This document shows positions 1 to 64,000 of a stretch of DNA of 64,000 bases, piece after piece; the stretch's first letter is position 1, and each line of letters starts with the position of its first letter. Source of the DNA: Candidatus Thorarchaeota archaeon (GTDB taxonomy: Archaea; Asgardarchaeota; Thorarchaeia; Thorarchaeales; Thorarchaeaceae); NCBI GenBank assembly GCA_048882485.1, contig JBHLRP010000001.1, positions 128,001-192,000 on the forward strand, in the 5' to 3' direction. The notes below the pieces were generated by a model that had not been told where the DNA came from, did not search any database, and saw only the letters and a list, made by a program, of their open reading frames with translations. The translations under genes and the position numbers were made by a program.

Positions 1-135
1 AGTCGTTACATTAAGGAGAAGGAAGCAATAAGCCCAAGGCTAGTTTATTTGCGTCTGACTGTGCTAATTGCTCTTGTGGCATCTATTGCGGCGTTTGGCA
101 TAACGACTGGGCTTGAGATACTATCAGTTGGCTGA
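1..135 (+). CDS. 3' end of a membrane protein (partial, runs off the window start)
   Basis: Frame +1 is open from base 1: SRYIKEKEAISPRLVYLRLTVLIALVASIAAFGITTGLEILSVG, then TGA at 133-135. It contains a hydrophobic helix and converges on the next gene. Confidence 0.55.
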   Translation, partial: SRYIKEKEAISPRLVYLRLTVLIALVASIAAFGITTGLEILSVG

Positions 136-654
136 GAAATCAGCTCTCACCCTGGATAGAAATTCATCAGCCTCTCCTGAATTCCTAAGGACGATTATTG
201 TCTTGCTCTCAGAGTTCTGTGATAAGATCTTGTCAATTACTGGACGACTTCTCTTTGGATAGTTCCATATCCACTTAATGAAGTCAAGGTCTATCTTCTC
301 ATAGCAACCTGGAGCCAACTCTGGTCGGACCTGTCCTCTATGCAAAAGCCGTCTCTTGAACACACGCCAGAAGGACACTCTTCTTGGCACATCAAGGAAA
401 ATTGCTGTATCAGCACGCTTGATCCTCATTTCAAGCGTAGATGAATAGTTACCATCCATAACCCAGCTATCCTGCGAAATTAATTCGCCCACAACCTCAA
501 ACCAATCTTCCTGGGGTGTTTCAGCCCAGTCTGGTTTCCAATAATATGAATCTAGGTGAATGCATGGAACACCTATCAAGTCAGCAAGATTCTCTGCAAA
601 GGTGGACTTTCCGGATCCAGATGGCCCAAGCACTAGGACGCGTTTCATTGGCAA
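124..654 (-). CDS. P-loop kinase, FlaR/topology modulation protein (adenylate kinase-like) family
   Basis: Walker A GPSGSGKST, IHLDSYYW and WVMDGNY motifs typical of this family. Confidence 0.85.
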   Translation of the reverse strand: MPMKRVLVLGPSGSGKSTFAENLADLIGVPCIHLDSYYWKPDWAETPQEDWFEVVGELISQDSWVMDGNYSSTLEMRIKRADTAIFLDVPRRVSFWRVFKRRLLHRGQVRPELAPGCYEKIDLDFIKWIWNYPKRSRPVIDKILSQNSESKTIIVLRNSGEADEFLSRVRADFSAN

Positions 655-715
655 TCAGATGATTTGCCCCTAGAGATAAGCCCACCGATATGTGTGCACC
701 TTTTAACCGGGGATA

Positions 716-2398
716 TTGGAATTATTATTGAGGGTGATTATGGGAGTTTCTAGAGGTGAACTTGCTCTTTCAATCATGATGCGAGATTATGTGAGAGTTG
801 AAAGACTAGTTGACATGAAAACTCAGGAGATTGGCTGGACGAAGACAGCGAAACATCTTGCACGGCTCAGAAATTGTGAAACTGTTCCTGGAAATTCGCT
901 CTTTCCTATTCGAAAGGGAACATTTCGAGATTCCATGATTAGGGTGCTAGGATTAGAGTCCATTAGCGGAATAGACACCGACCTTCTTATTGGATTTCGT
1001 GAAATCAACGCCAGCAATCTAAATGAACTTCGCAGAGAGATTATGGAGCTATCGCTTGACATTCTTCGAAATCAGATCAGACAAAGAAACACGTTCTTTC
1101 TTGACACCGATGCAATGTCAACCTCGCCGTATGCAATCCTTGTCGCAGACCTACTTGAATCTAGATGTGCGGAGATTTCTGATCTTGCATCCAAGCCTAG
1201 TCTATGGGAAGTCTTCTCAACCTACTATGGATTTGTAGTCATCACCACTGGATCCGTAGAGAATGGCTTCGCTGGCGCGTCCAAGGAGGCAATAGAAGGT
1301 ATTGAGAACTTATCTCAGCAATTTGGTGACCAGGTCAAGATTCCAGCGAGACTAATTAAGCAATCCAAAGCCGCCTTCAGCAATTGCTCGCATTACACGA
1401 AGAAGTTGCTTTGGAGCCTTCTCCGGGTGGCCGCTTCTGGTTATGATAAGCGTTCAACCGCGGTTCGAGAGCTTGGAAATCTAGGGGACGAAAGGGCGCT
1501 TACTCTTTTGCACTCCAGATTGGAGTCAAATAGCGGATGGGTGATGCCTCCCCTCATTGAAGCAGTAGGGAAGATTGGTGACCCTAGCTCATTGGAGCTA
1601 TTGAGGAAGCTGCTTGATGGACGATACACAAAGAAGAACGCAATTCTTGCCTTGGGAGGAATCAGACATCCCTCAGTGCTGAGCCACATTAAGAGCGCCA
1701 TGGACTCCGAAAGACATCTGGAAACTCCGGGGATAATGGCTCTTGGTGAAAGCAGACATCCTGATGCAGTGCCAATTCTCCTCAAGATTCTCAGGACAAA
1801 GAGGGGGAGAAAGAGAGTTCATGCCATGTATTCTCTTCTAAATATTGGGAAGGAAGGAATTGAGGTCTTGAAAACAAACAGGAACTTCATCTCTGGGGCC
1901 ATTAGAAGCTCTGGCGTTCCGGGAAGAGCCATTGAGATTGCTCAAGCCCTGCCAAACTTCCAATGGGGAACTGCAGAGATTGAAGCGATTGCGAAGGTCA
2001 TTACTAAACGCACTCACATGAAAGGTCTCGCTGAAGTATTGCGAGAGCTACCGGAAGTCCTCAGCGATGTTCGAATAGTCGGTGCTATAATCCGAGTATA
2101 CAGAGATGCATATTCTCAAGAAACGACTCGAAGCAGTCAATCCTATTCCTATTACTCCTATAGGTCAAGAAGGAAATCAATGAGGGCTCTTAGAAAGGTG
2201 CGTGAATTGGAGCGAGCCCGAGTTATTGATGCAATAGCTCAATCAATTCTATTGGCAGAAGGCTCAATTCAATCAGCGAGGATGATCGCCAGCTGCGAAC
2301 ATCTTATGAAATACTCCACTCTGCGTGATGCAGTGATGCAAGTCCTCAACAAAGGAAAACCTTGTATTCTGACTGCATTTGAATCATGGTTTAGGTAA
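716..2398 (+). CDS. HEAT-repeat (PBS lyase-like) protein
   Basis: Repeats such as AVRELGNLGDERALTLL, AVGKIGDPSSLELL, ALGGIRHPSVLSHI and ALGESRHPDAVPILL. The start is uncertain; ATG 740 follows a GAGGGTGA SD. Confidence 0.75.
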   Translation: MELLLRVIMGVSRGELALSIMMRDYVRVERLVDMKTQEIGWTKTAKHLARLRNCETVPGNSLFPIRKGTFRDSMIRVLGLESISGIDTDLLIGFREINASNLNELRREIMELSLDILRNQIRQRNTFFLDTDAMSTSPYAILVADLLESRCAEISDLASKPSLWEVFSTYYGFVVITTGSVENGFAGASKEAIEGIENLSQQFGDQVKIPARLIKQSKAAFSNCSHYTKKLLWSLLRVAASGYDKRSTAVRELGNLGDERALTLLHSRLESNSGWVMPPLIEAVGKIGDPSSLELLRKLLDGRYTKKNAILALGGIRHPSVLSHIKSAMDSERHLETPGIMALGESRHPDAVPILLKILRTKRGRKRVHAMYSLLNIGKEGIEVLKTNRNFISGAIRSSGVPGRAIEIAQALPNFQWGTAEIEAIAKVITKRTHMKGLAEVLRELPEVLSDVRIVGAIIRVYRDAYSQETTRSSQSYSYYSYRSRRKSMRALRKVRELERARVIDAIAQSILLAEGSIQSARMIASCEHLMKYSTLRDAVMQVLNKGKPCILTAFESWFR

Positions 2399-2716
2399 TA
2401 GAACCTAGATGAGTGACTAGTATCACTCGTATCTTCCGAGCAGCGGTTTCAATAGGCACCCTAACTCGTTGCTGCTTCTCATGCATTTGATTGAGGACCT
2501 ATCTTGACTTATAATTGAGCTACGCTGGCGGAAATATTCATATACAAAACGGGGGGCACCCTGAATGGGTGTTCGAATGAAGACGGAATATCTCAAAGGA
2601 TGAAACCCGCACAACACACGACTTCTTACGCATCATGCCGTGTTGTTGAGCGGCAGGATGCATGTGACACTCGAACATCATATCAATCCCCTACGATTCT
2701 GGGGAGGTACTAAACG

Positions 2717-3709
2717 TTGAAACAAACTACAATAGAAATAGAAGACCTGTCTAAGACTTTCATTAGTGTTAGAAGAAGAGCAATCGTGGTTCCCGTAGAG
2801 AGGAAGAGAGTCGAGGCTCTAAAGTCAGTATCACTGGATATTCCGCATGGGCAGGTCTATGGTCTCCTGGGACCGAATGGAGCCGGAAAGACGACGCTCA
2901 TCAAATGTCTGGCGACTCTAGTGATACCTACCTCGGGCACTGCCAAGGTGATGGGTTTTGACATTCTCAAGGACCCTACTCACGTGAGAGCCTGCATGGG
3001 AGTATGTCAGGGCAATGAGCGATCCATCTATTGGAAGCTCACTGCGCGAGAGAACCTCATTTTCTTCAGCAAGCTGTATCGTATGCCGCACAATGAGGCA
3101 AAGGATCGAGCAGACGAACTTCTGGGGAGAATGGGCCTACTGGAGAAAGCTGACGAGAAGACGGAGAATCTTTCGCATGGCATGCGCATGAAGATAGTCT
3201 TCGCACGGTCTCTGCTCCACGACCCTCCGATTCTGCTGTTCGACGAACCGACGCAAGGGCTCGATCCAACATTCGCATCGGATCTCAGAACTTACATTAA
3301 GCAAGAGCTGCGTGACAAGACAATTCTGCTGACGACACACTACATGCATGAAGCGGACCTACTCTGTGACAAGATTGCTCTCATCAATGAGGGAGAGATT
3401 AAGAGCTTTGGAACACCTCATGACTTGAAGGAAGAGGTACGCGACTATGACAGCCTTCACATGAGGCTTGTTGGCACACCAGACCTGGAAACCATCAATA
3501 GCATGGACATGGTTATGTCGGCTTCGATGACAGAGAGGAATGGCCATTCGGACTTGGTCGTCACGGCACAGGATGGATACGAGCTAGCCCATAAGCTGCT
3601 TAACTTGATGCATAGCACAGCTGGAGTCAAAGTCGAACACTTCGAGGTCAAGGAGCCAACTCTTGATGACGTGTTCTTGAAACTGACTGGAAGGAGGATT
3701 GAGGATTGA
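2717..3709 (+). CDS. ABC-2/DrrA-type exporter ATP-binding subunit
   Basis: Walker A GPNGAGKTT, signature LSHGMR, Walker B LLFDEPT, H-loop TTHYM, C-terminal EPTLDDVFLKLTG. TTG start with GGAGGT SD. Confidence 0.92.
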   Translation: MKQTTIEIEDLSKTFISVRRRAIVVPVERKRVEALKSVSLDIPHGQVYGLLGPNGAGKTTLIKCLATLVIPTSGTAKVMGFDILKDPTHVRACMGVCQGNERSIYWKLTARENLIFFSKLYRMPHNEAKDRADELLGRMGLLEKADEKTENLSHGMRMKIVFARSLLHDPPILLFDEPTQGLDPTFASDLRTYIKQELRDKTILLTTHYMHEADLLCDKIALINEGEIKSFGTPHDLKEEVRDYDSLHMRLVGTPDLETINSMDMVMSASMTERNGHSDLVVTAQDGYELAHKLLNLMHSTAGVKVEHFEVKEPTLDDVFLKLTGRRIED

Positions 3710-4611
3710 CAGAAACCTCACTTGCCTCAAAAGAGGCGCGTGCATTCCCCAATGGCTCTGAGTATCTGGTCAAGTTCAAGCCGGTCCTATTTGACTGGAA
3801 GGCTGCAATAATCATTGCGAAGAAGAACCTCAGACTGGCAATCAGGTATCCCGCGAATCTTCTGATTTGGGGAATATTACCGGTCTTGTGGTTTGCACCA
3901 TTCATCCTAATGGCGACGGCGATTGCAGGTCCAGAGGCAACCACACATTTCACTGAGCTGTCTGGGTTTGACGACTATATCACCTTCTGTGTCATCGGAT
4001 GGTTTGTGATCATGTTTCTGGACAATAGTATATGGGGTATTGGCAACAACTTCAGATGGGAGCAGTTCAGCGGAACCCTTGAACCATTGTTCATGGCACC
4101 AGTGCCAAGAGTGAGCCTACTATTGGGAGCGGCTTTCTCGGACAGCCTTCAGGCTGTCTTCCAGACGATTGTCCTGGTTACAATCTCCAGCCTCATATTC
4201 GGGCCACTCTATACATTGACACAGATACTGCCAATTGTCGTGATTCTGCTTGTGATGATCATTGCATTGTATGGATTCGCCTTCATGGTTGCAGGGTTGA
4301 TTATTGTGTTCAAGGATCCGAGTGTCTTGACACAGTTGGTTTCGGAAGTCACTTGGATGATCTCGCCTGTTCAATATCCCTTAGCTGTCCTTCCAGGACC
4401 TGCGAGATTCGCAGCATATCTGATTCCAACCACCCTCGCGATAGTGACTATCCGGGAACTAGCGATAACTGGAGTCATGAACCTGATAGGGTTCTTGTCA
4501 ACATTAGCAGGGCTGGGAATCATCGGGCTCTTGTTCTGGATTCTAGGAATGGGGTCATTTAGCTACGCAGAGAAATGGTCTCGACAACGAGGCCATATGG
4601 GAGGGTTCTAA
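3706..4611 (+). CDS. ABC-2 type transporter permease
   Basis: About 6 TM helices; WEQFSGTLEPLFMAP and YPLAVLP motifs; overlaps the ATPase stop. Confidence 0.88.
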   Translation: MTETSLASKEARAFPNGSEYLVKFKPVLFDWKAAIIIAKKNLRLAIRYPANLLIWGILPVLWFAPFILMATAIAGPEATTHFTELSGFDDYITFCVIGWFVIMFLDNSIWGIGNNFRWEQFSGTLEPLFMAPVPRVSLLLGAAFSDSLQAVFQTIVLVTISSLIFGPLYTLTQILPIVVILLVMIIALYGFAFMVAGLIIVFKDPSVLTQLVSEVTWMISPVQYPLAVLPGPARFAAYLIPTTLAIVTIRELAITGVMNLIGFLSTLAGLGIIGLLFWILGMGSFSYAEKWSRQRGHMGGF

Positions 4612-4612
4612 G

Positions 4613-5500
4613 ATGACTGAAACGATTGAAGTCAAGAATTCAACCATCTTCGAAAAGATGTGGAAAAGGGAAGGCCTGCGAGCGGAGCTAAGGGCAGCCA
4701 ACGCATTAGCCATCAAGCAATGGAAGGTTGAATTCAGCTATCCTCTTAGTGTGCTTTGGTTTATCGTAATGCCTCTTCTTTGGTTCATCCCTCTTCTACT
4801 TACGGGAGTTGCGGTAAGCGGAGGAGCGGAGTCTACATACCTCGAAAGGATGGTTGGCACGGGTGACTGGTTGAGCTATGTCGCAATTGGCAGCGCATAT
4901 GCCGGGCTAGCTATCAGTATGATGTGGGGCACTGGATTCGCTCTCCGTCGAGAACAGAATGTGGGCACTCTTGAGACCCTGATGTCAACGCCAATGAGCA
5001 AAGGAACTCTTGTCTGGGGGTCTTCACTCCATAATCTTCAACATGGGGGCCTCGGAGTTATTCTCCAACTGATAGGCGCAGTCGCCATATTTGGAGTGCA
5101 GCTCGATATCTGGGGAGTACTACCGGCTCTAGGAGTAGTAGCTCTATCTATCATTGCGATGCAGGGACTCGTCTTCACAGTTGTCTGCATCATCCTGCTG
5201 GCCAAACAGGCATGGATGGTGGTCGAGCTACTGTCAAGTGTATTGTTCCTGGTAGCTCCGATGTCCTACCCAATTGCGGTGTTGCCACCAGTCCTCCAGT
5301 ACATATCAATGGTATCTCCATTGACATGGTCTGTAGAGGGCTTTCGTGGATTCTTGATGGGCAGCCTCGGTGGCTCTCTCGTGGTGAATGCCATCATTGC
5401 ACTCATAGTGTTGGATGTGGTGTTCCTTGTACTGGGCGTCCTCATGTTCAGATATACTGAGGAATATGTCAGAAGAAAAGGTGCACTCTCGCAGTTCTAG
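4613..5500 (+). CDS. ABC-2 type transporter permease (second subunit)
   Basis: REQNVGTLETLMSTP, YPIAVLP and SPLTW motifs; about 6 TMs; paralog of the preceding gene. Confidence 0.88.
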   Translation: MTETIEVKNSTIFEKMWKREGLRAELRAANALAIKQWKVEFSYPLSVLWFIVMPLLWFIPLLLTGVAVSGGAESTYLERMVGTGDWLSYVAIGSAYAGLAISMMWGTGFALRREQNVGTLETLMSTPMSKGTLVWGSSLHNLQHGGLGVILQLIGAVAIFGVQLDIWGVLPALGVVALSIIAMQGLVFTVVCIILLAKQAWMVVELLSSVLFLVAPMSYPIAVLPPVLQYISMVSPLTWSVEGFRGFLMGSLGGSLVVNAIIALIVLDVVFLVLGVLMFRYTEEYVRRKGALSQF

Positions 5501-5510
5501 AGAGAATTCC

Positions 5511-5553
5511 AAAAAAAGAGATAGAATGGCAAGGAGGTTGACCCCCTTGCCAT
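5511..5553 (-). terminator. Hairpin plus U-tract terminator between convergent genes
   Basis: Stem ATGGCAAGG (5526-5534) / CCTTGCCAT (5545-5553). The A7 tract at 5511-5517 reads as a U-tract on the minus strand. Confidence 0.6.
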
Positions 5554-5593
5554 GTCATTTCTTAGACTGGTATTTAATCAGTCCTATCCAATG

Positions 5594-7918
5594 CTAGTCC
5601 TTGAACTTCTTGACATAGATGACATAGACGACGACTATGACACCAACGCCCAATCCAACTGGCAATGCAATAGAGCCCAGGATCGCTAGAATGTCGGGTC
5701 CGACTGGCGATATCTCAGGAAGTTCCAGCAATTGTGTCACCATTGGGGTGATCTGTATCCACAGGAATCCGTCCGTCCCCAAATTCCTCACAGCATAGAT
5801 CCGAAGATGGGAAACATCGGATATTGCTCCGAACTGGAATGATATGTCTGGCAGACTTCCAGTCTGAGCGACACTCAAGTCGCTCCATGCAGTGTCATGA
5901 GAACGTCCATCCACTTCGCTGAAGAGAATCGCTTCGAAGGTGGTGATCTCTCCGGTTCGGATCGACACATTATACCATGTTCCTTTAGTGGTGTTTAGGT
6001 CCACACCGTAGTACTCCACGGAATCTGCTGGTAGTGGCAGTGTGAAGTTATATGAATCCACTGCGGAAGCTACATCCAAGGATGTAGTATCATCATAGAA
6101 TGTGCTGAGTCTATTCACCCATTCAATTGTGAGATTCACGGGATAATCTTGGTAATGGTTTGTCGCTCCTACAGTGTTGTTTGCCACATCGTACGCACAG
6201 ATCCCCACAAAAGCTAGTCCTTCATGCCAGATTCTAGATCCCAGCATGTAGGTCACATTATTCGGATCTGAAGGATTTGTCATCAGAGATGACCCATCCC
6301 ACCAGTTTGCCAAGTCGACGTTCATATTAGCTAGGACTAAATCAGACAAGTCTCTCACTGTTATTTCAAGTGATACGGTGACATTATCATGGTTGTCCAG
6401 ATATAGCGATAGATTGTACAACTGAAAGACACTCGTTGGAACAAAGAATCCACCCAGGCGGACTATACTCGCTTCTGCTTCAGTCGTTATGGGGCCCAAG
6501 TTGAATTCAATCCACTCATTAACACCACTAGCAACCCCAATTTCGACCATGTAGTCACCTGCAGGCAGGTAGTAGTCTGTGGCACCAGCAAGAGTATTTG
6601 CGTCGGTGATGGAACGTTCGACACGATATCCGTCCTCGTACTCCGCCACAATTCTGATGACAAAATCATTAACCCCTACAGCAGTAGAGTTCACCCTTAG
6701 AATCGAGTCCTCCTCAAGGGTCAATCGATAAGCCCTGGTATCTGTCGTGCTGAAGTAGTTCTCGATCTGGAACTCCTGGTTCACAGGAAGTGGGCTTTCA
6801 TCAATTGCTCGATGATACAATGTGTATTCTACGTTGTCACCGCCCATAACAGTGACATAGTGCGTGTCGCCGATGTAGTTGTACACACCAGATGTAGGGG
6901 GTTCAATGGCATCGACATATCGAGAACCGCCATCATATCCGTACTCGAATGAATCACTAGTAAAGAATATGGCAGGTGGCTGAGTTATGCCCGGGAACAT
7001 CTCAGGATAGTTGTAAGAATAGCTGATTGACGCAAGACTATCCGGCGACCAGAACTTATAGGTATGAGCTGTAGGAGCCAGTTCTTTATGGACGAGACTG
7101 CCAGTTTCATCATTTATGACTATTTCTCCAGTGGGCAATTCTCCTGTGACAACCTCGTCTATCCCAATCCTCTGAGGCGACACAGCTGTTGGAAAAATGT
7201 CGAAAAGAGTATTGAGGGTCGATCCAGGAGTCGCTTGGAGAATGACGATATACGTTCCATCAATCGAGGGATTGAATGGAATCAACACTATGTCACCCTC
7301 AGATCCGATTGTTGAAGCCATGAATCGACCTTCCGGATCTACAACGCTGACACTCCATCCCACGTCATCTTGTCTGCAGTCTATTGTCAGATGCACAAAT
7401 TCCTGCCCAGTGACCGGAAGCGTTCCGTAGTAGACAGAATCCCGTTCGACCATGACCGGGGTATGCTGGCCAAAGGCCAATGAGAACGTCCTTGTTTCCA
7501 GGGTGGTATTAACAACTACTCCGCTACCATCAGAAGCTGTGAAGTCGTAGAAATTTGGGAGCCGAGTAGGATTTCCGTATGTACCTGTTGCAAAGCCTTG
7601 ATAGTTCATCCAATAGAATGGAGAATTGGCTGGTTCAAAACCCGAAGACTGAGCACGTGCCCAGCCAGTATTGTCGTAGGAGTATCTATAGTAATCAAGA
7701 TCCTCATTCAAATGAATAGTGGCACGAGATACATGGTCTAGCGGGTCGGGCTCAAGATACAGATATGTATGATTATTCGTTCCGTAATGAAACGCTTGAT
7801 TGTACTTCTCGATAGCAATCTGCGACTGCAGTGCGGCGACGGGAGTGACTAGGGATCCCATCAGAAATGCAAACGCTATTGCTACCCCTAGAATTATTCT
7901 TGTATTGATGTGCTTCAT
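5594..7918 (-). CDS. Secreted, C-terminally membrane-anchored surface glycoprotein with beta-sandwich (PPC-like) domains
   Basis: N-terminal signal peptide, Tyr/Thr/Asp-rich beta-strand composition, NxS/T sequons, and a C-terminal TM followed by KKFKD. Confidence 0.75.
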   Translation of the reverse strand: MKHINTRIILGVAIAFAFLMGSLVTPVAALQSQIAIEKYNQAFHYGTNNHTYLYLEPDPLDHVSRATIHLNEDLDYYRYSYDNTGWARAQSSGFEPANSPFYWMNYQGFATGTYGNPTRLPNFYDFTASDGSGVVVNTTLETRTFSLAFGQHTPVMVERDSVYYGTLPVTGQEFVHLTIDCRQDDVGWSVSVVDPEGRFMASTIGSEGDIVLIPFNPSIDGTYIVILQATPGSTLNTLFDIFPTAVSPQRIGIDEVVTGELPTGEIVINDETGSLVHKELAPTAHTYKFWSPDSLASISYSYNYPEMFPGITQPPAIFFTSDSFEYGYDGGSRYVDAIEPPTSGVYNYIGDTHYVTVMGGDNVEYTLYHRAIDESPLPVNQEFQIENYFSTTDTRAYRLTLEEDSILRVNSTAVGVNDFVIRIVAEYEDGYRVERSITDANTLAGATDYYLPAGDYMVEIGVASGVNEWIEFNLGPITTEAEASIVRLGGFFVPTSVFQLYNLSLYLDNHDNVTVSLEITVRDLSDLVLANMNVDLANWWDGSSLMTNPSDPNNVTYMLGSRIWHEGLAFVGICAYDVANNTVGATNHYQDYPVNLTIEWVNRLSTFYDDTTSLDVASAVDSYNFTLPLPADSVEYYGVDLNTTKGTWYNVSIRTGEITTFEAILFSEVDGRSHDTAWSDLSVAQTGSLPDISFQFGAISDVSHLRIYAVRNLGTDGFLWIQITPMVTQLLELPEISPVGPDILAILGSIALPVGLGVGVIVVVYVIYVKKFKD

Positions 7919-8014
7919 TGCACATCATCACCTCTGCCAATCAATTTACGCTCATATTGTTATGAATAAACGTTGTATCTTGTTGAGGTGGAGTGGTGCA
8001 AGCTTCGCTTCTTT

Positions 8015-8935
8015 CTATAGTTGCTCGGCGTCGCGCTGATAGAGGTTCATCTTATCGTAGTACTTGTAGAACCTTCGAGTTATGTCACCAAACTCATCCC
8101 AAATAATCCGTGTGATTCTGCCAAACTCGGGAGGCGTTACTGCAAAGACTGCTTTTCGTGCTATGCTTTCTCCAATCAAGCGTCTAGCCCGCATCATCTC
8201 ACTCTTTGATATTGCGAATGCCTTTAGTGTATTCAACGCCTTTGTGACTGATCTCTCTCTGAAAGAGAAGAAATACTTCAGCACTTCTTTGAAAAACTGC
8301 TCTGACGGAACTTCGAATTTCGGTGCCACTCCCTTGAGCTGTAGGAGTGCGGCATCTACATTGGGAGATGGATAAAACTTTGTCTTCGAAATAGTGTGTA
8401 GAAGCCTTGCTTCAGTTCTTCTTGCCGCTTGAACGCTAATGCGACTATATCCTCTATCACCGGGTTTTGCTGTGATTCGCCTCGTTAATCGCTCCTGGCA
8501 AACGAGAATGGCAAGATCGAAGTCATAATTAACTAGCTTGAAGATTATTGGAAGGGCGACCTTGAAGGGCAGATTTGATACAACTTTGTTGAAGAACGGG
8601 AACTCGGCAGTCAATGCGTCATCGAATATAACTTCTAGATTGGGAGAACGCTTCTGTAGGTCTGTAAGGATATTTCGAAATTGAGTATCTATTTCAACAG
8701 CTACTACATGTTTTGCTTTGCGCGTAAGTGCTTCGGTCAATATGCCTATGCCTGGTCCAATCTCAAGTACCGTGTCCTTCTTACGCACCTCCGCCAAAGA
8801 AACCTCTCTGTCAATGAGATTTCTGTCAATAATGAAGTTCTGTCCATGTTCCGCATCCGGAACAATTCCATATCTTGACAGAAGGGGTCGAATCTTGACA
8901 GGAGGACGCTTCTTGGACTTTGACACACCACTCAC
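8015..8935 (-). CDS. rsmA: 16S rRNA adenine dimethyltransferase KsgA/Dim1
   Basis: HGQNFII, VLEIGPGIG, VEID, VSNLPF, YSRISV and FYPSPNVDA motifs. Confidence 0.9.
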   Translation of the reverse strand: MSGVSKSKKRPPVKIRPLLSRYGIVPDAEHGQNFIIDRNLIDREVSLAEVRKKDTVLEIGPGIGILTEALTRKAKHVVAVEIDTQFRNILTDLQKRSPNLEVIFDDALTAEFPFFNKVVSNLPFKVALPIIFKLVNYDFDLAILVCQERLTRRITAKPGDRGYSRISVQAARRTEARLLHTISKTKFYPSPNVDAALLQLKGVAPKFEVPSEQFFKEVLKYFFSFRERSVTKALNTLKAFAISKSEMMRARRLIGESIARKAVFAVTPPEFGRITRIIWDEFGDITRRFYKYYDKMNLYQRDAEQL

Positions 8936-9727
8936 CTATTTGTGAACCAGTTTTGCTGCACCATCATGATAGACTCGCATTCGTTTTCCCCGCAAAGCTC
9001 CAATGAGTGTAATGTCGCCTTTCTTGGCAACTTTGACTCCAGCATCCGTTGCAACCGATGATGACACCAAGAGAGGTATGGAGGACCATGCGCATTTCGA
9101 AACAACATCCGCAGTGAGTCTGCCGCTGCTGACTAGGAGGCATTTTCTCAGGTCCTTTGATTTTGCAACTGCTAGCCCGATGCATTTGTCAACAGCATTA
9201 TGTCGCCCCAAATCCTCTGCCATTAATCGGACTTCGCTGCCTATCTCTTGAATGAGTGCTGCATGAGTGGCGCCAGTCTTCTTATGGACTTCTTGTGCCT
9301 CTCTCATCTCTGAATATATAGAGAAAATCAGGTCTGGCAGAACCTCTAGCGTGAAATCAAGTCGTGGTATCTCTCCACCAGTACGAAGAGTCCTAAGCAT
9401 GTCTGGAGCTGAGCACTCTGTTGTCACTACGCGCCGTATAGCAGGTTCTTCTGACTTTCTTGCCTCAGCTCCCTTCACTAATTTGACACTACATCGATTG
9501 TTTACAGTTTTCACTGAGGCGATGTGATTCGGTTGCGCAACTATGCCAGAAGACAGGAGATAGCCAACAGCTAGCTCATCCTCAAAGCCTGGAGTGCATA
9601 CAAAAGCCGCAATGAAATCATCATCTAGCCTGAGCTCTAGCGCTGTTTCAATTGCAATGGCATCTTCTTCTGCAAACCGCTCTCCTCCCTTATAGAGGAC
9701 CGTTGGTAGCATCCTGTATTCACGCAT
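8936..9727 (-). CDS. fdhD: Formate dehydrogenase accessory sulfurtransferase FdhD
   Basis: TPGFEDELAVGYLLS, TGATHAA, EDLGRHNAVDKCIG and SSGRLTADVVSK motifs. Confidence 0.92.
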   Translation of the reverse strand: MREYRMLPTVLYKGGERFAEEDAIAIETALELRLDDDFIAAFVCTPGFEDELAVGYLLSSGIVAQPNHIASVKTVNNRCSVKLVKGAEARKSEEPAIRRVVTTECSAPDMLRTLRTGGEIPRLDFTLEVLPDLIFSIYSEMREAQEVHKKTGATHAALIQEIGSEVRLMAEDLGRHNAVDKCIGLAVAKSKDLRKCLLVSSGRLTADVVSKCAWSSIPLLVSSSVATDAGVKVAKKGDITLIGALRGKRMRVYHDGAAKLVHK

Positions 9728-9798
9728 GCGGGAACCACCTCAGATTTCGAGGTCACTGTAGAGAAATCGAGTCATGCAGTAGATAAACCCAGAGGGTA

Positions 9799-10626
9799 TT
9801 ACATATTTTGCATGTTCAAAGCGTACTCATGGCATTCTCTCAGAAGATAGTATCCATTATATGCCAAATCGCGGAAATCGTTGCGGCTAGTATAGCCAGA
9901 GATGAACAGCCGCCATCCAGCCATATAGAACGCCCTGTAGAGTCGCTCCATTTCATTCAACCTCATATCTAATAGTTGGGCACATATCTTAGTGCGATTC
10001 CAGTTCCAAACCGAATTTGGATCTTCATGGGTCTGTGTTATCACTCGCACGGGTGATGGTGACACTCTCCACAGCATTCGTCTAATCATTGACCAGAAGT
10101 CAAACCCAGCTCTGTCTACAGCACTCATGACAACTTCATGCAGATACTCCTTCAGATCGATCAAGTTCCCCAAGTCGATTTGGCGGATAGTATCATCTGA
10201 GGGAATCTTCGCCGGCTTAGGATCCCCTATCAGAGGTTGTACTGCATCGATCCTAGGCATTACAAACCATTTCTCTGCCCGGAACGGGTTGATATGAACC
10301 AATTGACTGCGTGGAAAATGAAGAGGCTTTGGTTCCAGCTCGAAGAATCGGTCTTCATATCGCCTGGAGAATCGCATTGCTGCCTCGAATCTGTCCTTGC
10401 AACCATGGAACAGATCTTCCTCATCTTTGAGTAGGATGTGGATGTCAACATCACTGAGCACTGGCACATAGTCAATTGGGGAGTCCCATTTCTTCATTGA
10501 GGATCCCTTAGAATAGACATATTCGATGCGGTCTCCAAGTTCATCCTTCAGCACCTCAATCCACGATTGGAGACACATCCTGATTTCATGGCGTGCTTTC
10601 TTGTGAAGAAGAGCAAAATCAGTCAT
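9799..10626 (-). CDS. Hypothetical protein with a Pol-beta-type nucleotidyltransferase-like motif
   Basis: YVYSKGSS...SDVDIHILL matches the hG[GS]...DhD motif, followed by a helical C-terminal domain. Confidence 0.55.
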   Translation of the reverse strand: MTDFALLHKKARHEIRMCLQSWIEVLKDELGDRIEYVYSKGSSMKKWDSPIDYVPVLSDVDIHILLKDEEDLFHGCKDRFEAAMRFSRRYEDRFFELEPKPLHFPRSQLVHINPFRAEKWFVMPRIDAVQPLIGDPKPAKIPSDDTIRQIDLGNLIDLKEYLHEVVMSAVDRAGFDFWSMIRRMLWRVSPSPVRVITQTHEDPNSVWNWNRTKICAQLLDMRLNEMERLYRAFYMAGWRLFISGYTSRNDFRDLAYNGYYLLRECHEYALNMQNM

Positions 10627-10691
10627 AGGTCATATGAAGCACTGGCAAATGAAAACGCTTCCGCCTTAGAAGAGTGCAGCCATACCCTTAA

Positions 10692-12242
10692 TTGCAGGTA
10701 CGGCCTCAACGGATAATCGCAAGGACGAGCGATGACGCAATGACAGACCAAGGACAGCAATCTATAGTAGCCAGCATCGATATGCCTGGTCCCTACAAGA
10801 TTGTGGCAGCAACAAGCTTTGGTGTTTTTCTAAGCGCCCTTGATTCCTCGATCGTGAACGTTTCACTAGTAACAATGGCAACCAGCCTCAGCGTTGAGAT
10901 GGCTGAGATTCAGTGGGTTGTCCTCTCATACCTTCTAATCATGACTTCCTTTATGCCGCTGATGGGAAAGTTCGGGGATAGGTTCTGTAAGACAAAAGTC
11001 TTCCAAATGGGGATGATCATTTTCGTGGTTGGATCACTATTCTGTGCATTTAGTCCAACCCTTCAATTCCTGATTATATCAAGGATATTCCAGGCTTTTG
11101 GCGCAAGTATGATGTCAGCTAATGGATTAGCTCTAGTCACTTACTTCACCACGCCCTCAAATCGAGGGAGAGCTATAGGATTGAGCTCAATTGTCTTGGC
11201 TGCTGCTTTGGCTCTAGGTCCAGTCTTGGGTGGAATCCTTAGTCAATTCTTTGGATGGCAAAGCATCTTCCTCATCAACCTGCCCATTGGCGTTGTAGGA
11301 TTCCTCGTAGTCTGGGCGACTATTCCTGAAACCGAATGCGTGCATGAGGTGAAATTCGATACAGTTGGAGCAATGCTTTTCCTGACCTTTCTATTCACAT
11401 TGATCTTCACTGTTTCCGTTATTGGATCAATTGCAGTATTCCCTGACCTGATTCTACTGCTGGCAATCTTCATTGTTTCTTTCATAGCGTTCATCTATAG
11501 AGAGAGAACCTTCATCACACCCATAATCCCGATGAATGTCCTAGCTGACAGACGGACATCAGTGAGTATATTCTCAGCACTTCTTGCTTACATGTCTCTT
11601 GTACCTGTGTCATTCCTACTGCCCTTCTATCTCCAGGATGCAAAAGGCTTCACACAGGTTGCTACAGGCCTTATACTTGTCGCACATCCCCTCGTTATCT
11701 CAGTCGTGGGACCGTTCTCAGGATTTGTTTCAGAGAGAATCAGAGCAAAGACCCAGACAGTTGTGGGTCTAATTGCTCAATTCATAGGCCTAGTCTTCTT
11801 CGGAATGGCTGTGGCTAGTATTCAGCCAATGCCCAATGCAACTGCAATTCCTTGGGTGTCCCTAATTCTACCAGTGCTTGGCATTGTGATTCTCGGATTT
11901 GGTCTATCATTCTTCAGTGTGGCGAATAGCAATTTCATCATGACTTCGACACCCCGGGATTATATGGGCGTAGTTAGTGCTCTGACAAACATCGCTCGAA
12001 CAACTGGATTCTCAGTTGCAACAGCTCTTGTGACGACGGTCTTCATGTTGAATTTCGCAGCTATCAATACCACCGGAGCTACCTCAGGCCCGTTGTATGT
12101 TGGTGCATATACACTAGCATACCAGTTCACAGTCTGGGCACTAGCAATACTAGCCGTACTGGGTATCGCAATCTCCATGTTTAGAGGTCTCAGTCCAGCT
12201 GAAGCTGAAAGAGAAGCTGCACAAGTAGCTGCAGAAGATTAG
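10692..12242 (+). CDS. MFS transporter, DHA2 (EmrB/QacA) 14-TM family
   Basis: LDSSIVNVSL, GKFGDRFC, LGPVLGGIL and WQSIFLINLPIG motifs. A likely start is ATG 10740. Confidence 0.92.
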   Translation: MQVRPQRIIARTSDDAMTDQGQQSIVASIDMPGPYKIVAATSFGVFLSALDSSIVNVSLVTMATSLSVEMAEIQWVVLSYLLIMTSFMPLMGKFGDRFCKTKVFQMGMIIFVVGSLFCAFSPTLQFLIISRIFQAFGASMMSANGLALVTYFTTPSNRGRAIGLSSIVLAAALALGPVLGGILSQFFGWQSIFLINLPIGVVGFLVVWATIPETECVHEVKFDTVGAMLFLTFLFTLIFTVSVIGSIAVFPDLILLLAIFIVSFIAFIYRERTFITPIIPMNVLADRRTSVSIFSALLAYMSLVPVSFLLPFYLQDAKGFTQVATGLILVAHPLVISVVGPFSGFVSERIRAKTQTVVGLIAQFIGLVFFGMAVASIQPMPNATAIPWVSLILPVLGIVILGFGLSFFSVANSNFIMTSTPRDYMGVVSALTNIARTTGFSVATALVTTVFMLNFAAINTTGATSGPLYVGAYTLAYQFTVWALAILAVLGIAISMFRGLSPAEAEREAAQVAAED

Positions 12243-13582
12243 AGTCCAAATGCATCAGCAATTGTAAGTACTCGTCTCCTGAAATCAGGATGGCTCAACG
12301 CCATCAGGTTCTTCCCAACCTCGCTGTCAAACATGAGCTTCTTAGGATTAGTCCTGAGCAAGTCCAATAGGTCTTTTATCTCATCGTTCGAGAGACGGCG
12401 GTCACCATCATAATCGACTGATCTCCAGTCAACGGTCTTTGGTGTCTTATCTTCCTCTTTCGATGGTTCTTCTTTCACAGGCCTCTTCTCTTCAAGGAAA
12501 ACCATTGCTGGCTCAATAGCTGACTTGATCTGTTGATCGCTGAGATTTACTCCATAGACCTCTCTCATATGTTTCAATCTAGTTGCAAGGAAGACCCATG
12601 GAGCCATCTCTCGTGCATTGGCCTCATCAATTCCATCAAGAGGGTATTGTTCAATCATTCGGACAAGCTCCTTCTGTGTAACAACACCACTCCGTTCAGG
12701 ATTCAGTGATTCCAACCAACGAATCTCGTCAATCAGAACAGAAATCGCCTCTGACCTCTGCCCCAGACGAATGAGACCATTGATTGTCTGCTCAGCGCCT
12801 ACAACTTCCGCTGCGTGATAATCAGATAGTAGCTCCGCTTCACGTGATCCTTTCTGCATGAGGAAAATCGATACGGCTGCTAGGAATCTAGAAAGCCCGA
12901 AGAATGCCAGTAGTACTATAACACGAATCCCAGCTACAACGACATCACCAGCAACGAAGAGGGAGTCAGATACGGCCAGGGCTATTCGCACATAGACATA
13001 GATATAGATCGTATCAATAAAGAAGGCGGGCATCCTAGCTAGAATCTGAATGACAGAGTCGCGATTCTTGATGTGTCCAACCTCATGCGCGATGATCGCT
13101 TTTACTTCTTCAGGTTCAAGCACATCCAAGATGTTGCTATGTACAGCGATGATGGAGCCCATCAAAGGAAGGCTGAATGTAAATGCATTGGGGAGGGGCG
13201 ACTTCATCAGATAGATCTTGCTTACTGAAACTCCACTCAATTTCGCAGTTTCAAGGGTCCATTTGACTATCTCATCACGTGAGAACTGACATGCCCATTC
13301 GTCTGGGCTCTTGAAATCAGGATAGAGCTGCAATAAATCCGGACTTCGTTGCATGGCAACTGCAACATAGTATACGAGGAAGAGTTGGAGCAAGCTGATG
13401 CCAATCAATAGAGTCAGCGAAGCAGCAAGATCAAATCTTGAAAAGTCAATGCCAACGACAAGAGGGTTATTCTGTTCGTCGAGATACAAAACCGACACAA
13501 ACAGGATTTGCAGGAAGTCCATTATCAAGAAGGCATACAGTGACATCCACTTTCTCTTTGTGACTGCTTCAATAGTGTCCAA
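12239..13582 (-). CDS. M48 family (HtpX/Ste24-like) membrane zinc metallopeptidase with an EF-hand-containing insertion
   Basis: PNAF, AIIAHEVGHIKNRD (HExxH), REAELLSDYHAA and C-terminal SHPDFRRRV motifs, about 4 TMs, and a DYDGDRRLSNDE loop. Confidence 0.88.
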   Translation of the reverse strand: MDTIEAVTKRKWMSLYAFLIMDFLQILFVSVLYLDEQNNPLVVGIDFSRFDLAASLTLLIGISLLQLFLVYYVAVAMQRSPDLLQLYPDFKSPDEWACQFSRDEIVKWTLETAKLSGVSVSKIYLMKSPLPNAFTFSLPLMGSIIAVHSNILDVLEPEEVKAIIAHEVGHIKNRDSVIQILARMPAFFIDTIYIYVYVRIALAVSDSLFVAGDVVVAGIRVIVLLAFFGLSRFLAAVSIFLMQKGSREAELLSDYHAAEVVGAEQTINGLIRLGQRSEAISVLIDEIRWLESLNPERSGVVTQKELVRMIEQYPLDGIDEANAREMAPWVFLATRLKHMREVYGVNLSDQQIKSAIEPAMVFLEEKRPVKEEPSKEEDKTPKTVDWRSVDYDGDRRLSNDEIKDLLDLLRTNPKKLMFDSEVGKNLMALSHPDFRRRVLTIADAFGL

Positions 13583-13658
13583 TGTGCATCCCTCGAATCA
13601 AATCAATCTGGCGAACTTATCTCGAGATTTAACTTTTGGGACTTATACATGTGGGCAA

Positions 13659-14210
13659 TCATGCCTCCCTGGCTCGTGTCTTGACCAGCTGTCTGGATTC
13701 AGTTGCAGCATGCAGAAAGAGTTCAGCGACATTCAGCCCCGTTTTTGCGCTCGCCTCAAAATAAGTCAGGGTCAAGATATCTGCCATCCTTCGGCCCTCC
13801 TCGGCGGTGATTTTCTCTTGGTCTTCTAAATCAGCCTTATTGCCAACAAGGGATCCTCTTGGGAAGAGCTTCTCGGGTATGTTAACATTCTTTGTTAAAG
13901 ATCCATGCCATTCTGGAATGAGGTCAAACGTGGATCGGTCAGTCTTATCGAAGACAAGAATCATATGATGAGAACCAGCAAAGAAGCGACTTCTTAGACT
14001 GGTGAAAGTTGACTGTCCTCCAATGTCAACAACAGTAAGGACAACAGATCCATCCGGAAAGTCAAATGTAGCTGCCTTCATGTCCATTCCTACGGTGGCT
14101 GTGTACCCTTCGCTGAATTCCCCCGCTTGATAGCGCCTAATCAGTGAGCTTTTTCCCACGTTTGGTGGGCCAAGAACAATGGCCTTGTAAATTTCTGCCA
14201 GGTCGGACAA
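13659..14210 (-). CDS. Ras-superfamily small GTPase, Rab-like
   Basis: G1 GPPNVGKSS, G2 YTATVGMD, G3 DIGGQ, G4 GNKAD, G5 EASAKTG. No C-terminal Cys prenylation motif. Confidence 0.93.
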   Translation of the reverse strand: MSDLAEIYKAIVLGPPNVGKSSLIRRYQAGEFSEGYTATVGMDMKAATFDFPDGSVVLTVVDIGGQSTFTSLRSRFFAGSHHMILVFDKTDRSTFDLIPEWHGSLTKNVNIPEKLFPRGSLVGNKADLEDQEKITAEEGRRMADILTLTYFEASAKTGLNVAELFLHAATESRQLVKTRAREA

Positions 14211-14343
14211 CCCCTTGCTTGCAAGAGGAATCCATCTTCATTACTTTTCAGCGTTGGGGCGACATACTCTATGATTGCATAGGATATTAGCCCTTCACCT
14301 ATAGAAGCCTTTTAGAGGCGGTAGGGTCCGTGAAAGAAACGCA

Positions 14344-14817
14344 ATGGTCGACTTGGACGACATCAGAAAGAGAACGAAGAATGCTAGAGATTATGTCGAG
14401 AGTATAGAAGGCAAGGCAGGAGGCCAATTTCTTGAGGTCTACGATGATTACAAACTGGATCCTCATTCGACAGAGGAACTCAAGACTTTAACTAAAGGCC
14501 TCGTATTTGTAGTGATGAGCGCTGGGTGGTGCAAGGATTGCAGATTTGCGCTTCCAGTTCTAATGCATTTGGAAGAGGAAATTGGGCTGGACGTAAGATG
14601 CTTTGGTGGCATCAAGACAGCTCCATTGGATCCAGATCATCAATGGAAAATCCCGCCTTCTCCTCCAGAGATGGAAGAGTGGGGGGTGACAGCGATTCCT
14701 TGGATTCAGATATTCGATAGTAATGGCGATAGAGTTGCAGTCATAATTGAGAAGCCTGCGGTGAAGTCTACCCTGGAAGCTGAACTTGTCCATGTCATAA
14801 AAGAAGCCTTGGCGTAG
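14344..14817 (+). CDS. Thioredoxin-like protein
   Basis: WCKDC redox motif and a cis-Pro loop (VTAIP). Confidence 0.8.
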   Translation: MVDLDDIRKRTKNARDYVESIEGKAGGQFLEVYDDYKLDPHSTEELKTLTKGLVFVVMSAGWCKDCRFALPVLMHLEEEIGLDVRCFGGIKTAPLDPDHQWKIPPSPPEMEEWGVTAIPWIQIFDSNGDRVAVIIEKPAVKSTLEAELVHVIKEALA

Positions 14818-14853
14818 AAATAAAAGCAACTCCAATCTGTGATAAGCTAATCA

Positions 14854-16122
14854 ATGGAGGAAATGAAGATGGAAATCCCTGTTCTATCGAGATTCATTAA
14901 AGGGCTAAAACTGTTCTTCGAGTCCAAGAAACTCAGATGGTTCACTATAATCTTCATATTATCAGCCATTTTCGTCTTCGTGCTCAGGGAGTTAGGCAAC
15001 ATTTGGCCAACTACTGGATTGATTACTGTTCTTGGCGGAGTATTTCCAACATACTTCATGATTGCCGCCATATTGGCTCTTTTTGGTCTACAAAGATTCC
15101 TTGCAGATGAGGAGTCCTATGGCCGTTCATTCGCGCTATTCATTCCTTCAATTATCGCCAGCATTGTTTTGTATGTCTTTTTGTTTTTCTTTGCGAATGC
15201 ACTATGGTTCTTCATCTTCTTTTGGATAGCATTCTTTGGTTGGATTGTGTTTCAGGCTTTCATCTCCTCTCGAAGCGCGCTGGGTTATGCTGAGAGCGTT
15301 GACATAGAGCATCGATCGAAAGCAGTCACAGTGTTTTTTGGAACACTATATTTGGCTAGTTATTTCATTGTTATAGGAGCCTTCATCATAATGCTCTTTC
15401 TTAATCCTGCAATTTTCGTAACTGATACTGGATTGCTTGTCGTTGTGGCTGCAGGAATCGGAGTTATTATCGCAGCAGGATACAATTTTCTGAATGGTAT
15501 CCTTATACTCAGATACCGAAACAAGGTAATGGGAGACAACCTTGCACTTTTAGGCCTCTTCATTGCTTTATACGTGGCATATTTCCTCTATAATGTCCTG
15601 AAGCCAGATCCAACAGGAGTGGATTTGCTTTCCTCAATCATCGATGTCGGGATTTCTGTCTTCTTCATCCTCTATGCGATGAGCTCGGTGGGACTGACTC
15701 TCTCAGCTAGAGCTGAACTGGAAACTAGATGGAAGATTTCAAAAGAACTAGCAGCAGCCATTACTTTCTTCCTCGCATCTGGATATCTTGTTGTAGAAGC
15801 TGCATTTGAATCTGCAGGCTTCGCGATCTTCGAGCGGGGGCCAGACCTAATTAAACTCCTTCTATTTCCAGGGGTGGCCTTGCTAATGGCATTGCTATTC
15901 ATTAGGAGGGCAGGTCGAGTGCCACCTGAACCGGCTCCAATGCCTGAAGATGCCCCTGTTCTCGCTGAAGATGTGGAAGCAAAGGAAGATACCATTGACG
16001 AAACTCCAATACCTGAGTCGACATTCGAATCCGATTCGGATGCGGAGGAGAACTTCGAGGAAGACGAGCCATTCATCGAAGATGAGTCAGAAGACGCTGA
16101 AGATATCGAATCTGAATACTAA
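14854..16122 (+). CDS. Polytopic membrane protein (about 10 TM) with an acidic disordered C-terminal tail
   Basis: Long hydrophobic segments; the last ~70 aa are rich in Glu, Asp and Pro. Confidence 0.75.
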   Translation: MEEMKMEIPVLSRFIKGLKLFFESKKLRWFTIIFILSAIFVFVLRELGNIWPTTGLITVLGGVFPTYFMIAAILALFGLQRFLADEESYGRSFALFIPSIIASIVLYVFLFFFANALWFFIFFWIAFFGWIVFQAFISSRSALGYAESVDIEHRSKAVTVFFGTLYLASYFIVIGAFIIMLFLNPAIFVTDTGLLVVVAAGIGVIIAAGYNFLNGILILRYRNKVMGDNLALLGLFIALYVAYFLYNVLKPDPTGVDLLSSIIDVGISVFFILYAMSSVGLTLSARAELETRWKISKELAAAITFFLASGYLVVEAAFESAGFAIFERGPDLIKLLLFPGVALLMALLFIRRAGRVPPEPAPMPEDAPVLAEDVEAKEDTIDETPIPESTFESDSDAEENFEEDEPFIEDESEDAEDIESEY

Positions 16123-16327
16123 TCCGTTTGCATAGCAATCTCATCTCTTTTATTGGACAACCTCCGGTGGAGATAGCTTTTCACCGAGAATAAGTACACT
16201 AGATGCCGAAATAAGCGACAAAGGTTCAAATACGTACTTTTTGCATACTCTACTGTTCGTGTAGTGTTTTTGTTAGGGGACTTAATGCCCTATACTACCG
16301 AGAAAATACTCCTAAGGAGAATTACTC

Positions 16328-18790
16328 ATGAGTACTAGAAGAAACAACCTGCTTCTAGCTGCATTCGTTGTGATGACCCTGGTCTTCCCGGTGATTGCAG
16401 GTAGTACGCAGAGCACGCCGAACTCCAAGATCTCTTCGGCAGTGGTGGCTCAGGATGGACCTTCAAATGTTGCCACGATAGAAGGGATGGGCTCCTATGT
16501 GGATGCCTGGGGTGGAGTGTACAATATTTTAGCGTCAGTACAAAATGCCACGCATTACGACTACGCTCACACGTCCGCACTTGAGGCGGTAGTGACTAAC
16601 CAAATGAACACAGATGATGGATATGTCAGTCAAATGCAGTTTCTGTTCAACGGATTAACACCATTTCCCAACGGGGCAGTGGGAAGTCCGATGGCTATTC
16701 TCCAGCTGGCTATAAATCCAATCTGGGAAGTTCCTGCAGATCGGGACTCGGCTTCACTTACAGACCTTAGTGCAAGCGAAGCTAAAGCCATTGCTGAGGA
16801 AGCAGTAGCAGTCTATGAGACCGCATTCGGACTTGATATGGACAGATTAGAGATAATCCAGACCAATACGTCCCAGTGGTTCGACTACTACAATACAACG
16901 CCAGTTTATGACTATGGTTTCACATACATGATGACATACATAGACATTCTTACTGCAAGTCAGGGTGAAACAGCGATGCCTCTGTTCCTAGACCGCCTTG
17001 CCAATATGGGTGGATTCATGGATTTGGTGGGCTCCCCTGATTGGCCAGCTCTGATGACATCTGCAGGCGAAGTCTACATTCCGCAATACTATCTTCCATA
17101 CTATGACTCCATGTCTTCCTTCGTTGGCAATTTCATGGCAGGTAGATATGAGTTCTACATCAGAGCAGATGCCTCTCACACCGATCTGGCGACGGAAGTC
17201 CAGAGTGGCGTAGTGGGCTTTGCTGGATTTGAAAATCCCGGTGTTGTAGATGCAGTAGCGGGTGACGAAACATATTCCCTGAAAGACCATGTTGGCTACA
17301 CAGGCAATATTCAGACAAAGATGGACCAGGATTCAACAGCTAACTCAATTTCAGCTATCCTTGGAGCATCTCCGGGTTCGCTATCAATTCCAGAGATTCC
17401 AACCTCCTGGATCTCACTTGATGATAGCTTTGAAATACCAACCAACATTTCTATGGAGCCCTATTTGTTCATAGAGGAAAACACCACGCTAGGTGATGCC
17501 TTGAAGGAAATGCTCTCTGTATTGCCAAAAGGTCTGGCTCTGGAGCTGAATGCGCAGATGCTGGACTTTAACACGACCGAAATTGAGAGTGGAATTATCT
17601 CCGCAGTTGATACTCTTTGGGGAAGTCTTACGCCATGGCCTGACATGAAGCAGATGGTTCTGAACATGGACTTCTCTGATCCAACGTTCTTCCCAACTAC
17701 ACCAGTTACGGAGCTGAACTTTGACTTACTGGCAGAAATCATGGCGCAGGCAGGGATGAATCCCGACGCATTGATGAGCAGAGTGGATGAAACCTTAGCT
17801 GCGGCCAATCCGTTGGCAGCAGTAGTAGAGGCATTCGTTGGCTACTTCGATTCCTACAATCTATTGGACATTCTGGACAATGACTATTATGCCGATCCAG
17901 TAGCTCTTGAGGGCTACCTTGACACATTCGGTGATGGGATTGAAGCGCTTCTGAAGGACTTCGCAGGTGTCGACTTGCCCACCGAGTTCCAGTCAAAGGA
18001 CGAGATCGCTAATTTCGTGGAAGACCATTGGGAGATTGCTCTTGGTGCTCTCTGGACTGCTATGGCTGCAGATAACCTGGCGGGAATAAAGACAGCACTC
18101 ATCAACATGGTCGATATGGAGAACTTCGCTCAGCAATTCATACCATATCTGATGGCAGACTTGAGTGCTTCATGGCTAGGAGGTATTGGCTTCCTAGGAG
18201 CAGCAAATGTCGATCCCGTAAATATGACCTTTGAGCCGCTGAACGTCGCTGACATCACTCTGACATTCGATGCAGATCCAGATGCACTTGCTGTCGATGG
18301 GCCATACCTTGTTGTCACAAAGGGCTTAATCAATAGGACTGTGAATGTTGGTGAAATGGTTGATTTCACTATCACCGTTCACAACTACGGAAATGAAGCT
18401 GCCCAAGATATACTTGTAGTGGATGGTATGAGCTCTGGATTCGATGGCGAACGTGATTGGTACTGGCAACGCGCAAGTCTCGCATCTGGTGCGACTTGGA
18501 CCATAGATTACAGCGTTCAAGCCACTGATGGTGGACTGTTTATGGACTTTCCAGCATTCTGTGTCTATTTCAACACGACAGTGTCCACGTTCAATCCTAA
18601 TTCAGCCGAGGCCTGGCCAGGTACCTCCCGGTACACATGGTCTGCACCAGGCTATCAGATCCAGGTAGTCGGTGGCGGCAACTGGTGGGAGGGTGAGATT
18701 CTGGGAATCCCCACTCTCTATGTAGTTGCTGGTATTGGTGGTGTTGCTGTAATCGGTGTAGCATTGCTAATTGTCCGACGCAGGAGCTAA
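16328..18790 (+). CDS. Secreted, membrane-anchored surface protein with a C-terminal DUF11/BatD-like Ig domain
   Basis: Signal peptide; YLVVTK...VNVGEMVDFTITVHNYG motif; C-terminal TM plus RRRS; strong AGGAG SD. Confidence 0.75.
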   Translation: MSTRRNNLLLAAFVVMTLVFPVIAGSTQSTPNSKISSAVVAQDGPSNVATIEGMGSYVDAWGGVYNILASVQNATHYDYAHTSALEAVVTNQMNTDDGYVSQMQFLFNGLTPFPNGAVGSPMAILQLAINPIWEVPADRDSASLTDLSASEAKAIAEEAVAVYETAFGLDMDRLEIIQTNTSQWFDYYNTTPVYDYGFTYMMTYIDILTASQGETAMPLFLDRLANMGGFMDLVGSPDWPALMTSAGEVYIPQYYLPYYDSMSSFVGNFMAGRYEFYIRADASHTDLATEVQSGVVGFAGFENPGVVDAVAGDETYSLKDHVGYTGNIQTKMDQDSTANSISAILGASPGSLSIPEIPTSWISLDDSFEIPTNISMEPYLFIEENTTLGDALKEMLSVLPKGLALELNAQMLDFNTTEIESGIISAVDTLWGSLTPWPDMKQMVLNMDFSDPTFFPTTPVTELNFDLLAEIMAQAGMNPDALMSRVDETLAAANPLAAVVEAFVGYFDSYNLLDILDNDYYADPVALEGYLDTFGDGIEALLKDFAGVDLPTEFQSKDEIANFVEDHWEIALGALWTAMAADNLAGIKTALINMVDMENFAQQFIPYLMADLSASWLGGIGFLGAANVDPVNMTFEPLNVADITLTFDADPDALAVDGPYLVVTKGLINRTVNVGEMVDFTITVHNYGNEAAQDILVVDGMSSGFDGERDWYWQRASLASGATWTIDYSVQATDGGLFMDFPAFCVYFNTTVSTFNPNSAEAWPGTSRYTWSAPGYQIQVVGGGNWWEGEILGIPTLYVVAGIGGVAVIGVALLIVRRRS

Positions 18791-18808
18791 TTGACACAAC
18801 ATACCACA

Positions 18809-18854
18809 GGTCTCGTGTCTCTCGGGGCACGAGTACCCTCTCTCTTTTTCTTTC
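18809..18854 (+). terminator. Hairpin plus pyrimidine/U-tract terminator
   Basis: CTCGTGTC...GGCACGAG stem followed by CTCTCTCTTTTTCTTTC, immediately after 18790. Confidence 0.6.
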
Positions 18855-18974
18855 AACATTTTTGAAAATCGCGATAGGCGAAGCCTTTTATCTCAATATC
18901 TCTGAAGCCGTGCGAAGAACAGCGGTGCTTTTGGCACCCGGTGTTCCAAGTTGTATGTATAGGAGTTTGCTAAC

Positions 18975-19133
18975 ATGGCTAAATGGGAATGCTTGGTTTG
19001 CGGATGGGTCTACGACGAAGATCTTGGTGACCCTGACAGCGGAATAGCACCTGGCACGCTTTTTGCGGATCTTCCGGATGAATTCGTATGTCCAATGTGT
19101 GGAGCTAGCAAAGAGGACTTTGAACAGATTTGA
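18975..19133 (+). CDS. Rubredoxin, 52 aa (missing from the ORF track)
   Basis: Manual translation gives [52 protein letters not shown]. Two CxxCG motifs and the GT-F-DLPD-CP-C signature; AGGAG SD at 18961. Confidence 0.97.
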
Positions 19134-19151
19134 AACTCCCCGATATGCAAT

Positions 19152-19185
19152 GGGACTCGGCTCTTGAGTCCCTTCAGCTTTCTTC
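19152..19185 (+). terminator. Hairpin after rubredoxin, between convergent genes
   Basis: GGGACTC-N7-GAGTCCC followed by TTCAGCTTTCTTC. Confidence 0.45.
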
Positions 19186-20841
19186 AAAATCCGTTGGTTC
19201 GGTGTGATTGCTTATTTCTACCTGTTCGAGTCCGCCTTGTTGTCGCCTTCTCTCTCTGTAGTAGAAAAGTCCTAGGACCGAGATGCCGAGGGGAAGACTC
19301 CAAAACATCGCACTGACCCATTGCGGCAGATATGTAAGCAGAGGCGGAGGTCCACCTCCTCCTATGAAACCAATGAGGAAGACATACAGGAAGAGGAAAA
19401 CTACCAGTTGACTCTTGAGAAGGCCTTGAATTGAATTCTTCAAATTCAATTCTGGCCGCCGAATTCCCAGAAATGACCTTCCCTTTTTCAATGAGATTGA
19501 GAGTTCATGCAACATTGCCACTGCGAGAATATTGAGGACAGGGAAAAATCCTAGCAAAATCAATTGATAGGAAGGATAGAATGGCGTTTTTCTGAATCCA
19601 AACACGATGAAGAAATTATTCTCATAGAGGGACCAGTCGCTTGTATGACCCCCGATGATTAATTGGTGCTCGGAGTTGAATACAGCTCCACAAGGTTCCG
19701 ACATTCGCCCCAAGACGAGATAGTCAAACCATTCCAGTTCACCAGTTATCATGGTGCTAAGTATGAGAGTCTGAGGAGCTTGAGGACCTGAGAATAAAGG
19801 CGATAGCTCCTTGGTGACGGACTTTCCAGCGATCAAGCTTTTTATTCTTCCATGTCCAATGATGTTCTCACTCCCATTGAGGCTGAATCCTTCGATTGAA
19901 ATGGAGTGCCTGTCTACAACGAGGTCAAAGCAGCTAAGCTCTTCGAAGTTGTACGTATACCTTGTGACCTCATTATACCCTCTCCAAGAATCAGTTGAGG
20001 TCACAAACTCATTTTGCCCAATTTCAACTCCCGACCAGAATGGGGAATTTAAGCTCGAATTCCACTTGTAGGTTCCATTGAAATCAAATGCGGCAATAAA
20101 GCACTCAATATAGAAATCAATGAAGGGATCGTATGGTTCATCTTCTCCATAGACGCGACCCGCCACAATTATCTCATCATTGGAGCTTAACCAGAAGGTT
20201 GTTGCATCTGTTCCATTAAACTCAAAGGAACCTGCCCACTCGGTACGCCACTGTTCGGAACCTGAACTATTTAATCGGGCAATAAGAGTTCGTTGAGTTC
20301 CTTCGATAAGGCTACCAACAACATAGATGTCGTTAGTAACTGCGTCTATTTCAACCCCGAAAAAAGCACTACGTGGAGGCCACCAATACCAGTGATATTC
20401 AAGTCCAGGAAACTCAACCTCCCATATGAGCTCACCGACAGGACTCAGTTTCATGACTAATCCAGTTGAATTTGCCTGATTGAATCCAAGTATCCCGGCG
20501 AGGAGGATGTTATCATCTGAGTCGACTGCAACACTTGTCAGCATGTCAGATTGGGAGCTGTTCCACACCATAGCCCACACTTCTTCGCCAATTGGTGAAA
20601 CTTTCAAGGCATAGAACTTGGACATCGAGAATTGTTCCCGCTCCATTCGTCCCCCGACTATTATCACATTCCCATGGCTATCCACAACCATATCCCTCGA
20701 AATGTCATTGTATCCAGACCTAAAGACAACTTCTCTATCACTTCTCCGAGGTGCAAATAGTAAAGGGAAGTCCAGAACAAGAAGGGTACTGCCTATGAAT
20801 AAGAAGAGTAGGAGGAATACGTATCCGGTAGCCTTCTCCAT
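19174..20841 (-). CDS. Membrane protein with an extracytoplasmic beta-propeller (SBBP-like repeats) and 3 C-terminal TMs
   Basis: Repeats VDSHGNVIIVG, VDSDDNILLAG, IDAVTNDIYVVG and K/RLSxxGxxxW; N-terminal TM. Confidence 0.7.
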   Translation of the reverse strand: MEKATGYVFLLLFLFIGSTLLVLDFPLLFAPRRSDREVVFRSGYNDISRDMVVDSHGNVIIVGGRMEREQFSMSKFYALKVSPIGEEVWAMVWNSSQSDMLTSVAVDSDDNILLAGILGFNQANSTGLVMKLSPVGELIWEVEFPGLEYHWYWWPPRSAFFGVEIDAVTNDIYVVGSLIEGTQRTLIARLNSSGSEQWRTEWAGSFEFNGTDATTFWLSSNDEIIVAGRVYGEDEPYDPFIDFYIECFIAAFDFNGTYKWNSSLNSPFWSGVEIGQNEFVTSTDSWRGYNEVTRYTYNFEELSCFDLVVDRHSISIEGFSLNGSENIIGHGRIKSLIAGKSVTKELSPLFSGPQAPQTLILSTMITGELEWFDYLVLGRMSEPCGAVFNSEHQLIIGGHTSDWSLYENNFFIVFGFRKTPFYPSYQLILLGFFPVLNILAVAMLHELSISLKKGRSFLGIRRPELNLKNSIQGLLKSQLVVFLFLYVFLIGFIGGGGPPPLLTYLPQWVSAMFWSLPLGISVLGLFYYRERRRQQGGLEQVEISNHTEPTDFEES

Positions 20842-20937
20842 TTTTGCCCCTAGATATTTTCAAGAATCTGCTAATAAAACCGCTTGTGCATAATTGGACA
20901 TGTAGGGGCTTCCTGATCATCCTTGGTCTGGTTGGAT

Positions 20938-22044
20938 TCAGATGACCTCAGGTCCAATAAGGTCAACTAAATGCTGCAGGTCCTCTTCAGTCTTGATAAA
21001 AACCCCCGTGTTCCCAATTCGCAAGTTCTCAAGACCTTCTTCCCGCATAGCAATGTAACTATCTGCCATCTCTTGTGCGGTGGGTGCTCGATATTCTGGT
21101 GATTGAAGCTTGTAGCACGGGAAGAATGCTAGGAGCGTCATAGGAATCTTGGAATCAATCTCTGCTACAAGGTTTGCGATTTTCACATGTTCATCTGTTT
21201 CTACAAAGCCAGGTATGTAGAGAGTCAGTATCTCAAGAGCAAAACCATGATTCACAATCTCCTCAATGCATGATAGTATATTCGCATTAGTTGTTCCACA
21301 GAGCTTCCGATAGACTTCTTCAGAATAAGCTTTGATATCTAACCAATAGGCATCAATCCCTCCCTCAGCGAAGGCTTCAAGATTTTTTGGAGTGAGTCCA
21401 TATCCATTGGTTTCAAGCAGCACCCAGAGATCATTAGCTGCAGCCTTGATTTTTTGAGTTGCGTCGATGTAGAACTCAGGCTTGCAGAGGATGTCACCCC
21501 CTGTGAATGCCACAATATTCCTAGCAGGGCCGAAACCTTGAGGGCTTAACACTACTTGGTCAGGTCTTAGCTTTGCTGGACACCCTTCGGGACGTGTTCC
21601 GTACATTACACACGAGCCACAATGTTTACAGAGTCTGTGGGCATGCCAGCTGGTTGCTGCGTCTCTGGGCTCAAAAACCGTGACATCTTCACGGTATGCT
21701 TTTGCAGCATCTGCGATTTCTTCGGTGGACAACCAATTCCCTGTTGCTTTTTTGCTGAACTCGTGGGAGTGACATTTGAGGCAAGTATGATTGCAGCCAC
21801 TCTGGTATATAGAGAGATAGTCTTCCGGACGCGAAAGATGAAGGGATTTGATTAGACGTTCATATCCTGATTCTTGACTCCTACGCAATGTAGCAGAACA
21901 GGCTGGCCTTTGTTCGCCTTCAGACACTTCAACAAGACAGGACCCTCTTGGATAGTTCTGTTCACGCATCTCGCAGGGTGCAGAGTCAGAGTTCAAAATA
22001 CTCTCCGTTCTATCATGGCAAGGCTCTCCAATAAACATCTCCAT
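20938..22044 (-). CDS. Radical SAM protein (PflA-activase-like) with an extra Cys cluster
   Basis: GCNHTCLKCHS (CxxxCxxC), AFTGGD, ETNG and WLDIKA motifs; inserted CKHCGSC...CP. Confidence 0.88.
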   Translation of the reverse strand: MEMFIGEPCHDRTESILNSDSAPCEMREQNYPRGSCLVEVSEGEQRPACSATLRRSQESGYERLIKSLHLSRPEDYLSIYQSGCNHTCLKCHSHEFSKKATGNWLSTEEIADAAKAYREDVTVFEPRDAATSWHAHRLCKHCGSCVMYGTRPEGCPAKLRPDQVVLSPQGFGPARNIVAFTGGDILCKPEFYIDATQKIKAAANDLWVLLETNGYGLTPKNLEAFAEGGIDAYWLDIKAYSEEVYRKLCGTTNANILSCIEEIVNHGFALEILTLYIPGFVETDEHVKIANLVAEIDSKIPMTLLAFFPCYKLQSPEYRAPTAQEMADSYIAMREEGLENLRIGNTGVFIKTEEDLQHLVDLIGPEVI

Positions 22045-22089
22045 TGAGTGGAACTGGAAGATTATGTGTCTAAGTGAGGAAAGAGAATG

Positions 22090-22118
22090 AGGACTGGAGC
22101 GATTGTAGCTCCAATCCT
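22090..22118 (-). terminator. Hairpin downstream of the small membrane-protein gene
   Basis: AGGACTGGAGC / GCTCCAATCCT stem; on the minus strand it is followed by a pyrimidine-rich run. Confidence 0.45.
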
Positions 22119-22126
22119 AACACTAT

Positions 22127-22495
22127 CTATCTAAAGACAGCTCTGATCCCAGGTGCGTTCAGATAGACAATGATAATGATGTTTATGATCAATCCTATCC
22201 AAGTAGTGCTGTATAGGTTGAGGATTGCTCCTATGATGTTCACGATCATAGCCCACATCCAAGCCCAGCTCTTCATATTCCACAGACCTAATCCTACCCA
22301 AAGAAAGAATATGCCGAGTAGAACCATAATGGCTCCAACGAGAGCACCCCAGAAAGGGATAACGAAGAATAGTGTTCCTCCCCCAATTAGAGCAAGCGCT
22401 CCAAGGATTTGAAGTATGGCTATTATCATAACACCTAAGGGTCGCTCCCCACTGGGTGGTGTGAGAGCATCTCCTGGCATTGGAATTTCAGTCAT
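22127..22495 (-). CDS. Small 4-TM membrane protein
   Basis: RPLGVMIIAIL and GLWNMKSWAW motifs. Start moved to ATG 22495 (TGGTGGA SD); the ORF track extends to 22600. Confidence 0.75.
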   Translation of the reverse strand: MTEIPMPGDALTPPSGERPLGVMIIAILQILGALALIGGGTLFFVIPFWGALVGAIMVLLGIFFLWVGLGLWNMKSWAWMWAMIVNIIGAILNLYSTTWIGLIINIIIIVYLNAPGIRAVFR

Positions 22496-22667
22496 GTTTT
22501 TCCACCATAGTACCAAATGATTTGGGATTTCCAAAGCCATCATCATTAATAATGCCGTGTATGATGTATTCGATTGCAGTTGGAAAAACAATATCCTCAA
22601 TCATCAATGTTGACGAGTAGAAAGGATATAATAGCTCGATTAGTGTTGGAATTGACGGGTAGACCTC

Positions 22668-23411
22668 ATGGACCTACTGTATCTTATTCCCGGAGATGGA
22701 ATGCCCAAGGATGAGCTAGAGCGTCGAGCCAAGGTTGGCAATTCAATAATCCGTTCTGGTTCAAGGTTTCATGCTGAAGAAGTTGGTGAAGGTCCACTCT
22801 CGATTGAGTCTTCGATTGAGGAGTACATGTCAATCGGTCCTATGCTAGAGAGACTTCTCCAGATTCGAGAAGAAGAAAAGTTTGATGCAATCATAATCGG
22901 GTGTGCAGGAGACCCCGGCCTTGTTGCCGCGCGAGAGATGATGGACATACCAATAATCGGTCCAGCTGAATCATCATACCATCTGGCTTGCATGATTGCT
23001 GATAGGTTCAGCGTTCTTACTCCACTACAGGCAGGAATCGAATCAGAAGACAGTGTGAGAGTCCGCATAAGGGAGATGGGATTAGAGAGTAGACTTGCAT
23101 CAGTTGAATTCGTTGAGATGCCAATTGCTCAAATGTGGGGCTCTAAGGGCGATGGGGTTGTTAAAGAGATGTCAATGGGAGTTGAAAAAGCCAAGGCAAA
23201 AGGCGCAGGCTGTCTGGTACTGGGATGCATGTCAATGGCTTTCAAGATGGCCGATGAGGCTATTCAGGAGCCAATGATTCCAATTGTGAATCCTCTAAAG
23301 GCCGCCATCAAGACTGCTGAGATGTTTGTGGACTTGAATCTGAAACACAGTCGTCTCACATATCCTGCCGCTGACTTCGACAAACTCATGGATACAGTAT
23401 TCAAGCAATGA
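22668..23411 (+). CDS. Asp/Glu/hydantoin racemase family protein
   Basis: GPLSIES, IIGCAGDPGL and VLGCMSM motifs (two catalytic Cys). Confidence 0.9.
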   Translation: MDLLYLIPGDGMPKDELERRAKVGNSIIRSGSRFHAEEVGEGPLSIESSIEEYMSIGPMLERLLQIREEEKFDAIIIGCAGDPGLVAAREMMDIPIIGPAESSYHLACMIADRFSVLTPLQAGIESEDSVRVRIREMGLESRLASVEFVEMPIAQMWGSKGDGVVKEMSMGVEKAKAKGAGCLVLGCMSMAFKMADEAIQEPMIPIVNPLKAAIKTAEMFVDLNLKHSRLTYPAADFDKLMDTVFKQ

Positions 23412-24658
23412 TGATTGGAGGAACAGAAATGGGTAAAGACAAGAAATACGACGGATACAAGCCATATCAATACCTCACGCCAGGAGTTGACTATCGAGAG
23501 TTCAAATGGCGGGAGCCTGTGAAGAAGGACTGGGCTTACAAGGTGCCGCTCTCGAAGACTGAAGAGGAGCGCGTGCAAGAGATTCTTGAGAACAATGTTG
23601 TAATAGATCTTCATGAGCATCCAGTCTTGTACCCTGCAGACTCAAAGGACTCTCTATTGGTTAATCGCGAGGGTAGGGACAGCCTGGCATATGAGGCTCT
23701 TGGCAAAACAAACCTCGATGCAGTCTTTGACAATCTGATGGATGGCTCGGTCAATATAACCTCAAAGCATGGATGGAAATGGACCGACACCATTCATGAT
23801 CTTGGACAACGTCTTTGCGATATCGCACACCAAGATTATGTCATCCACTGCCGGAGAGTAGAAGATATCGTCACAGCATTTGAAACCGGAAAACTCGCTT
23901 GGGTTGCAGTGCTCGAGTCTTCCACATGCATTGAGAACGAAGTTGACAGGATTGATGTTCTCTACGGTCTTGGAATCAGATCAATGGGATTGGTCTATAG
24001 TGAAACGAATCAACTTGGGACAGGACTTGATGAGATGCGTGACGGCGGACTGACTGACTTTGGCTATGATGCAGTCATTCGGATGAACAAGGTTGGAATG
24101 TTGGTTGATGTAAGTCATGTCAGCGACCAGACGGCTCTAGATACAATCGAGTGCGCGAAGAAGCCACCAATTATCTCTCATGCTGGATCAAAAAATGTAC
24201 ACACAATCAAGAGAATGGTTCCTGATGAAGTCCTGAAGGCATTAGCCGAGAAGGGTGGTGTGATTGGAATCGAGGCTGCACCTGGATACACTGCAACCAA
24301 TGAGAACAAGACTCCATCAATCGACACCTATGGAAAACACCTAGAGTATTGTATCGAGCTAATGGGAATAGATCATGTCGGATGTGGTCCGGATACACTT
24401 TACGGTGACCACGTTGGCCTGTACAAGGTATACGATGAAATCCTGTCAACAGCCGGCATGGGACACTATCCACGTCCAGGGCAAACACCCGACCTAGATG
24501 AGAGCAAGCTACCCGACTACGTCAAGGGTGTTGAGAATCCCAGTGAAGCGATACATAATGTCGCCCGATGGATGGTGAAGAATGGATATTCGGATGAAGA
24601 GATCATCAAGGTAATTGGTGGAAACGCACTGGCAATGCTGAAGCAAGTCTGGCGATAG
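23408..24658 (+). CDS. Dipeptidase, peptidase family M19 (renal dipeptidase-like)
   Basis: IDLHEH, DGGLTDFG, MLVDVSH, IISHA, GIDHVGCGPD and KVIGGNAL motifs. Alternative start ATG 23429. Confidence 0.9.
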   Translation: MMIGGTEMGKDKKYDGYKPYQYLTPGVDYREFKWREPVKKDWAYKVPLSKTEEERVQEILENNVVIDLHEHPVLYPADSKDSLLVNREGRDSLAYEALGKTNLDAVFDNLMDGSVNITSKHGWKWTDTIHDLGQRLCDIAHQDYVIHCRRVEDIVTAFETGKLAWVAVLESSTCIENEVDRIDVLYGLGIRSMGLVYSETNQLGTGLDEMRDGGLTDFGYDAVIRMNKVGMLVDVSHVSDQTALDTIECAKKPPIISHAGSKNVHTIKRMVPDEVLKALAEKGGVIGIEAAPGYTATNENKTPSIDTYGKHLEYCIELMGIDHVGCGPDTLYGDHVGLYKVYDEILSTAGMGHYPRPGQTPDLDESKLPDYVKGVENPSEAIHNVARWMVKNGYSDEEIIKVIGGNALAMLKQVWR

Positions 24659-25462
24659 TCAGTTTTCCTGGTGCTCAAATAGCATTACTCGAATACGAGA
24701 CCAATAGGCCATGCCATGAGCTTCAATGCGATCTTCAAACTCTGACCAAAGGTCATCAAAGCTCCGAGCTGAAACGCCAAACTCGGAGAAGATTGTAGGA
24801 GCAACATTACAGGCAAACTTCAGTTCTTCCCTTGCCTGAGCTGCTGTCATCTTCTTTGGATAGATGAATTGCTTCTCCTCGAGCAGACGCAATCCGAGCG
24901 ACTCAATCTCTCCCTGATACCATTCTCTGGTCCCAAAAATGGGATTCAATCCTGTAGCAGCCCAAACAGCTTGCGCAATTTTCTCTTCGGGAAGGTCTCC
25001 ATATTCAACCAAACTGATCTGGAGAAGTCCTTTCTCATCAAGAACCCGCACCATCTCAGAGAGAGCAATCTGGACTCCCACAATTCCTCTTGTCATATGG
25101 ATGTCTTCCAAACCTAGGAAATTAATGACTAAGTCAAAGGCACCATCAGAGAATGGAATCATCAGTGCATCAGAAGCGATGTATTCAACATGTGTCCAAA
25201 TCCTCTGGGGATATGTGTCAGATTTCCTCAGCGTAACATATGAATCGACATCATTTCTCAAGCCCAAAGCTATGAACCTGCTTGTAGGGAGTAGATGCGC
25301 AAACTCTGCAGTCAGATAGCCATGACCTGCTGGGACATCTAGAATTAGATTTGCTCTATCTTTGCTTGAGGAATGAACTAGTTCAGCAATTCCTTTGCGC
25401 ATCTTGCCGAATTCATGAAATGCTGCTGCATACTCAAGGTCAGTAAGAAACTTGAATGACAA
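24659..25462 (-). CDS. Class I SAM-dependent methyltransferase
   Basis: ILDVPAGHG, DALMIPFSDGAFDLV and EMVRVL motifs. Confidence 0.82.
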   Translation of the reverse strand: MSFKFLTDLEYAAAFHEFGKMRKGIAELVHSSSKDRANLILDVPAGHGYLTAEFAHLLPTSRFIALGLRNDVDSYVTLRKSDTYPQRIWTHVEYIASDALMIPFSDGAFDLVINFLGLEDIHMTRGIVGVQIALSEMVRVLDEKGLLQISLVEYGDLPEEKIAQAVWAATGLNPIFGTREWYQGEIESLGLRLLEEKQFIYPKKMTAAQAREELKFACNVAPTIFSEFGVSARSFDDLWSEFEDRIEAHGMAYWSRIRVMLFEHQEN

Positions 25463-25586
25463 TGCTTCCTACACCGCCATTGGCCTGACATGCATTTCCC
25501 ACGACCTAGGCAAATAGAGAATAGCTACTAGAAAAACGCCTAGGTTTCACAATGCAAGCCAGTCAGCTATCATATGAGTCAGATTT

Positions 25587-25814
25587 CTAGGTCCGCACTG
25601 CTATGCAAGTCTCAGTACGAATGATTCCTGGAATAGCATGAACATTGTCCATGACAGCTCGAAGATTTTCCACAGGCATGTCAAGGCGGACTATGATGTC
25701 GTAGGGTCCAGTGACGACATGAACTGATTCAACATGGTCTACCTTCTCGAGAGCTTCTGATACAGCCCACATCTGTCCCGATTCCGCTTGAATCAGAATA
25801 TGTACGGATGCCAT
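25587..25814 (-). CDS. Lrp/AsnC ligand-binding domain protein (stand-alone, 75 aa)
   Basis: From ATG 25814: MASVHILI...VHVVTGPYDIIV...IPGIIRTETCI. The upstream extension in the ORF track overlaps the next gene and is spurious. Confidence 0.88.
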   Translation of the reverse strand: MASVHILIQAESGQMWAVSEALEKVDHVESVHVVTGPYDIIVRLDMPVENLRAVMDNVHAIPGIIRTETCIAVRT

Positions 25815-25890
25815 AAACTTGACCTCGATTCTACATTTAGCTTGTCCGATATAAGTGCGTCCCATTCCGTTAAGTTTGACTGTTTCATCA

Positions 25891-28485
25891 TCAGCCGCGG
25901 CCCAAATCGCGCAGAAGACCCACAACTCGAGTCTTTGTGGTATTCCGGATGGCGTAATAGGAAGCGGCGATTGAACCCACCAGGGAGAAGACGATGAGAA
26001 ACGCAATTCCCGGATTTACGAGATGTACCGCACCGCCAGTGAATCGTAGTATTATATCTGATAGTGCAACTTGCACAATGAGGCCGATTGCAACACCAAC
26101 ACCAACACCTGATACCATACCACTCGCGCTCTCAGCTGTCAATGAACTGGCGATCTCTGATTGAGACATTCCGAGAGCAGATAGCATGCCAATCTCGCGC
26201 CTTCGAGTAGATGCTATTGACCAGCTACTCAAAAAGGCACTCGCCAAGGTTACGAGAAATAGCGTAGCTAGCGACGCATTAACCACCACTTGAATTGCAT
26301 TAAGTGCAGCCTCATAGTCGGCCTCCAAAGAAGATACCAGCACTGGATGCGCATTTGGTGTCATTATGATGTCGGCAATAGTGGCATCAGGATCGGATGA
26401 ATCAATCAAAACACTCCCAACCATGAATTCCTGCTCACGAACGATTTCCCATGTTTCTGCTCCCACTATCGCAAAATTAGGATTCACAATACTGACTATG
26501 AACACCGGAACTGCTGACTCGCATATCCCAGCGACCCGAACATCCTCAGCCGCTCCAATCTCAATATAATCTCCAATATCAACACTTAGAGCCTCGGCTG
26601 AATACTCAGATAGGATGCAAGTGTATGGTTCATTTATTGCAAGGAACCCCAATGATTGATTCTGTTGGCTCAACAATGAGAGCGACGCCAAGCGCGAGAA
26701 TCCTTCAGGTCGTATGCCCATAATTAGTCCAAATTCTGTTTTGACTGGACTAATTATGTCTGCAAGTCCCTGGTTCATTGCTACGGCTTCAGTGACATTC
26801 GCCATATCTTCAATATCTTCGATGAACTCGATTTGACCTGGGGGATCCATGTAAACAACAATATTGGCAGAGCTTGTTTGCCAACCAAGATTGGCGCTCC
26901 AAGATTCTGATATAGCCAACCCTACATTAGTTGAGGCAATAAAAAGCACAGTCACCGAAACAAAGAGATTGAAAATAACCAATCCACTCAGTGTGTTCCG
27001 TTTGATGTTCTTTGTTGCCATTGATTGAACTACCCGGGAGGACCGCGATACCAAAGGACGAATAACGAGTTCGGAGTTGGCGAGCTTTGGTGATAATGAA
27101 ACGACAGCCATCAGGAATGCAGGAATTGAAGCAATTCGAATGAGGTCAGATGATATCCAGTGTAATCCAAACAAATCAGAAAACATCTGTATGAATACCA
27201 ATGCAACAAGAACCACTGAGATGGATATCAAAAACCATTGAATTCGTCTGCTTGTTTTTGGAGTCATAGCACCTTTGCGTTGTGATGGTGCAATGGGGCC
27301 TGAGCCAATGCTTTCTACGACAGATCCTTTTGATGCCCTCCAAGCAGGAAGATAACCAGCTAGGAGCGTTAGGAAGATTCCAATAAGACCTGCAAGTAGC
27401 ATCAACATAGGATCAATTGCATTCACAGACGAGATGAAACTTGATGTTGGAGAGATGGCCATAATTGAGAGTAGAAGAACAGCAAACTGAATCACAACCG
27501 CACCCATTGCGAGACCAAGAATGCCGCCAAAAAAGGCACCAATGAGTCCTATTGTCCCAATTTCCGACATAAACAGCATGAGTACCTTTGCTCTTGGTGC
27601 GCCAAATGCGAGGACCACACCCGTTTCATATCTCCTCTCATTGAAGACCATGGCAAAAGCGGAAAAGACTCTGAAGATGGCAATGAAGCAGGCTGCAGCA
27701 ACTAGTGCCAACAGGATTGTCCGTGCTTGAGCGAGAAAGATACTGGCAAGCTGAAGGGGGTACATCTTGACATTTGAAACAATGAAATCCTCACCAAGGA
27801 GGTGGGATATTTGGTTCACAACATCAGGCGCTCTGAAAATGTCATCGATTTCCACAAGCAGCTTCCCAACTGAATCCTCAGGATATCTAATACGATAGAT
27901 AGAATGTGCTGTTTCCAAAGAAACAAAGATAACCGGTCCTATGACACCCTTATCGAGTGCCAAACCATAGCCGCTGACATTGAGGAATTGAGAGCCCGCT
28001 GTAGTTGAAAGCTGTAGTTCATCACCAACACCTAGGGTTAGAAGATTCACCGCTTCCCTTGTCAGGAAGCATTTGCTGTTTGAAAGATCAAGTATCCCCT
28101 TGGTTGAATTGAGGCTACCTATATGTTGCTCTTGCTGTAGGTCGAGCCCCACTAGAATCAGATAGAGGGTTTCAGTTCCGTTCTCAATCCAAACATACTC
28201 TTCAATTCTGGGAATAGTGTTTGTTACACTGGGGATACGCTCAATCTCGGCTTTCAAGTCAGCTGTAATTCGTCTGTTCCACCGTCCACCATTTGAGACC
28301 GTGATATCAATTGGTGAAAGCGTGTCTTGCAGAAAGAGATTAGCACTATTCTGGAGACTTGTACTTGCTGATAGTGCAGTGTATAGGAGACTTACTGCAA
28401 TCGCAATTGAAATAACCGTGAACATGGCAACACGCTTTCTTCGGAAGGCGTTTCTGAAGCCCATGCGTGCGATTTCTCTCATCAA
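25891..28485 (-). CDS. FtsX/MacB-like ABC transporter permease (duplicated architecture)
   Basis: Two MacB-type halves with ERRYETGVVLAFGA and RRREIGMLSALGM motifs, plus YLPAWRASK. Confidence 0.88.
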   Translation of the reverse strand: MMREIARMGFRNAFRRKRVAMFTVISIAIAVSLLYTALSASTSLQNSANLFLQDTLSPIDITVSNGGRWNRRITADLKAEIERIPSVTNTIPRIEEYVWIENGTETLYLILVGLDLQQEQHIGSLNSTKGILDLSNSKCFLTREAVNLLTLGVGDELQLSTTAGSQFLNVSGYGLALDKGVIGPVIFVSLETAHSIYRIRYPEDSVGKLLVEIDDIFRAPDVVNQISHLLGEDFIVSNVKMYPLQLASIFLAQARTILLALVAAACFIAIFRVFSAFAMVFNERRYETGVVLAFGAPRAKVLMLFMSEIGTIGLIGAFFGGILGLAMGAVVIQFAVLLLSIMAISPTSSFISSVNAIDPMLMLLAGLIGIFLTLLAGYLPAWRASKGSVVESIGSGPIAPSQRKGAMTPKTSRRIQWFLISISVVLVALVFIQMFSDLFGLHWISSDLIRIASIPAFLMAVVSLSPKLANSELVIRPLVSRSSRVVQSMATKNIKRNTLSGLVIFNLFVSVTVLFIASTNVGLAISESWSANLGWQTSSANIVVYMDPPGQIEFIEDIEDMANVTEAVAMNQGLADIISPVKTEFGLIMGIRPEGFSRLASLSLLSQQNQSLGFLAINEPYTCILSEYSAEALSVDIGDYIEIGAAEDVRVAGICESAVPVFIVSIVNPNFAIVGAETWEIVREQEFMVGSVLIDSSDPDATIADIIMTPNAHPVLVSSLEADYEAALNAIQVVVNASLATLFLVTLASAFLSSWSIASTRRREIGMLSALGMSQSEIASSLTAESASGMVSGVGVGVAIGLIVQVALSDIILRFTGGAVHLVNPGIAFLIVFSLVGSIAASYYAIRNTTKTRVVGLLRDLGRG

Positions 28486-28683
28486 TCGTGCTTCGTCTCC
28501 AATAGTTAGGCGTGAGGTGTCAGTACTACGTAATAAGAAATATGAATAGATAAAACAATTCTATTGGGCTAGTATAAGCCATCCAAATAGATCCACAATA
28601 TTAATTGGAGTTGACCAAAACTGTCGGTCAGAAGGGGCATTTATACAAAATTCATTCTACGGAGAATCGTAGATCTCCCCTAT

Positions 28684-29928
28684 TTGCTGACAGAACCCGC
28701 GCCTGAGGTAGAACCAGGAGGTCCTACACTAAAAGCAAGATATGTTTCCCTCGCTCTGTTTGCAGGCTGTTGCGTCTTCCCCATACTGCAAATAACGAGT
28801 CTTGTCATTCAAGGTATGCCGCTTTATACCACAATGACGTTTCTCTCCGCATTTCTCTATCTAGTCAGTAGAACTAGGCATTATGAAATCACAGCAAAGA
28901 TTGGGATCGTTCTTGTTTCTATATTGCCATTCATTGCATTGTTTTCCAATCCTATTTGGGACCAGCGGGGGCTTATGTTCCAAATTTTCACGTGGCCTAT
29001 TTTGGCTGTAGTTATTGGCAGTCAAATCCTAAGTCCGAGATCTGAAACGATACTGGGGCTCCTATTGAATGCAGCTCTTATTCTGACAGTCATTGTCCAT
29101 CCAGGGATTGCCATCGCAGTCGCAGCTGAAGTAATCGCGGCCGAAATTGCTCTTACTATCCTAATTTTGCTGGGAAACTGGACGCATATGTACTATGTAG
29201 AACAACTTGAGAAGCGAAATAGGGATTTGGATGAACGACAAAAAGAGCTGCAAATTTACACGTCAATACTAACTCATGACCTAGGCAACGATATGCAGGT
29301 AGTCATTGGAGGAATCGAGCTCTCATCTTTGATGCTCTCCCCTCAAGAAGGACGAATTTCTGACCAGCTGAAGATATCTCTGGCAGCTGGAGAGCGAATG
29401 GCGAGCTTGCTTAGACTGTTCTCATCTCCTGTTCCCGAGGAGTTCGAGAACGTGGTTTTGATGCTCGAGTATATTTCAGAGCTTGCTAGATTGATGGACA
29501 GGGATCTCACAATTGAAATCAGTGCGGACAGTGAAGCTCGACAAGTTCGCCCTCGAAGCAAACTCGTCAGTACAGTCTTTTCGAATATGATTCGAAACGT
29601 ATCTCAGCATGCTGGGAGCAGTCCTAAAGTTGAGATTATGGCTAAAATGCAGAGCGAGCTTTTAGAAGTCATATTCTGTGATGATGGTCCGGGAGTTCCA
29701 ATCCAATTTCGAAGCGTAATATTCGAAAAGGGATTTACAACAAAGGGAGGAGCTGGAATGGGACTCTATCTCACAAAATCAATTATGGAGCATTTGGGCG
29801 GAACAATTGAGCTTATAGATTTGGTTGATAGAGAGGGGTGTGCTTTCCGGCTGCTCATTCCAATCCAGCGGATTGACAAAGATGAGTTCGGATATAGCAG
29901 AGTCCTACGACAGGGGCCTAGGATCTAG
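28684..29928 (+). CDS. Membrane-bound sensor histidine kinase (HisKA + HATPase_c)
   Basis: About 6 TMs, H-box THDLGN, N-box NMIRN, G1 DDGPGVP, and FEKGFTTKGGAGMGLY. Confidence 0.9.
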   Translation: MLTEPAPEVEPGGPTLKARYVSLALFAGCCVFPILQITSLVIQGMPLYTTMTFLSAFLYLVSRTRHYEITAKIGIVLVSILPFIALFSNPIWDQRGLMFQIFTWPILAVVIGSQILSPRSETILGLLLNAALILTVIVHPGIAIAVAAEVIAAEIALTILILLGNWTHMYYVEQLEKRNRDLDERQKELQIYTSILTHDLGNDMQVVIGGIELSSLMLSPQEGRISDQLKISLAAGERMASLLRLFSSPVPEEFENVVLMLEYISELARLMDRDLTIEISADSEARQVRPRSKLVSTVFSNMIRNVSQHAGSSPKVEIMAKMQSELLEVIFCDDGPGVPIQFRSVIFEKGFTTKGGAGMGLYLTKSIMEHLGGTIELIDLVDREGCAFRLLIPIQRIDKDEFGYSRVLRQGPRI

Positions 29929-29996
29929 CGCCCAAGACTAGATGTCGACTCAAAGAATAAATGTGCAGCCGCTCACGACAAGCCGGGAGATAATTC

Positions 29997-31592
29997 TTGA
30001 CAGAGATTAAGACAAGGGTTCAACAAGTGACCGTCTTCAGAGATGGGGCTCGTGTATCCCGAAGTGGAACTGCAAAACTAGATGCAGGGTCTCAGAAGGT
30101 ATTGGTCAAAGGAATAACGTCCTACGCACAGGAAGACAGCTTCCGTGTGAAGGGAAGAGGCCCCGCAGCATTATCTACTGTTGATGTTAGAAGAACAGAG
30201 GTCGTGTTTGATCCAAAGCAAGATGTCAAGCCGCTCTATAAAGAACTGAAAAAGCTGGAGAAATCTCTCCAGAAGGCAAACGACGAGATCGAGACTCAGA
30301 ATCAGAGGCTCACCAATATACGGGGAATGGTTGGAGATTTCGCAGGGACTTTCGGCATGCTGTTTGCAGCCAGTGAGGCGAAGATTGACCAGCTAACTGA
30401 AATGGATTCAAAATCGGATAAGATGGTAGATGCCGTCAAGAAGAAGCTGAGAGATTTAACAGAGCAGCGCAAGGAGCTTCAGAATCAGATTAACATTTTG
30501 AGAAGCAACATTGGGCAAATTGAGTCAAAGAGAAGAACCGACTCGTTCTATGAAGTTGAAATCTCCTTGGAGATTAGGGATAAGGCGGAAGTGGAACTTG
30601 ATGTGACATATCAAGTGAGTGGGGCAAACTGGATTCCGTCCTATGATGTAGACCTGCTTCCTGGTTCGGCGAAGATTCGAAGGATGGCACTTGTTGCAAA
30701 TGCAACCCGCGAGGAATGGGAAAATGTCGGGCTCACTGTGTCAACCGCCACAGCAAGGCCGGTTGAGGCGGTTGAGGGTTCTCCTCTCATAATCACAGCA
30801 TATGACCCAGAGATGCTGCGTAGACGAAGAGATGAGAGAAGGAGAGTTTCGAGTTCTATTGCAATGAAGAAAGAAAAGGCAATGCCTAAGCCAATGGCAG
30901 CAGCACCCGGTGCCGCCCCTCCCCCAGCTCCACCCCCCGAGATTGAAGAGGAGTTTGCTGAAGCATCAGAGGCAGCATCTGGGATCTCAGTATATGATCT
31001 ACCAAAACCGGTATCGATTCCATCAGATAACGAACGTCATCCAGTGACTCTAATTGAGGAGGAGTTCGATTCAAGCACAATCCATTATTGGTACGCTGAT
31101 GGCATGGCAGAGGTCGTCGCCCAGGATGAGATCACAAATGGTGACACGGTGCTCCTACCTGGTGGTGCTAAGGTTTATGCAGAGGGCGACTATATCGGAG
31201 AGACCAGCATCAGTCTGATGAGTCCGCGCGAGAAGTTCAAGCTTGGTACAAGGACTGCATATGATGTCAAGGCAACAAAGAAGCTAATTGATCGTGAGGT
31301 CGAAAAGGCAGGCATCACCCGTGGAAAGCTTAGACGAGCATACAAGTATCGTCTAGAGATAGAGAGCTATTCGAAGCGTCCTTTGAAAATGGAAGTTTTC
31401 GACAGAATCCCCCATAGTCTGAATCCGTCTATTGAGGTCAAAGCAGACTGGAACAGGTTCAACATGAAGAAGCAAGAGCTTGGCGTCATTGAGTGGAACA
31501 TAGAGATCGAGCCCAAAGAGAAGAGGAATATAGATTATGACTATGAGGTAGAGTGGGAACGTAACGTTACGATACACCCGCCACTGCCCTAG
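29997..31592 (+). CDS. DUF4140/DUF4139 (MuiA-like) family protein
   Basis: VTVFRDGARVSR, a coiled coil, YQVSGANWIPSYD, EEWENVGLTVSTA and DRIPHS motifs. Confidence 0.85.
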   Translation: MTEIKTRVQQVTVFRDGARVSRSGTAKLDAGSQKVLVKGITSYAQEDSFRVKGRGPAALSTVDVRRTEVVFDPKQDVKPLYKELKKLEKSLQKANDEIETQNQRLTNIRGMVGDFAGTFGMLFAASEAKIDQLTEMDSKSDKMVDAVKKKLRDLTEQRKELQNQINILRSNIGQIESKRRTDSFYEVEISLEIRDKAEVELDVTYQVSGANWIPSYDVDLLPGSAKIRRMALVANATREEWENVGLTVSTATARPVEAVEGSPLIITAYDPEMLRRRRDERRRVSSSIAMKKEKAMPKPMAAAPGAAPPPAPPPEIEEEFAEASEAASGISVYDLPKPVSIPSDNERHPVTLIEEEFDSSTIHYWYADGMAEVVAQDEITNGDTVLLPGGAKVYAEGDYIGETSISLMSPREKFKLGTRTAYDVKATKKLIDREVEKAGITRGKLRRAYKYRLEIESYSKRPLKMEVFDRIPHSLNPSIEVKADWNRFNMKKQELGVIEWNIEIEPKEKRNIDYDYEVEWERNVTIHPPLP

Positions 31593-31601
31593 GGAGGTGT
31601 A

Positions 31602-33194
31602 ATGATGACAGTTGAGATGAAGACCAATATAACCAATGTGACGGTGTTCCGTGACGGTGCGAGAGTAACCCGGTCAGGCAAGAAACAACTCGTGCCAGGC
31701 GAACAAGAGTTCATCATTGCTGGCTTATCCTATCTCGCACAGGATGACAGTTTCCGAGTCAAGGGGCGAGGTGCAGCGATGCTAAAAGGAATCGATGTGA
31801 AACAGAAGACTCAGACATTTGAACCTGAAGGGGACCTGGCTGCCCTTCTCGAGGAATTTGAAACGCTGCAGAAAGAACGACAGATTATCACCGATAATAT
31901 AGAACAGCAGAACTCACGATTGGGGTTCCTTTCCTCCATATCTCAGCAGTTTTCCACTGAGTTTGGCAAATGGTATGCAGCTGGAGAATCGGGGATGGAG
32001 CAGCTGGACGCCATGGATAAGACAAGTCTGAAGCTTGTCAGCGATGCAAAGAAGAAGATACGGGAACTGCACGACGACCTCGAGGACATAGATGCGAAGA
32101 TACAGGTGGTTCAAGCAAACATACAACGGATGCGGGGTCATCGGCGCACGGAAACCACCAAAGAAGTAAAGGTGATGCTGGACGTCAAGGAGAACACGGA
32201 AATCGAGCTGGAGATGACGTACCAGCTAGGTGCCTCTGGTTGGACGCCTACATATGATGTTGACATAGGAGATGAAACTGCCAACGTGAAACGGATTGCT
32301 ATGGTGCATAACGGAACGTTGGAGGACTGGGTAGATGTAGAACTGGTCGTTTCAACTGCAAGTGCCAGACGTGTTGAAGCTGTGGAGGCTAAACCATTCT
32401 ATGTTGATGTGTATTCGCACTCAATTGGACGTGGCATGTCCGGAGTTGCCGCGAAGGGATATGCAGAAGGCGCCGCAGACATGGATGATGAATTGGAGCT
32501 CTATGCAGTGGAAGAAGCGCCAATGCCTGAGCCAGTCCCGGAAATCATTGAAACCTATGCAACCGCGAGTGAGACTCTTGGTGGGACAATCATATACGAT
32601 GTTCCTGGAAAGGTTACATTGCCTGCAGGTGAGGAACCGCAGCCAATAACACTGACTGAAGAGTCCTTTGAAGCGAAACGCCTGCACTACTGGAATGCGT
32701 ATGCGATGCCAGAGGTCGTGGCTCAGGACGAGATCACTAATGGTGACTCTGTAATGCTACCTGGCAATGTCAGAGTCTACGCAAAAGGAGATTTCCTTGG
32801 TGAAACTAACATTGGTCTTAAGGCACCTCGTGAAACCTTCAGGCTAGGGACTAGAACTGCGTATGATGTGAAAGCTGAGAAGAAACTCCTAGAGAAGGAT
32901 ACCGAGAAAGCAGGATTGACCAGAGGAAAACGCAGGCGAGGATACCAATATCAGCTTGAGGTCAAGAGCTTTTCAAAGGAGCCATTGGATATCCGCATCG
33001 TTGACCGTATTCCTCACAGCAATTCTGAGAAGATCCAAGTTGAGTTCAAGCCATTGGATTTGGCACCCAAGAAGAATGTTATGGGTGTGCTTGAGTGGGA
33101 AGTCGAAATCGAAGCCCAAAAGGAGCTAAGCATCAAATACGCATTCGAAGTAGAGTGGGAAAGAGATCTGACGATACGACCTCCATTGCCGTAG
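31602..33194 (+). CDS. DUF4140/DUF4139 (MuiA-like) family protein, tandem paralog
   Basis: Same motifs as the upstream gene (VTVFRDGARVTR, WTPTYD, EVVAQDEITNGD, DRIPHS, C-terminal PPLP); GGGAGGTG SD. Confidence 0.85.
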   Translation: MMTVEMKTNITNVTVFRDGARVTRSGKKQLVPGEQEFIIAGLSYLAQDDSFRVKGRGAAMLKGIDVKQKTQTFEPEGDLAALLEEFETLQKERQIITDNIEQQNSRLGFLSSISQQFSTEFGKWYAAGESGMEQLDAMDKTSLKLVSDAKKKIRELHDDLEDIDAKIQVVQANIQRMRGHRRTETTKEVKVMLDVKENTEIELEMTYQLGASGWTPTYDVDIGDETANVKRIAMVHNGTLEDWVDVELVVSTASARRVEAVEAKPFYVDVYSHSIGRGMSGVAAKGYAEGAADMDDELELYAVEEAPMPEPVPEIIETYATASETLGGTIIYDVPGKVTLPAGEEPQPITLTEESFEAKRLHYWNAYAMPEVVAQDEITNGDSVMLPGNVRVYAKGDFLGETNIGLKAPRETFRLGTRTAYDVKAEKKLLEKDTEKAGLTRGKRRRGYQYQLEVKSFSKEPLDIRIVDRIPHSNSEKIQVEFKPLDLAPKKNVMGVLEWEVEIEAQKELSIKYAFEVEWERDLTIRPPLP

Positions 33195-33315
33195 AAAGAT
33201 TCGGCATTCGCAGAAGTTCTTACGGAGTTGCGACACCTTAAATACGGACGGGGGCAGAATCTAATTCACAACTCGCGAAAGACTAGTTTCGCTTGTTGGT
33301 AAAGGAGGAAACCTC

Positions 33316-34980
33316 TTGTCAAGAAACCAACAAATTGCGATAGTAGTCATAATAGTGATTGCGGTTGGTGGAATTGCAGGCTATATGCTGTTCTTCCCAC
33401 CAGTTACAACGGAAGATGTCATTATCTTCGGAACGACTGATACCGTTGAGAAAAGCATAGATATGGCGCAATCGTATGACTTCTTCGGTTGGGAGATCAT
33501 CACGACTCTCAGCTCTGGTCTGGTAGAGATAATACCAGGTTCGGAGGGGACATCTGATGATATCCGTGGAGCCCTCGCCTCAAGTTGGACGAGGAGTACT
33601 GATGGAAAAACATGGGACTTTGTACTGCGAGAAGGTGTCACCTTCAGAGATGGTAAAGCATTCGACTCATCTGTCGTCAAGTACAGCTTCGATAGGAACT
33701 GCAACCTCACAGGTACCGGTCTGCAGGAGCCTGATGGTCCGACATTCAACATGGGTTATGCAGACATCATTCATGATGTTGAAGTAACGGGTGATTACAC
33801 TGTCAGATTCAATCTAAACATTGCATTCGCACCGTTCCTGCAACTCATGGCCTGTGCAGCATCTTACATGGTGCATCCAGACTATGCACCACTGAGTGAC
33901 GGCGATCCCGCCACTATCGATTACGTGGAGTACACTGCCGGTGATGTCAGAGCCAGCCATCCACTTGGACTTGGCCCCTACACCCTCACTGAGTGGTCAC
34001 GAGTAGGTGGTGAAGACGAGTCGATGCGTCTCGAGGCCAACCCTGCTTATTGGAATGCTGAAAACATTCCCAAGACAGATGTAATAATCATCCAGTTCTA
34101 TGAGGATGAGGCTGGCCTTGCGGCAGCCATGACTGCTGGCGACATTGATGTTGCATTCAGACATCTCACTCCAGCACAGGTGGACAGCTTCCGAAACAAT
34201 GTTGATTTCACTGTCTGGGAAGGCCCTGGTGCTTCAATTCAGTATCTGTTGTTCCAGCAGGACATCTATCCATATAATGAAACAATGATTCGACAGGGAA
34301 TTGCTGCTGCACTGAACAGGACCAACGTAGCGGAAACTGTATTCCTTGGAAACGTTGATCCGCTGTATAGTGTCATTCCTGCAGGAATGGCATTCCACAA
34401 GCCGACCTTCACGGTCTACGGTGAAGCAAACTACACCTTCACCGTTAGTGCATTGGCACCCTTTGGCTATAACAACGTAACCAAGCTTCATGTCAATCTA
34501 TACTACGAGTCTTCAGCGCACTATCCATCAAGCGCTCAACAGGCTGCTGTGTATAAGAGCGACTTGGAGGCTAGTGGAGTCATAGAAGTAGAGCTACGTA
34601 GCTATGACTGGCCAACATACAGGGAAGAGAGAAATGCCGGATCGATGGATGTGTTCATCTACGGATGGTATCCTGACTACATTGACCCAGACAACTATGG
34701 CTTCTTGCCATTCGCGTCCTGGCTCCATCTCGGATACAACGCATCATATCCAGCGGGAGGCATTGCTCAGAACGCCTTATGGCAGGCAGGCCGCAGCGCA
34801 GAAGATGATGCTGGCAGGCAAGCAGCCTACTATGATCTGCAGGACCTACAGGCACAGGAGTGCTCACTGGTTCCGCTCTGGCAGGGACAGCAAAATTGTG
34901 TCTCTAATAGCAATATCACTGGTATCATCCTTGACGTCACTTTGAACTGGCGTCATTGGCTGCTAGACTGGAAACCCTAG
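33316..34980 (+). CDS. dppA: Peptide/nickel ABC transporter substrate-binding protein (family 5)
   Basis: LASSW...WDFVLREGVTFRDG, GLGPYTL, IRQGIAAALNR and GWYPDYIDPDNY motifs; N-terminal anchor. Confidence 0.9.
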   Translation: MSRNQQIAIVVIIVIAVGGIAGYMLFFPPVTTEDVIIFGTTDTVEKSIDMAQSYDFFGWEIITTLSSGLVEIIPGSEGTSDDIRGALASSWTRSTDGKTWDFVLREGVTFRDGKAFDSSVVKYSFDRNCNLTGTGLQEPDGPTFNMGYADIIHDVEVTGDYTVRFNLNIAFAPFLQLMACAASYMVHPDYAPLSDGDPATIDYVEYTAGDVRASHPLGLGPYTLTEWSRVGGEDESMRLEANPAYWNAENIPKTDVIIIQFYEDEAGLAAAMTAGDIDVAFRHLTPAQVDSFRNNVDFTVWEGPGASIQYLLFQQDIYPYNETMIRQGIAAALNRTNVAETVFLGNVDPLYSVIPAGMAFHKPTFTVYGEANYTFTVSALAPFGYNNVTKLHVNLYYESSAHYPSSAQQAAVYKSDLEASGVIEVELRSYDWPTYREERNAGSMDVFIYGWYPDYIDPDNYGFLPFASWLHLGYNASYPAGGIAQNALWQAGRSAEDDAGRQAAYYDLQDLQAQECSLVPLWQGQQNCVSNSNITGIILDVTLNWRHWLLDWKP

Positions 34981-35018
34981 GCTGGAAACAGATGCTATCC
35001 ACGCTGAAATACTAAAGC

Positions 35019-35055
35019 GGTGCTACTGATTCAGTAGCACCATCCTATCTTTTTT
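35019..35055 (+). terminator. Intra-operon hairpin plus U-tract between the SBP and permease genes
   Basis: Perfect 10-bp stem GGTGCTACTG-ATT-CAGTAGCACC followed by ATCCTATCTTTTTT. Confidence 0.7.
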
Positions 35056-35174
35056 GATTCTTATTGCTAGCAGAAACATGAAGCTGCTTTTTGCCATTTA
35101 TGGCTCAGTCCGTATTCCTTAAAACGTCAATACTCCCGTTCCAGAGATAACCTCAGTGAATAGGAGTCGATAAG

Positions 35175-36194
35175 TTGTCATTAAGATCCTACATTGCCAG
35201 TCGAATTTTGCTCACTATTCCCATGATTATGCTGCTCTTGACGCTAGTATTTGTAATCCTCAGAATTGTACCAGGGGATCCAGCCCTGCTTCATTTTGAG
35301 AGGAACGTTGACCCTGAAGCGCTGGCTCTATTCAAGCACAGATTGGGACTTGACAAACCAATCCATGAACAGTATTTCGACTATCTTGCTGGCATCATCA
35401 GAGGCGACTTTGGACTCTCAATGCAGGACTTTGCACCTGTCAGTGATCATCTCATTGGCAGGTTCCCTGCTACCGTGGAGCTATCTATCTACTCCATGCT
35501 TATTGCTGTAGGTCTTGGAGTGTTCTTGGGAGTAAAGTCCTCAAAGAAATATGATACCAATACCGACCAGGGGATACGACTGTTCGGAATTGTCACCTAT
35601 GCAATTCCAGTGTTCTTCCTTGGAATGATTTTCCAATTCATTTTCGGAATCTGGCTGGATTGGCTTCCTACAGGGCAACGTTTTGACCCGCGCTTATTGT
35701 ATGACTATGAACCACAGACCATCACTGGACTTTACACCATCGATAGTCTTCTCACTGGCAATATTACAGGGTTCGTCACCTCTCTCAAATACCTCTTTCT
35801 ACCATCGCTCACTCTTGGCCTGATTCTATGTGGTGTCTTCATCCGACTTACTAGAACAAATATGCTTGAAACGCTTCGACAGGATTTTGTTGTAGCAGCT
35901 GAAGCCAGAGGTCTTTCAGACAACACAGTCACCTATGGCTACGCTCTGAAGAATGCATTCTTGCCCATTCTAACAATGATTGGGCTGCAATTCGCAATAC
36001 TTCTGGCTGGAGCCATTCTGACCGAGACCACATTCAACTGGCCCGGACTCGGAACATACTTGGTTGGGCGCATTGGCCACAGAGACTACACTGCAATTCA
36101 GGGTACTGTTGTCTTCTTTGGAATTCTCGTTAGCTTGGTGAGTCTCTTCGTTGACATATTATATGCGTATCTTGATCCTCGAATACGACTATGA
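35175..36194 (+). CDS. dppB: Peptide ABC transporter permease
   Basis: PGDPA, LGLDKP, GDFGLS, EAA loop DFVVAAEARGL, TETTFNWPGLG and YAYLDPRIR motifs. Confidence 0.93.
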   Translation: MSLRSYIASRILLTIPMIMLLLTLVFVILRIVPGDPALLHFERNVDPEALALFKHRLGLDKPIHEQYFDYLAGIIRGDFGLSMQDFAPVSDHLIGRFPATVELSIYSMLIAVGLGVFLGVKSSKKYDTNTDQGIRLFGIVTYAIPVFFLGMIFQFIFGIWLDWLPTGQRFDPRLLYDYEPQTITGLYTIDSLLTGNITGFVTSLKYLFLPSLTLGLILCGVFIRLTRTNMLETLRQDFVVAAEARGLSDNTVTYGYALKNAFLPILTMIGLQFAILLAGAILTETTFNWPGLGTYLVGRIGHRDYTAIQGTVVFFGILVSLVSLFVDILYAYLDPRIRL

Positions 36195-37480
36195 GGTGTA
36201 GAGTTATGGAAAATGTACAAGACAGAAGAATAGTCAGCGGAGTGCTCTATCAACTCAGTCCTAGGAGAGAGACCTTCGAAAAACGGTCGCGTACTTGGTG
36301 GCTCATCTTCATCATTGTTGTTGGAGGATCATTGGTCCTCCTTGCGGGATTATTCATACTCGCGGCTCAGTCAATAAGTCAAATTGGCATTCAGGTGGTG
36401 CTCATTACTTTCGGCGTCACGATTTGCATGATGATCTTCTTGGCCATCAAGGATCTGAAAATCGAAGACGGCACTCTCACAACTGCAAGGGGATATGCTC
36501 TTTTCATCGTCATGTGTGTGGTAGTTACCCTAATACTAATCCCTGTTAGTCTAGTCTACCATCCTTTGGATTCACTTACTTTCTGGATAGCGACGGTGGG
36601 TGGAGGACTGACCTTGTCCTTTACGGGACTGATGATACGTGACATCTACCCAGAACTAAGACAACGCGGGACTGCTGGCATCCTGACGATTTCTGGTCTT
36701 CTAATTGTATTTGCTATAATATACATGACCTTCATTGCGCCGTTCATCACTCCATATCTCCCCTTCTCAATCAATGTTGGCCCTATTCTTGCCCCTCCCT
36801 CATCAGGGTTCCCTCTCGGCACGACTGACCTCGGACAGGATTTGTTGAGTAGAGTGATTGCTGGAGGTGCTACCATGCTCCAAGTAGCTGGAATCTCAGT
36901 GGCAGTCTGTTTCACAATCGGAGTGCCTGTGGGTCTTTTGGCGTCATTTAGGGGAGGACTTACAGATCGCATTATTTCATTGGTTATGGATAGCATCTTT
37001 GCATTCCCAGGACTTGTCCTTGCAATCGCTATTGCTGCCATGCTGGGCCCTGGTGCATTTAACATGGCAATCTCTATTTCCGTCGTATATGTTCCATCCT
37101 ATTTTAGAGTGGTCCGAAGTCAGGTGTTGACAGTTAGAGAGCTGCCTTATGTTGAGGCTGCAGTTGTAATGGGAGCTAAAGAACGAGACATCATGTTCCG
37201 GTACATCCTCCCGAATGTCCTCCCTTCAGCTGTGGTCGTGATGTCTATCAATTTTGCAGATGCTGTCCTGACAGCAGCGGGATTGACTTTCGTAGGCCTA
37301 GGACTCCCTGTCGACATTGCAGATTGGGGGTGGGACTTAACAAATGGCCGCAATCAGATGATTGTAGGTGCCTGGTGGGTTAGCAGCTTCCCTGGACTAA
37401 TGGTTGTTATTCTTGCTCTAGGCTTTACACTCGCCGGAGATGGCTTGAATGAGATACTAACGCCTAAGCTTCAGGAGTGA
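36191..37480 (+). CDS. dppC: Peptide ABC transporter permease with an N-terminal 4-TM extension
   Basis: LGTTDLGQDLLSRV, YVEAAVVMGA, ILPN and GDGLNEILTPK motifs. Confidence 0.9.
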   Translation: MRCRVMENVQDRRIVSGVLYQLSPRRETFEKRSRTWWLIFIIVVGGSLVLLAGLFILAAQSISQIGIQVVLITFGVTICMMIFLAIKDLKIEDGTLTTARGYALFIVMCVVVTLILIPVSLVYHPLDSLTFWIATVGGGLTLSFTGLMIRDIYPELRQRGTAGILTISGLLIVFAIIYMTFIAPFITPYLPFSINVGPILAPPSSGFPLGTTDLGQDLLSRVIAGGATMLQVAGISVAVCFTIGVPVGLLASFRGGLTDRIISLVMDSIFAFPGLVLAIAIAAMLGPGAFNMAISISVVYVPSYFRVVRSQVLTVRELPYVEAAVVMGAKERDIMFRYILPNVLPSAVVVMSINFADAVLTAAGLTFVGLGLPVDIADWGWDLTNGRNQMIVGAWWVSSFPGLMVVILALGFTLAGDGLNEILTPKLQE

Positions 37481-38496
37481 TGTATTTGACTGACGTTCTC
37501 AGAATTGAAAATCTGGTTGTGGAGTATACCACAAGGCGAGGAACAGCACGTGCATTGGACAAGGCGTTCATCACACTGGAAGAGAACAAGACACTTGGGC
37601 TAGCGGGCGAGAGTGGATGCGGGAAGAGCACGCTCGGACGTGCAATCATGAGGTTAGTACCGTATCCAGGAAAAATCATCGAAGGTAAAATTCACCTGAA
37701 TCTTGATGAAACAGTTCCTGCAAAGACCTCGGATATTCCCAAGGGTGAAGTCAATCTAATGGATCTAGACGAAGATCAAATGCGTGCTCTTCGAGGGCGC
37801 ATGATTGCTTATATTTTCCAAGATCCGATGACATCACTCAATCCGATGCTCAATATTGGTGACCACTTCATCCAGATTATGAAGGCCCATGACGATGAAA
37901 TTGAGGATGAAGCCGCACTCGACAGAGCGAAGGAGATTCTTGACAGCTTGGGCATTTTGGCTGAACGAGTGACTGACTATCCACATCAGTTTAGCGGCGG
38001 GATGCGCCAGAGGGTAATGATAGGATTGGGATTGGCCCTACGTCCTAGACTACTAATATCTGATGAGCCAACAACATCTCTTGATGTCATTGTTGAGGCG
38101 CAAATCCTGGAGCAAATGGCTGAGCTCAAGGAAAAGTTCAATCTAACAATGATCTTGATCACACACAATCTAGGCGTGTTGGCACAGACTGCAGATGATA
38201 TTGCTATCATCTATGCTGGCCGGATTATGGAGCATGCAACAACTGAGGCGCTATTTGGAAACCCGCAACACCCCTACACTAAAGCTCTGCTTGCGGCTGT
38301 TCCTGATGTATCAAAGCCAGAGAAGAAGATCACCTGGATTCCTGGTGCTCCACCAGATCTTATGGACTTCATTCCCGGTTGCATGTATAATCCAAGGTGT
38401 TCTCATGCAATGGACATTTGCAGAACTACGCAACCAACTCTGATGGATAGTAAGAGTGGGGGAAAAGTAGCATGTTGGCTATATGAGGAGGAATAA
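37477..38496 (+). CDS. dppD: Peptide ABC transporter ATP-binding protein
   Basis: GESGCGKST, FQDPMTSLNP, YPHQFSGGMRQR, DEPTT, HPYT and the C-terminal Cys motif. Confidence 0.93.
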   Translation: MMYLTDVLRIENLVVEYTTRRGTARALDKAFITLEENKTLGLAGESGCGKSTLGRAIMRLVPYPGKIIEGKIHLNLDETVPAKTSDIPKGEVNLMDLDEDQMRALRGRMIAYIFQDPMTSLNPMLNIGDHFIQIMKAHDDEIEDEAALDRAKEILDSLGILAERVTDYPHQFSGGMRQRVMIGLGLALRPRLLISDEPTTSLDVIVEAQILEQMAELKEKFNLTMILITHNLGVLAQTADDIAIIYAGRIMEHATTEALFGNPQHPYTKALLAAVPDVSKPEKKITWIPGAPPDLMDFIPGCMYNPRCSHAMDICRTTQPTLMDSKSGGKVACWLYEEE

Positions 38497-38499
38497 ATC

Positions 38500-39477
38500 T
38501 TGAAGCTTGTCGAAGTGAAGAATGTTAAGAAGTACTTCCCTGTTCAGAAAAGCTTCATAGATCAGATCATATCAAAAGAGCAGACCTATGTAAGAGCTGT
38601 GGATGACATTTCCTTCTATGTGAAGAAAGGTGAAGTTCTTGGCCTTGCAGGGGAGAGCGGCTCAGGTAAGACCACCATGGGTAGACTCTGTGTAAGACTC
38701 ATTGAGCCAACTGAAGGTCAGATTTTGTTTGATGGGAAGGATATCGCACACCTGAAAGGCAAAGAGCTTATGTTAATGAAGAGACGATTTCAATTTACCT
38801 TCCAAGATCCTACATCATCACTCAATCCGCGGCTTTCAATTGGAGAGGCAATAGGTGATGCTCTCAGACTGCAACGGATAGGAAACAGGGATGAACAAGC
38901 ATTCAGGTCTCGTGAAGTTCTGGAAAGAGTCGGGCTTTCCCCTGCTGATTCGTTTTACGACAGGCTGCCCCATCAGCTTAGTGGGGGTCAGAAACAAAGA
39001 GTAGTATTTGGGAGAGCGATAATTCTCAACCCCGAGTTCATCGTGACCGATGAGCCAGTAGCCATGGTAGATGTTTCAATCAAGGCCCAGATTCTTGAAC
39101 TGATGATGGATCTCAAGAGAGAGCTGAATCTAACGTATCTGTTCATCTCCCATGACTTGGCTACTTCGCGATATGTCTGCGATTATATCGCAATTATGTA
39201 CCTTGGCAAACTAATCGAGATTGCTGATAAAGACCAAATCTATGAGGACCCGCTTCATCCGTACAGTCAAGGACTAATGAGTGCAATACCTATTCCTGAT
39301 CCAAAGGCTCAGAAAGCAGCTCCAATTCCGAAGGGTGAGATCCCGAGTCCAATAGATCCACCTTCAGGATGCCGTTTTCATCCTCGGTGCCCAAAGGCCT
39401 TTGATAGGTGCCCCAAGGAAGAACCCGAGTTGAAATCTGTTGGAAATGGAAGGGTTGTAGCCTGTCATTTGTACTGA
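38500..39477 (+). CDS. dppF: Peptide ABC transporter ATP-binding protein
   Basis: GESGSGKTT, PHQLSGGQKQR, PPSGCRFHPRCP and VACHLY motifs. Confidence 0.93.
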   Translation: MKLVEVKNVKKYFPVQKSFIDQIISKEQTYVRAVDDISFYVKKGEVLGLAGESGSGKTTMGRLCVRLIEPTEGQILFDGKDIAHLKGKELMLMKRRFQFTFQDPTSSLNPRLSIGEAIGDALRLQRIGNRDEQAFRSREVLERVGLSPADSFYDRLPHQLSGGQKQRVVFGRAIILNPEFIVTDEPVAMVDVSIKAQILELMMDLKRELNLTYLFISHDLATSRYVCDYIAIMYLGKLIEIADKDQIYEDPLHPYSQGLMSAIPIPDPKAQKAAPIPKGEIPSPIDPPSGCRFHPRCPKAFDRCPKEEPELKSVGNGRVVACHLY

Positions 39478-39499
39478 CAGAACTCCGTCCTTAACCCCA

Positions 39500-42217
39500 C
39501 TAAAGCTCTCCGCGGCTCTTCTTAATGGCGGCTTGTGCGGCAGCAAGTCTTGCAAGTGGCAACCTGTAAGGAGAACAAGACACATAGTCTAATCCAATCT
39601 TGTAGAAGAACTCGACTGAGCGTGGGTCTCCACCATGTTCACCACAGACTCCAATCTTCATTCCTGGTCTTGTCTGTCTTCCCCTATCAATGGCAATCTC
39701 CATCAGCTGACCAATGCCTCGCTTGTCGATGCTTTGGAAGGGATCATTCCTTAGAATATGATCCTCGAGATAAGTAGGGAGAAATGTGCCGATGTCATCG
39801 CGACTGAATCCAAAGCCCATCTGCGACAGGTCATTCGTGCCAAATGAGAAGAACTCGGCGCTCTGGGCCATATCACCAGCTCTCATGCAGGCACGAGGAA
39901 TTTCGATCATAGTGCCGTAGAGGAAATCAATCTCAAGGCCTGTTTCTTCTTTGAACTTCTTGTAGAGGTCATCGACTCGCATCCTCATGTACTTGAGTTC
40001 AGCAGCTCCAATGGTGACAGGTATCATGAGTTCCAGCTTGACTTTCTTGCCTTCTCTTATCAGCTCTGCAGCGGCATCGAATATAGCACGCACCTGCATT
40101 TCATATACTTCAGGGTATATGATTCCTAGGCGCACGCCCCTCAAACCCATCATGGGATTAGCTTCATGAAGGGAATCCCCTCGAGTGCGTACATCCTCCA
40201 TAGCAATCCCTAACGCATGAGCAAGTCTCTCTTGACCAATCCTACTCTGTGGCACAAATTCGTGCAGCGGTGGGTCTAGCAGGCGAATTGTTACCGGCAA
40301 TCCGTCCATGACCTCTAAAGTTGCTTTAATGTCACGCTTTACGTATGGTGATAACTCTGTGAGAGCGGCTCTTCTTTCGGCATTGGTTTTGCTGATGATC
40401 ATTTTTCTAAGGAGGAAGAGCGGCTCGTCTGAACCTTCCCCGTAGAACATGTGCTCGCTCCTCAAAAGGCCTATTCCTTCAGCACCAAACTCCAGTGCTA
40501 TTCTAGCATCTTCAGGATTGTCTGCGTTTGCTCTTACACCCATCTGCCTGAACCCATCCACCATATCCATGAATTCCTGTAGACGTGGATTCTTGCTCGA
40601 ATCCATCATGGGTAGTTCGCCCTCATAGATGAATCCCCTTGTACCATTCAAGGTCATGACATCTCCCTGCTGGTAGATTTTTCCATTGACAGTCATGCTC
40701 TTATCAAAGGGATCTATCTCAAGAGCAGAAGCTCCCACTATGCATGTCTTACCCCAGCCCCGCGTGACCAGTGCCGCGTGACTTGTCATGCCTCCCCGTC
40801 CAGTAAGGACCCCGATGGCTGCGCGCATTCCTTCAATATCTTCAGGGCTTGTTTCTTCTCTTACAAGGATGACACTTTTGCCCTGATTAGCCCATTCCAC
40901 TGCATCCTCTTGGGTAAAGACAATTTGCCCAACTGCTCCTCCAGGACCTGCGGGAAGTCCCTGTGCAATTGGAGTCTTCTTCTTCTCTTCCTCCGGATCA
41001 AGAATTGGATATAGAAGCTGACTCAGCTGTTCGGGAGTAATCCGCATGACAGCGGTTGGTTTGTTAATCATTCCCTCTTCCAACATGTCCATGGCAATGT
41101 TTAAGGCCGCAGTCGCTGTTCTCTTCCCAACTCTATGCTGGACTAGGAATAATCGACCTTGCTCAATTGTGAATTCGAGGTCTAGCATGTCCCTCGAATC
41201 ATCTTCAAGAGTCTGTCTAATGCTAACAAGCTCCTCGTATAATTCAGGCATTTCTGCCTGTAGCGTCGGCAGGTCCTTGTTCTGATCATTCTTGCTTTCG
41301 TCATTCATTGGATTGGGAGTTCGGATTCCTGCTACGACATCCTCTCCTTGCGCGTTGAACAGACACTCACCATAGAACTTGTCTTCACCTGTAGCAGGAT
41401 CTCTTGTGAATGCTACACCAGTAGCTGAATCTTCCCCAAGGTTGCCAAACACCATGCTCTGGACGGTGCATGCAGTGCCCCACTCATCAGGTATGCCTTC
41501 TATTCTTCTATACGCAACGGCACGATTTCCCCACCAGCTCTTGAACACTCCACCTACAGCTCCCCAGAGCTGTTCATATGGGTCATCTGGAAACTCTCTC
41601 CCAAGGGTATGTTTCACTCTTTCTTTAAACTCCCTAATCAAGTCCTTTAGATCCTCAACCGTGAGATCTGTATCACTTATCCGACCGGCTTCTCGCTTCT
41701 TCTTATTCATAATCCATTCAAGCTGCTGTCTAATTCCTTGCCCTTCTTGGGGCTCAACCCCTTCAGCCTTCTCCATTACGACATCAGCATACATCATGAT
41801 GAGTCGACGATAGGAGTCATAGGCGAATCTCTCATCGCCTGACGCTTTGATTAGACCTGGGAGTGTCTTTGTCGTGAGGCCTACATTGAGGACTGTGTCC
41901 ATCATTCCTGGCATTGATTGCCTCGCACCTGAGCGACATGAAACAAGTAGTGGATTGTCCGGATCACCGAATTTCTTTCCCAGAATCTTCTCTACCCAAG
42001 CGAGTGCTTCTTTTGATTCCTCTTTCACTGAATCCGACAGGCCACCAGTTGAAAGGTACTCATTGCAGACATCAGTAGCAATAGTGAAACCGGGCGGCAC
42101 TGGCAAGCCTAGTAGTGTGGCTCCAGCAAGGGATGCACCCTTACCACCAAGCGAATTTTTCATGTCGGCTTTACCATCAGCTTTCCCAGCACCAAATTTG
42201 TAAACGCGCTTTCCCAA
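39500..42217 (-). CDS. ppdK: Pyruvate, phosphate dikinase
   Basis: LGGKG, SMPGMMDTVLN, QGEDVVAGIRTP, phospho-His motif GGMTSHAA, SFGTNDL and CGEHGGDP. Confidence 0.97.
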   Translation of the reverse strand: MGKRVYKFGAGKADGKADMKNSLGGKGASLAGATLLGLPVPPGFTIATDVCNEYLSTGGLSDSVKEESKEALAWVEKILGKKFGDPDNPLLVSCRSGARQSMPGMMDTVLNVGLTTKTLPGLIKASGDERFAYDSYRRLIMMYADVVMEKAEGVEPQEGQGIRQQLEWIMNKKKREAGRISDTDLTVEDLKDLIREFKERVKHTLGREFPDDPYEQLWGAVGGVFKSWWGNRAVAYRRIEGIPDEWGTACTVQSMVFGNLGEDSATGVAFTRDPATGEDKFYGECLFNAQGEDVVAGIRTPNPMNDESKNDQNKDLPTLQAEMPELYEELVSIRQTLEDDSRDMLDLEFTIEQGRLFLVQHRVGKRTATAALNIAMDMLEEGMINKPTAVMRITPEQLSQLLYPILDPEEEKKKTPIAQGLPAGPGGAVGQIVFTQEDAVEWANQGKSVILVREETSPEDIEGMRAAIGVLTGRGGMTSHAALVTRGWGKTCIVGASALEIDPFDKSMTVNGKIYQQGDVMTLNGTRGFIYEGELPMMDSSKNPRLQEFMDMVDGFRQMGVRANADNPEDARIALEFGAEGIGLLRSEHMFYGEGSDEPLFLLRKMIISKTNAERRAALTELSPYVKRDIKATLEVMDGLPVTIRLLDPPLHEFVPQSRIGQERLAHALGIAMEDVRTRGDSLHEANPMMGLRGVRLGIIYPEVYEMQVRAIFDAAAELIREGKKVKLELMIPVTIGAAELKYMRMRVDDLYKKFKEETGLEIDFLYGTMIEIPRACMRAGDMAQSAEFFSFGTNDLSQMGFGFSRDDIGTFLPTYLEDHILRNDPFQSIDKRGIGQLMEIAIDRGRQTRPGMKIGVCGEHGGDPRSVEFFYKIGLDYVSCSPYRLPLARLAAAQAAIKKSRGEL

Positions 42218-42458
42218 TGTTTCTACCTTCTCTCAATTCAATATCAATACTCAATCATTAGCGCCCCAAGTGTTGCTCATTGTAGGGGGACATCATTATG
42301 AAACTCAAATGATCCCTGTTCATCTTGTTTGAGTTATCGATAGTTGGGTGCTTCAGCTGTTTTTAATGTGTTCCTCTGGCAAACGAAAATGATTCGATTC
42401 CGAAAGGCTTTTGCACAGCCTCGGCTCGCTATGTAAACGTCAAGATGAGGCCATTAAG

Positions 42459-43925
42459 ATGATTGATCTCACCAAGAATGAAGAGCAACTGAAGCGAACC
42501 ATCGAACGCTGTAGGGAACGGAATATCGTTATACCAACCTTTGAGCAAATGAAAAACCCTTCCAAGACTCCTGAAAGAATCAAGAAGGAGCTGAAAGATA
42601 TTGAACTCTGGGATGTGGTTCCTCAAAACTTGTTCAGAATTACTTGGAAGAACGAGCCCACGGAGAAGGGAGGTCTCTTTCAATTAATCACAAATTACTT
42701 GGAGATCCCACCCAAACTGACTGGAGTTGAGGCTCGAATCATCGCTCCAATAGGCAAGTGGTTTCCAACAGGCGCTCACAAAGTTGGGGCGGCATTCGGC
42801 TGTCTTGTTCCCCCACTTGTGACAGGACAGTTCGATCCAACAAAACACAAAGCTGTATGGCCTTCCACGGGCAATTACTGCAGAGGCGGTGCCTACGATT
42901 CTTCTCTTCTTGCGTGTGAGAGCGTGGCAATACTACCTGAGGAGATGTCACAAGAGCGATTTGATTGGCTGGCTAGTGTTGCGGGTGAGGTCATCAAGAC
43001 ACCGGGCTCAGAGAGTAATGTGAAAGAAATCTACGACAAGGTCTGGGAGCTTCGGAGGACAAGGAATGATGTTTTCATCTTCAACCAGTTCTCTGAGTTT
43101 GGCAATTATCTCTGGCACTATGAGGTTACAGGTAACATGTTCAAAGAGGTTCTTGACAAGGAGCTTGGTAAAGGCCGCTATCATGGTCTCTGCCTTACAA
43201 CCGGCTCCGCTGGTACCATAGCTAGCGGTGACTTGATGAAACAGCAGTACCCAACCTCAAAGGTTGCCGCTGGCGAGGCAGTTCAATGTCCGACACTTTG
43301 GATTAACGGTTATGGGGCTCATAGAATCGAAGGGATTGGTGACAAGCACGTCCCATGGATTCACAATTTGCGCAATACTGACATGATAATCGCAATTGAT
43401 GACAACGATCCAATGAATCTAATACGTTTCTTCAATGAGCCTGCTGGACGCGAGTATCTCATCAAGGATATCGGAATATCTGAAACCCTTGTCAACCAGC
43501 TTGATCTCCTTGGTATCTCTAGTGTGGCAAATTTGCTAATGGCTATCAAGTATGCCAAGTTCTATGAATTGACAAGCAGAGATATTGTCCTTACAGTCTT
43601 CACTGATTCCATCGATATGTATCAATCAAGGCTTGAGGAGGCACGGGCTGAACATGGTGAATATACTCGTGAAGACGCGATTCGGGACTATCACCGCCAT
43701 CTCATGGCGCAAAAGACTGATGCCATGATTGAGCTGGGTCATTATGAGAGAAAGCGTGTCCATCATCTCAAGTATTTCACTTGGATTGAGCAACAGATGT
43801 TTGACTTGGACGAGCTGAATGCCCAATGGTTTGATTATCCCGAATACTGGGAGCGTGTCCAACAGACGACGCCAAGAATAGATGAACTCATAGTAGAATT
43901 CAATGAGGAAGTAGGACTGATTTAG
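42459..43925 (+). CDS. PLP-dependent enzyme, fold type II (cysteine synthase/TrpB-like)
   Basis: FPTGAHKVGA (PLP Lys), PSTGNY, GSAGT and HRIEGIG motifs. Start placed at ATG 42459; the track gives TTG 42411. Confidence 0.82.
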   Translation: MIDLTKNEEQLKRTIERCRERNIVIPTFEQMKNPSKTPERIKKELKDIELWDVVPQNLFRITWKNEPTEKGGLFQLITNYLEIPPKLTGVEARIIAPIGKWFPTGAHKVGAAFGCLVPPLVTGQFDPTKHKAVWPSTGNYCRGGAYDSSLLACESVAILPEEMSQERFDWLASVAGEVIKTPGSESNVKEIYDKVWELRRTRNDVFIFNQFSEFGNYLWHYEVTGNMFKEVLDKELGKGRYHGLCLTTGSAGTIASGDLMKQQYPTSKVAAGEAVQCPTLWINGYGAHRIEGIGDKHVPWIHNLRNTDMIIAIDDNDPMNLIRFFNEPAGREYLIKDIGISETLVNQLDLLGISSVANLLMAIKYAKFYELTSRDIVLTVFTDSIDMYQSRLEEARAEHGEYTREDAIRDYHRHLMAQKTDAMIELGHYERKRVHHLKYFTWIEQQMFDLDELNAQWFDYPEYWERVQQTTPRIDELIVEFNEEVGLI

Positions 43926-43936
43926 TCTGTGGCACC

Positions 43937-44455
43937 TCAAACGATATACAGAAAGGATGAGGTTTCATCGTTTGTCCTAACAGGAGTCCATCCTTTGAAT
44001 CGGAACCGATAGGAGACCACTCGAGTACCCGGTTTGAGTTCTCTTGAGAATTTTTCTTTCAGTTTCTTGTTTACCTCAACTCCCTGGTAAACAGTGACCA
44101 CAGTGGCATCTTCAATATTCGATTTGAAGAAATTCTCTCTGAGGATTTTGGACGTAGGTGCAAGACCTTGCCGTCTAATTGAGATTCGTGACCATAGCAC
44201 TCTCAGCGGATCCATCTCAATTCCCACTGATTTCGCACCAAACTCCTTTGCAGCCATAGTGACGATGCGTCCATCTCCGGAGCCAATGTCATAGACTATG
44301 TCCTGCGGACCAACTTCTGCTAGCTCAAGCATTATCCGTGCCTTCTTCCTTGGTGTTGGAACCCATGGGGCGCCAATAGCTGACGACCACGCGATCCAAA
44401 CCATAAAGCTCGCAAAGATGAACTCCAGAATGATAATTAGCACCCAGATCTCCAT
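43937..44455 (-). CDS. Class I SAM methyltransferase with an N-terminal TM, FAM173/aKMT lysine-methyltransferase-like
   Basis: TM followed by GAPWVPTP, YDIGSGDGRIV and ELKPGTRVVSYRF. Start placed at ATG 44455; the track extends to 44518. Confidence 0.8.
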   Translation of the reverse strand: MEIWVLIIILEFIFASFMVWIAWSSAIGAPWVPTPRKKARIMLELAEVGPQDIVYDIGSGDGRIVTMAAKEFGAKSVGIEMDPLRVLWSRISIRRQGLAPTSKILRENFFKSNIEDATVVTVYQGVEVNKKLKEKFSRELKPGTRVVSYRFRFKGWTPVRTNDETSSFLYIV

Positions 44456-44676
44456 CAGTGACTCATGAAGGCTTGAAGTGAGTTTGGATAAAAATGAACC
44501 GGGCATTAGAACTGTCACCTTCTGCCAACTGGTAAAACCAACCGCGAATGGTCCACTGCTTTAAACAGCATTTGCTGAAATACCTAAGAAGCGAAGTATG
44601 TAGGCCGAAAGATACGCCGTCTCTAGCCAGGGTGCCACTAATTGAGGAGCTCCAACGGTAAGCCTGTTAGAGTATA

Positions 44677-47600
44677 GTGTATGTTGGTCGATTCGGAGGC
44701 GAAAGGGTGCCTCAATGCAGTAGAGTAGCTATTCCCGTAGTGGCATTTACGCTAGTCTGTATGCTATTCTTGAGTCCGCCCTGTCATTTGTCATTTTCAC
44801 GTGACAATTATGCATCGAATCTCAGTTCCAATTATGAACTGGAAAAAGCAAATCTTCCATCTGACATGGCTTTACAATCAGGAGTTCTAAATCCCGTTTC
44901 CATTCATCATACAGGAACCACTCATGGCTACACGCAGGCACAGTCGCTCAGAACAGATGTTGCTGCAAATCCTCAATCAGAAATCCTACTCCCTGCCGGA
45001 GCTCCCGAGAATTATTATTCAGCAGATTGCTATGACGGAGGTTTCTTTTTGGTTGGTTCAGGGGGATATGCAGATTTTGGCTCCACCGCTGGGACGCTAT
45101 CATGGTGGGGCAAATGGGACAGGGATGCTCCGCATGGGCGATTCTGGGGTCAAAACAACAACTTTGAAACACGCTGGTCTGGTGGAAGCCTAGTGCTTGA
45201 TTGGGGGAGTGATAATACATTCTTTGGTGTCAAATCAGACTGGCTGGAAAGTCACTGGTATTTCTTTGCAATAGTATGGGATGAATCGACAAATTTCATT
45301 GGATTCTACTGGGGTGACGAGTCAACAATTCCGCAGGAGGATGCATCGACCTATGCTTGGACGGGATCAGTGGCTGGTCTGCATACCCGAAACGCCATAA
45401 TGAACTCAGAGATGAAGACTGATAGTATAGATGGGCATATTGATGACTTCAGATATTTCACAACTGCTCGATCTATTGATGACATTAGAGGCGACTACAT
45501 ACAAAGGCTGTCGGGAGAAGAGCCCGGCCTTTCGAATTATTACACATTTGAGAATGACTTGTCTGACTCTGCAGGAACAATCGATCTAGACACCTCTGGC
45601 AGCTATTTGTTTAGCCATGACACCTTTTCTGTACCGGATGGATGGAGAGCTGAACAACTGTCGGTTAATGTATTGAATCTAAGAAGACTGTATGTTTTGA
45701 ATGGGAGCTTTGATTCTGGACTGCCTGGAGTGAATGAGGATTGGCCTTTGGGAACAGATGGAACATACTATGCAGCGGGATGGTTAGCTCGACGCGAGGC
45801 TGTTTCTTTTCCAGGAAGACAGCGGGCTACGTATGATGCTTCAGGGCACATAGCACTTGAAAACGAGGGCTACTATGTCACAGCTTCTACAGCCTACAGG
45901 CATTATGATGGAACCAGAATTTACTGGTATCAGAATGTGAACAATAGCATGCTGAATGAGCAATTTGAGTTCGAGTTCAATTATCTTTACCAGAGTGGTC
46001 CAATTGGAACTCATTTCGAAGGCATTTTTGAGCTTCGCTTTGAGATTAGGGATGGACCACTTGTTCTGTGGAATTGGTCACAAGATCTCGTAAACATATC
46101 CCAGAGGCAGACTTGGTATAGTACAGGGATGATTCCGGTGAACCTGACTGGTGCGCCGTCTTCGTTTGAAGCGCGCTTGGTCATGGAAGTCACAACTGCG
46201 GGTTCATATGTGGAGATTCCGGAAACTGACAGCGACTTGGATGGTGATTCCACAAATGGTATGTTCGTAACAGTGTTAGCTGATGATATCTCTTTTATTG
46301 GAGCGACTCGGCCTTCCTGCGAAAGTGTGGACTTGTCTGTAAGTACTCCTCAAACTGGAGGAGTGAGTATAACCGGAGCTTTGGGAACAGGCTCTGCATT
46401 GCTTAATTACCAGTCATGGAATGAATCTGCTATTCCTATTGCTTTCTCTTCCAATTCCTCTGTGTCTTTTGATATATCCGCCAAAGTCAGTAAAATGAAG
46501 AGATATCTGCTCTCATTTGCATCCCCTAGCTTAGGTTCTGAGGGTGTATCATACTCGGTTGAGCATGATGCAAGTCCTAATATCACCATGTTCACTTTTG
46601 TGGGATCATATCCTGAAGCTGAGGATCTTGGCCTTTTTGTCTATCATCCTGATTCATGGGAGAATATTACGATTACAGATCCATTTGGCGATGATGATTC
46701 TGATACATTAACTGTAGGGGCTGGATACTTCGAAGTGCCAGCAGGAGCTATTGATTCTGTTGGCTGGTGGAAAATACAGATGCAAGCGCCAAACTACGCG
46801 AAAGAGATCAGAACTCAGAAATTCAATTCTCTGGGATCTGGATGGGTGGATGAAACAGTCTTTCGAACTGGTGACAGAATCCGATGCCAGGTAGTAATTG
46901 GCACGGTTTCAGATTATCCTCCTTCTGTCATGAATCTTCAATCTGAGATATTACTTCCATCCAACGAGTTTTGGGCAAGCGCATTCATGAATAATGCAAC
47001 TGGATACATCCTTACTAGCGAAAGCTTCACGTTCGGTTCATATAACGCCTCAATCGGCGAATGGATGGCAACTGCCTTCTGGGAGAATGGTAGTGCAATT
47101 GCATTTGGGCACGTTCATTTCGAGGTCTATCATGGATTGACCATGTTTGCTCATACTCCAAATATTGAACGCAATCTAGGTGAGAGCTTTACTGCTGCAG
47201 TTTACATTCATGACCAGCAGACAGGAGAGCCGATATTGAATGGAGACTCTGTAGTTGTTGGCAATTGGTCTACAGGTCCAGCATTCTTTAGTCCCAACCT
47301 TGCAAAAGGATGGTGGGAGGCGGATTTCAACACTTCAGAAATTGGAGTCGGACTTTGGGTTATAGCAATTAATGCGACAATTCCCTACTATGAGGCCGTA
47401 AACTGCACAATCGATATTCAAGTCATGACGCTGACTGTCATGACGACTCTTGGTACCTACTACGCTGAGATAAGTCCAGGCAGCACATATGAGGCCAAAT
47501 TTAGATACATGTTTCTCGATGGCACAGGAATTGAGAATGCAGATGTGTTTGTTGCTACCTGGAGTGGACCAGCATCAGGAATAGAATACAATGATACAGT

Positions 47601-49437
47601 TGAGATGCCAGGCGAACCCGGCAATTACACGATTACATTCACTGGAAACCTCGGTGGAACATATTTCATAACTGTAACTGGACTAAAAGAAGACCATGCA
47701 ACGGCAGCCACATCATTCTATATAATTGTCGGAGCTATATCCACTAATCTTGATGTTTCAGGTGACGAACTGCCTAGTGATCTGTACTATAACCAGACCT
47801 ACACTTGCACGCTCTTCTATTCAGACCTGGAGTCAACAGGAATTGATGGCGCCTCTGTGAATATCACATTCAATCCAGTTGCTACGATAGAATGGGTAGA
47901 CATCGGTGGTGGCTATTACCAATTCTCAATCAGAGTGCCATCACTCGGCTCCTTTGCAATCTATGCGAGATTCCAGCAATTTGGCTACGCTTTTACCGAC
48001 ACGTCATTCATCTTTAATGTCATCGAAGTCCCAACCTCCATCTCGAGTTACGGGCTTGTACCATCCTACTATGATACTAGAACCTATCAATTTGCCCTAC
48101 ATTATAATTCAACTCTAGAGAGCGGGGTTTTGGGTGCTACACTCACACCATCTGTTTCAATTCGTCCTTTCTACAGGTTTACAAGAGCTGGCAATGGCTG
48201 GTACAATTTCACTTTGACTCCCTCATATGGCAATTATACTGCGACCTTCTGGCTAACAAAGCCTGGTTACCAAGAGCAGGAATTTAGCTTCGACTTATCA
48301 ACTGTCAAAATTCCAATTATGCTCTCTTCTCTTTACCCAATAGAATCAACTTACTCCAGAAAAGCCGGTTCAGACCTTACGATTAGGATTGCGCCAATTG
48401 CAGCTGACACAGGTGAAGCCCTCATAGGTGCAACGGTGAGCTATGTAATCGAGAATGTAGATGTAGGTAGGCCTGAGCCGAATCCTTCAGGCTCATTTGT
48501 GGAAGCATTCGGTGTTTACACTGCAAACATTACAATGCCCTTTCCAGGATTGTATGTGCTTCGCATTACGATTCTCAAGGACAGTTACGAAACTGTTCAA
48601 AATGAAATCGTACTTAGCTCTTATGCGAATCCTGAAACAGTCCTGGTTCAAAACCTTCAAGCTGGTTTGCTAGGCGCACTGGCACTGCTTTGTGTGATTT
48701 CTGTGACGATGCTGAGTCGGAGATACTTTCATGCAATAACCACTCAGAAGAATCTGGAGCTCCTAGCATTCAAAGGACGGCTTGAGGATGCTCGCAACTT
48801 GATAGGGCTTCTAATAATCCATCGAAAGGTGGGCTTACCCGTCTATTCTCGGATATTCAAGGGTGCCTTTGAGGAATCAATGCTCAGTTCATTTATAGCC
48901 GCGATTTCGCAATTCAGAGCCGAGTTCTCTTGGGATGAACCAATCTGGACTGCTATACCCATCACGGAAGTCATCACTGCCGTTCAGACTGAGGTGCTAA
49001 TTTGTGCCATCATAACACTTGAGGGGTCCTCGGTGAAACAGAAAGAGCAATTGGAGGCGTTTGGGCGCGAGGTAGGAGGTTTCTATGATCACGAGGACGA
49101 CACTTTGAGGGCGATGTTCCATACCCCGGAGCTTTCTGAATCCTTTGCTAGGATATTTGACCCCATCTTCGAGGGCTACTTCGATGGAGTTCTCATGCTT
49201 CGCTATGTAGGGGTGAAGAAGAATCTTCCCGGTCATCTAAAGCCAGTATCAGAAGCGATGGCCTCCCTAAGCATTGATTATGGAGTGACACCTGAAGCAA
49301 TAATCAAAGCTCTAGTTATGCTGGGGTATGGTGAACATGAAGCCCATAGTCTGACACTAGAAGCAATTGATCGTGGTTACTTGATTGCAGGCGAAAGGAA
49401 GCTGCCTCCGCCAGCTCTCGGTGAACTCCTTGAATGA
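44677..49437 (+). CDS. Large single-pass surface protein: LamG-like domain, Ig-like repeats, TM, cytoplasmic longin-like domain
   Basis: Signal-like N-terminus; LamG motifs WYFFAIVWD and GHIDDFRYF; GxGxY Ig-type repeats; TM at about 48661-48714; LIGLLIIHRKVGLPVYS...MLSSFIAAISQF longin-like signature. Confidence 0.75.
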   Translation: MYVGRFGGERVPQCSRVAIPVVAFTLVCMLFLSPPCHLSFSRDNYASNLSSNYELEKANLPSDMALQSGVLNPVSIHHTGTTHGYTQAQSLRTDVAANPQSEILLPAGAPENYYSADCYDGGFFLVGSGGYADFGSTAGTLSWWGKWDRDAPHGRFWGQNNNFETRWSGGSLVLDWGSDNTFFGVKSDWLESHWYFFAIVWDESTNFIGFYWGDESTIPQEDASTYAWTGSVAGLHTRNAIMNSEMKTDSIDGHIDDFRYFTTARSIDDIRGDYIQRLSGEEPGLSNYYTFENDLSDSAGTIDLDTSGSYLFSHDTFSVPDGWRAEQLSVNVLNLRRLYVLNGSFDSGLPGVNEDWPLGTDGTYYAAGWLARREAVSFPGRQRATYDASGHIALENEGYYVTASTAYRHYDGTRIYWYQNVNNSMLNEQFEFEFNYLYQSGPIGTHFEGIFELRFEIRDGPLVLWNWSQDLVNISQRQTWYSTGMIPVNLTGAPSSFEARLVMEVTTAGSYVEIPETDSDLDGDSTNGMFVTVLADDISFIGATRPSCESVDLSVSTPQTGGVSITGALGTGSALLNYQSWNESAIPIAFSSNSSVSFDISAKVSKMKRYLLSFASPSLGSEGVSYSVEHDASPNITMFTFVGSYPEAEDLGLFVYHPDSWENITITDPFGDDDSDTLTVGAGYFEVPAGAIDSVGWWKIQMQAPNYAKEIRTQKFNSLGSGWVDETVFRTGDRIRCQVVIGTVSDYPPSVMNLQSEILLPSNEFWASAFMNNATGYILTSESFTFGSYNASIGEWMATAFWENGSAIAFGHVHFEVYHGLTMFAHTPNIERNLGESFTAAVYIHDQQTGEPILNGDSVVVGNWSTGPAFFSPNLAKGWWEADFNTSEIGVGLWVIAINATIPYYEAVNCTIDIQVMTLTVMTTLGTYYAEISPGSTYEAKFRYMFLDGTGIENADVFVATWSGPASGIEYNDTVEMPGEPGNYTITFTGNLGGTYFITVTGLKEDHATAATSFYIIVGAISTNLDVSGDELPSDLYYNQTYTCTLFYSDLESTGIDGASVNITFNPVATIEWVDIGGGYYQFSIRVPSLGSFAIYARFQQFGYAFTDTSFIFNVIEVPTSISSYGLVPSYYDTRTYQFALHYNSTLESGVLGATLTPSVSIRPFYRFTRAGNGWYNFTLTPSYGNYTATFWLTKPGYQEQEFSFDLSTVKIPIMLSSLYPIESTYSRKAGSDLTIRIAPIAADTGEALIGATVSYVIENVDVGRPEPNPSGSFVEAFGVYTANITMPFPGLYVLRITILKDSYETVQNEIVLSSYANPETVLVQNLQAGLLGALALLCVISVTMLSRRYFHAITTQKNLELLAFKGRLEDARNLIGLLIIHRKVGLPVYSRIFKGAFEESMLSSFIAAISQFRAEFSWDEPIWTAIPITEVITAVQTEVLICAIITLEGSSVKQKEQLEAFGREVGGFYDHEDDTLRAMFHTPELSESFARIFDPIFEGYFDGVLMLRYVGVKKNLPGHLKPVSEAMASLSIDYGVTPEAIIKALVMLGYGEHEAHSLTLEAIDRGYLIAGERKLPPPALGELLE

Positions 49438-49655
49438 TCAGCCATCTAGAAAATCACCAAGGATTTCCTATACAGTACCAGTCAAGTAATGAGCGGTTTC
49501 AGCAAATTTCTGACCATTCAATCATTGCATGCCAGTCATGGCCATACTAATAGCCCCAAAGAGAGCTAGTGGTGGCATTTATCGGGACATAAATCTCTTT
49601 GAGGGAATCGCATTTATCAGACAACTCATCAACGCTGTCAAAGGTCCGGATATGA

Positions 49656-50789
49656 ATGAGTGAGTTCATAATTCGTTATTTCAGTCCGCACGGACGCCAG
49701 GAGGAAAGGAAATTCAGGAGTGATGCTTCACGAATAGAGCTTTCAATGAGGGCCGCAAGTGAAATCGACCTCACCCCTTTGCAGGATTGTGACCAGCTAG
49801 AAAGATTGGACCTATCTCACAATTTCCTTGAGGCAATAGATTTGGCTCCCTTGATGGACAAGAAATCTCTTCAAGTTCTTCGTCTGCAGGACAATAGACT
49901 CTCAGCGTTGGATCTTTGGCCCCTGCACTCTTGTCCGAATCTTACTGAGATTGAACTTACTGAGAATAGGCTAAGAACCCTAGACGTAACTCCTGTGTTC
50001 ACATGCAGACTTCTGCGCGCAGATTCCAGTGTGGTGTTGACCGCAGACAGCATTCTAAAGCATATACTCACACCGGAGATGATCATGGCGCAGTTTCACT
50101 CGGTCCGCACAGATAGGACAGCTTGGACTGCTGCACCCGTAGTCATTTGGAATGATTATGACAAGTTAGTGAAAACCATAGGTTGGCCTCTAGTATTTCA
50201 ACGCATGAAATCAGTCCTATCAAAGATATCAGAGGTTAATTGGTTTGACGCACAGAAGGGTCTACTAGAATCCCTTGGCATGCCAGAACTCTCAGGCTTG
50301 GATGTGAACCCTATGAAGATTCTTGTTGATGTGTCTGAGGAAGAAGATTATGAGTCTTCGAAAGAACGCATCTATGACCGAGTGGTTGAACTTCTAGCTG
50401 ATCAAATAGAAAGAGGCGGCCCTACTCTATTCCTTAATGTACTGAGGATGAAGGACACTCGAGCATCACGCTTAATCCCTTCCATTGCAAAACAGAGAGT
50501 GGCCGAACTTGAGGAGTTGGAAGTGCAGACACTTCGCGGTATTGCTTTCCTTCATTCAATCTGGATGACATCCTATGGATTTGATGTTCTCAGTGCCCTT
50601 GATTGCGGTCTGACTGCAAACTCAGTTGATATGAACCAAATCAAGATGGCTTTCGCCGAAGCTGGCTTTGAGCTAAACATCAGGCGAGTGAATTCGATTG
50701 CTCATAGAAATTGGGGTGATACGTCTCGCAGCTTTAGGCGATTTATTTTCAGATTGGCACGTTCTCATACTGGAAGAAAGGGGATGTAA
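49656..50789 (+). CDS. Leucine-rich repeat protein (cytoplasmic)
   Basis: LERLDLSHNFLEAIDL, LQVLRLQDNRLSALDL and LTEIELTENRLRTLDV match LxxLxLxxNxL. Confidence 0.85.
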   Translation: MSEFIIRYFSPHGRQEERKFRSDASRIELSMRAASEIDLTPLQDCDQLERLDLSHNFLEAIDLAPLMDKKSLQVLRLQDNRLSALDLWPLHSCPNLTEIELTENRLRTLDVTPVFTCRLLRADSSVVLTADSILKHILTPEMIMAQFHSVRTDRTAWTAAPVVIWNDYDKLVKTIGWPLVFQRMKSVLSKISEVNWFDAQKGLLESLGMPELSGLDVNPMKILVDVSEEEDYESSKERIYDRVVELLADQIERGGPTLFLNVLRMKDTRASRLIPSIAKQRVAELEELEVQTLRGIAFLHSIWMTSYGFDVLSALDCGLTANSVDMNQIKMAFAEAGFELNIRRVNSIAHRNWGDTSRSFRRFIFRLARSHTGRKGM

Positions 50790-51190
50790 AGTGTTCACGT
50801 CGCTTCCAACGCAAGCACATATGCAAGAAACAGATTGAGGTTGCTCTTGACTCGAGCTCTCGCGAGAAGGCCTCCAAATGCAGAGAGCTCATTTTCAAAA
50901 GCGGCCTGCATGTGATTACCTCACGAAGTAGACACGGGCTAGAGCCTTAGTTGATAGGAGCTTTGCTTTAGTCATTCTCTTCTTCTTTGTTTCATTCCTA
51001 TTGTATTTTGTAAACGCCATTGTTGTTCAGAATATAGTATGGCTGGTCACGCGATATACTATTTCTGAGAACTACTGCCCAAATCTATGGTCACGGTGTG
51101 ACCATATGCCCTTCCTTTATCTTTGACTTACCCTTTCCGGCAGACTAAATTGAGAGCGGAATTAATGACAAATCCCTTGGGTGCTGCAAA

Positions 51191-51781
51191 ATGGCAAGAA
51201 GAGAAACCTTCAAGGATCCACTTGTTAGGGTACGAATCTCTCGAGTCAGATTCCCCAAGATGTGTCCTGTCTGTGGCTCTGAAACGAATGGAGTCACCAA
51301 AGTAGTCACCACTCATAATAACACAAAGTTCCTTTCTCGTGGTGCAATGGCTCACTATGATCGAAAACTAGTTGGGACTCCTGTTCCTGATATCAAGACC
51401 TTTCATGTATACGTTTGTGAGGACCACGATCTTGAGGATGGGGGCATCATGAGGCTGAGAGCAGCTTCCACTTTCTATGCAGCATTAGCTGTCTGCATGC
51501 TCGTCTTTGCAGTAATGTTGATAGGAAATGATCTTAGCCATGGTCGACCACTCACTGTTTGGACGGCTCTCTTCTTCACATTTGTAGGAGCTACAATGAC
51601 ACTGGTATTTGTGGCATTTCGGCCATACGGAATAGAAACCGCCTTCAAGATTGTCGGATTTGATTATGACTTGCGACATGTGTGGCTTCAGCTGGAGAAT
51701 CCCACATATCGAAATGCTATGCTTCAAGAGAATGCTATGGATTCCGAGCTCGCTTCTTGGATTGTTCGCGGCGGAACTTAG
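51191..51781 (+). CDS. Two-TM membrane protein with a putative zinc site (CxxC...CxxH)
   Basis: FPKMCPVCG and YVCEDH motifs followed by two TM helices. Confidence 0.7.
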   Translation: MARRETFKDPLVRVRISRVRFPKMCPVCGSETNGVTKVVTTHNNTKFLSRGAMAHYDRKLVGTPVPDIKTFHVYVCEDHDLEDGGIMRLRAASTFYAALAVCMLVFAVMLIGNDLSHGRPLTVWTALFFTFVGATMTLVFVAFRPYGIETAFKIVGFDYDLRHVWLQLENPTYRNAMLQENAMDSELASWIVRGGT

Positions 51782-51787
51782 AAACGA

Positions 51788-53227
51788 CTAGGCTCTGCTT
51801 CTTCTATCTCGTGTTTCATAGTACTGGCAAGTCTTCGATAAAGCTCCTACCGCCTCGCTCATATTTCTGAAAACGGGGAGTCCCTCTTCAACAAAGACAT
51901 TCCAGCACTTCATGCGAGCCTCTGCATAAGCCACCTCTGGTATTGCAACAAGAACTGGCTTGTTTTGACTATCTACAATATGTCGACCAGACTCAGACAT
52001 GATTTTCCAGAAGAACTCGGTCGCATCTTGTAATCCCATTATAGTACCCACCTGGTGAATATGATGAGGATCAGCCTCGAGTATTATTGAATCAAATCTC
52101 TTCTCTTCTCCAACAGTCTTTATAATCTCACCAATATTCTCCAAGTCGTAGTAATCAGCAGCAAGATCGATGGGATTGCCCAAAGAAGTTCCTACATCCT
52201 TTATCATTGGATCCAGTTTCTCTAAGATTTCTTTGGAGGTCCTTGGAACCTTCAATCCGCTTTCGATACAGAGGTCTGTGTATACGACACTGGTTCCTCC
52301 GCTAATTGCGATGATGCCGACATTATGTGATTCCGGCTTCGGACTCAGTGAGAACACGCTAAGAGTGGCTATCAAGTCCTCAAGAGTCCTAACGGTGGGA
52401 ACATTGGCTTGTCGAAAGGCCGCATCCCATACATGCCTGCTTCCTGCCAAAGCTCCGGTGTGCGAGGATACTACCCTTGATCCTTCCTGAGATCTTCCTC
52501 CCTTGAGTACAACTACCGGTTTCATCTCAGCGAGGTTTCTTAGGGCTTTCAGGAACTCCTTCCCCTGACTAGTTCCTTCAATATAAGCACCAACAGCACT
52601 TGTTTCATCATCTGTCTGGAAATACTCAAGCAACTCGGTCGGAGCGACATCAACTCCATTGCCAAATGAGAACACCTTGCTAAAGCCCACACCGGATTCA
52701 ACGCCTGCGGTATACGTACTGATAGCCACACCCCCCGATTGGGAGATGAATCCTACATTTCCGATCCTCTGCATGACAGTTGGCATGAAACTGAATCCAA
52801 TCTTCGGATACATCAGACCCATGCAATTTGGTCCAAAAACCCGGGTTGGCAACTCGTCGATTACTTGCTTGAGTTCTTGCTCACGACGCAACCCTTCTTC
52901 GGTTCCAAGCTCGGAAAACCCACTTGTGAATATCGTTGCGCCCTTTGCTCCTTTTTCTGACGCCTGTTTCAATACTTCCGGTACAGCTTGATAGGGGACT
53001 CTAATAATGGCATAGTCTATCCTCTCTGGTATATCCTCTACACTCTGATACATCCTCTGCCCCAGAACTGTCCCTTCTCTTCTTGAAACTAGCCACACTC
53101 TGAGATCATGCTGCCATTGCAGCATTGAATGCGCCCAGTAGTATCCCATTGATGGAGAAACGCCAATTATCGCTACTGACTCAATTTCAAGCATTTCTTT
53201 GATTGTTGGTTTGCTCTTCAATATCAT
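51788..53227 (-). CDS. ADP-forming acetate/acyl-CoA synthetase alpha subunit (CoA-binding and ligase domains, no ATP-grasp)
   Basis: SVAIIGVS, FTSGFSE, GPNCMG, SQSGG, phospho-His motif SSHTGALAG, and NPIDL. Confidence 0.87.
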   Translation of the reverse strand: MILKSKPTIKEMLEIESVAIIGVSPSMGYYWAHSMLQWQHDLRVWLVSRREGTVLGQRMYQSVEDIPERIDYAIIRVPYQAVPEVLKQASEKGAKGATIFTSGFSELGTEEGLRREQELKQVIDELPTRVFGPNCMGLMYPKIGFSFMPTVMQRIGNVGFISQSGGVAISTYTAGVESGVGFSKVFSFGNGVDVAPTELLEYFQTDDETSAVGAYIEGTSQGKEFLKALRNLAEMKPVVVLKGGRSQEGSRVVSSHTGALAGSRHVWDAAFRQANVPTVRTLEDLIATLSVFSLSPKPESHNVGIIAISGGTSVVYTDLCIESGLKVPRTSKEILEKLDPMIKDVGTSLGNPIDLAADYYDLENIGEIIKTVGEEKRFDSIILEADPHHIHQVGTIMGLQDATEFFWKIMSESGRHIVDSQNKPVLVAIPEVAYAEARMKCWNVFVEEGLPVFRNMSEAVGALSKTCQYYETRDRRSRA

Positions 53228-53350
53228 CAGAAGCTCTCCGGGCTCGCGAAGGGGAATCTGACGGTGATTTAAGAGTAGCGAAGGACCGAATCTACGAATC
53301 GAGCTCTTTACTCATCTACAAATATCAGCTTCCTCCCCCCATAATAGGCT

Positions 53351-53493
53351 CTGAGATCTATATTAGTAGGCGTCGGCCGAGTCTTTGCAATTTGGGTCGT
53401 GTGTGTGGAGTCTGTATGCCAGCAGGCATGAAAGTCGTTGAACTCTTTCGGAGTACCGAAGGCCGACGCACTGAGTTCAACATATCATCTCAG
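53351..53493. ncRNA. Candidate structured RNA (multi-stem, pseudoknot-capable) in the divergent intergenic region
   Basis: Five complementary pairs: 53351-57/53487-93, 53370-78/53461-69, 53437-45/53473-81, 53416-20/53425-29 and 53447-51/53456-60. No known family recognised. Confidence 0.35.
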
Positions 53494-53497
53494 TAAT

Positions 53498-53557
53498 ATA
53501 TATGAATTTGTCATATATGATATGAGGTGCTACGAAGGTATGAATGGCGCCATTCAT
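53498..53557. promoter_or_regulatory. Two palindromic sites (candidate TF operators / divergent promoter)
   Basis: ATATATGA-N5-TCATATAT (53498-53518) and a perfect 18-bp palindrome ATGAATGGCGCCATTCAT (53540-53557). Confidence 0.4.
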
Positions 53558-53604
53558 CAGGGAGTACGGTGTCATAATTTGAATACAGCGACCATTGAGT
53601 TAAT

Positions 53605-55809
53605 ATGATTTCAGACCTCGTCGTCATCATGCGTGTCCCCACCCGCCTGTTTCCCATTCTTCTATGTCTAATGATTATACAGTCTGTATCCTCTACGCAA
53701 GCTATGCCAGTTGAATCATCATTTCAAATTAGCCAGACCTACGATCACAGAGACACCATAAACCGAGCTTGGTCCATTGAAATTGTGCTGGTGAATTACG
53801 AAGCTTCCCTCATTGAAGAAGCCACCCTGATAGGCGGGCTCCCGGTGTCGAGCAATCATTCGACTCCTGCTGTGGATATCAGCTATCAAATTGATTACAG
53901 TGTTACGCATGCAGGAGAAACTTGGACTGATGATTTAACTCAATACATGATTGAGAACTCAATAGATGGTCCTGAAACAGGGTCGCAGCTAGACGAGGCT
54001 GCCTTGGAATATCAAGAGAACAATCCAGACGAGCCACAAACGATATTCACTCCCAGAGCTGGAAGAGTTATCGATGGTGAGGCGGTAGAAGATTGGCTCA
54101 ATGAGAATCCAGCTGTTACTCCTCCGAATCTTGGGTACATTCTCTACATTTTCAATTTCAGCGACTTCGATAGCGCTGACCATTCATTTGAGCACTGGTA
54201 CGATTACAATCCCGTTGATTCCGATTCGGGCGAATCACAGAATTGGTTTCGTCTGGAATGGGACAATGAGCTGAATCCTGATGTAAAGCTACAATATGCA
54301 GGCTTTGGCGGCCGCCACAACTTATTCGTCCTAGATGCGAGTGCAGATCAATGGTACCTAAGATGGGCACGCATCTGGTGGGGTTCTCCCCCCTATGATG
54401 ATCAACCTGAGCACTGCACCATGGATCTTGAGGACAAAGCGGCTTCAGTGGACTTGGGAACACCTGGGGGAGTGCATGACCTCAATGTATACCTGCATGA
54501 TTATCTGTATGACCCTGTAGCATTCCTATTCATTCCACAGCAAAATAGTCCATCTGCCTACGTTGATTCGGGCAGATTAGTTGGATTGGTATTCTGTTTG
54601 GATGTCGCTACGGGCATACCAGTCCAGAGCCTAGCTTGGGTCACTGATGCCGACAGACAACGTCATCATCTTTCCGAGCTCCTGCCATTTATCCCATGGG
54701 AGGTCAGCATAGATTTTCTCAACATCGACAACCATCCAGCTTGGGATGCTCTCTTTTGGAGGAATGCCTACGACGAGGATGGGACTACCGTTGTGAATGG
54801 CTCAACGATGTTCGGGGATATCTATACAAACATGAGACCAGACTACATTGACACAGAAAGTGATGACATCCAGGTCTTTGGGGTTGTCTTCATAAAGCAG
54901 CAGATGGAGATGATTTACCAAAACCGAACCTTCACTGGACTGGGCGGGATGGGCCAGACGGTGATTTGGAAGGCTTGGGAACGATATTATCGTCCTGATG
55001 GAATCACACCAAAGGATGGCGTTTCAAGTGTTCAACTTCATGAAACGATGCATAGTATTGGAATAGGACATACATGGAATTACGGGCACTACGTTGGCGA
55101 CTTCAGCCATAGTCCAATGGGCTACTTCAGCTTCCATAATGGCACTGCAACCTTCGACCAAAACTGGGTACAGGGCACGTACCTCGATCAGATGGAGGCT
55201 GAGGTCTGGAATGATTTTGCCGAGAAGTCCCAAGATGTCAGTAATGACGAACGGCAAGAAACATATGAGGCTCAAGAATGGGCTCTGCAGAGCTTTGACT
55301 TGGCTCAATCCTACTACAATCACATGATGTGGTTGGAATGCTACAATGAATTGGTCCGTGCTCGCGATTACACCCTGAACATGTTCTATTCGCAACTTGA
55401 CACAACATCGCCAGTCATTCAAGATTGGGGTGTTGATAGTCTGCCAATAGATCAATCCGGATTCGATGTCTGGGTAACTGTTACCGACGACCTCTCGGGT
55501 GTGCAGAATGTGAGCATCATTCTGGAGATGAATGAAGAAATCTATGGCCAATACCCTTGCTCACAAGATGGCACCAATTGGAGTGCTTCCATCCCCGCCT
55601 TCGATATTATCGAAGACACAGACTTGGATGTCTATGCAACAGCATCCGATTGGGGAATGAATGGCGCGCAATTGCTCCTGTTCAGTCAAGAGTTTACGAC
55701 TACCGTTCCTGAATTTCCGGTAGCCATTGTGTTTGGCGTTAGTGCCATAGTGATAGTTGCAGCAGCCGGAGTATTGATTTATAGACGGAGGGAATCTGGC
55801 CGGTTCTGA
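53605..55809 (+). CDS. Secreted, membrane-anchored metzincin zinc metalloprotease with a PEF-CTERM-like tail
   Basis: Signal peptide (likely start 53629); HETMHSIGIGH (HExxHxxGxxH) and Met-turn SPMGY; C-terminal VPEF-TM-RRR. Confidence 0.78.
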   Translation: MISDLVVIMRVPTRLFPILLCLMIIQSVSSTQAMPVESSFQISQTYDHRDTINRAWSIEIVLVNYEASLIEEATLIGGLPVSSNHSTPAVDISYQIDYSVTHAGETWTDDLTQYMIENSIDGPETGSQLDEAALEYQENNPDEPQTIFTPRAGRVIDGEAVEDWLNENPAVTPPNLGYILYIFNFSDFDSADHSFEHWYDYNPVDSDSGESQNWFRLEWDNELNPDVKLQYAGFGGRHNLFVLDASADQWYLRWARIWWGSPPYDDQPEHCTMDLEDKAASVDLGTPGGVHDLNVYLHDYLYDPVAFLFIPQQNSPSAYVDSGRLVGLVFCLDVATGIPVQSLAWVTDADRQRHHLSELLPFIPWEVSIDFLNIDNHPAWDALFWRNAYDEDGTTVVNGSTMFGDIYTNMRPDYIDTESDDIQVFGVVFIKQQMEMIYQNRTFTGLGGMGQTVIWKAWERYYRPDGITPKDGVSSVQLHETMHSIGIGHTWNYGHYVGDFSHSPMGYFSFHNGTATFDQNWVQGTYLDQMEAEVWNDFAEKSQDVSNDERQETYEAQEWALQSFDLAQSYYNHMMWLECYNELVRARDYTLNMFYSQLDTTSPVIQDWGVDSLPIDQSGFDVWVTVTDDLSGVQNVSIILEMNEEIYGQYPCSQDGTNWSASIPAFDIIEDTDLDVYATASDWGMNGAQLLLFSQEFTTTVPEFPVAIVFGVSAIVIVAAAGVLIYRRRESGRF

Positions 55810-55929
55810 CGGCACCATTCGAAAAATCGCAGGTATTTTGATTTTTTGGAATCAATATTCACCCATTTGTTTAATATGTGGGAGAGTCGACTCTCTTACA
55901 TCCTCAGCTGAGTTCAATTCAGGAGCAGT

Positions 55930-58900
55930 ATGGGTCACACTGCATCTATTGGAGGAGACGTTAGAATGCACAGTCGTCGGACTCTTTCACTTACAATCTT
56001 GCTACTGCCGATTCTTCTTCTGTCGACCTTTGGAGGTCATAACATTATAGGACAAGATACTGAAAGATCTCGTCTTGTTGATATTGGAGGAGGACAGACT
56101 ATTGAGGTCCAACAGGATGAAGTCCTCCAGTCATACAGCCTATCCGATGTACCGCTTTCTCGTGATGGCGTTGGGTCTCCTCTGAATGTTTCAGAATATG
56201 GGGCGAGGACTGACAGCTTCACGGATATCGAACTCACCTATGAAACCTCCAACACGACGACTTCTGATACAACTTCTGTGCCATTAGGTCCTCTCTGGGA
56301 AGGGACAGCAATTTCCACCTATATCAGTGATCTGCAAGAGAATCGAACTTGGCTAACAAATCCTGATTTTGCTACAACAGCTGACTGGGTCACAGGCCAC
56401 GATGATGTTGGGGATTACACAAACCAATTGACAAACACTATTAGTGGGGGATACGTCAGCTTTACACAATCAGGATATTGGGACGGTAGCTGGTACCGAC
56501 ACGATCTTGGTGACCGCTGCTATGCTGAGCAGAGTATATCCACAAATAGCGGGGAGGTCACGTGGGTAGGAGTGTCACTTGACTATTATGTGGATGACGA
56601 CTGGGGTGGAGGACCCGTTGGCTTTTGGGAGCTCTACGTTCAAGTAGGATCGGCGGATATTCCAGCTAATCATCTTTGGGATAAGCAGTTCAGTGATGTT
56701 CTGGCGCAGACAACATGGTACTCCACTGGGCTTATTGAAGGGGATGCCTCACTGATTACATCCTCAGATTTCACCTTGCAGATTGGAATGAGGACCACAC
56801 GAACATTTGGATGTAGACCTCAGCTGAATGGCGAAGTCCGAATGGACAATGTGAAGGTGTACGTCAAGTCCCGCGTTCAGCCTTCGCAAGTGAATCTGCA
56901 GATGAACGGATTGGATGTTGCGAACGTTAGCGACGGAATTGGTGGCTGGCTATGGGGAATTGGCACTGCATCTGAGGTGCCACAAAGTCCTTGGATTGCA
57001 AACTCCGTTAACTCAACCTTCACTTGGACCCCCAACCCAGTCAATCCTGATCCAAATGATGTGATTCGCGTGACTTTCTCTGTTGATATGACTGTCTTTG
57101 CGCGGAAGTTAGATAGCTCCTCATTGTATAAAGCTGAAGTTCAAAGCTATGGGGATTACTTCACAGTTTCGAATAACTCTCAGGTCAGCTGGAATAGCTA
57201 TTATTTCGTTGCTGTTCCTAACGGCTACTCAAATCCATATTTCTTCAATCTGACAAAAGAAGCGACTCGCACATTCGATATGGTGTCAGAACCTAGATAC
57301 CCCGACTCTGACTTTCCCTATTGGACTCAGGACTCGACCAGTGTGAATGTTTCCGTGTACGAGGAAGTTACTGGCATATATCAGAATGGATTCTGGCGTC
57401 TTCAAGGGCACTCCGCCAACATGATTCAGAACCTGCAGATGTGGACTGGCTCTGCTTGGGATTCAACTTTCACCTATCGTGCCTATGACAATGTGCGCTT
57501 CAGGGCGCAACTCAGTTCTGCTTTCAATGGTGCAGTGGTAAGCTTCTCAATCTATGATACTTCCGGGGCATTATGGGACCGCCTTGAGGCCACAGTTATT
57601 GGAGGGTTTGCTGAAACCACAGACGTGAATCTTGATGCTTTGACAGCTGAGGTTGGAAAATGGACTGTTCAAGCGTTTGCGAACGATTCTGTTTCAGGCG
57701 GCCCGATTCATGATGTGGGTTTCTATGGCAGAGTGTTTACGATTCAACATTCCACAGACATGTATGTAACATACCCGCGACAGTCGCAGATCACTTGGAT
57801 GAGCAACCTCACGTACGGCCAGGACATGTTGCTTCAGGTGAGAGTTAATGATTCTGATAATGGTGACCTTCTTCCAGGTGGTTCCGCAACCTACAATTGG
57901 ACCAGTGGAGTCAACCCTTTGAATGACATGGGAACAGGAGAATACAGCGTTGTTCTGAACACAGCTGACTTAGGCACTCCCGGTCGATATGCCATCACTC
58001 TAACGTGGAGCAATATCTACTATGACTCAATCCTAGAAACATTCGTCATCAATGTCATAGAAGAAACAAGTCTAAGTTCTCCTGATGCACCAGGACTGAC
58101 AGTTCCTCGTAGCTCTGATGCAGCCTTTGAGCTCATCTTTGCCGATTCCCGTGATGCAGGTATTGATGGAGCCACCATACTCTGTAATTGGACCGACTCA
58201 TCATACACAATTGTCCCAGCAGCTGGTGAACCTGGGAACTATACATTGACGATAACAACTCCGAATACGGACCTAGGAACATATGCAGTAATTGTCACCG
58301 CGCAGAAGGACTTCTACGTCACAGCCAGCATCACGCTATTCATTGAAGTCAGACAGTTGTTCACATCAGTGTCGACCTCTCGGAGCGTTGTCTACCTTCC
58401 AATCGGATTCCAGGAGTCTGTTTCATTGACAGTGTGGGACACGGATCATGATCTGCCTATTACTGGGGCTGATAGCTCAATAGTATGCAATTGGTCAGAA
58501 AGTCATGTTCTCGGAGATCAGAACTACACAGTAACAATGACATCTCCAGGGATATATGAAGTTGTATTCTTCTCCACTGAAGCTGACTTTCTACAGAGCT
58601 ACGATGTCGTCTTTGATGTGAGTAGGTTTGGCTATCAGAATCATACTTTCTCAATTACGGTCATTGTCACCAGCCATCTTACCCTCTTATCTCTTGATAA
58701 TCCCGTTGAGCCTACACCTTATACCGGGACTATTCTCATCAATGTGACATATTTTGATGCATCAACACTCTCAGGCATAATTGGATCAGATGTGTTAATC
58801 TATGTGACCTCTCCAGTCGTCGAGCCTCTGAGCTATACGGTATACAATGGTTCAATCGCTGGACAATACATTATTGCTGTGCCTGCGAGCCAATGGGGTG

Positions 58901-61900
58901 ATATTGGCTGGAAGCAACTATCAGTATATGCGAATTGGACCGGCCAACGTGCAAAGTACGATAATAAAGTCCTAACCTTCTCAGTAAGAATCTCAGGAGC
59001 CCCGACGGACCTATTCCTAGGGACCAGTCCAACATCCACGCCTTATGGTGAGAATGTTACATTTACTATAATCTACTGGGATGTCGGTGCCACCAACGGA
59101 ATTGTGAATGGCACTGGCCCATTCGCCAATAACGTTCTCATCTATATTGAAGTAATCACACCAGGGCAAACATTAACACAGAGCCTCATGGTGATTACAG
59201 AAATCGATTTCGTTGGTAGTCCTGGTGAATACCGGATAGAGTTCAACTCATCCTATTTGTCTGGACTTATCGAATGTCAGCTGCGGATACGTGTTAATTG
59301 GACAAAAGGAGCCCTTCCGCTCTATGAGAACAGAACTCTAATCCTCAGCGTCTTTTCCACTTACAGACAGACAGTCGTTAATTGGAATCCATTACCTGTC
59401 ACACCGTACGATGAAAAGGTCAATCTTACACTAACCTTCAAGGATGTATTGTCGGACAGCAATATTTTAGATAGTCCAAGTCTTGAAATCGCGACTCCAG
59501 GTTATGCATTCACAATCTATTATGACGGTGATGCCACTGGCATATTCTTCATAGAGGTTGATACGTCGCTCTTCTTGTCAACTGGAACCCATTCATTTCA
59601 GGTGAATCTTGTATGGTCTGGTAGTCCATTCTATCAGAATCGTACGGTGAACATCTTCATCAACGTGCGTGAACGGTACACATCGCTAACGCATGGCGTA
59701 TACTCACCGGTTGAATTTGGCAACAATTTAACCTTGGTGTTCATATACACTGATCAGGATGATCTCACATCGCTGGGAATGGACGGAGGCACTCTCACAG
59801 TAATGGGATTGGCTGGATTCTACGATGTCGCGGACAATGGCGATGGAACCTACACACTTGAGTTGAGGACTGATGGATTCCCGTCTACTGGAACTTTCAT
59901 CGTAAACGTTTCAATTGCCTATGGAGGAGCCAGGTTTTCTGCAGATGCTGTTGACTTCTTCTACTTGACAATTCAAGCTAGACGTACCCAGATGACAAGT
60001 GAGCTTCCAGATCTTGCACCATTCCTCACTCAAGCTAACATAACAGTCCAATACATCGATGACAGTACAGATGTGGGGATTGAAGGAGCTCAGGTCTACG
60101 CATTTTGTGCTACATCTTCCCAGCCTCTTGTACCAGACAGCAACTACTGGGTCGATGACCTTGGTTCTGGCTACTACAGAGTCCGCATATCCACTATTGC
60201 CCTTGGCAATTTTGGCCGATACACAATTGAAATCACAGCAAACTGGACTGGCAGTCCCTTCTATCTAGAACGAGTCCGACTGGTGGACATTGAGGTTTCA
60301 AGAAGACCTGTCAGCCTGAGTGTTTCAAAATCACCGCTCAACACACCCTTCCTTGAGAATGTGAATTTCGAATTGACAATAGCTGATTCTCTCGATGGCT
60401 CTCCAATATCACTAAACAAGAGTGTACTCATTATCACACATGGAGGAGGCACGCTGATTCTGGATTCAGAATACAGCATAAGTGGTGCCAATGGTGTCTA
60501 TGTAATATCAATCAACTCGACTGTTCTAACATCTGTGCTAGTTTCGGGTCATCCGATCTTTGTCAAGTTCTTCTGGGGCGACTTCACTCCATATTATGCC
60601 AACTCGACAACATCAACCGCAGTCGAAATCAATACTCGCTTCACGCAAGGTCGTGTGCTTGCAACTCCAGGTGCCTTCTATTACTTTAACTTGAGTGCCA
60701 TTATCGAATTCAGCGACTACCTCTCGGGTAATCCTATCCCTGGTGCCATGGTGACTTTTACGTGCGTCAATGATTCTGTCTTCTCAAGTTGGATTGTTGA
60801 CATGGGCGATGGGCGATACACCATCATCGTCGATACAAACGACCTTGAAGATGGCATAGGTCGCTACTTCTTCAGTGCCGATATCACATGGTCTGAATCT
60901 CCATATTATGAAGATGTCATTGGGTTGGCGTTCAGTGTGCTAGTCAATCCGGTTTCAACAAGCCTGAATTTTGTCCTACCTCAAGGAGTCACATACTATC
61001 TTGGGGACCTAGTAGTTGGAAACATCACCTTCACAGATATCAACGAAGGTCAAGGCATTGATGGAGCCACTGTTGTCAGTGATTGGACAGCCCTCTGGGG
61101 AACTACTCACACAATCACTCCACTTGGAAACGGCATCTACAGGATGGAGATTGACACATCAGGACTCAATGCGCAAATCTATACCTTCAGCATTAATGCT
61201 TCAAAGCCCCTCCATCTTAGCAGATCAGTCACAGCGGACATTCTATTGGCAGCTATCCCTGTTGAGATTGATCTAGTATTCTCACCGACTGACCCTGTTT
61301 GGGGTGATGTTCTTGAGTTCAGCGCTAACATCACTGACGCCCGAAATGGAGCCCCTGTCCTAGGAGCCACTGTAAATCTCACCCTCTACGGGCGAACATA
61401 TACTATGGCCGAAATCGGTGGTGGTATTTACAATGCTACCGTTTCAACAATGGGTCTTGTTAGTGGCGAATATACAATCAGGGTCGAATCAACTCTTCTG
61501 AACTATGAAACCAGACAGAGAGACTTTCAGATTCGCATTGATAAAGTCGCAGCTAATATGCTGGCTTCATTGGACCCGCAAATCGCAGTTAACGGAGAAA
61601 CAGTGACAATTGAAGCTGATTACTTAATATTGTCAAACGGCACGGCTATAGACATTGGCTTGGTCACATATAGCTGGATTGGAGGTACTGGTTTTCTCAC
61701 TTGGGTGCCTGCGCAGCAGAAGTACATCGGTCAAATGATTGTAGCAAGCGCAGCTGTAGGTAACCACCAGATTCTCATCCAAGCAAGCTCCTCAATCTAC
61801 AAGAGTGTGAGTACTCCCATAACTATTGAGATAACTGAGATTACCACTGCTCTATCTGCGTATCAAGACATTACTGTTTTGTCAGCAGTTTCTGGAGATT

Positions 61901-63690
61901 TCGTGAATGTTACAGTCTACTTGGAGAATGTTGATCTGACTGGACCAGTTCTTGGTGCCACATTGACATACGGAATAGATGTGATTATAGGTGACCTGAC
62001 CGAGTTGGGCAATGGCTACTACACCGCTCAAGTACCAACTGGTGCACCCCTACAAATAGGCGACTGGGTTCTTACTGTGTCAAGTGTAAAGGATGGATTT
62101 ACTCCTGCCTCTACGCAATTCACAATAACAATTCTCAAAGTGCCAACTGCAGTCCTTCCAATAAGCGATGTGCTACAGAATGGATACTATGGGACCAACT
62201 TAACATTCCTCTTGAGCTTTAATGACACCTTCAACAACATTGGAATAACAGGTGCATTGGCGACATATGTGCTAGAAGGCAGGGGTGGCACACTTGTGGA
62301 GATTGGTGGTGGAGTCTATTCTCTAACCATCAATACCACTTGGGTTTCAGCTGGCCTAATCTCCCATGATATCTCAGTAACCTTCCAAAAGAATCTCTTT
62401 GACTATGCCTATAGCGTTGTTAAGTTTGTATCAATGCCAATCTCAACTGAGGTTATTGGGTCTGATTCCGCCACAGTTCCAGTTGGTGACGACTTCACTC
62501 AGATGTTCCAGTTTAATGATACTCTAAACAATGAGCTTCTCGTTGACGCATCTGTTACAGCATTCTGGGAGTTTGGTTCCGCTCCACTGTTTGCATTGGG
62601 CAATGGATCATATAGATTCGGTCCCACTGAGGCTGGCTTTAGCAGGCTGGAAGTGAGAAGCGAACCCTATGCACTTAGGATTCTATTCAGCAAAGCTAAC
62701 TACTCAACAGAGCAGCTGAATTTTGAACTCACGATTCGTGAGATTGCGACCACAATGATTTTCGAACCTCTGCCCCCAAGCATCTATGTTGGAGAACCTA
62801 TCTATGTCCGAGTTACCTACATGGATGTCGACCATGGCGTTCCAATCATCGGCGCAATCAACACCACAATTGGTTTCGACAATGAACCTGATCTAGCGTC
62901 GGTTCATCCAAACGGCACGTATGTGTTTGTTTTCGTTCCAAGAGGCGTGGCTCTTACCGAGCTGATTATCACTCTGGACAAGGAGGACTATCAGACCGGT
63001 GTCCTATCCTTTGATATCTACTCAGAGTTCTCACCTGAAACCCTAGGTCTGTTTAGGACATTCAGCTATGCAGGGCTTTTGCTGATCCTCGTTGCTGGAC
63101 TGGCAGCTGCATATGTGAGAGTCTGGTCTGTACCGAAGCTTCTCAGAATCATTAGACGCATGGTCTCATTGCTAGGCAAGGGGCAAATCCCACCTGCTGC
63201 AAAAGTCCGTGATAGAAGGGCATACCTCCTGCACGTGATGAATGACGAATTGGAGCCTGTTGGCATCAGGAAGACAATGCAGGACGTTGCTGTGTCCACG
63301 GTTGAGGTTGAGGCTCTTGATGTTGAACAGCTATTAGAAGAACTGCAAGTCGTCGTTGGCCTCACTCATGAAGACATTTCTGTTTTGAGGAGTGACCTAG
63401 AAAAGATGCGACCCAGCGAGCGCGCAGGGTTCATTGGAGAGGTCATTCGACAGGAGAGAGCAAGGAGAGCTCGGGAACTAGCCGAGGTTGAGGTGTCAGC
63501 TGAGGCACCTGAGGCGGTTTCAGAGGCTGAACGCATGCTGACAGAGGATGAGCTTGAACATTTGAAACAGGAGCTCATCAAGATGGGAATAGAACCGTCT
63601 GAGGCGGACCTCATGGTGGAGCAAGCGAAATCGCTTACTAAAGCGGAAATAGACGCACTACTGGATCAGATAGGAGGTCTAAAGGAATGA
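55930..63690 (+). CDS. Giant (2586 aa) single-pass surface glycoprotein with about 17 Ig-like repeats and a ~185-aa helical cytoplasmic tail
   Basis: Signal peptide (alternative start 55966); repeated D/ExGxGxY...T..L..GxY motifs; many NxS/T sequons; TM at about 63061-63126. Confidence 0.82.
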   Translation: MGHTASIGGDVRMHSRRTLSLTILLLPILLLSTFGGHNIIGQDTERSRLVDIGGGQTIEVQQDEVLQSYSLSDVPLSRDGVGSPLNVSEYGARTDSFTDIELTYETSNTTTSDTTSVPLGPLWEGTAISTYISDLQENRTWLTNPDFATTADWVTGHDDVGDYTNQLTNTISGGYVSFTQSGYWDGSWYRHDLGDRCYAEQSISTNSGEVTWVGVSLDYYVDDDWGGGPVGFWELYVQVGSADIPANHLWDKQFSDVLAQTTWYSTGLIEGDASLITSSDFTLQIGMRTTRTFGCRPQLNGEVRMDNVKVYVKSRVQPSQVNLQMNGLDVANVSDGIGGWLWGIGTASEVPQSPWIANSVNSTFTWTPNPVNPDPNDVIRVTFSVDMTVFARKLDSSSLYKAEVQSYGDYFTVSNNSQVSWNSYYFVAVPNGYSNPYFFNLTKEATRTFDMVSEPRYPDSDFPYWTQDSTSVNVSVYEEVTGIYQNGFWRLQGHSANMIQNLQMWTGSAWDSTFTYRAYDNVRFRAQLSSAFNGAVVSFSIYDTSGALWDRLEATVIGGFAETTDVNLDALTAEVGKWTVQAFANDSVSGGPIHDVGFYGRVFTIQHSTDMYVTYPRQSQITWMSNLTYGQDMLLQVRVNDSDNGDLLPGGSATYNWTSGVNPLNDMGTGEYSVVLNTADLGTPGRYAITLTWSNIYYDSILETFVINVIEETSLSSPDAPGLTVPRSSDAAFELIFADSRDAGIDGATILCNWTDSSYTIVPAAGEPGNYTLTITTPNTDLGTYAVIVTAQKDFYVTASITLFIEVRQLFTSVSTSRSVVYLPIGFQESVSLTVWDTDHDLPITGADSSIVCNWSESHVLGDQNYTVTMTSPGIYEVVFFSTEADFLQSYDVVFDVSRFGYQNHTFSITVIVTSHLTLLSLDNPVEPTPYTGTILINVTYFDASTLSGIIGSDVLIYVTSPVVEPLSYTVYNGSIAGQYIIAVPASQWGDIGWKQLSVYANWTGQRAKYDNKVLTFSVRISGAPTDLFLGTSPTSTPYGENVTFTIIYWDVGATNGIVNGTGPFANNVLIYIEVITPGQTLTQSLMVITEIDFVGSPGEYRIEFNSSYLSGLIECQLRIRVNWTKGALPLYENRTLILSVFSTYRQTVVNWNPLPVTPYDEKVNLTLTFKDVLSDSNILDSPSLEIATPGYAFTIYYDGDATGIFFIEVDTSLFLSTGTHSFQVNLVWSGSPFYQNRTVNIFINVRERYTSLTHGVYSPVEFGNNLTLVFIYTDQDDLTSLGMDGGTLTVMGLAGFYDVADNGDGTYTLELRTDGFPSTGTFIVNVSIAYGGARFSADAVDFFYLTIQARRTQMTSELPDLAPFLTQANITVQYIDDSTDVGIEGAQVYAFCATSSQPLVPDSNYWVDDLGSGYYRVRISTIALGNFGRYTIEITANWTGSPFYLERVRLVDIEVSRRPVSLSVSKSPLNTPFLENVNFELTIADSLDGSPISLNKSVLIITHGGGTLILDSEYSISGANGVYVISINSTVLTSVLVSGHPIFVKFFWGDFTPYYANSTTSTAVEINTRFTQGRVLATPGAFYYFNLSAIIEFSDYLSGNPIPGAMVTFTCVNDSVFSSWIVDMGDGRYTIIVDTNDLEDGIGRYFFSADITWSESPYYEDVIGLAFSVLVNPVSTSLNFVLPQGVTYYLGDLVVGNITFTDINEGQGIDGATVVSDWTALWGTTHTITPLGNGIYRMEIDTSGLNAQIYTFSINASKPLHLSRSVTADILLAAIPVEIDLVFSPTDPVWGDVLEFSANITDARNGAPVLGATVNLTLYGRTYTMAEIGGGIYNATVSTMGLVSGEYTIRVESTLLNYETRQRDFQIRIDKVAANMLASLDPQIAVNGETVTIEADYLILSNGTAIDIGLVTYSWIGGTGFLTWVPAQQKYIGQMIVASAAVGNHQILIQASSSIYKSVSTPITIEITEITTALSAYQDITVLSAVSGDFVNVTVYLENVDLTGPVLGATLTYGIDVIIGDLTELGNGYYTAQVPTGAPLQIGDWVLTVSSVKDGFTPASTQFTITILKVPTAVLPISDVLQNGYYGTNLTFLLSFNDTFNNIGITGALATYVLEGRGGTLVEIGGGVYSLTINTTWVSAGLISHDISVTFQKNLFDYAYSVVKFVSMPISTEVIGSDSATVPVGDDFTQMFQFNDTLNNELLVDASVTAFWEFGSAPLFALGNGSYRFGPTEAGFSRLEVRSEPYALRILFSKANYSTEQLNFELTIREIATTMIFEPLPPSIYVGEPIYVRVTYMDVDHGVPIIGAINTTIGFDNEPDLASVHPNGTYVFVFVPRGVALTELIITLDKEDYQTGVLSFDIYSEFSPETLGLFRTFSYAGLLLILVAGLAAAYVRVWSVPKLLRIIRRMVSLLGKGQIPPAAKVRDRRAYLLHVMNDELEPVGIRKTMQDVAVSTVEVEALDVEQLLEELQVVVGLTHEDISVLRSDLEKMRPSERAGFIGEVIRQERARRARELAEVEVSAEAPEAVSEAERMLTEDELEHLKQELIKMGIEPSEADLMVEQAKSLTKAEIDALLDQIGGLKE

Positions 63691-64000
63691 AGTCATCCAC
63701 AAGATTGGCCTTGGTCATCGCATTAGCACTTTTACTTGCCTTTGGACCTAGCAGTCCAGCTTCCTTCGACTTTAATACGTCGTATAGTGAAAGCCGAGCC
63801 ACAAATTCCAATGGTGATGCCATGCGGAGCCCATTGGGAATAGACGAAAAACCTGTAGTGTTGTCTGAGCAAGGAATGACTACTTGGCAAGGTCTGTCCT
63901 CGGGCATACCTACTGTTGCGTATGGGAATCGAACCGATACTCATCTAAATAATCAGATGCTCTATTCTCCAGGCACTGGTACGACTACTGATACCTCAGT
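63687..64000 (+). CDS. 5' part of another secreted surface protein, likely paralog of 55930-63690 (partial)
   Basis: ATGA overlap with the upstream stop and a GGAGGT SD. Translation MKSSTRLALVIALALLLAFGP... is open to the window end; VAYGNRTD resembles SEYGARTD of the upstream gene. Confidence 0.8.
   Translation, partial: MKSSTRLALVIALALLLAFGPSSPASFDFNTSYSESRATNSNGDAMRSPLGIDEKPVVLSEQGMTTWQGLSSGIPTVAYGNRTDTHLNNQMLYSPGTGTTTDTS

Follow-up and report, generated by a model that had tools for sequence, protein, structure and literature searches.

What does a giant surface protein of an Asgard archaeon carry on the cytoplasmic side of its membrane, and could that part pass surface contact on to small GTPases? 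The question is raised by a gene of Candidatus Thorarchaeota archaeon located in the window, the stretch of 64,000 nucleotides that was analysed here. The original prediction described its product as a LamG/Ig ectodomain coupled by one transmembrane helix to a longin-like and winged-helix-like module. Eukaryotes employ modules of the longin and winged-helix type as docking sites for small GTPases and coat proteins, and longins also have GTPase-independent roles, for instance in SNAREs and in adaptor sigma/mu subunits.

The open reading frame was confirmed exactly at 44677-49437 of the window, on the plus strand, as are all features of the protein given below. It starts with GTG and encodes 1586 aa, predicted to form a large single-pass surface protein of Thorarchaeota (Asgard archaea). 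The proposed receptor-like type I layout was recovered, with a hydrophobic stretch near the N-terminus that forms a signal peptide or anchor (aa ~17-35, 44725..44781, Kyte-Doolittle peak 2.17) and a single transmembrane helix, defined by hydrophobicity (aa 1327-1347, 48655..48717) and followed by RR. One further segment (aa 1427-1450), of mild hydrophobicity, corresponds to buried strands of the tail domain. The acidic ectodomain (aa ~40-1325, 44794..48651, ~1290 aa) contains 25 N-x-S/T sequons and the ~240-aa tail none, for an expectation of 12.3 +/- 3.1 in shuffled sequences; the ectodomain is probably N-glycosylated. The type I features found, all of them sequence heuristics (N-terminal signal, one transmembrane helix, positive-inside rule, sequons in the outer part only), agree with each other, and the last two place the tail in the cytoplasm, as had been proposed.

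The LamG/Ig description of the ectodomain holds in part. The Pfam search did not call LamG in the protein itself, but Laminin_G_3 (PF13385) was found at the equivalent N-terminal position in four orthologues (P0013, P0017, P0025 and P0031), of which three score 28.2, 33.0 and 34.8 bits and one 27.0 bits, at or near the gathering threshold of 27.6 bits; a LamG/concanavalin-like region can by this route be assigned to aa ~115-275 (45019..45501). Several Ig-like repeats are present, one of which (aa 947-1000, 47515..47676) matches the YtkA-like family PF13115 with an E-value of 3.5e-5 and 24.8 bits, just below the cut-off of 25.9. In relatives, the ectodomains match Big_1, Filamin and Invasin_D3.

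The tail begins with a juxtamembrane helix (aa ~1346-1374, 48712..48798) running from the membrane into the next domain, in which R4, R5, L18, R24, D27 and N30 are conserved; it forms helix 2-30 of our AlphaFold2 model of the tail, with pLDDT 88-93 (whole model: pLDDT 83.8, pTM 0.76). The domain that follows (aa 1375-1503, 48799..49185) is predicted to have the longin fold, as had been suggested from the beta-beta-alpha pattern of its first residues, and the motif LIGLLIIH (aa 1375-1382) indeed forms the first strand of the model. The modelled elements (E31-38, E44-49, H56-73, E82-84, E89-93, E97-103, H109-126, H140-157, plus a short additional helix spanning residues 130-135) follow the longin order beta1-beta2-alpha1-beta3-beta4-beta5-alpha2-alpha3. 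The predicted structure superposes on solved longins over nearly the whole domain, and better than on other folds: the best solved match is Sec22b (Z 11.2, rmsd 3.1, 120/127 residues aligned), all of the best 50 solved matches listed are longins, and 107 chains were retrieved at Z >= 8. Longin alignments comprise 116-130 residues and reach model residue ~160, taking in H140-157. TRAPP Bet5/Trs23, sedlin, AP sigma, SRX and Fuzzy all score about Z 10. Foldseek gave zeta/delta-COP, AP sigma, Fuzzy and Mon1 as best rows, and the top rows of a Foldseek-independent structure search (VIA) consisted almost entirely of longins (synbindin Z 10.5, sedlin 10.3, AP-3 sigma 10.3, SRX 10.3). GATOR1/SEA chains, at Z 8.3, were no better than other longins, and no Pfam NPR2/NPR3 match was found in the tail.

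At the level of curated families the tail of the window's protein matched no Pfam longin model (PF13774, PF19036, PF19031) at E <= 1. Fuz_longin_1 was the most recurrent Pfam family among 50 tails of the family, with weak matches in 4 of them (best E 0.035), and none of the 50 tails scanned reached a longin gathering threshold. We therefore file the domain as longin-fold and not as a member of a Pfam longin family.

The tail ends with a small acidic domain (aa 1510-1572, 49204..49392, pLDDT 87 in a model of its own) and a disordered segment (49393..49434, pLDDT < 50) bearing an L-P-x-P motif that appears in the alignment consensus and is conserved inside the orthogroup. The small domain consists of one strand, three helices and one strand, in keeping with the helices and strand read from the sequence beforehand. 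Its proposed winged-helix nature stands as far as the three-helix core and the mostly winged-helix identity of the best structure matches are concerned; the likeness itself is weak (Z 4.8-5.2 over 57-62 residues). RPA32 C-terminus, MCM C-terminal and KAT6A/SAMD1 winged helices share with it a three-helix core and a small sheet, with scores in the range of common small-domain arrangements, whereas its strand order is beta-alpha3-beta instead of the canonical alpha-beta-alpha-alpha-beta-beta and its surface is acidic.

This cassette is part of a family far beyond what chance would give, judging from sequence: a first search found 77 full-length relatives, and an exhaustive one yielded 258 representative clusters. 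A survey of the architecture across Asgard genomes, recommended with the original prediction, revealed strong cassette matches, between 1 and 6 per genome, in 48 of the 59 genomes sampled from the window's family, and diverged versions in other Asgard families. The cassette is invariably located C-terminal to the transmembrane helix, on varied ectodomains in proteins that range from about 1000 to 2350 aa. In nearly all orthologues the tail is better conserved than the ectodomain (for example 76% vs 52% and 62% vs 46%, measured in the best-aligned stretch). Outside the giants, it is homologous to the N-terminal half of A5, an unannotated soluble Thorarchaeota family of ~410-430 aa (hhalign of tail profile, 94.7%, E 6e-8, 181 columns, colinear across both domains) and, more weakly, to the longin part of A3 (64%, E 6e-5). 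The latter is a soluble family of ~300 aa in which a longin carrying PF19036 Fuz_longin_1 is joined to a TrmB-type winged helix-turn-helix (PF01978, 26.4 bits, cut-off 25.6) and HTH_47. Both soluble families are found in the same genomes, and three unannotated Asgard clusters of the ESM Atlas match the whole cassette (TM 0.72-0.73). By homology, the giants carry a membrane-tethered copy of a module that soluble Thorarchaeota proteins have as well; A5 and A3 differ in having no signal peptide, transmembrane helix or ectodomain and in carrying other C-terminal extensions.

The explanation that we favour, with moderate confidence and on the basis of the structural model, sees the tail as a longin docking platform anchored in the membrane, on a type I adhesin- or receptor-like surface protein. 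The ectodomain, with its LamG-like head and Ig-like repeats, differs between paralogues; the cassette of juxtamembrane helix, longin-fold domain and small acidic winged-helix-like domain stays fixed. Such a tail would keep a cytoplasmic partner at the site of the surface protein or, alternatively, report ectodomain clustering or ligand binding to that partner. Candidates for the partner are another longin/roadblock-type protein (the soluble paralogues, for example), a small GTPase and the product of the downstream LRR gene.

A more specific proposal, that of the original prediction, is an outside-in receptor whose longin tail serves as a GEF/GAP platform or direct binder of a Ras-superfamily GTPase, so that contact switches the GTPase. 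The predicted longin fold is consistent with it, small-GTPase-binding longins (TRAPP, Mon1-Ccz1, Fuzzy-Inturned, FLCN, NPRL2/3, SRX) occur among the structural matches, and the genome contains about 32 small-GTPase ORFs. However, GTPase-independent longins (Sec22b, VAMP7, Ykt6) are also among the best matches, and the known longin GEFs and GAPs are heterodimers with further subunits, none of which was identified here. Gene context did not support a transfer of contact to GTPases either. Over the 539 kb of flanks of 66 module loci, GTPase genes were not enriched (3 seen vs 4.35 expected, Poisson P(>=3) = 0.81), and the Ras-like gene of the window (13659-14210, minus strand) lies 30 kb from the giant gene, with no link to it. 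In two distant paralogues a GTPase gene lies no more than 2.5 kb away (directly upstream and divergent at L006, downstream at L005), but neither adjacency is conserved within its clade. In the cultured Asgard archaeon MK-D1, GTPase genes are, according to PMC10933270, generally located outside roadblock/longin operons; the missing linkage is weak evidence against coupling. On balance we regard direct GTPase signalling as doubtful. We would give little chance to its elaborated form, in which the receptor-borne longin forms a pair with a soluble paralogue of the longin type and directly recruits or switches a Rab/Rag/Arf-like GTPase upon ectodomain engagement. If true, an outside-in pathway from receptor to GTPase would exist in a prokaryote, and it might be a precursor of the membrane-anchored longin/roadblock platforms for GTPases, among them Ragulator, the SRP receptor and TRAPP.

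The tail could also work in the opposite direction, as a sorting, positioning or quality-control handle that carries no signal and by which the cell places, clusters or turns over a structural surface protein, for instance on protrusions; its partners would then be cytoskeletal, ESCRT or adaptor-like. The protein may have an ectodomain of purely structural function (cell-envelope or S-layer-like) and a tail made for assembly instead of signalling. One tail on many different ectodomains is what a common handling tag would produce, module-bearing giants occur in tandem arrays (L050, L066 and three in one G087 contig), the longins of SNAREs and of adaptor sigma/mu subunits serve in sorting, and the acidic winged-helix-like domain recalls the protein-binding winged helices of RPA32C and the MCM C-terminus. 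A candidate partner of the tail is encoded by the downstream co-directional gene (49656..50789, plus strand), which specifies a cytoplasmic protein of 377 aa with LRRs (Pfam LRR_4/LRR_8) and an unnamed C-terminal domain. It follows directly in 30 loci, with a median gap of 66 bp between open frames, and always does so in the orthogroup of the window's protein. However, synteny around it is generally conserved, metabolic genes included, and the adjacency may therefore be plain synteny. A pure handle seems to us unlikely.

A membrane-tethered transcription regulator, either ToxR/CadC-like or released by proteolysis, would use the winged-helix-like domain for DNA binding. A soluble longin relative does carry a bona fide TrmB-type domain, as described above for A3, and DNA-binding winged helices (KAT6A, SAMD1, MecI, linker histones) are among the best C-terminal matches. 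The core of the domain is nevertheless acidic to neutral in the family (median pI 5.8, median net charge -2), with an acidic consensus in the helix at the recognition position. No Pfam HTH model matched the tails of the window's protein and 50 family members, and Foldseek with the small domain gave no match at E <= 1e-3 (best E 0.25; a GATOR1 chain only at E 1.6). We consider DNA binding very improbable. An equally improbable reading, that we are dealing with a roadblock/LC7 (MglB-like) domain or that the longin assignment is a model artefact, could appeal to the core common to both folds, to the long helix ahead of beta1, as in roadblock, and to MglB, LAMTOR and Asgard RB at Z 7-8.3, but roadblock chains (Z 6.8-8.3) stop near model residue 130 after ~100 residues and score below longins, and sequence comparison independently connects the tail with proteins that bear Fuz_longin_1.

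Compared with known systems, the tail shares its predicted fold with the compact longins of eukaryotes, i.e. the N-termini of Sec22b, VAMP7 and Ykt6, the TRAPP subunits Bet5, Trs23, sedlin and synbindin, AP sigma, mu-N, zeta/delta-COP, SR-alpha SRX and the first longin of Fuzzy, Mon1 and HPS1 (overall Z 9-11.2 over 112-130 residues, rmsd about 3 A). Both are cytoplasmic and adjoin the membrane. In contrast to eukaryotic longins, the Thorarchaeota domain is located C-terminal to a transmembrane helix and an extracellular part of ~1300 aa; longin SNAREs are tail-anchored without ectodomain, and the other compact longins are soluble subunits. Ragulator, where LAMTOR roadblock dimers hold Rag GTPases, and the SRX-SR-beta pair likewise put such a module at a membrane and supply the analogy on which the proposed docking function is modelled, but anchoring is through lipidated LAMTOR1 or a transmembrane helix on the GTPase itself, no extracellular domain is present, and GTPase binding has been demonstrated, whereas the Thorarchaeota tail is known from sequence and model.

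Closer in lineage are the longin/roadblock proteins of Asgard archaea described in PMC10933270 and by Liu et al. (bioRxiv 10.1101/2020.10.19.343400), which belong to the same superfamily and display the same lineage-specific domain shuffling. The former presents longin/roadblock domains as dimeric docking platforms and gives longin homologues for Loki and Odin, not Thor; the latter reports that most Thor MAGs encode a longin with a small C-terminal domain ('NPRL2-like'). The proteins described in the accessible text of these sources are soluble, GTPase fusions or two-component fusions, with no giant ectodomain-transmembrane-longin protein. The layout itself is real and so far apparently undescribed. 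The solved Loki Roadblock-Longin protein (PDB 8yqg) aligns with the tail model at Z 8.9-9.3.

The open reading frame at 44677-49437 (+) is uninterrupted, with 1586 codons and a GTG start. A hydropathy scan detects an N-terminal hydrophobic stretch (aa ~17-35), a strong transmembrane stretch followed by Arg-Arg (aa 1327-1347) and a milder hydrophobic stretch (aa 1427-1450) that corresponds to buried strands in the structure model described below. All 25 N-x-S/T sequons counted in the protein lie between the two hydrophobic anchors, compared with 12.3 +/- 3.1 in same-composition shuffles, and none occurs in the final 240 residues; the outer part of the protein is acidic and rich in Ser, Thr and Asn. 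Judged by these sequence heuristics, the product is a predicted type I protein whose outer part comprises about 1290 residues and whose inner part comprises about 240, and the layout put forward in the original prediction (outer ectodomain, one transmembrane segment, inner tail) is borne out. The only Pfam match in this product is a YtkA-like Ig repeat, just below the cut-off. Laminin_G_3 is found at the equivalent N-terminal position of orthologues, with 27-35 bits; repeats of the Big_1, Filamin, Invasin_D3 and MG4 types occur in relatives further removed. The earlier description of the ectodomain as LamG plus Ig-like is thus fair, its LamG part resting on the orthologues and not on a Pfam match in the protein itself.

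The tail is better conserved than the ectodomain in nearly all orthologues, for instance with 76% versus 52% identity, or, in an orthologue whose ectodomain is 400 aa shorter, with 62% versus 46% in the best-aligned ectodomain stretch. One relative, P0059, shows the reverse pattern when compared with P0001 (ectodomain 67% identical, tail only 54%), opposite to all other orthologues, which may be due to recombination between ectodomain and tail. The tail divergence of a further relative, P0063, from P0001 is similar to that of P0059.

The tail was modelled with AlphaFold2 on a 50-sequence alignment (mean pLDDT 83.8, pTM 0.76). Conserved positions in the tail alignment are R24, D27, G42, S47, F69, R70, T103, G123, D159 and Y166 (numbering of alignment A1). 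The model starts with a 29-residue helix that continues from the membrane, followed by two strands, a helix, three strands and two long helices, this strand/helix core spanning model residues 31-157 (aa 1375-1501), and ends with a small unit made of a strand, three helices and a strand. When 48,161 solved chains were searched independently of Foldseek, almost exclusively longin domains came out at the top, with Z-scores of 10.5 for synbindin and 10.3 for sedlin, AP-3 sigma and SRX, and with VAMP7, Sec22, Fuzzy, HPS, Mon1/Ccz1, FLCN and NPRL-type chains next below. When the Foldseek candidates were re-scored, 50 out of 50 were longins and 107 chains reached Z >= 8, the best match being the N-terminal domain of Sec22b (Z 11.2, rmsd 3.1 A, 120 of 127 residues). 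Foldseek's own E-values were modest, with a best of 5.6e-4. The odds that the core is instead a roadblock domain, or that the longin assignment is an artefact, appear small: the longin matches each align with model residues ~30-160, whereas roadblock proteins score lower and align only to ~130. The sequence evidence is weaker than the structural evidence and points in the same direction. Direct annotation of the tail by Pfam and NCBIfam gave no meaningful match, and a profile search of PDB sequences returned chance-level rows only (E > 0.5). Among the 50 tails, the Pfam family that recurs most often is Fuz_longin_1 (four members, best E 0.035), and none of these tails reaches a curated Pfam longin threshold. 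We therefore call the modelled tail a longin fold and not a member of any Pfam longin family; on the strength of the model and of the structural searches, the longin start that had been proposed from sequence motifs is supported.

The small C-terminal domain is less clear-cut. Modelled alone (pLDDT 87), it has mostly winged-helix domains as nearest structures, namely those of KAT6A, SAMD1 and ORC, the C-termini of MCM and RPA32, MecI and linker histones. These matches span 57-62 residues and score only Z 4.2-5.2, and Foldseek gave no match below E 0.25 with this domain. The winged-helix end of the original prediction is more weakly supported than the longin fold, and "winged-helix-like" is a fair description of the modelled domain and no more than that. 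Across the family the core of this domain is acidic to neutral (median pI 5.8, median net charge -2), and the consensus sequence of the recognition-position helix is acidic, which argues for a role in protein binding rather than in DNA binding. A membrane-tethered transcription factor, which the winged-helix neighbours might otherwise bring to mind, is given low odds because the domain is acidic. The disordered end beyond it (49393-49434) contains an L-P-x-P motif whose conservation holds in the orthogroup and does not extend to distant paralogues; this may be a short linear motif involved in binding.

The tail profile also found three soluble proteins in the genome of the window. One of them, of about 410 aa, belongs to an unannotated Thorarchaeota family (contig C6, 99998-101269, minus strand; also L075:601-1872). 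This family is colinear with both domains of the tail (hhalign 94.7%, E 6e-8, 181 columns); the homologous part forms the N-terminal 245 aa of the protein, and about 170 C-terminal residues extend beyond it. In the ESM Atlas, three unannotated Asgard clusters match the whole cassette, that is the juxtamembrane helix, longin-fold domain and small domain, at TM 0.72-0.73. The homology to soluble proteins, together with these matches, identifies the tail as a membrane-tethered copy of a longin plus small-domain cassette that also exists in soluble form. Another soluble protein, of about 300 aa (contig C41, 22731-23648, minus strand; also L076:922-1839), combines a Fuz/Mon1-type longin, a TrmB-type wHTH and a second HTH. 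Longin, Fuz_longin_1 and Intu_longin_1 are sub-threshold in it and the TrmB-type wHTH is above threshold; PF19036, PF01978 and PF16221 are assigned to its conserved Thorarchaeota family by precomputed annotation, and the family aligns with the longin of the tail (hhalign 64%, E 6e-5). This protein could be a longin-sensor transcription regulator. A tail profile match was also obtained at aa 776-885 of P0218, a soluble multidomain metagenomic protein of 1021 aa in which an FG-GAP / BBS7-BBS2-ITFG2-like beta-propeller, a DDRGK domain and a PCI domain precede the match, an unusual, eukaryote-like combination.

A word-indexed search with the tail matched 77 full-length proteins, all "hypothetical", with 33-91% identity in the tail, which is always C-terminal; every named source is a Thorarchaeota, Sifarchaeia or generic Promethearchaeota MAG. 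A profile search run exhaustively against 1.84 billion representatives gave 258 clusters, 111 of them below 1e-30, in which the module again ends long proteins; even in the weaker matches Ig-like repeats stand upstream of it. Collections with one genome per species yielded 64 loci, practically all labelled Thorarchaeota. The survey of the architecture called for by the original prediction, carried out on 251 Asgard-phylum genomes, gave strong matches for 48 of the 59 genomes of the window's own family (1-6 per genome) and weak ones (~1e-11), covering the juxtamembrane helix and the first half of the domain, in five other Asgard families. Three of four weak-match loci that were fetched carry a giant ORF that has a hydrophobic segment at the N-terminus, a transmembrane segment near the C-terminus, a basic juxtamembrane stretch and, after a longin-like motif, a helical end; in the fourth, the C-terminal sequence follows the same pattern, but no segment was flagged by the hydropathy scan. 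The strongly conserved cassette is therefore a Thorarchaeota feature, while the general layout extends further into Asgard archaea. The genome of the window has two full copies, at 44677-49437 and as a 1930-codon ORF on contig C12, and the tail tree contains several paralogue clades and some tandem pairs. Two or three module-bearing giants lie head to tail at L050:1915-10738, L066:4032-11728 and G087:C4:63534-73814, with tails from different clades, an arrangement that would fit heteromeric pairing of longin tails. One locus binned in an "Ignavibacteria" MAG (L042, CAYOSZ010000075.1) shares its exact tail sequence with a Thorarchaeota-type contig of the same study (L041), and this assignment is probably a binning error.

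Longin domains are well known in Asgard archaea. Liu et al. (bioRxiv 10.1101/2020.10.19.343400) counted 130 roadblock/longin asCOGs and report a family with a longin and a small C-terminal domain in most Thor MAGs; PMC10933270 gives longin homologues for Loki and Odin, not for Thor. We found no description of a giant ectodomain-TM-longin protein in the main text of the literature at hand.

Asgard archaea possess many eukaryote-like small GTPases and longin/roadblock proteins, whose wiring is almost wholly unknown because their genes are rarely found in operons. The Ras-family gene of the window is real (13659-14210, minus strand) and lies 30 kb from the module gene. A small-GTPase HMM built from its product and the genome detects 32 GTPase ORFs in this 3.96-Mb genome. 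Such genes are not enriched near the module, with three seen versus 4.35 expected in 539 kb of flanks from 66 non-redundant loci. Two distant paralogues have a GTPase gene within 2.5 kb, an arrangement that is not conserved in their clades. The proposed coupling of the tail to Ras-superfamily GTPases thus finds no support in gene neighbourhoods. The missing linkage is weak evidence against coupling. In the cultured Asgard archaeon MK-D1, genes for GTPases and for roadblock/longin proteins do not, as a rule, share operons (PMC10933270).

According to the same source, and to Levine 2013 as cited there, longin and roadblock domains work as dimers that serve as docking platforms, in most but not all cases for small GTPases. 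We favour, with some reserve, a reading in which the tail would serve as a longin platform anchored in the membrane, keeping a cytoplasmic partner under an ectodomain that is variable, probably glycosylated and adhesin- or receptor-like. Candidate partners include soluble longin paralogues, GTPases and the leucine-rich repeat (LRR) protein encoded downstream; direct coupling to a GTPase within this platform reading seems unlikely. Information could flow outside-in, as in a receptor, or inside-out, in the placement or handling of a structural surface protein. With the predicted topology, the family tethers a longin module to the cytoplasmic side of the cell membrane, beneath a large surface protein, and offers a concrete place to ask whether longin platforms were at work on membranes before eukaryotic endomembranes arose. 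The tail, being soluble, about 240 aa long and confidently modelled, is a defined bait for a partner search. Should it serve only for sorting or anchoring, it would still be a conserved, folded cytoplasmic domain of a kind rarely seen on archaeal surface giants, and the longin plus winged-helix-like unit would be a reusable Thorarchaeota cassette with soluble and tethered forms.

The candidate partner encoded at 49656-50789 (+) is a cytoplasmic protein of 377 aa, with LRRs detected by Pfam and an unnamed C-terminal domain. Within the orthogroup its gene is always directly downstream on the same strand (30 loci, median gap between open frames 66 bp; 219 bp in this window). This adjacency may be ordinary synteny, because conservation extends to the PALP enzyme encoded upstream and to the genes downstream. 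No similarity between the LRR protein and the tail was seen (hhalign 0.3%). Its repeats are nearest by sequence to those of a Chlorobium Roco protein (5il7/6hlu, E 4e-21), a likeness that, on sequence grounds, is of repeat type only. Neither a Pfam match in the C-terminal ~200 aa nor a usable neighbour of the protein in the ESM Atlas (TM <= 0.42) was obtained. The unnamed domain (~aa 170-350), which no Pfam family covers, recurs in roughly eight proteins of the genome, fused to LRRs or HEAT repeats; the 563-aa product of 707-2395 (+) in the window is one of them. A HEAT version (L041:6126-7739, minus strand) is the convergent neighbour of a different longin-tail paralogue clade (L041/L042), which is suggestive and no more. 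The neighbours of other paralogue clades (folE2, PTPS, DNA ligase and MetRS housekeeping genes, and PAS kinases) were discarded as uninformative synteny. At one locus of a closed Thorarchaeota chromosome (L018; G242:C1:623257-623901, CP070658.1), the open frame around the orthologous tail is just 267 codons long and has no LRR gene behind it; truncation or a frameshift may have affected the gene there. In the window, the LRR gene is followed at 51191-51781 (+) by a gene for a 196-aa protein without Pfam family, which carries a CPxC-type zinc-ribbon motif and hydrophobic segments and is conserved in 20 orthologous loci.
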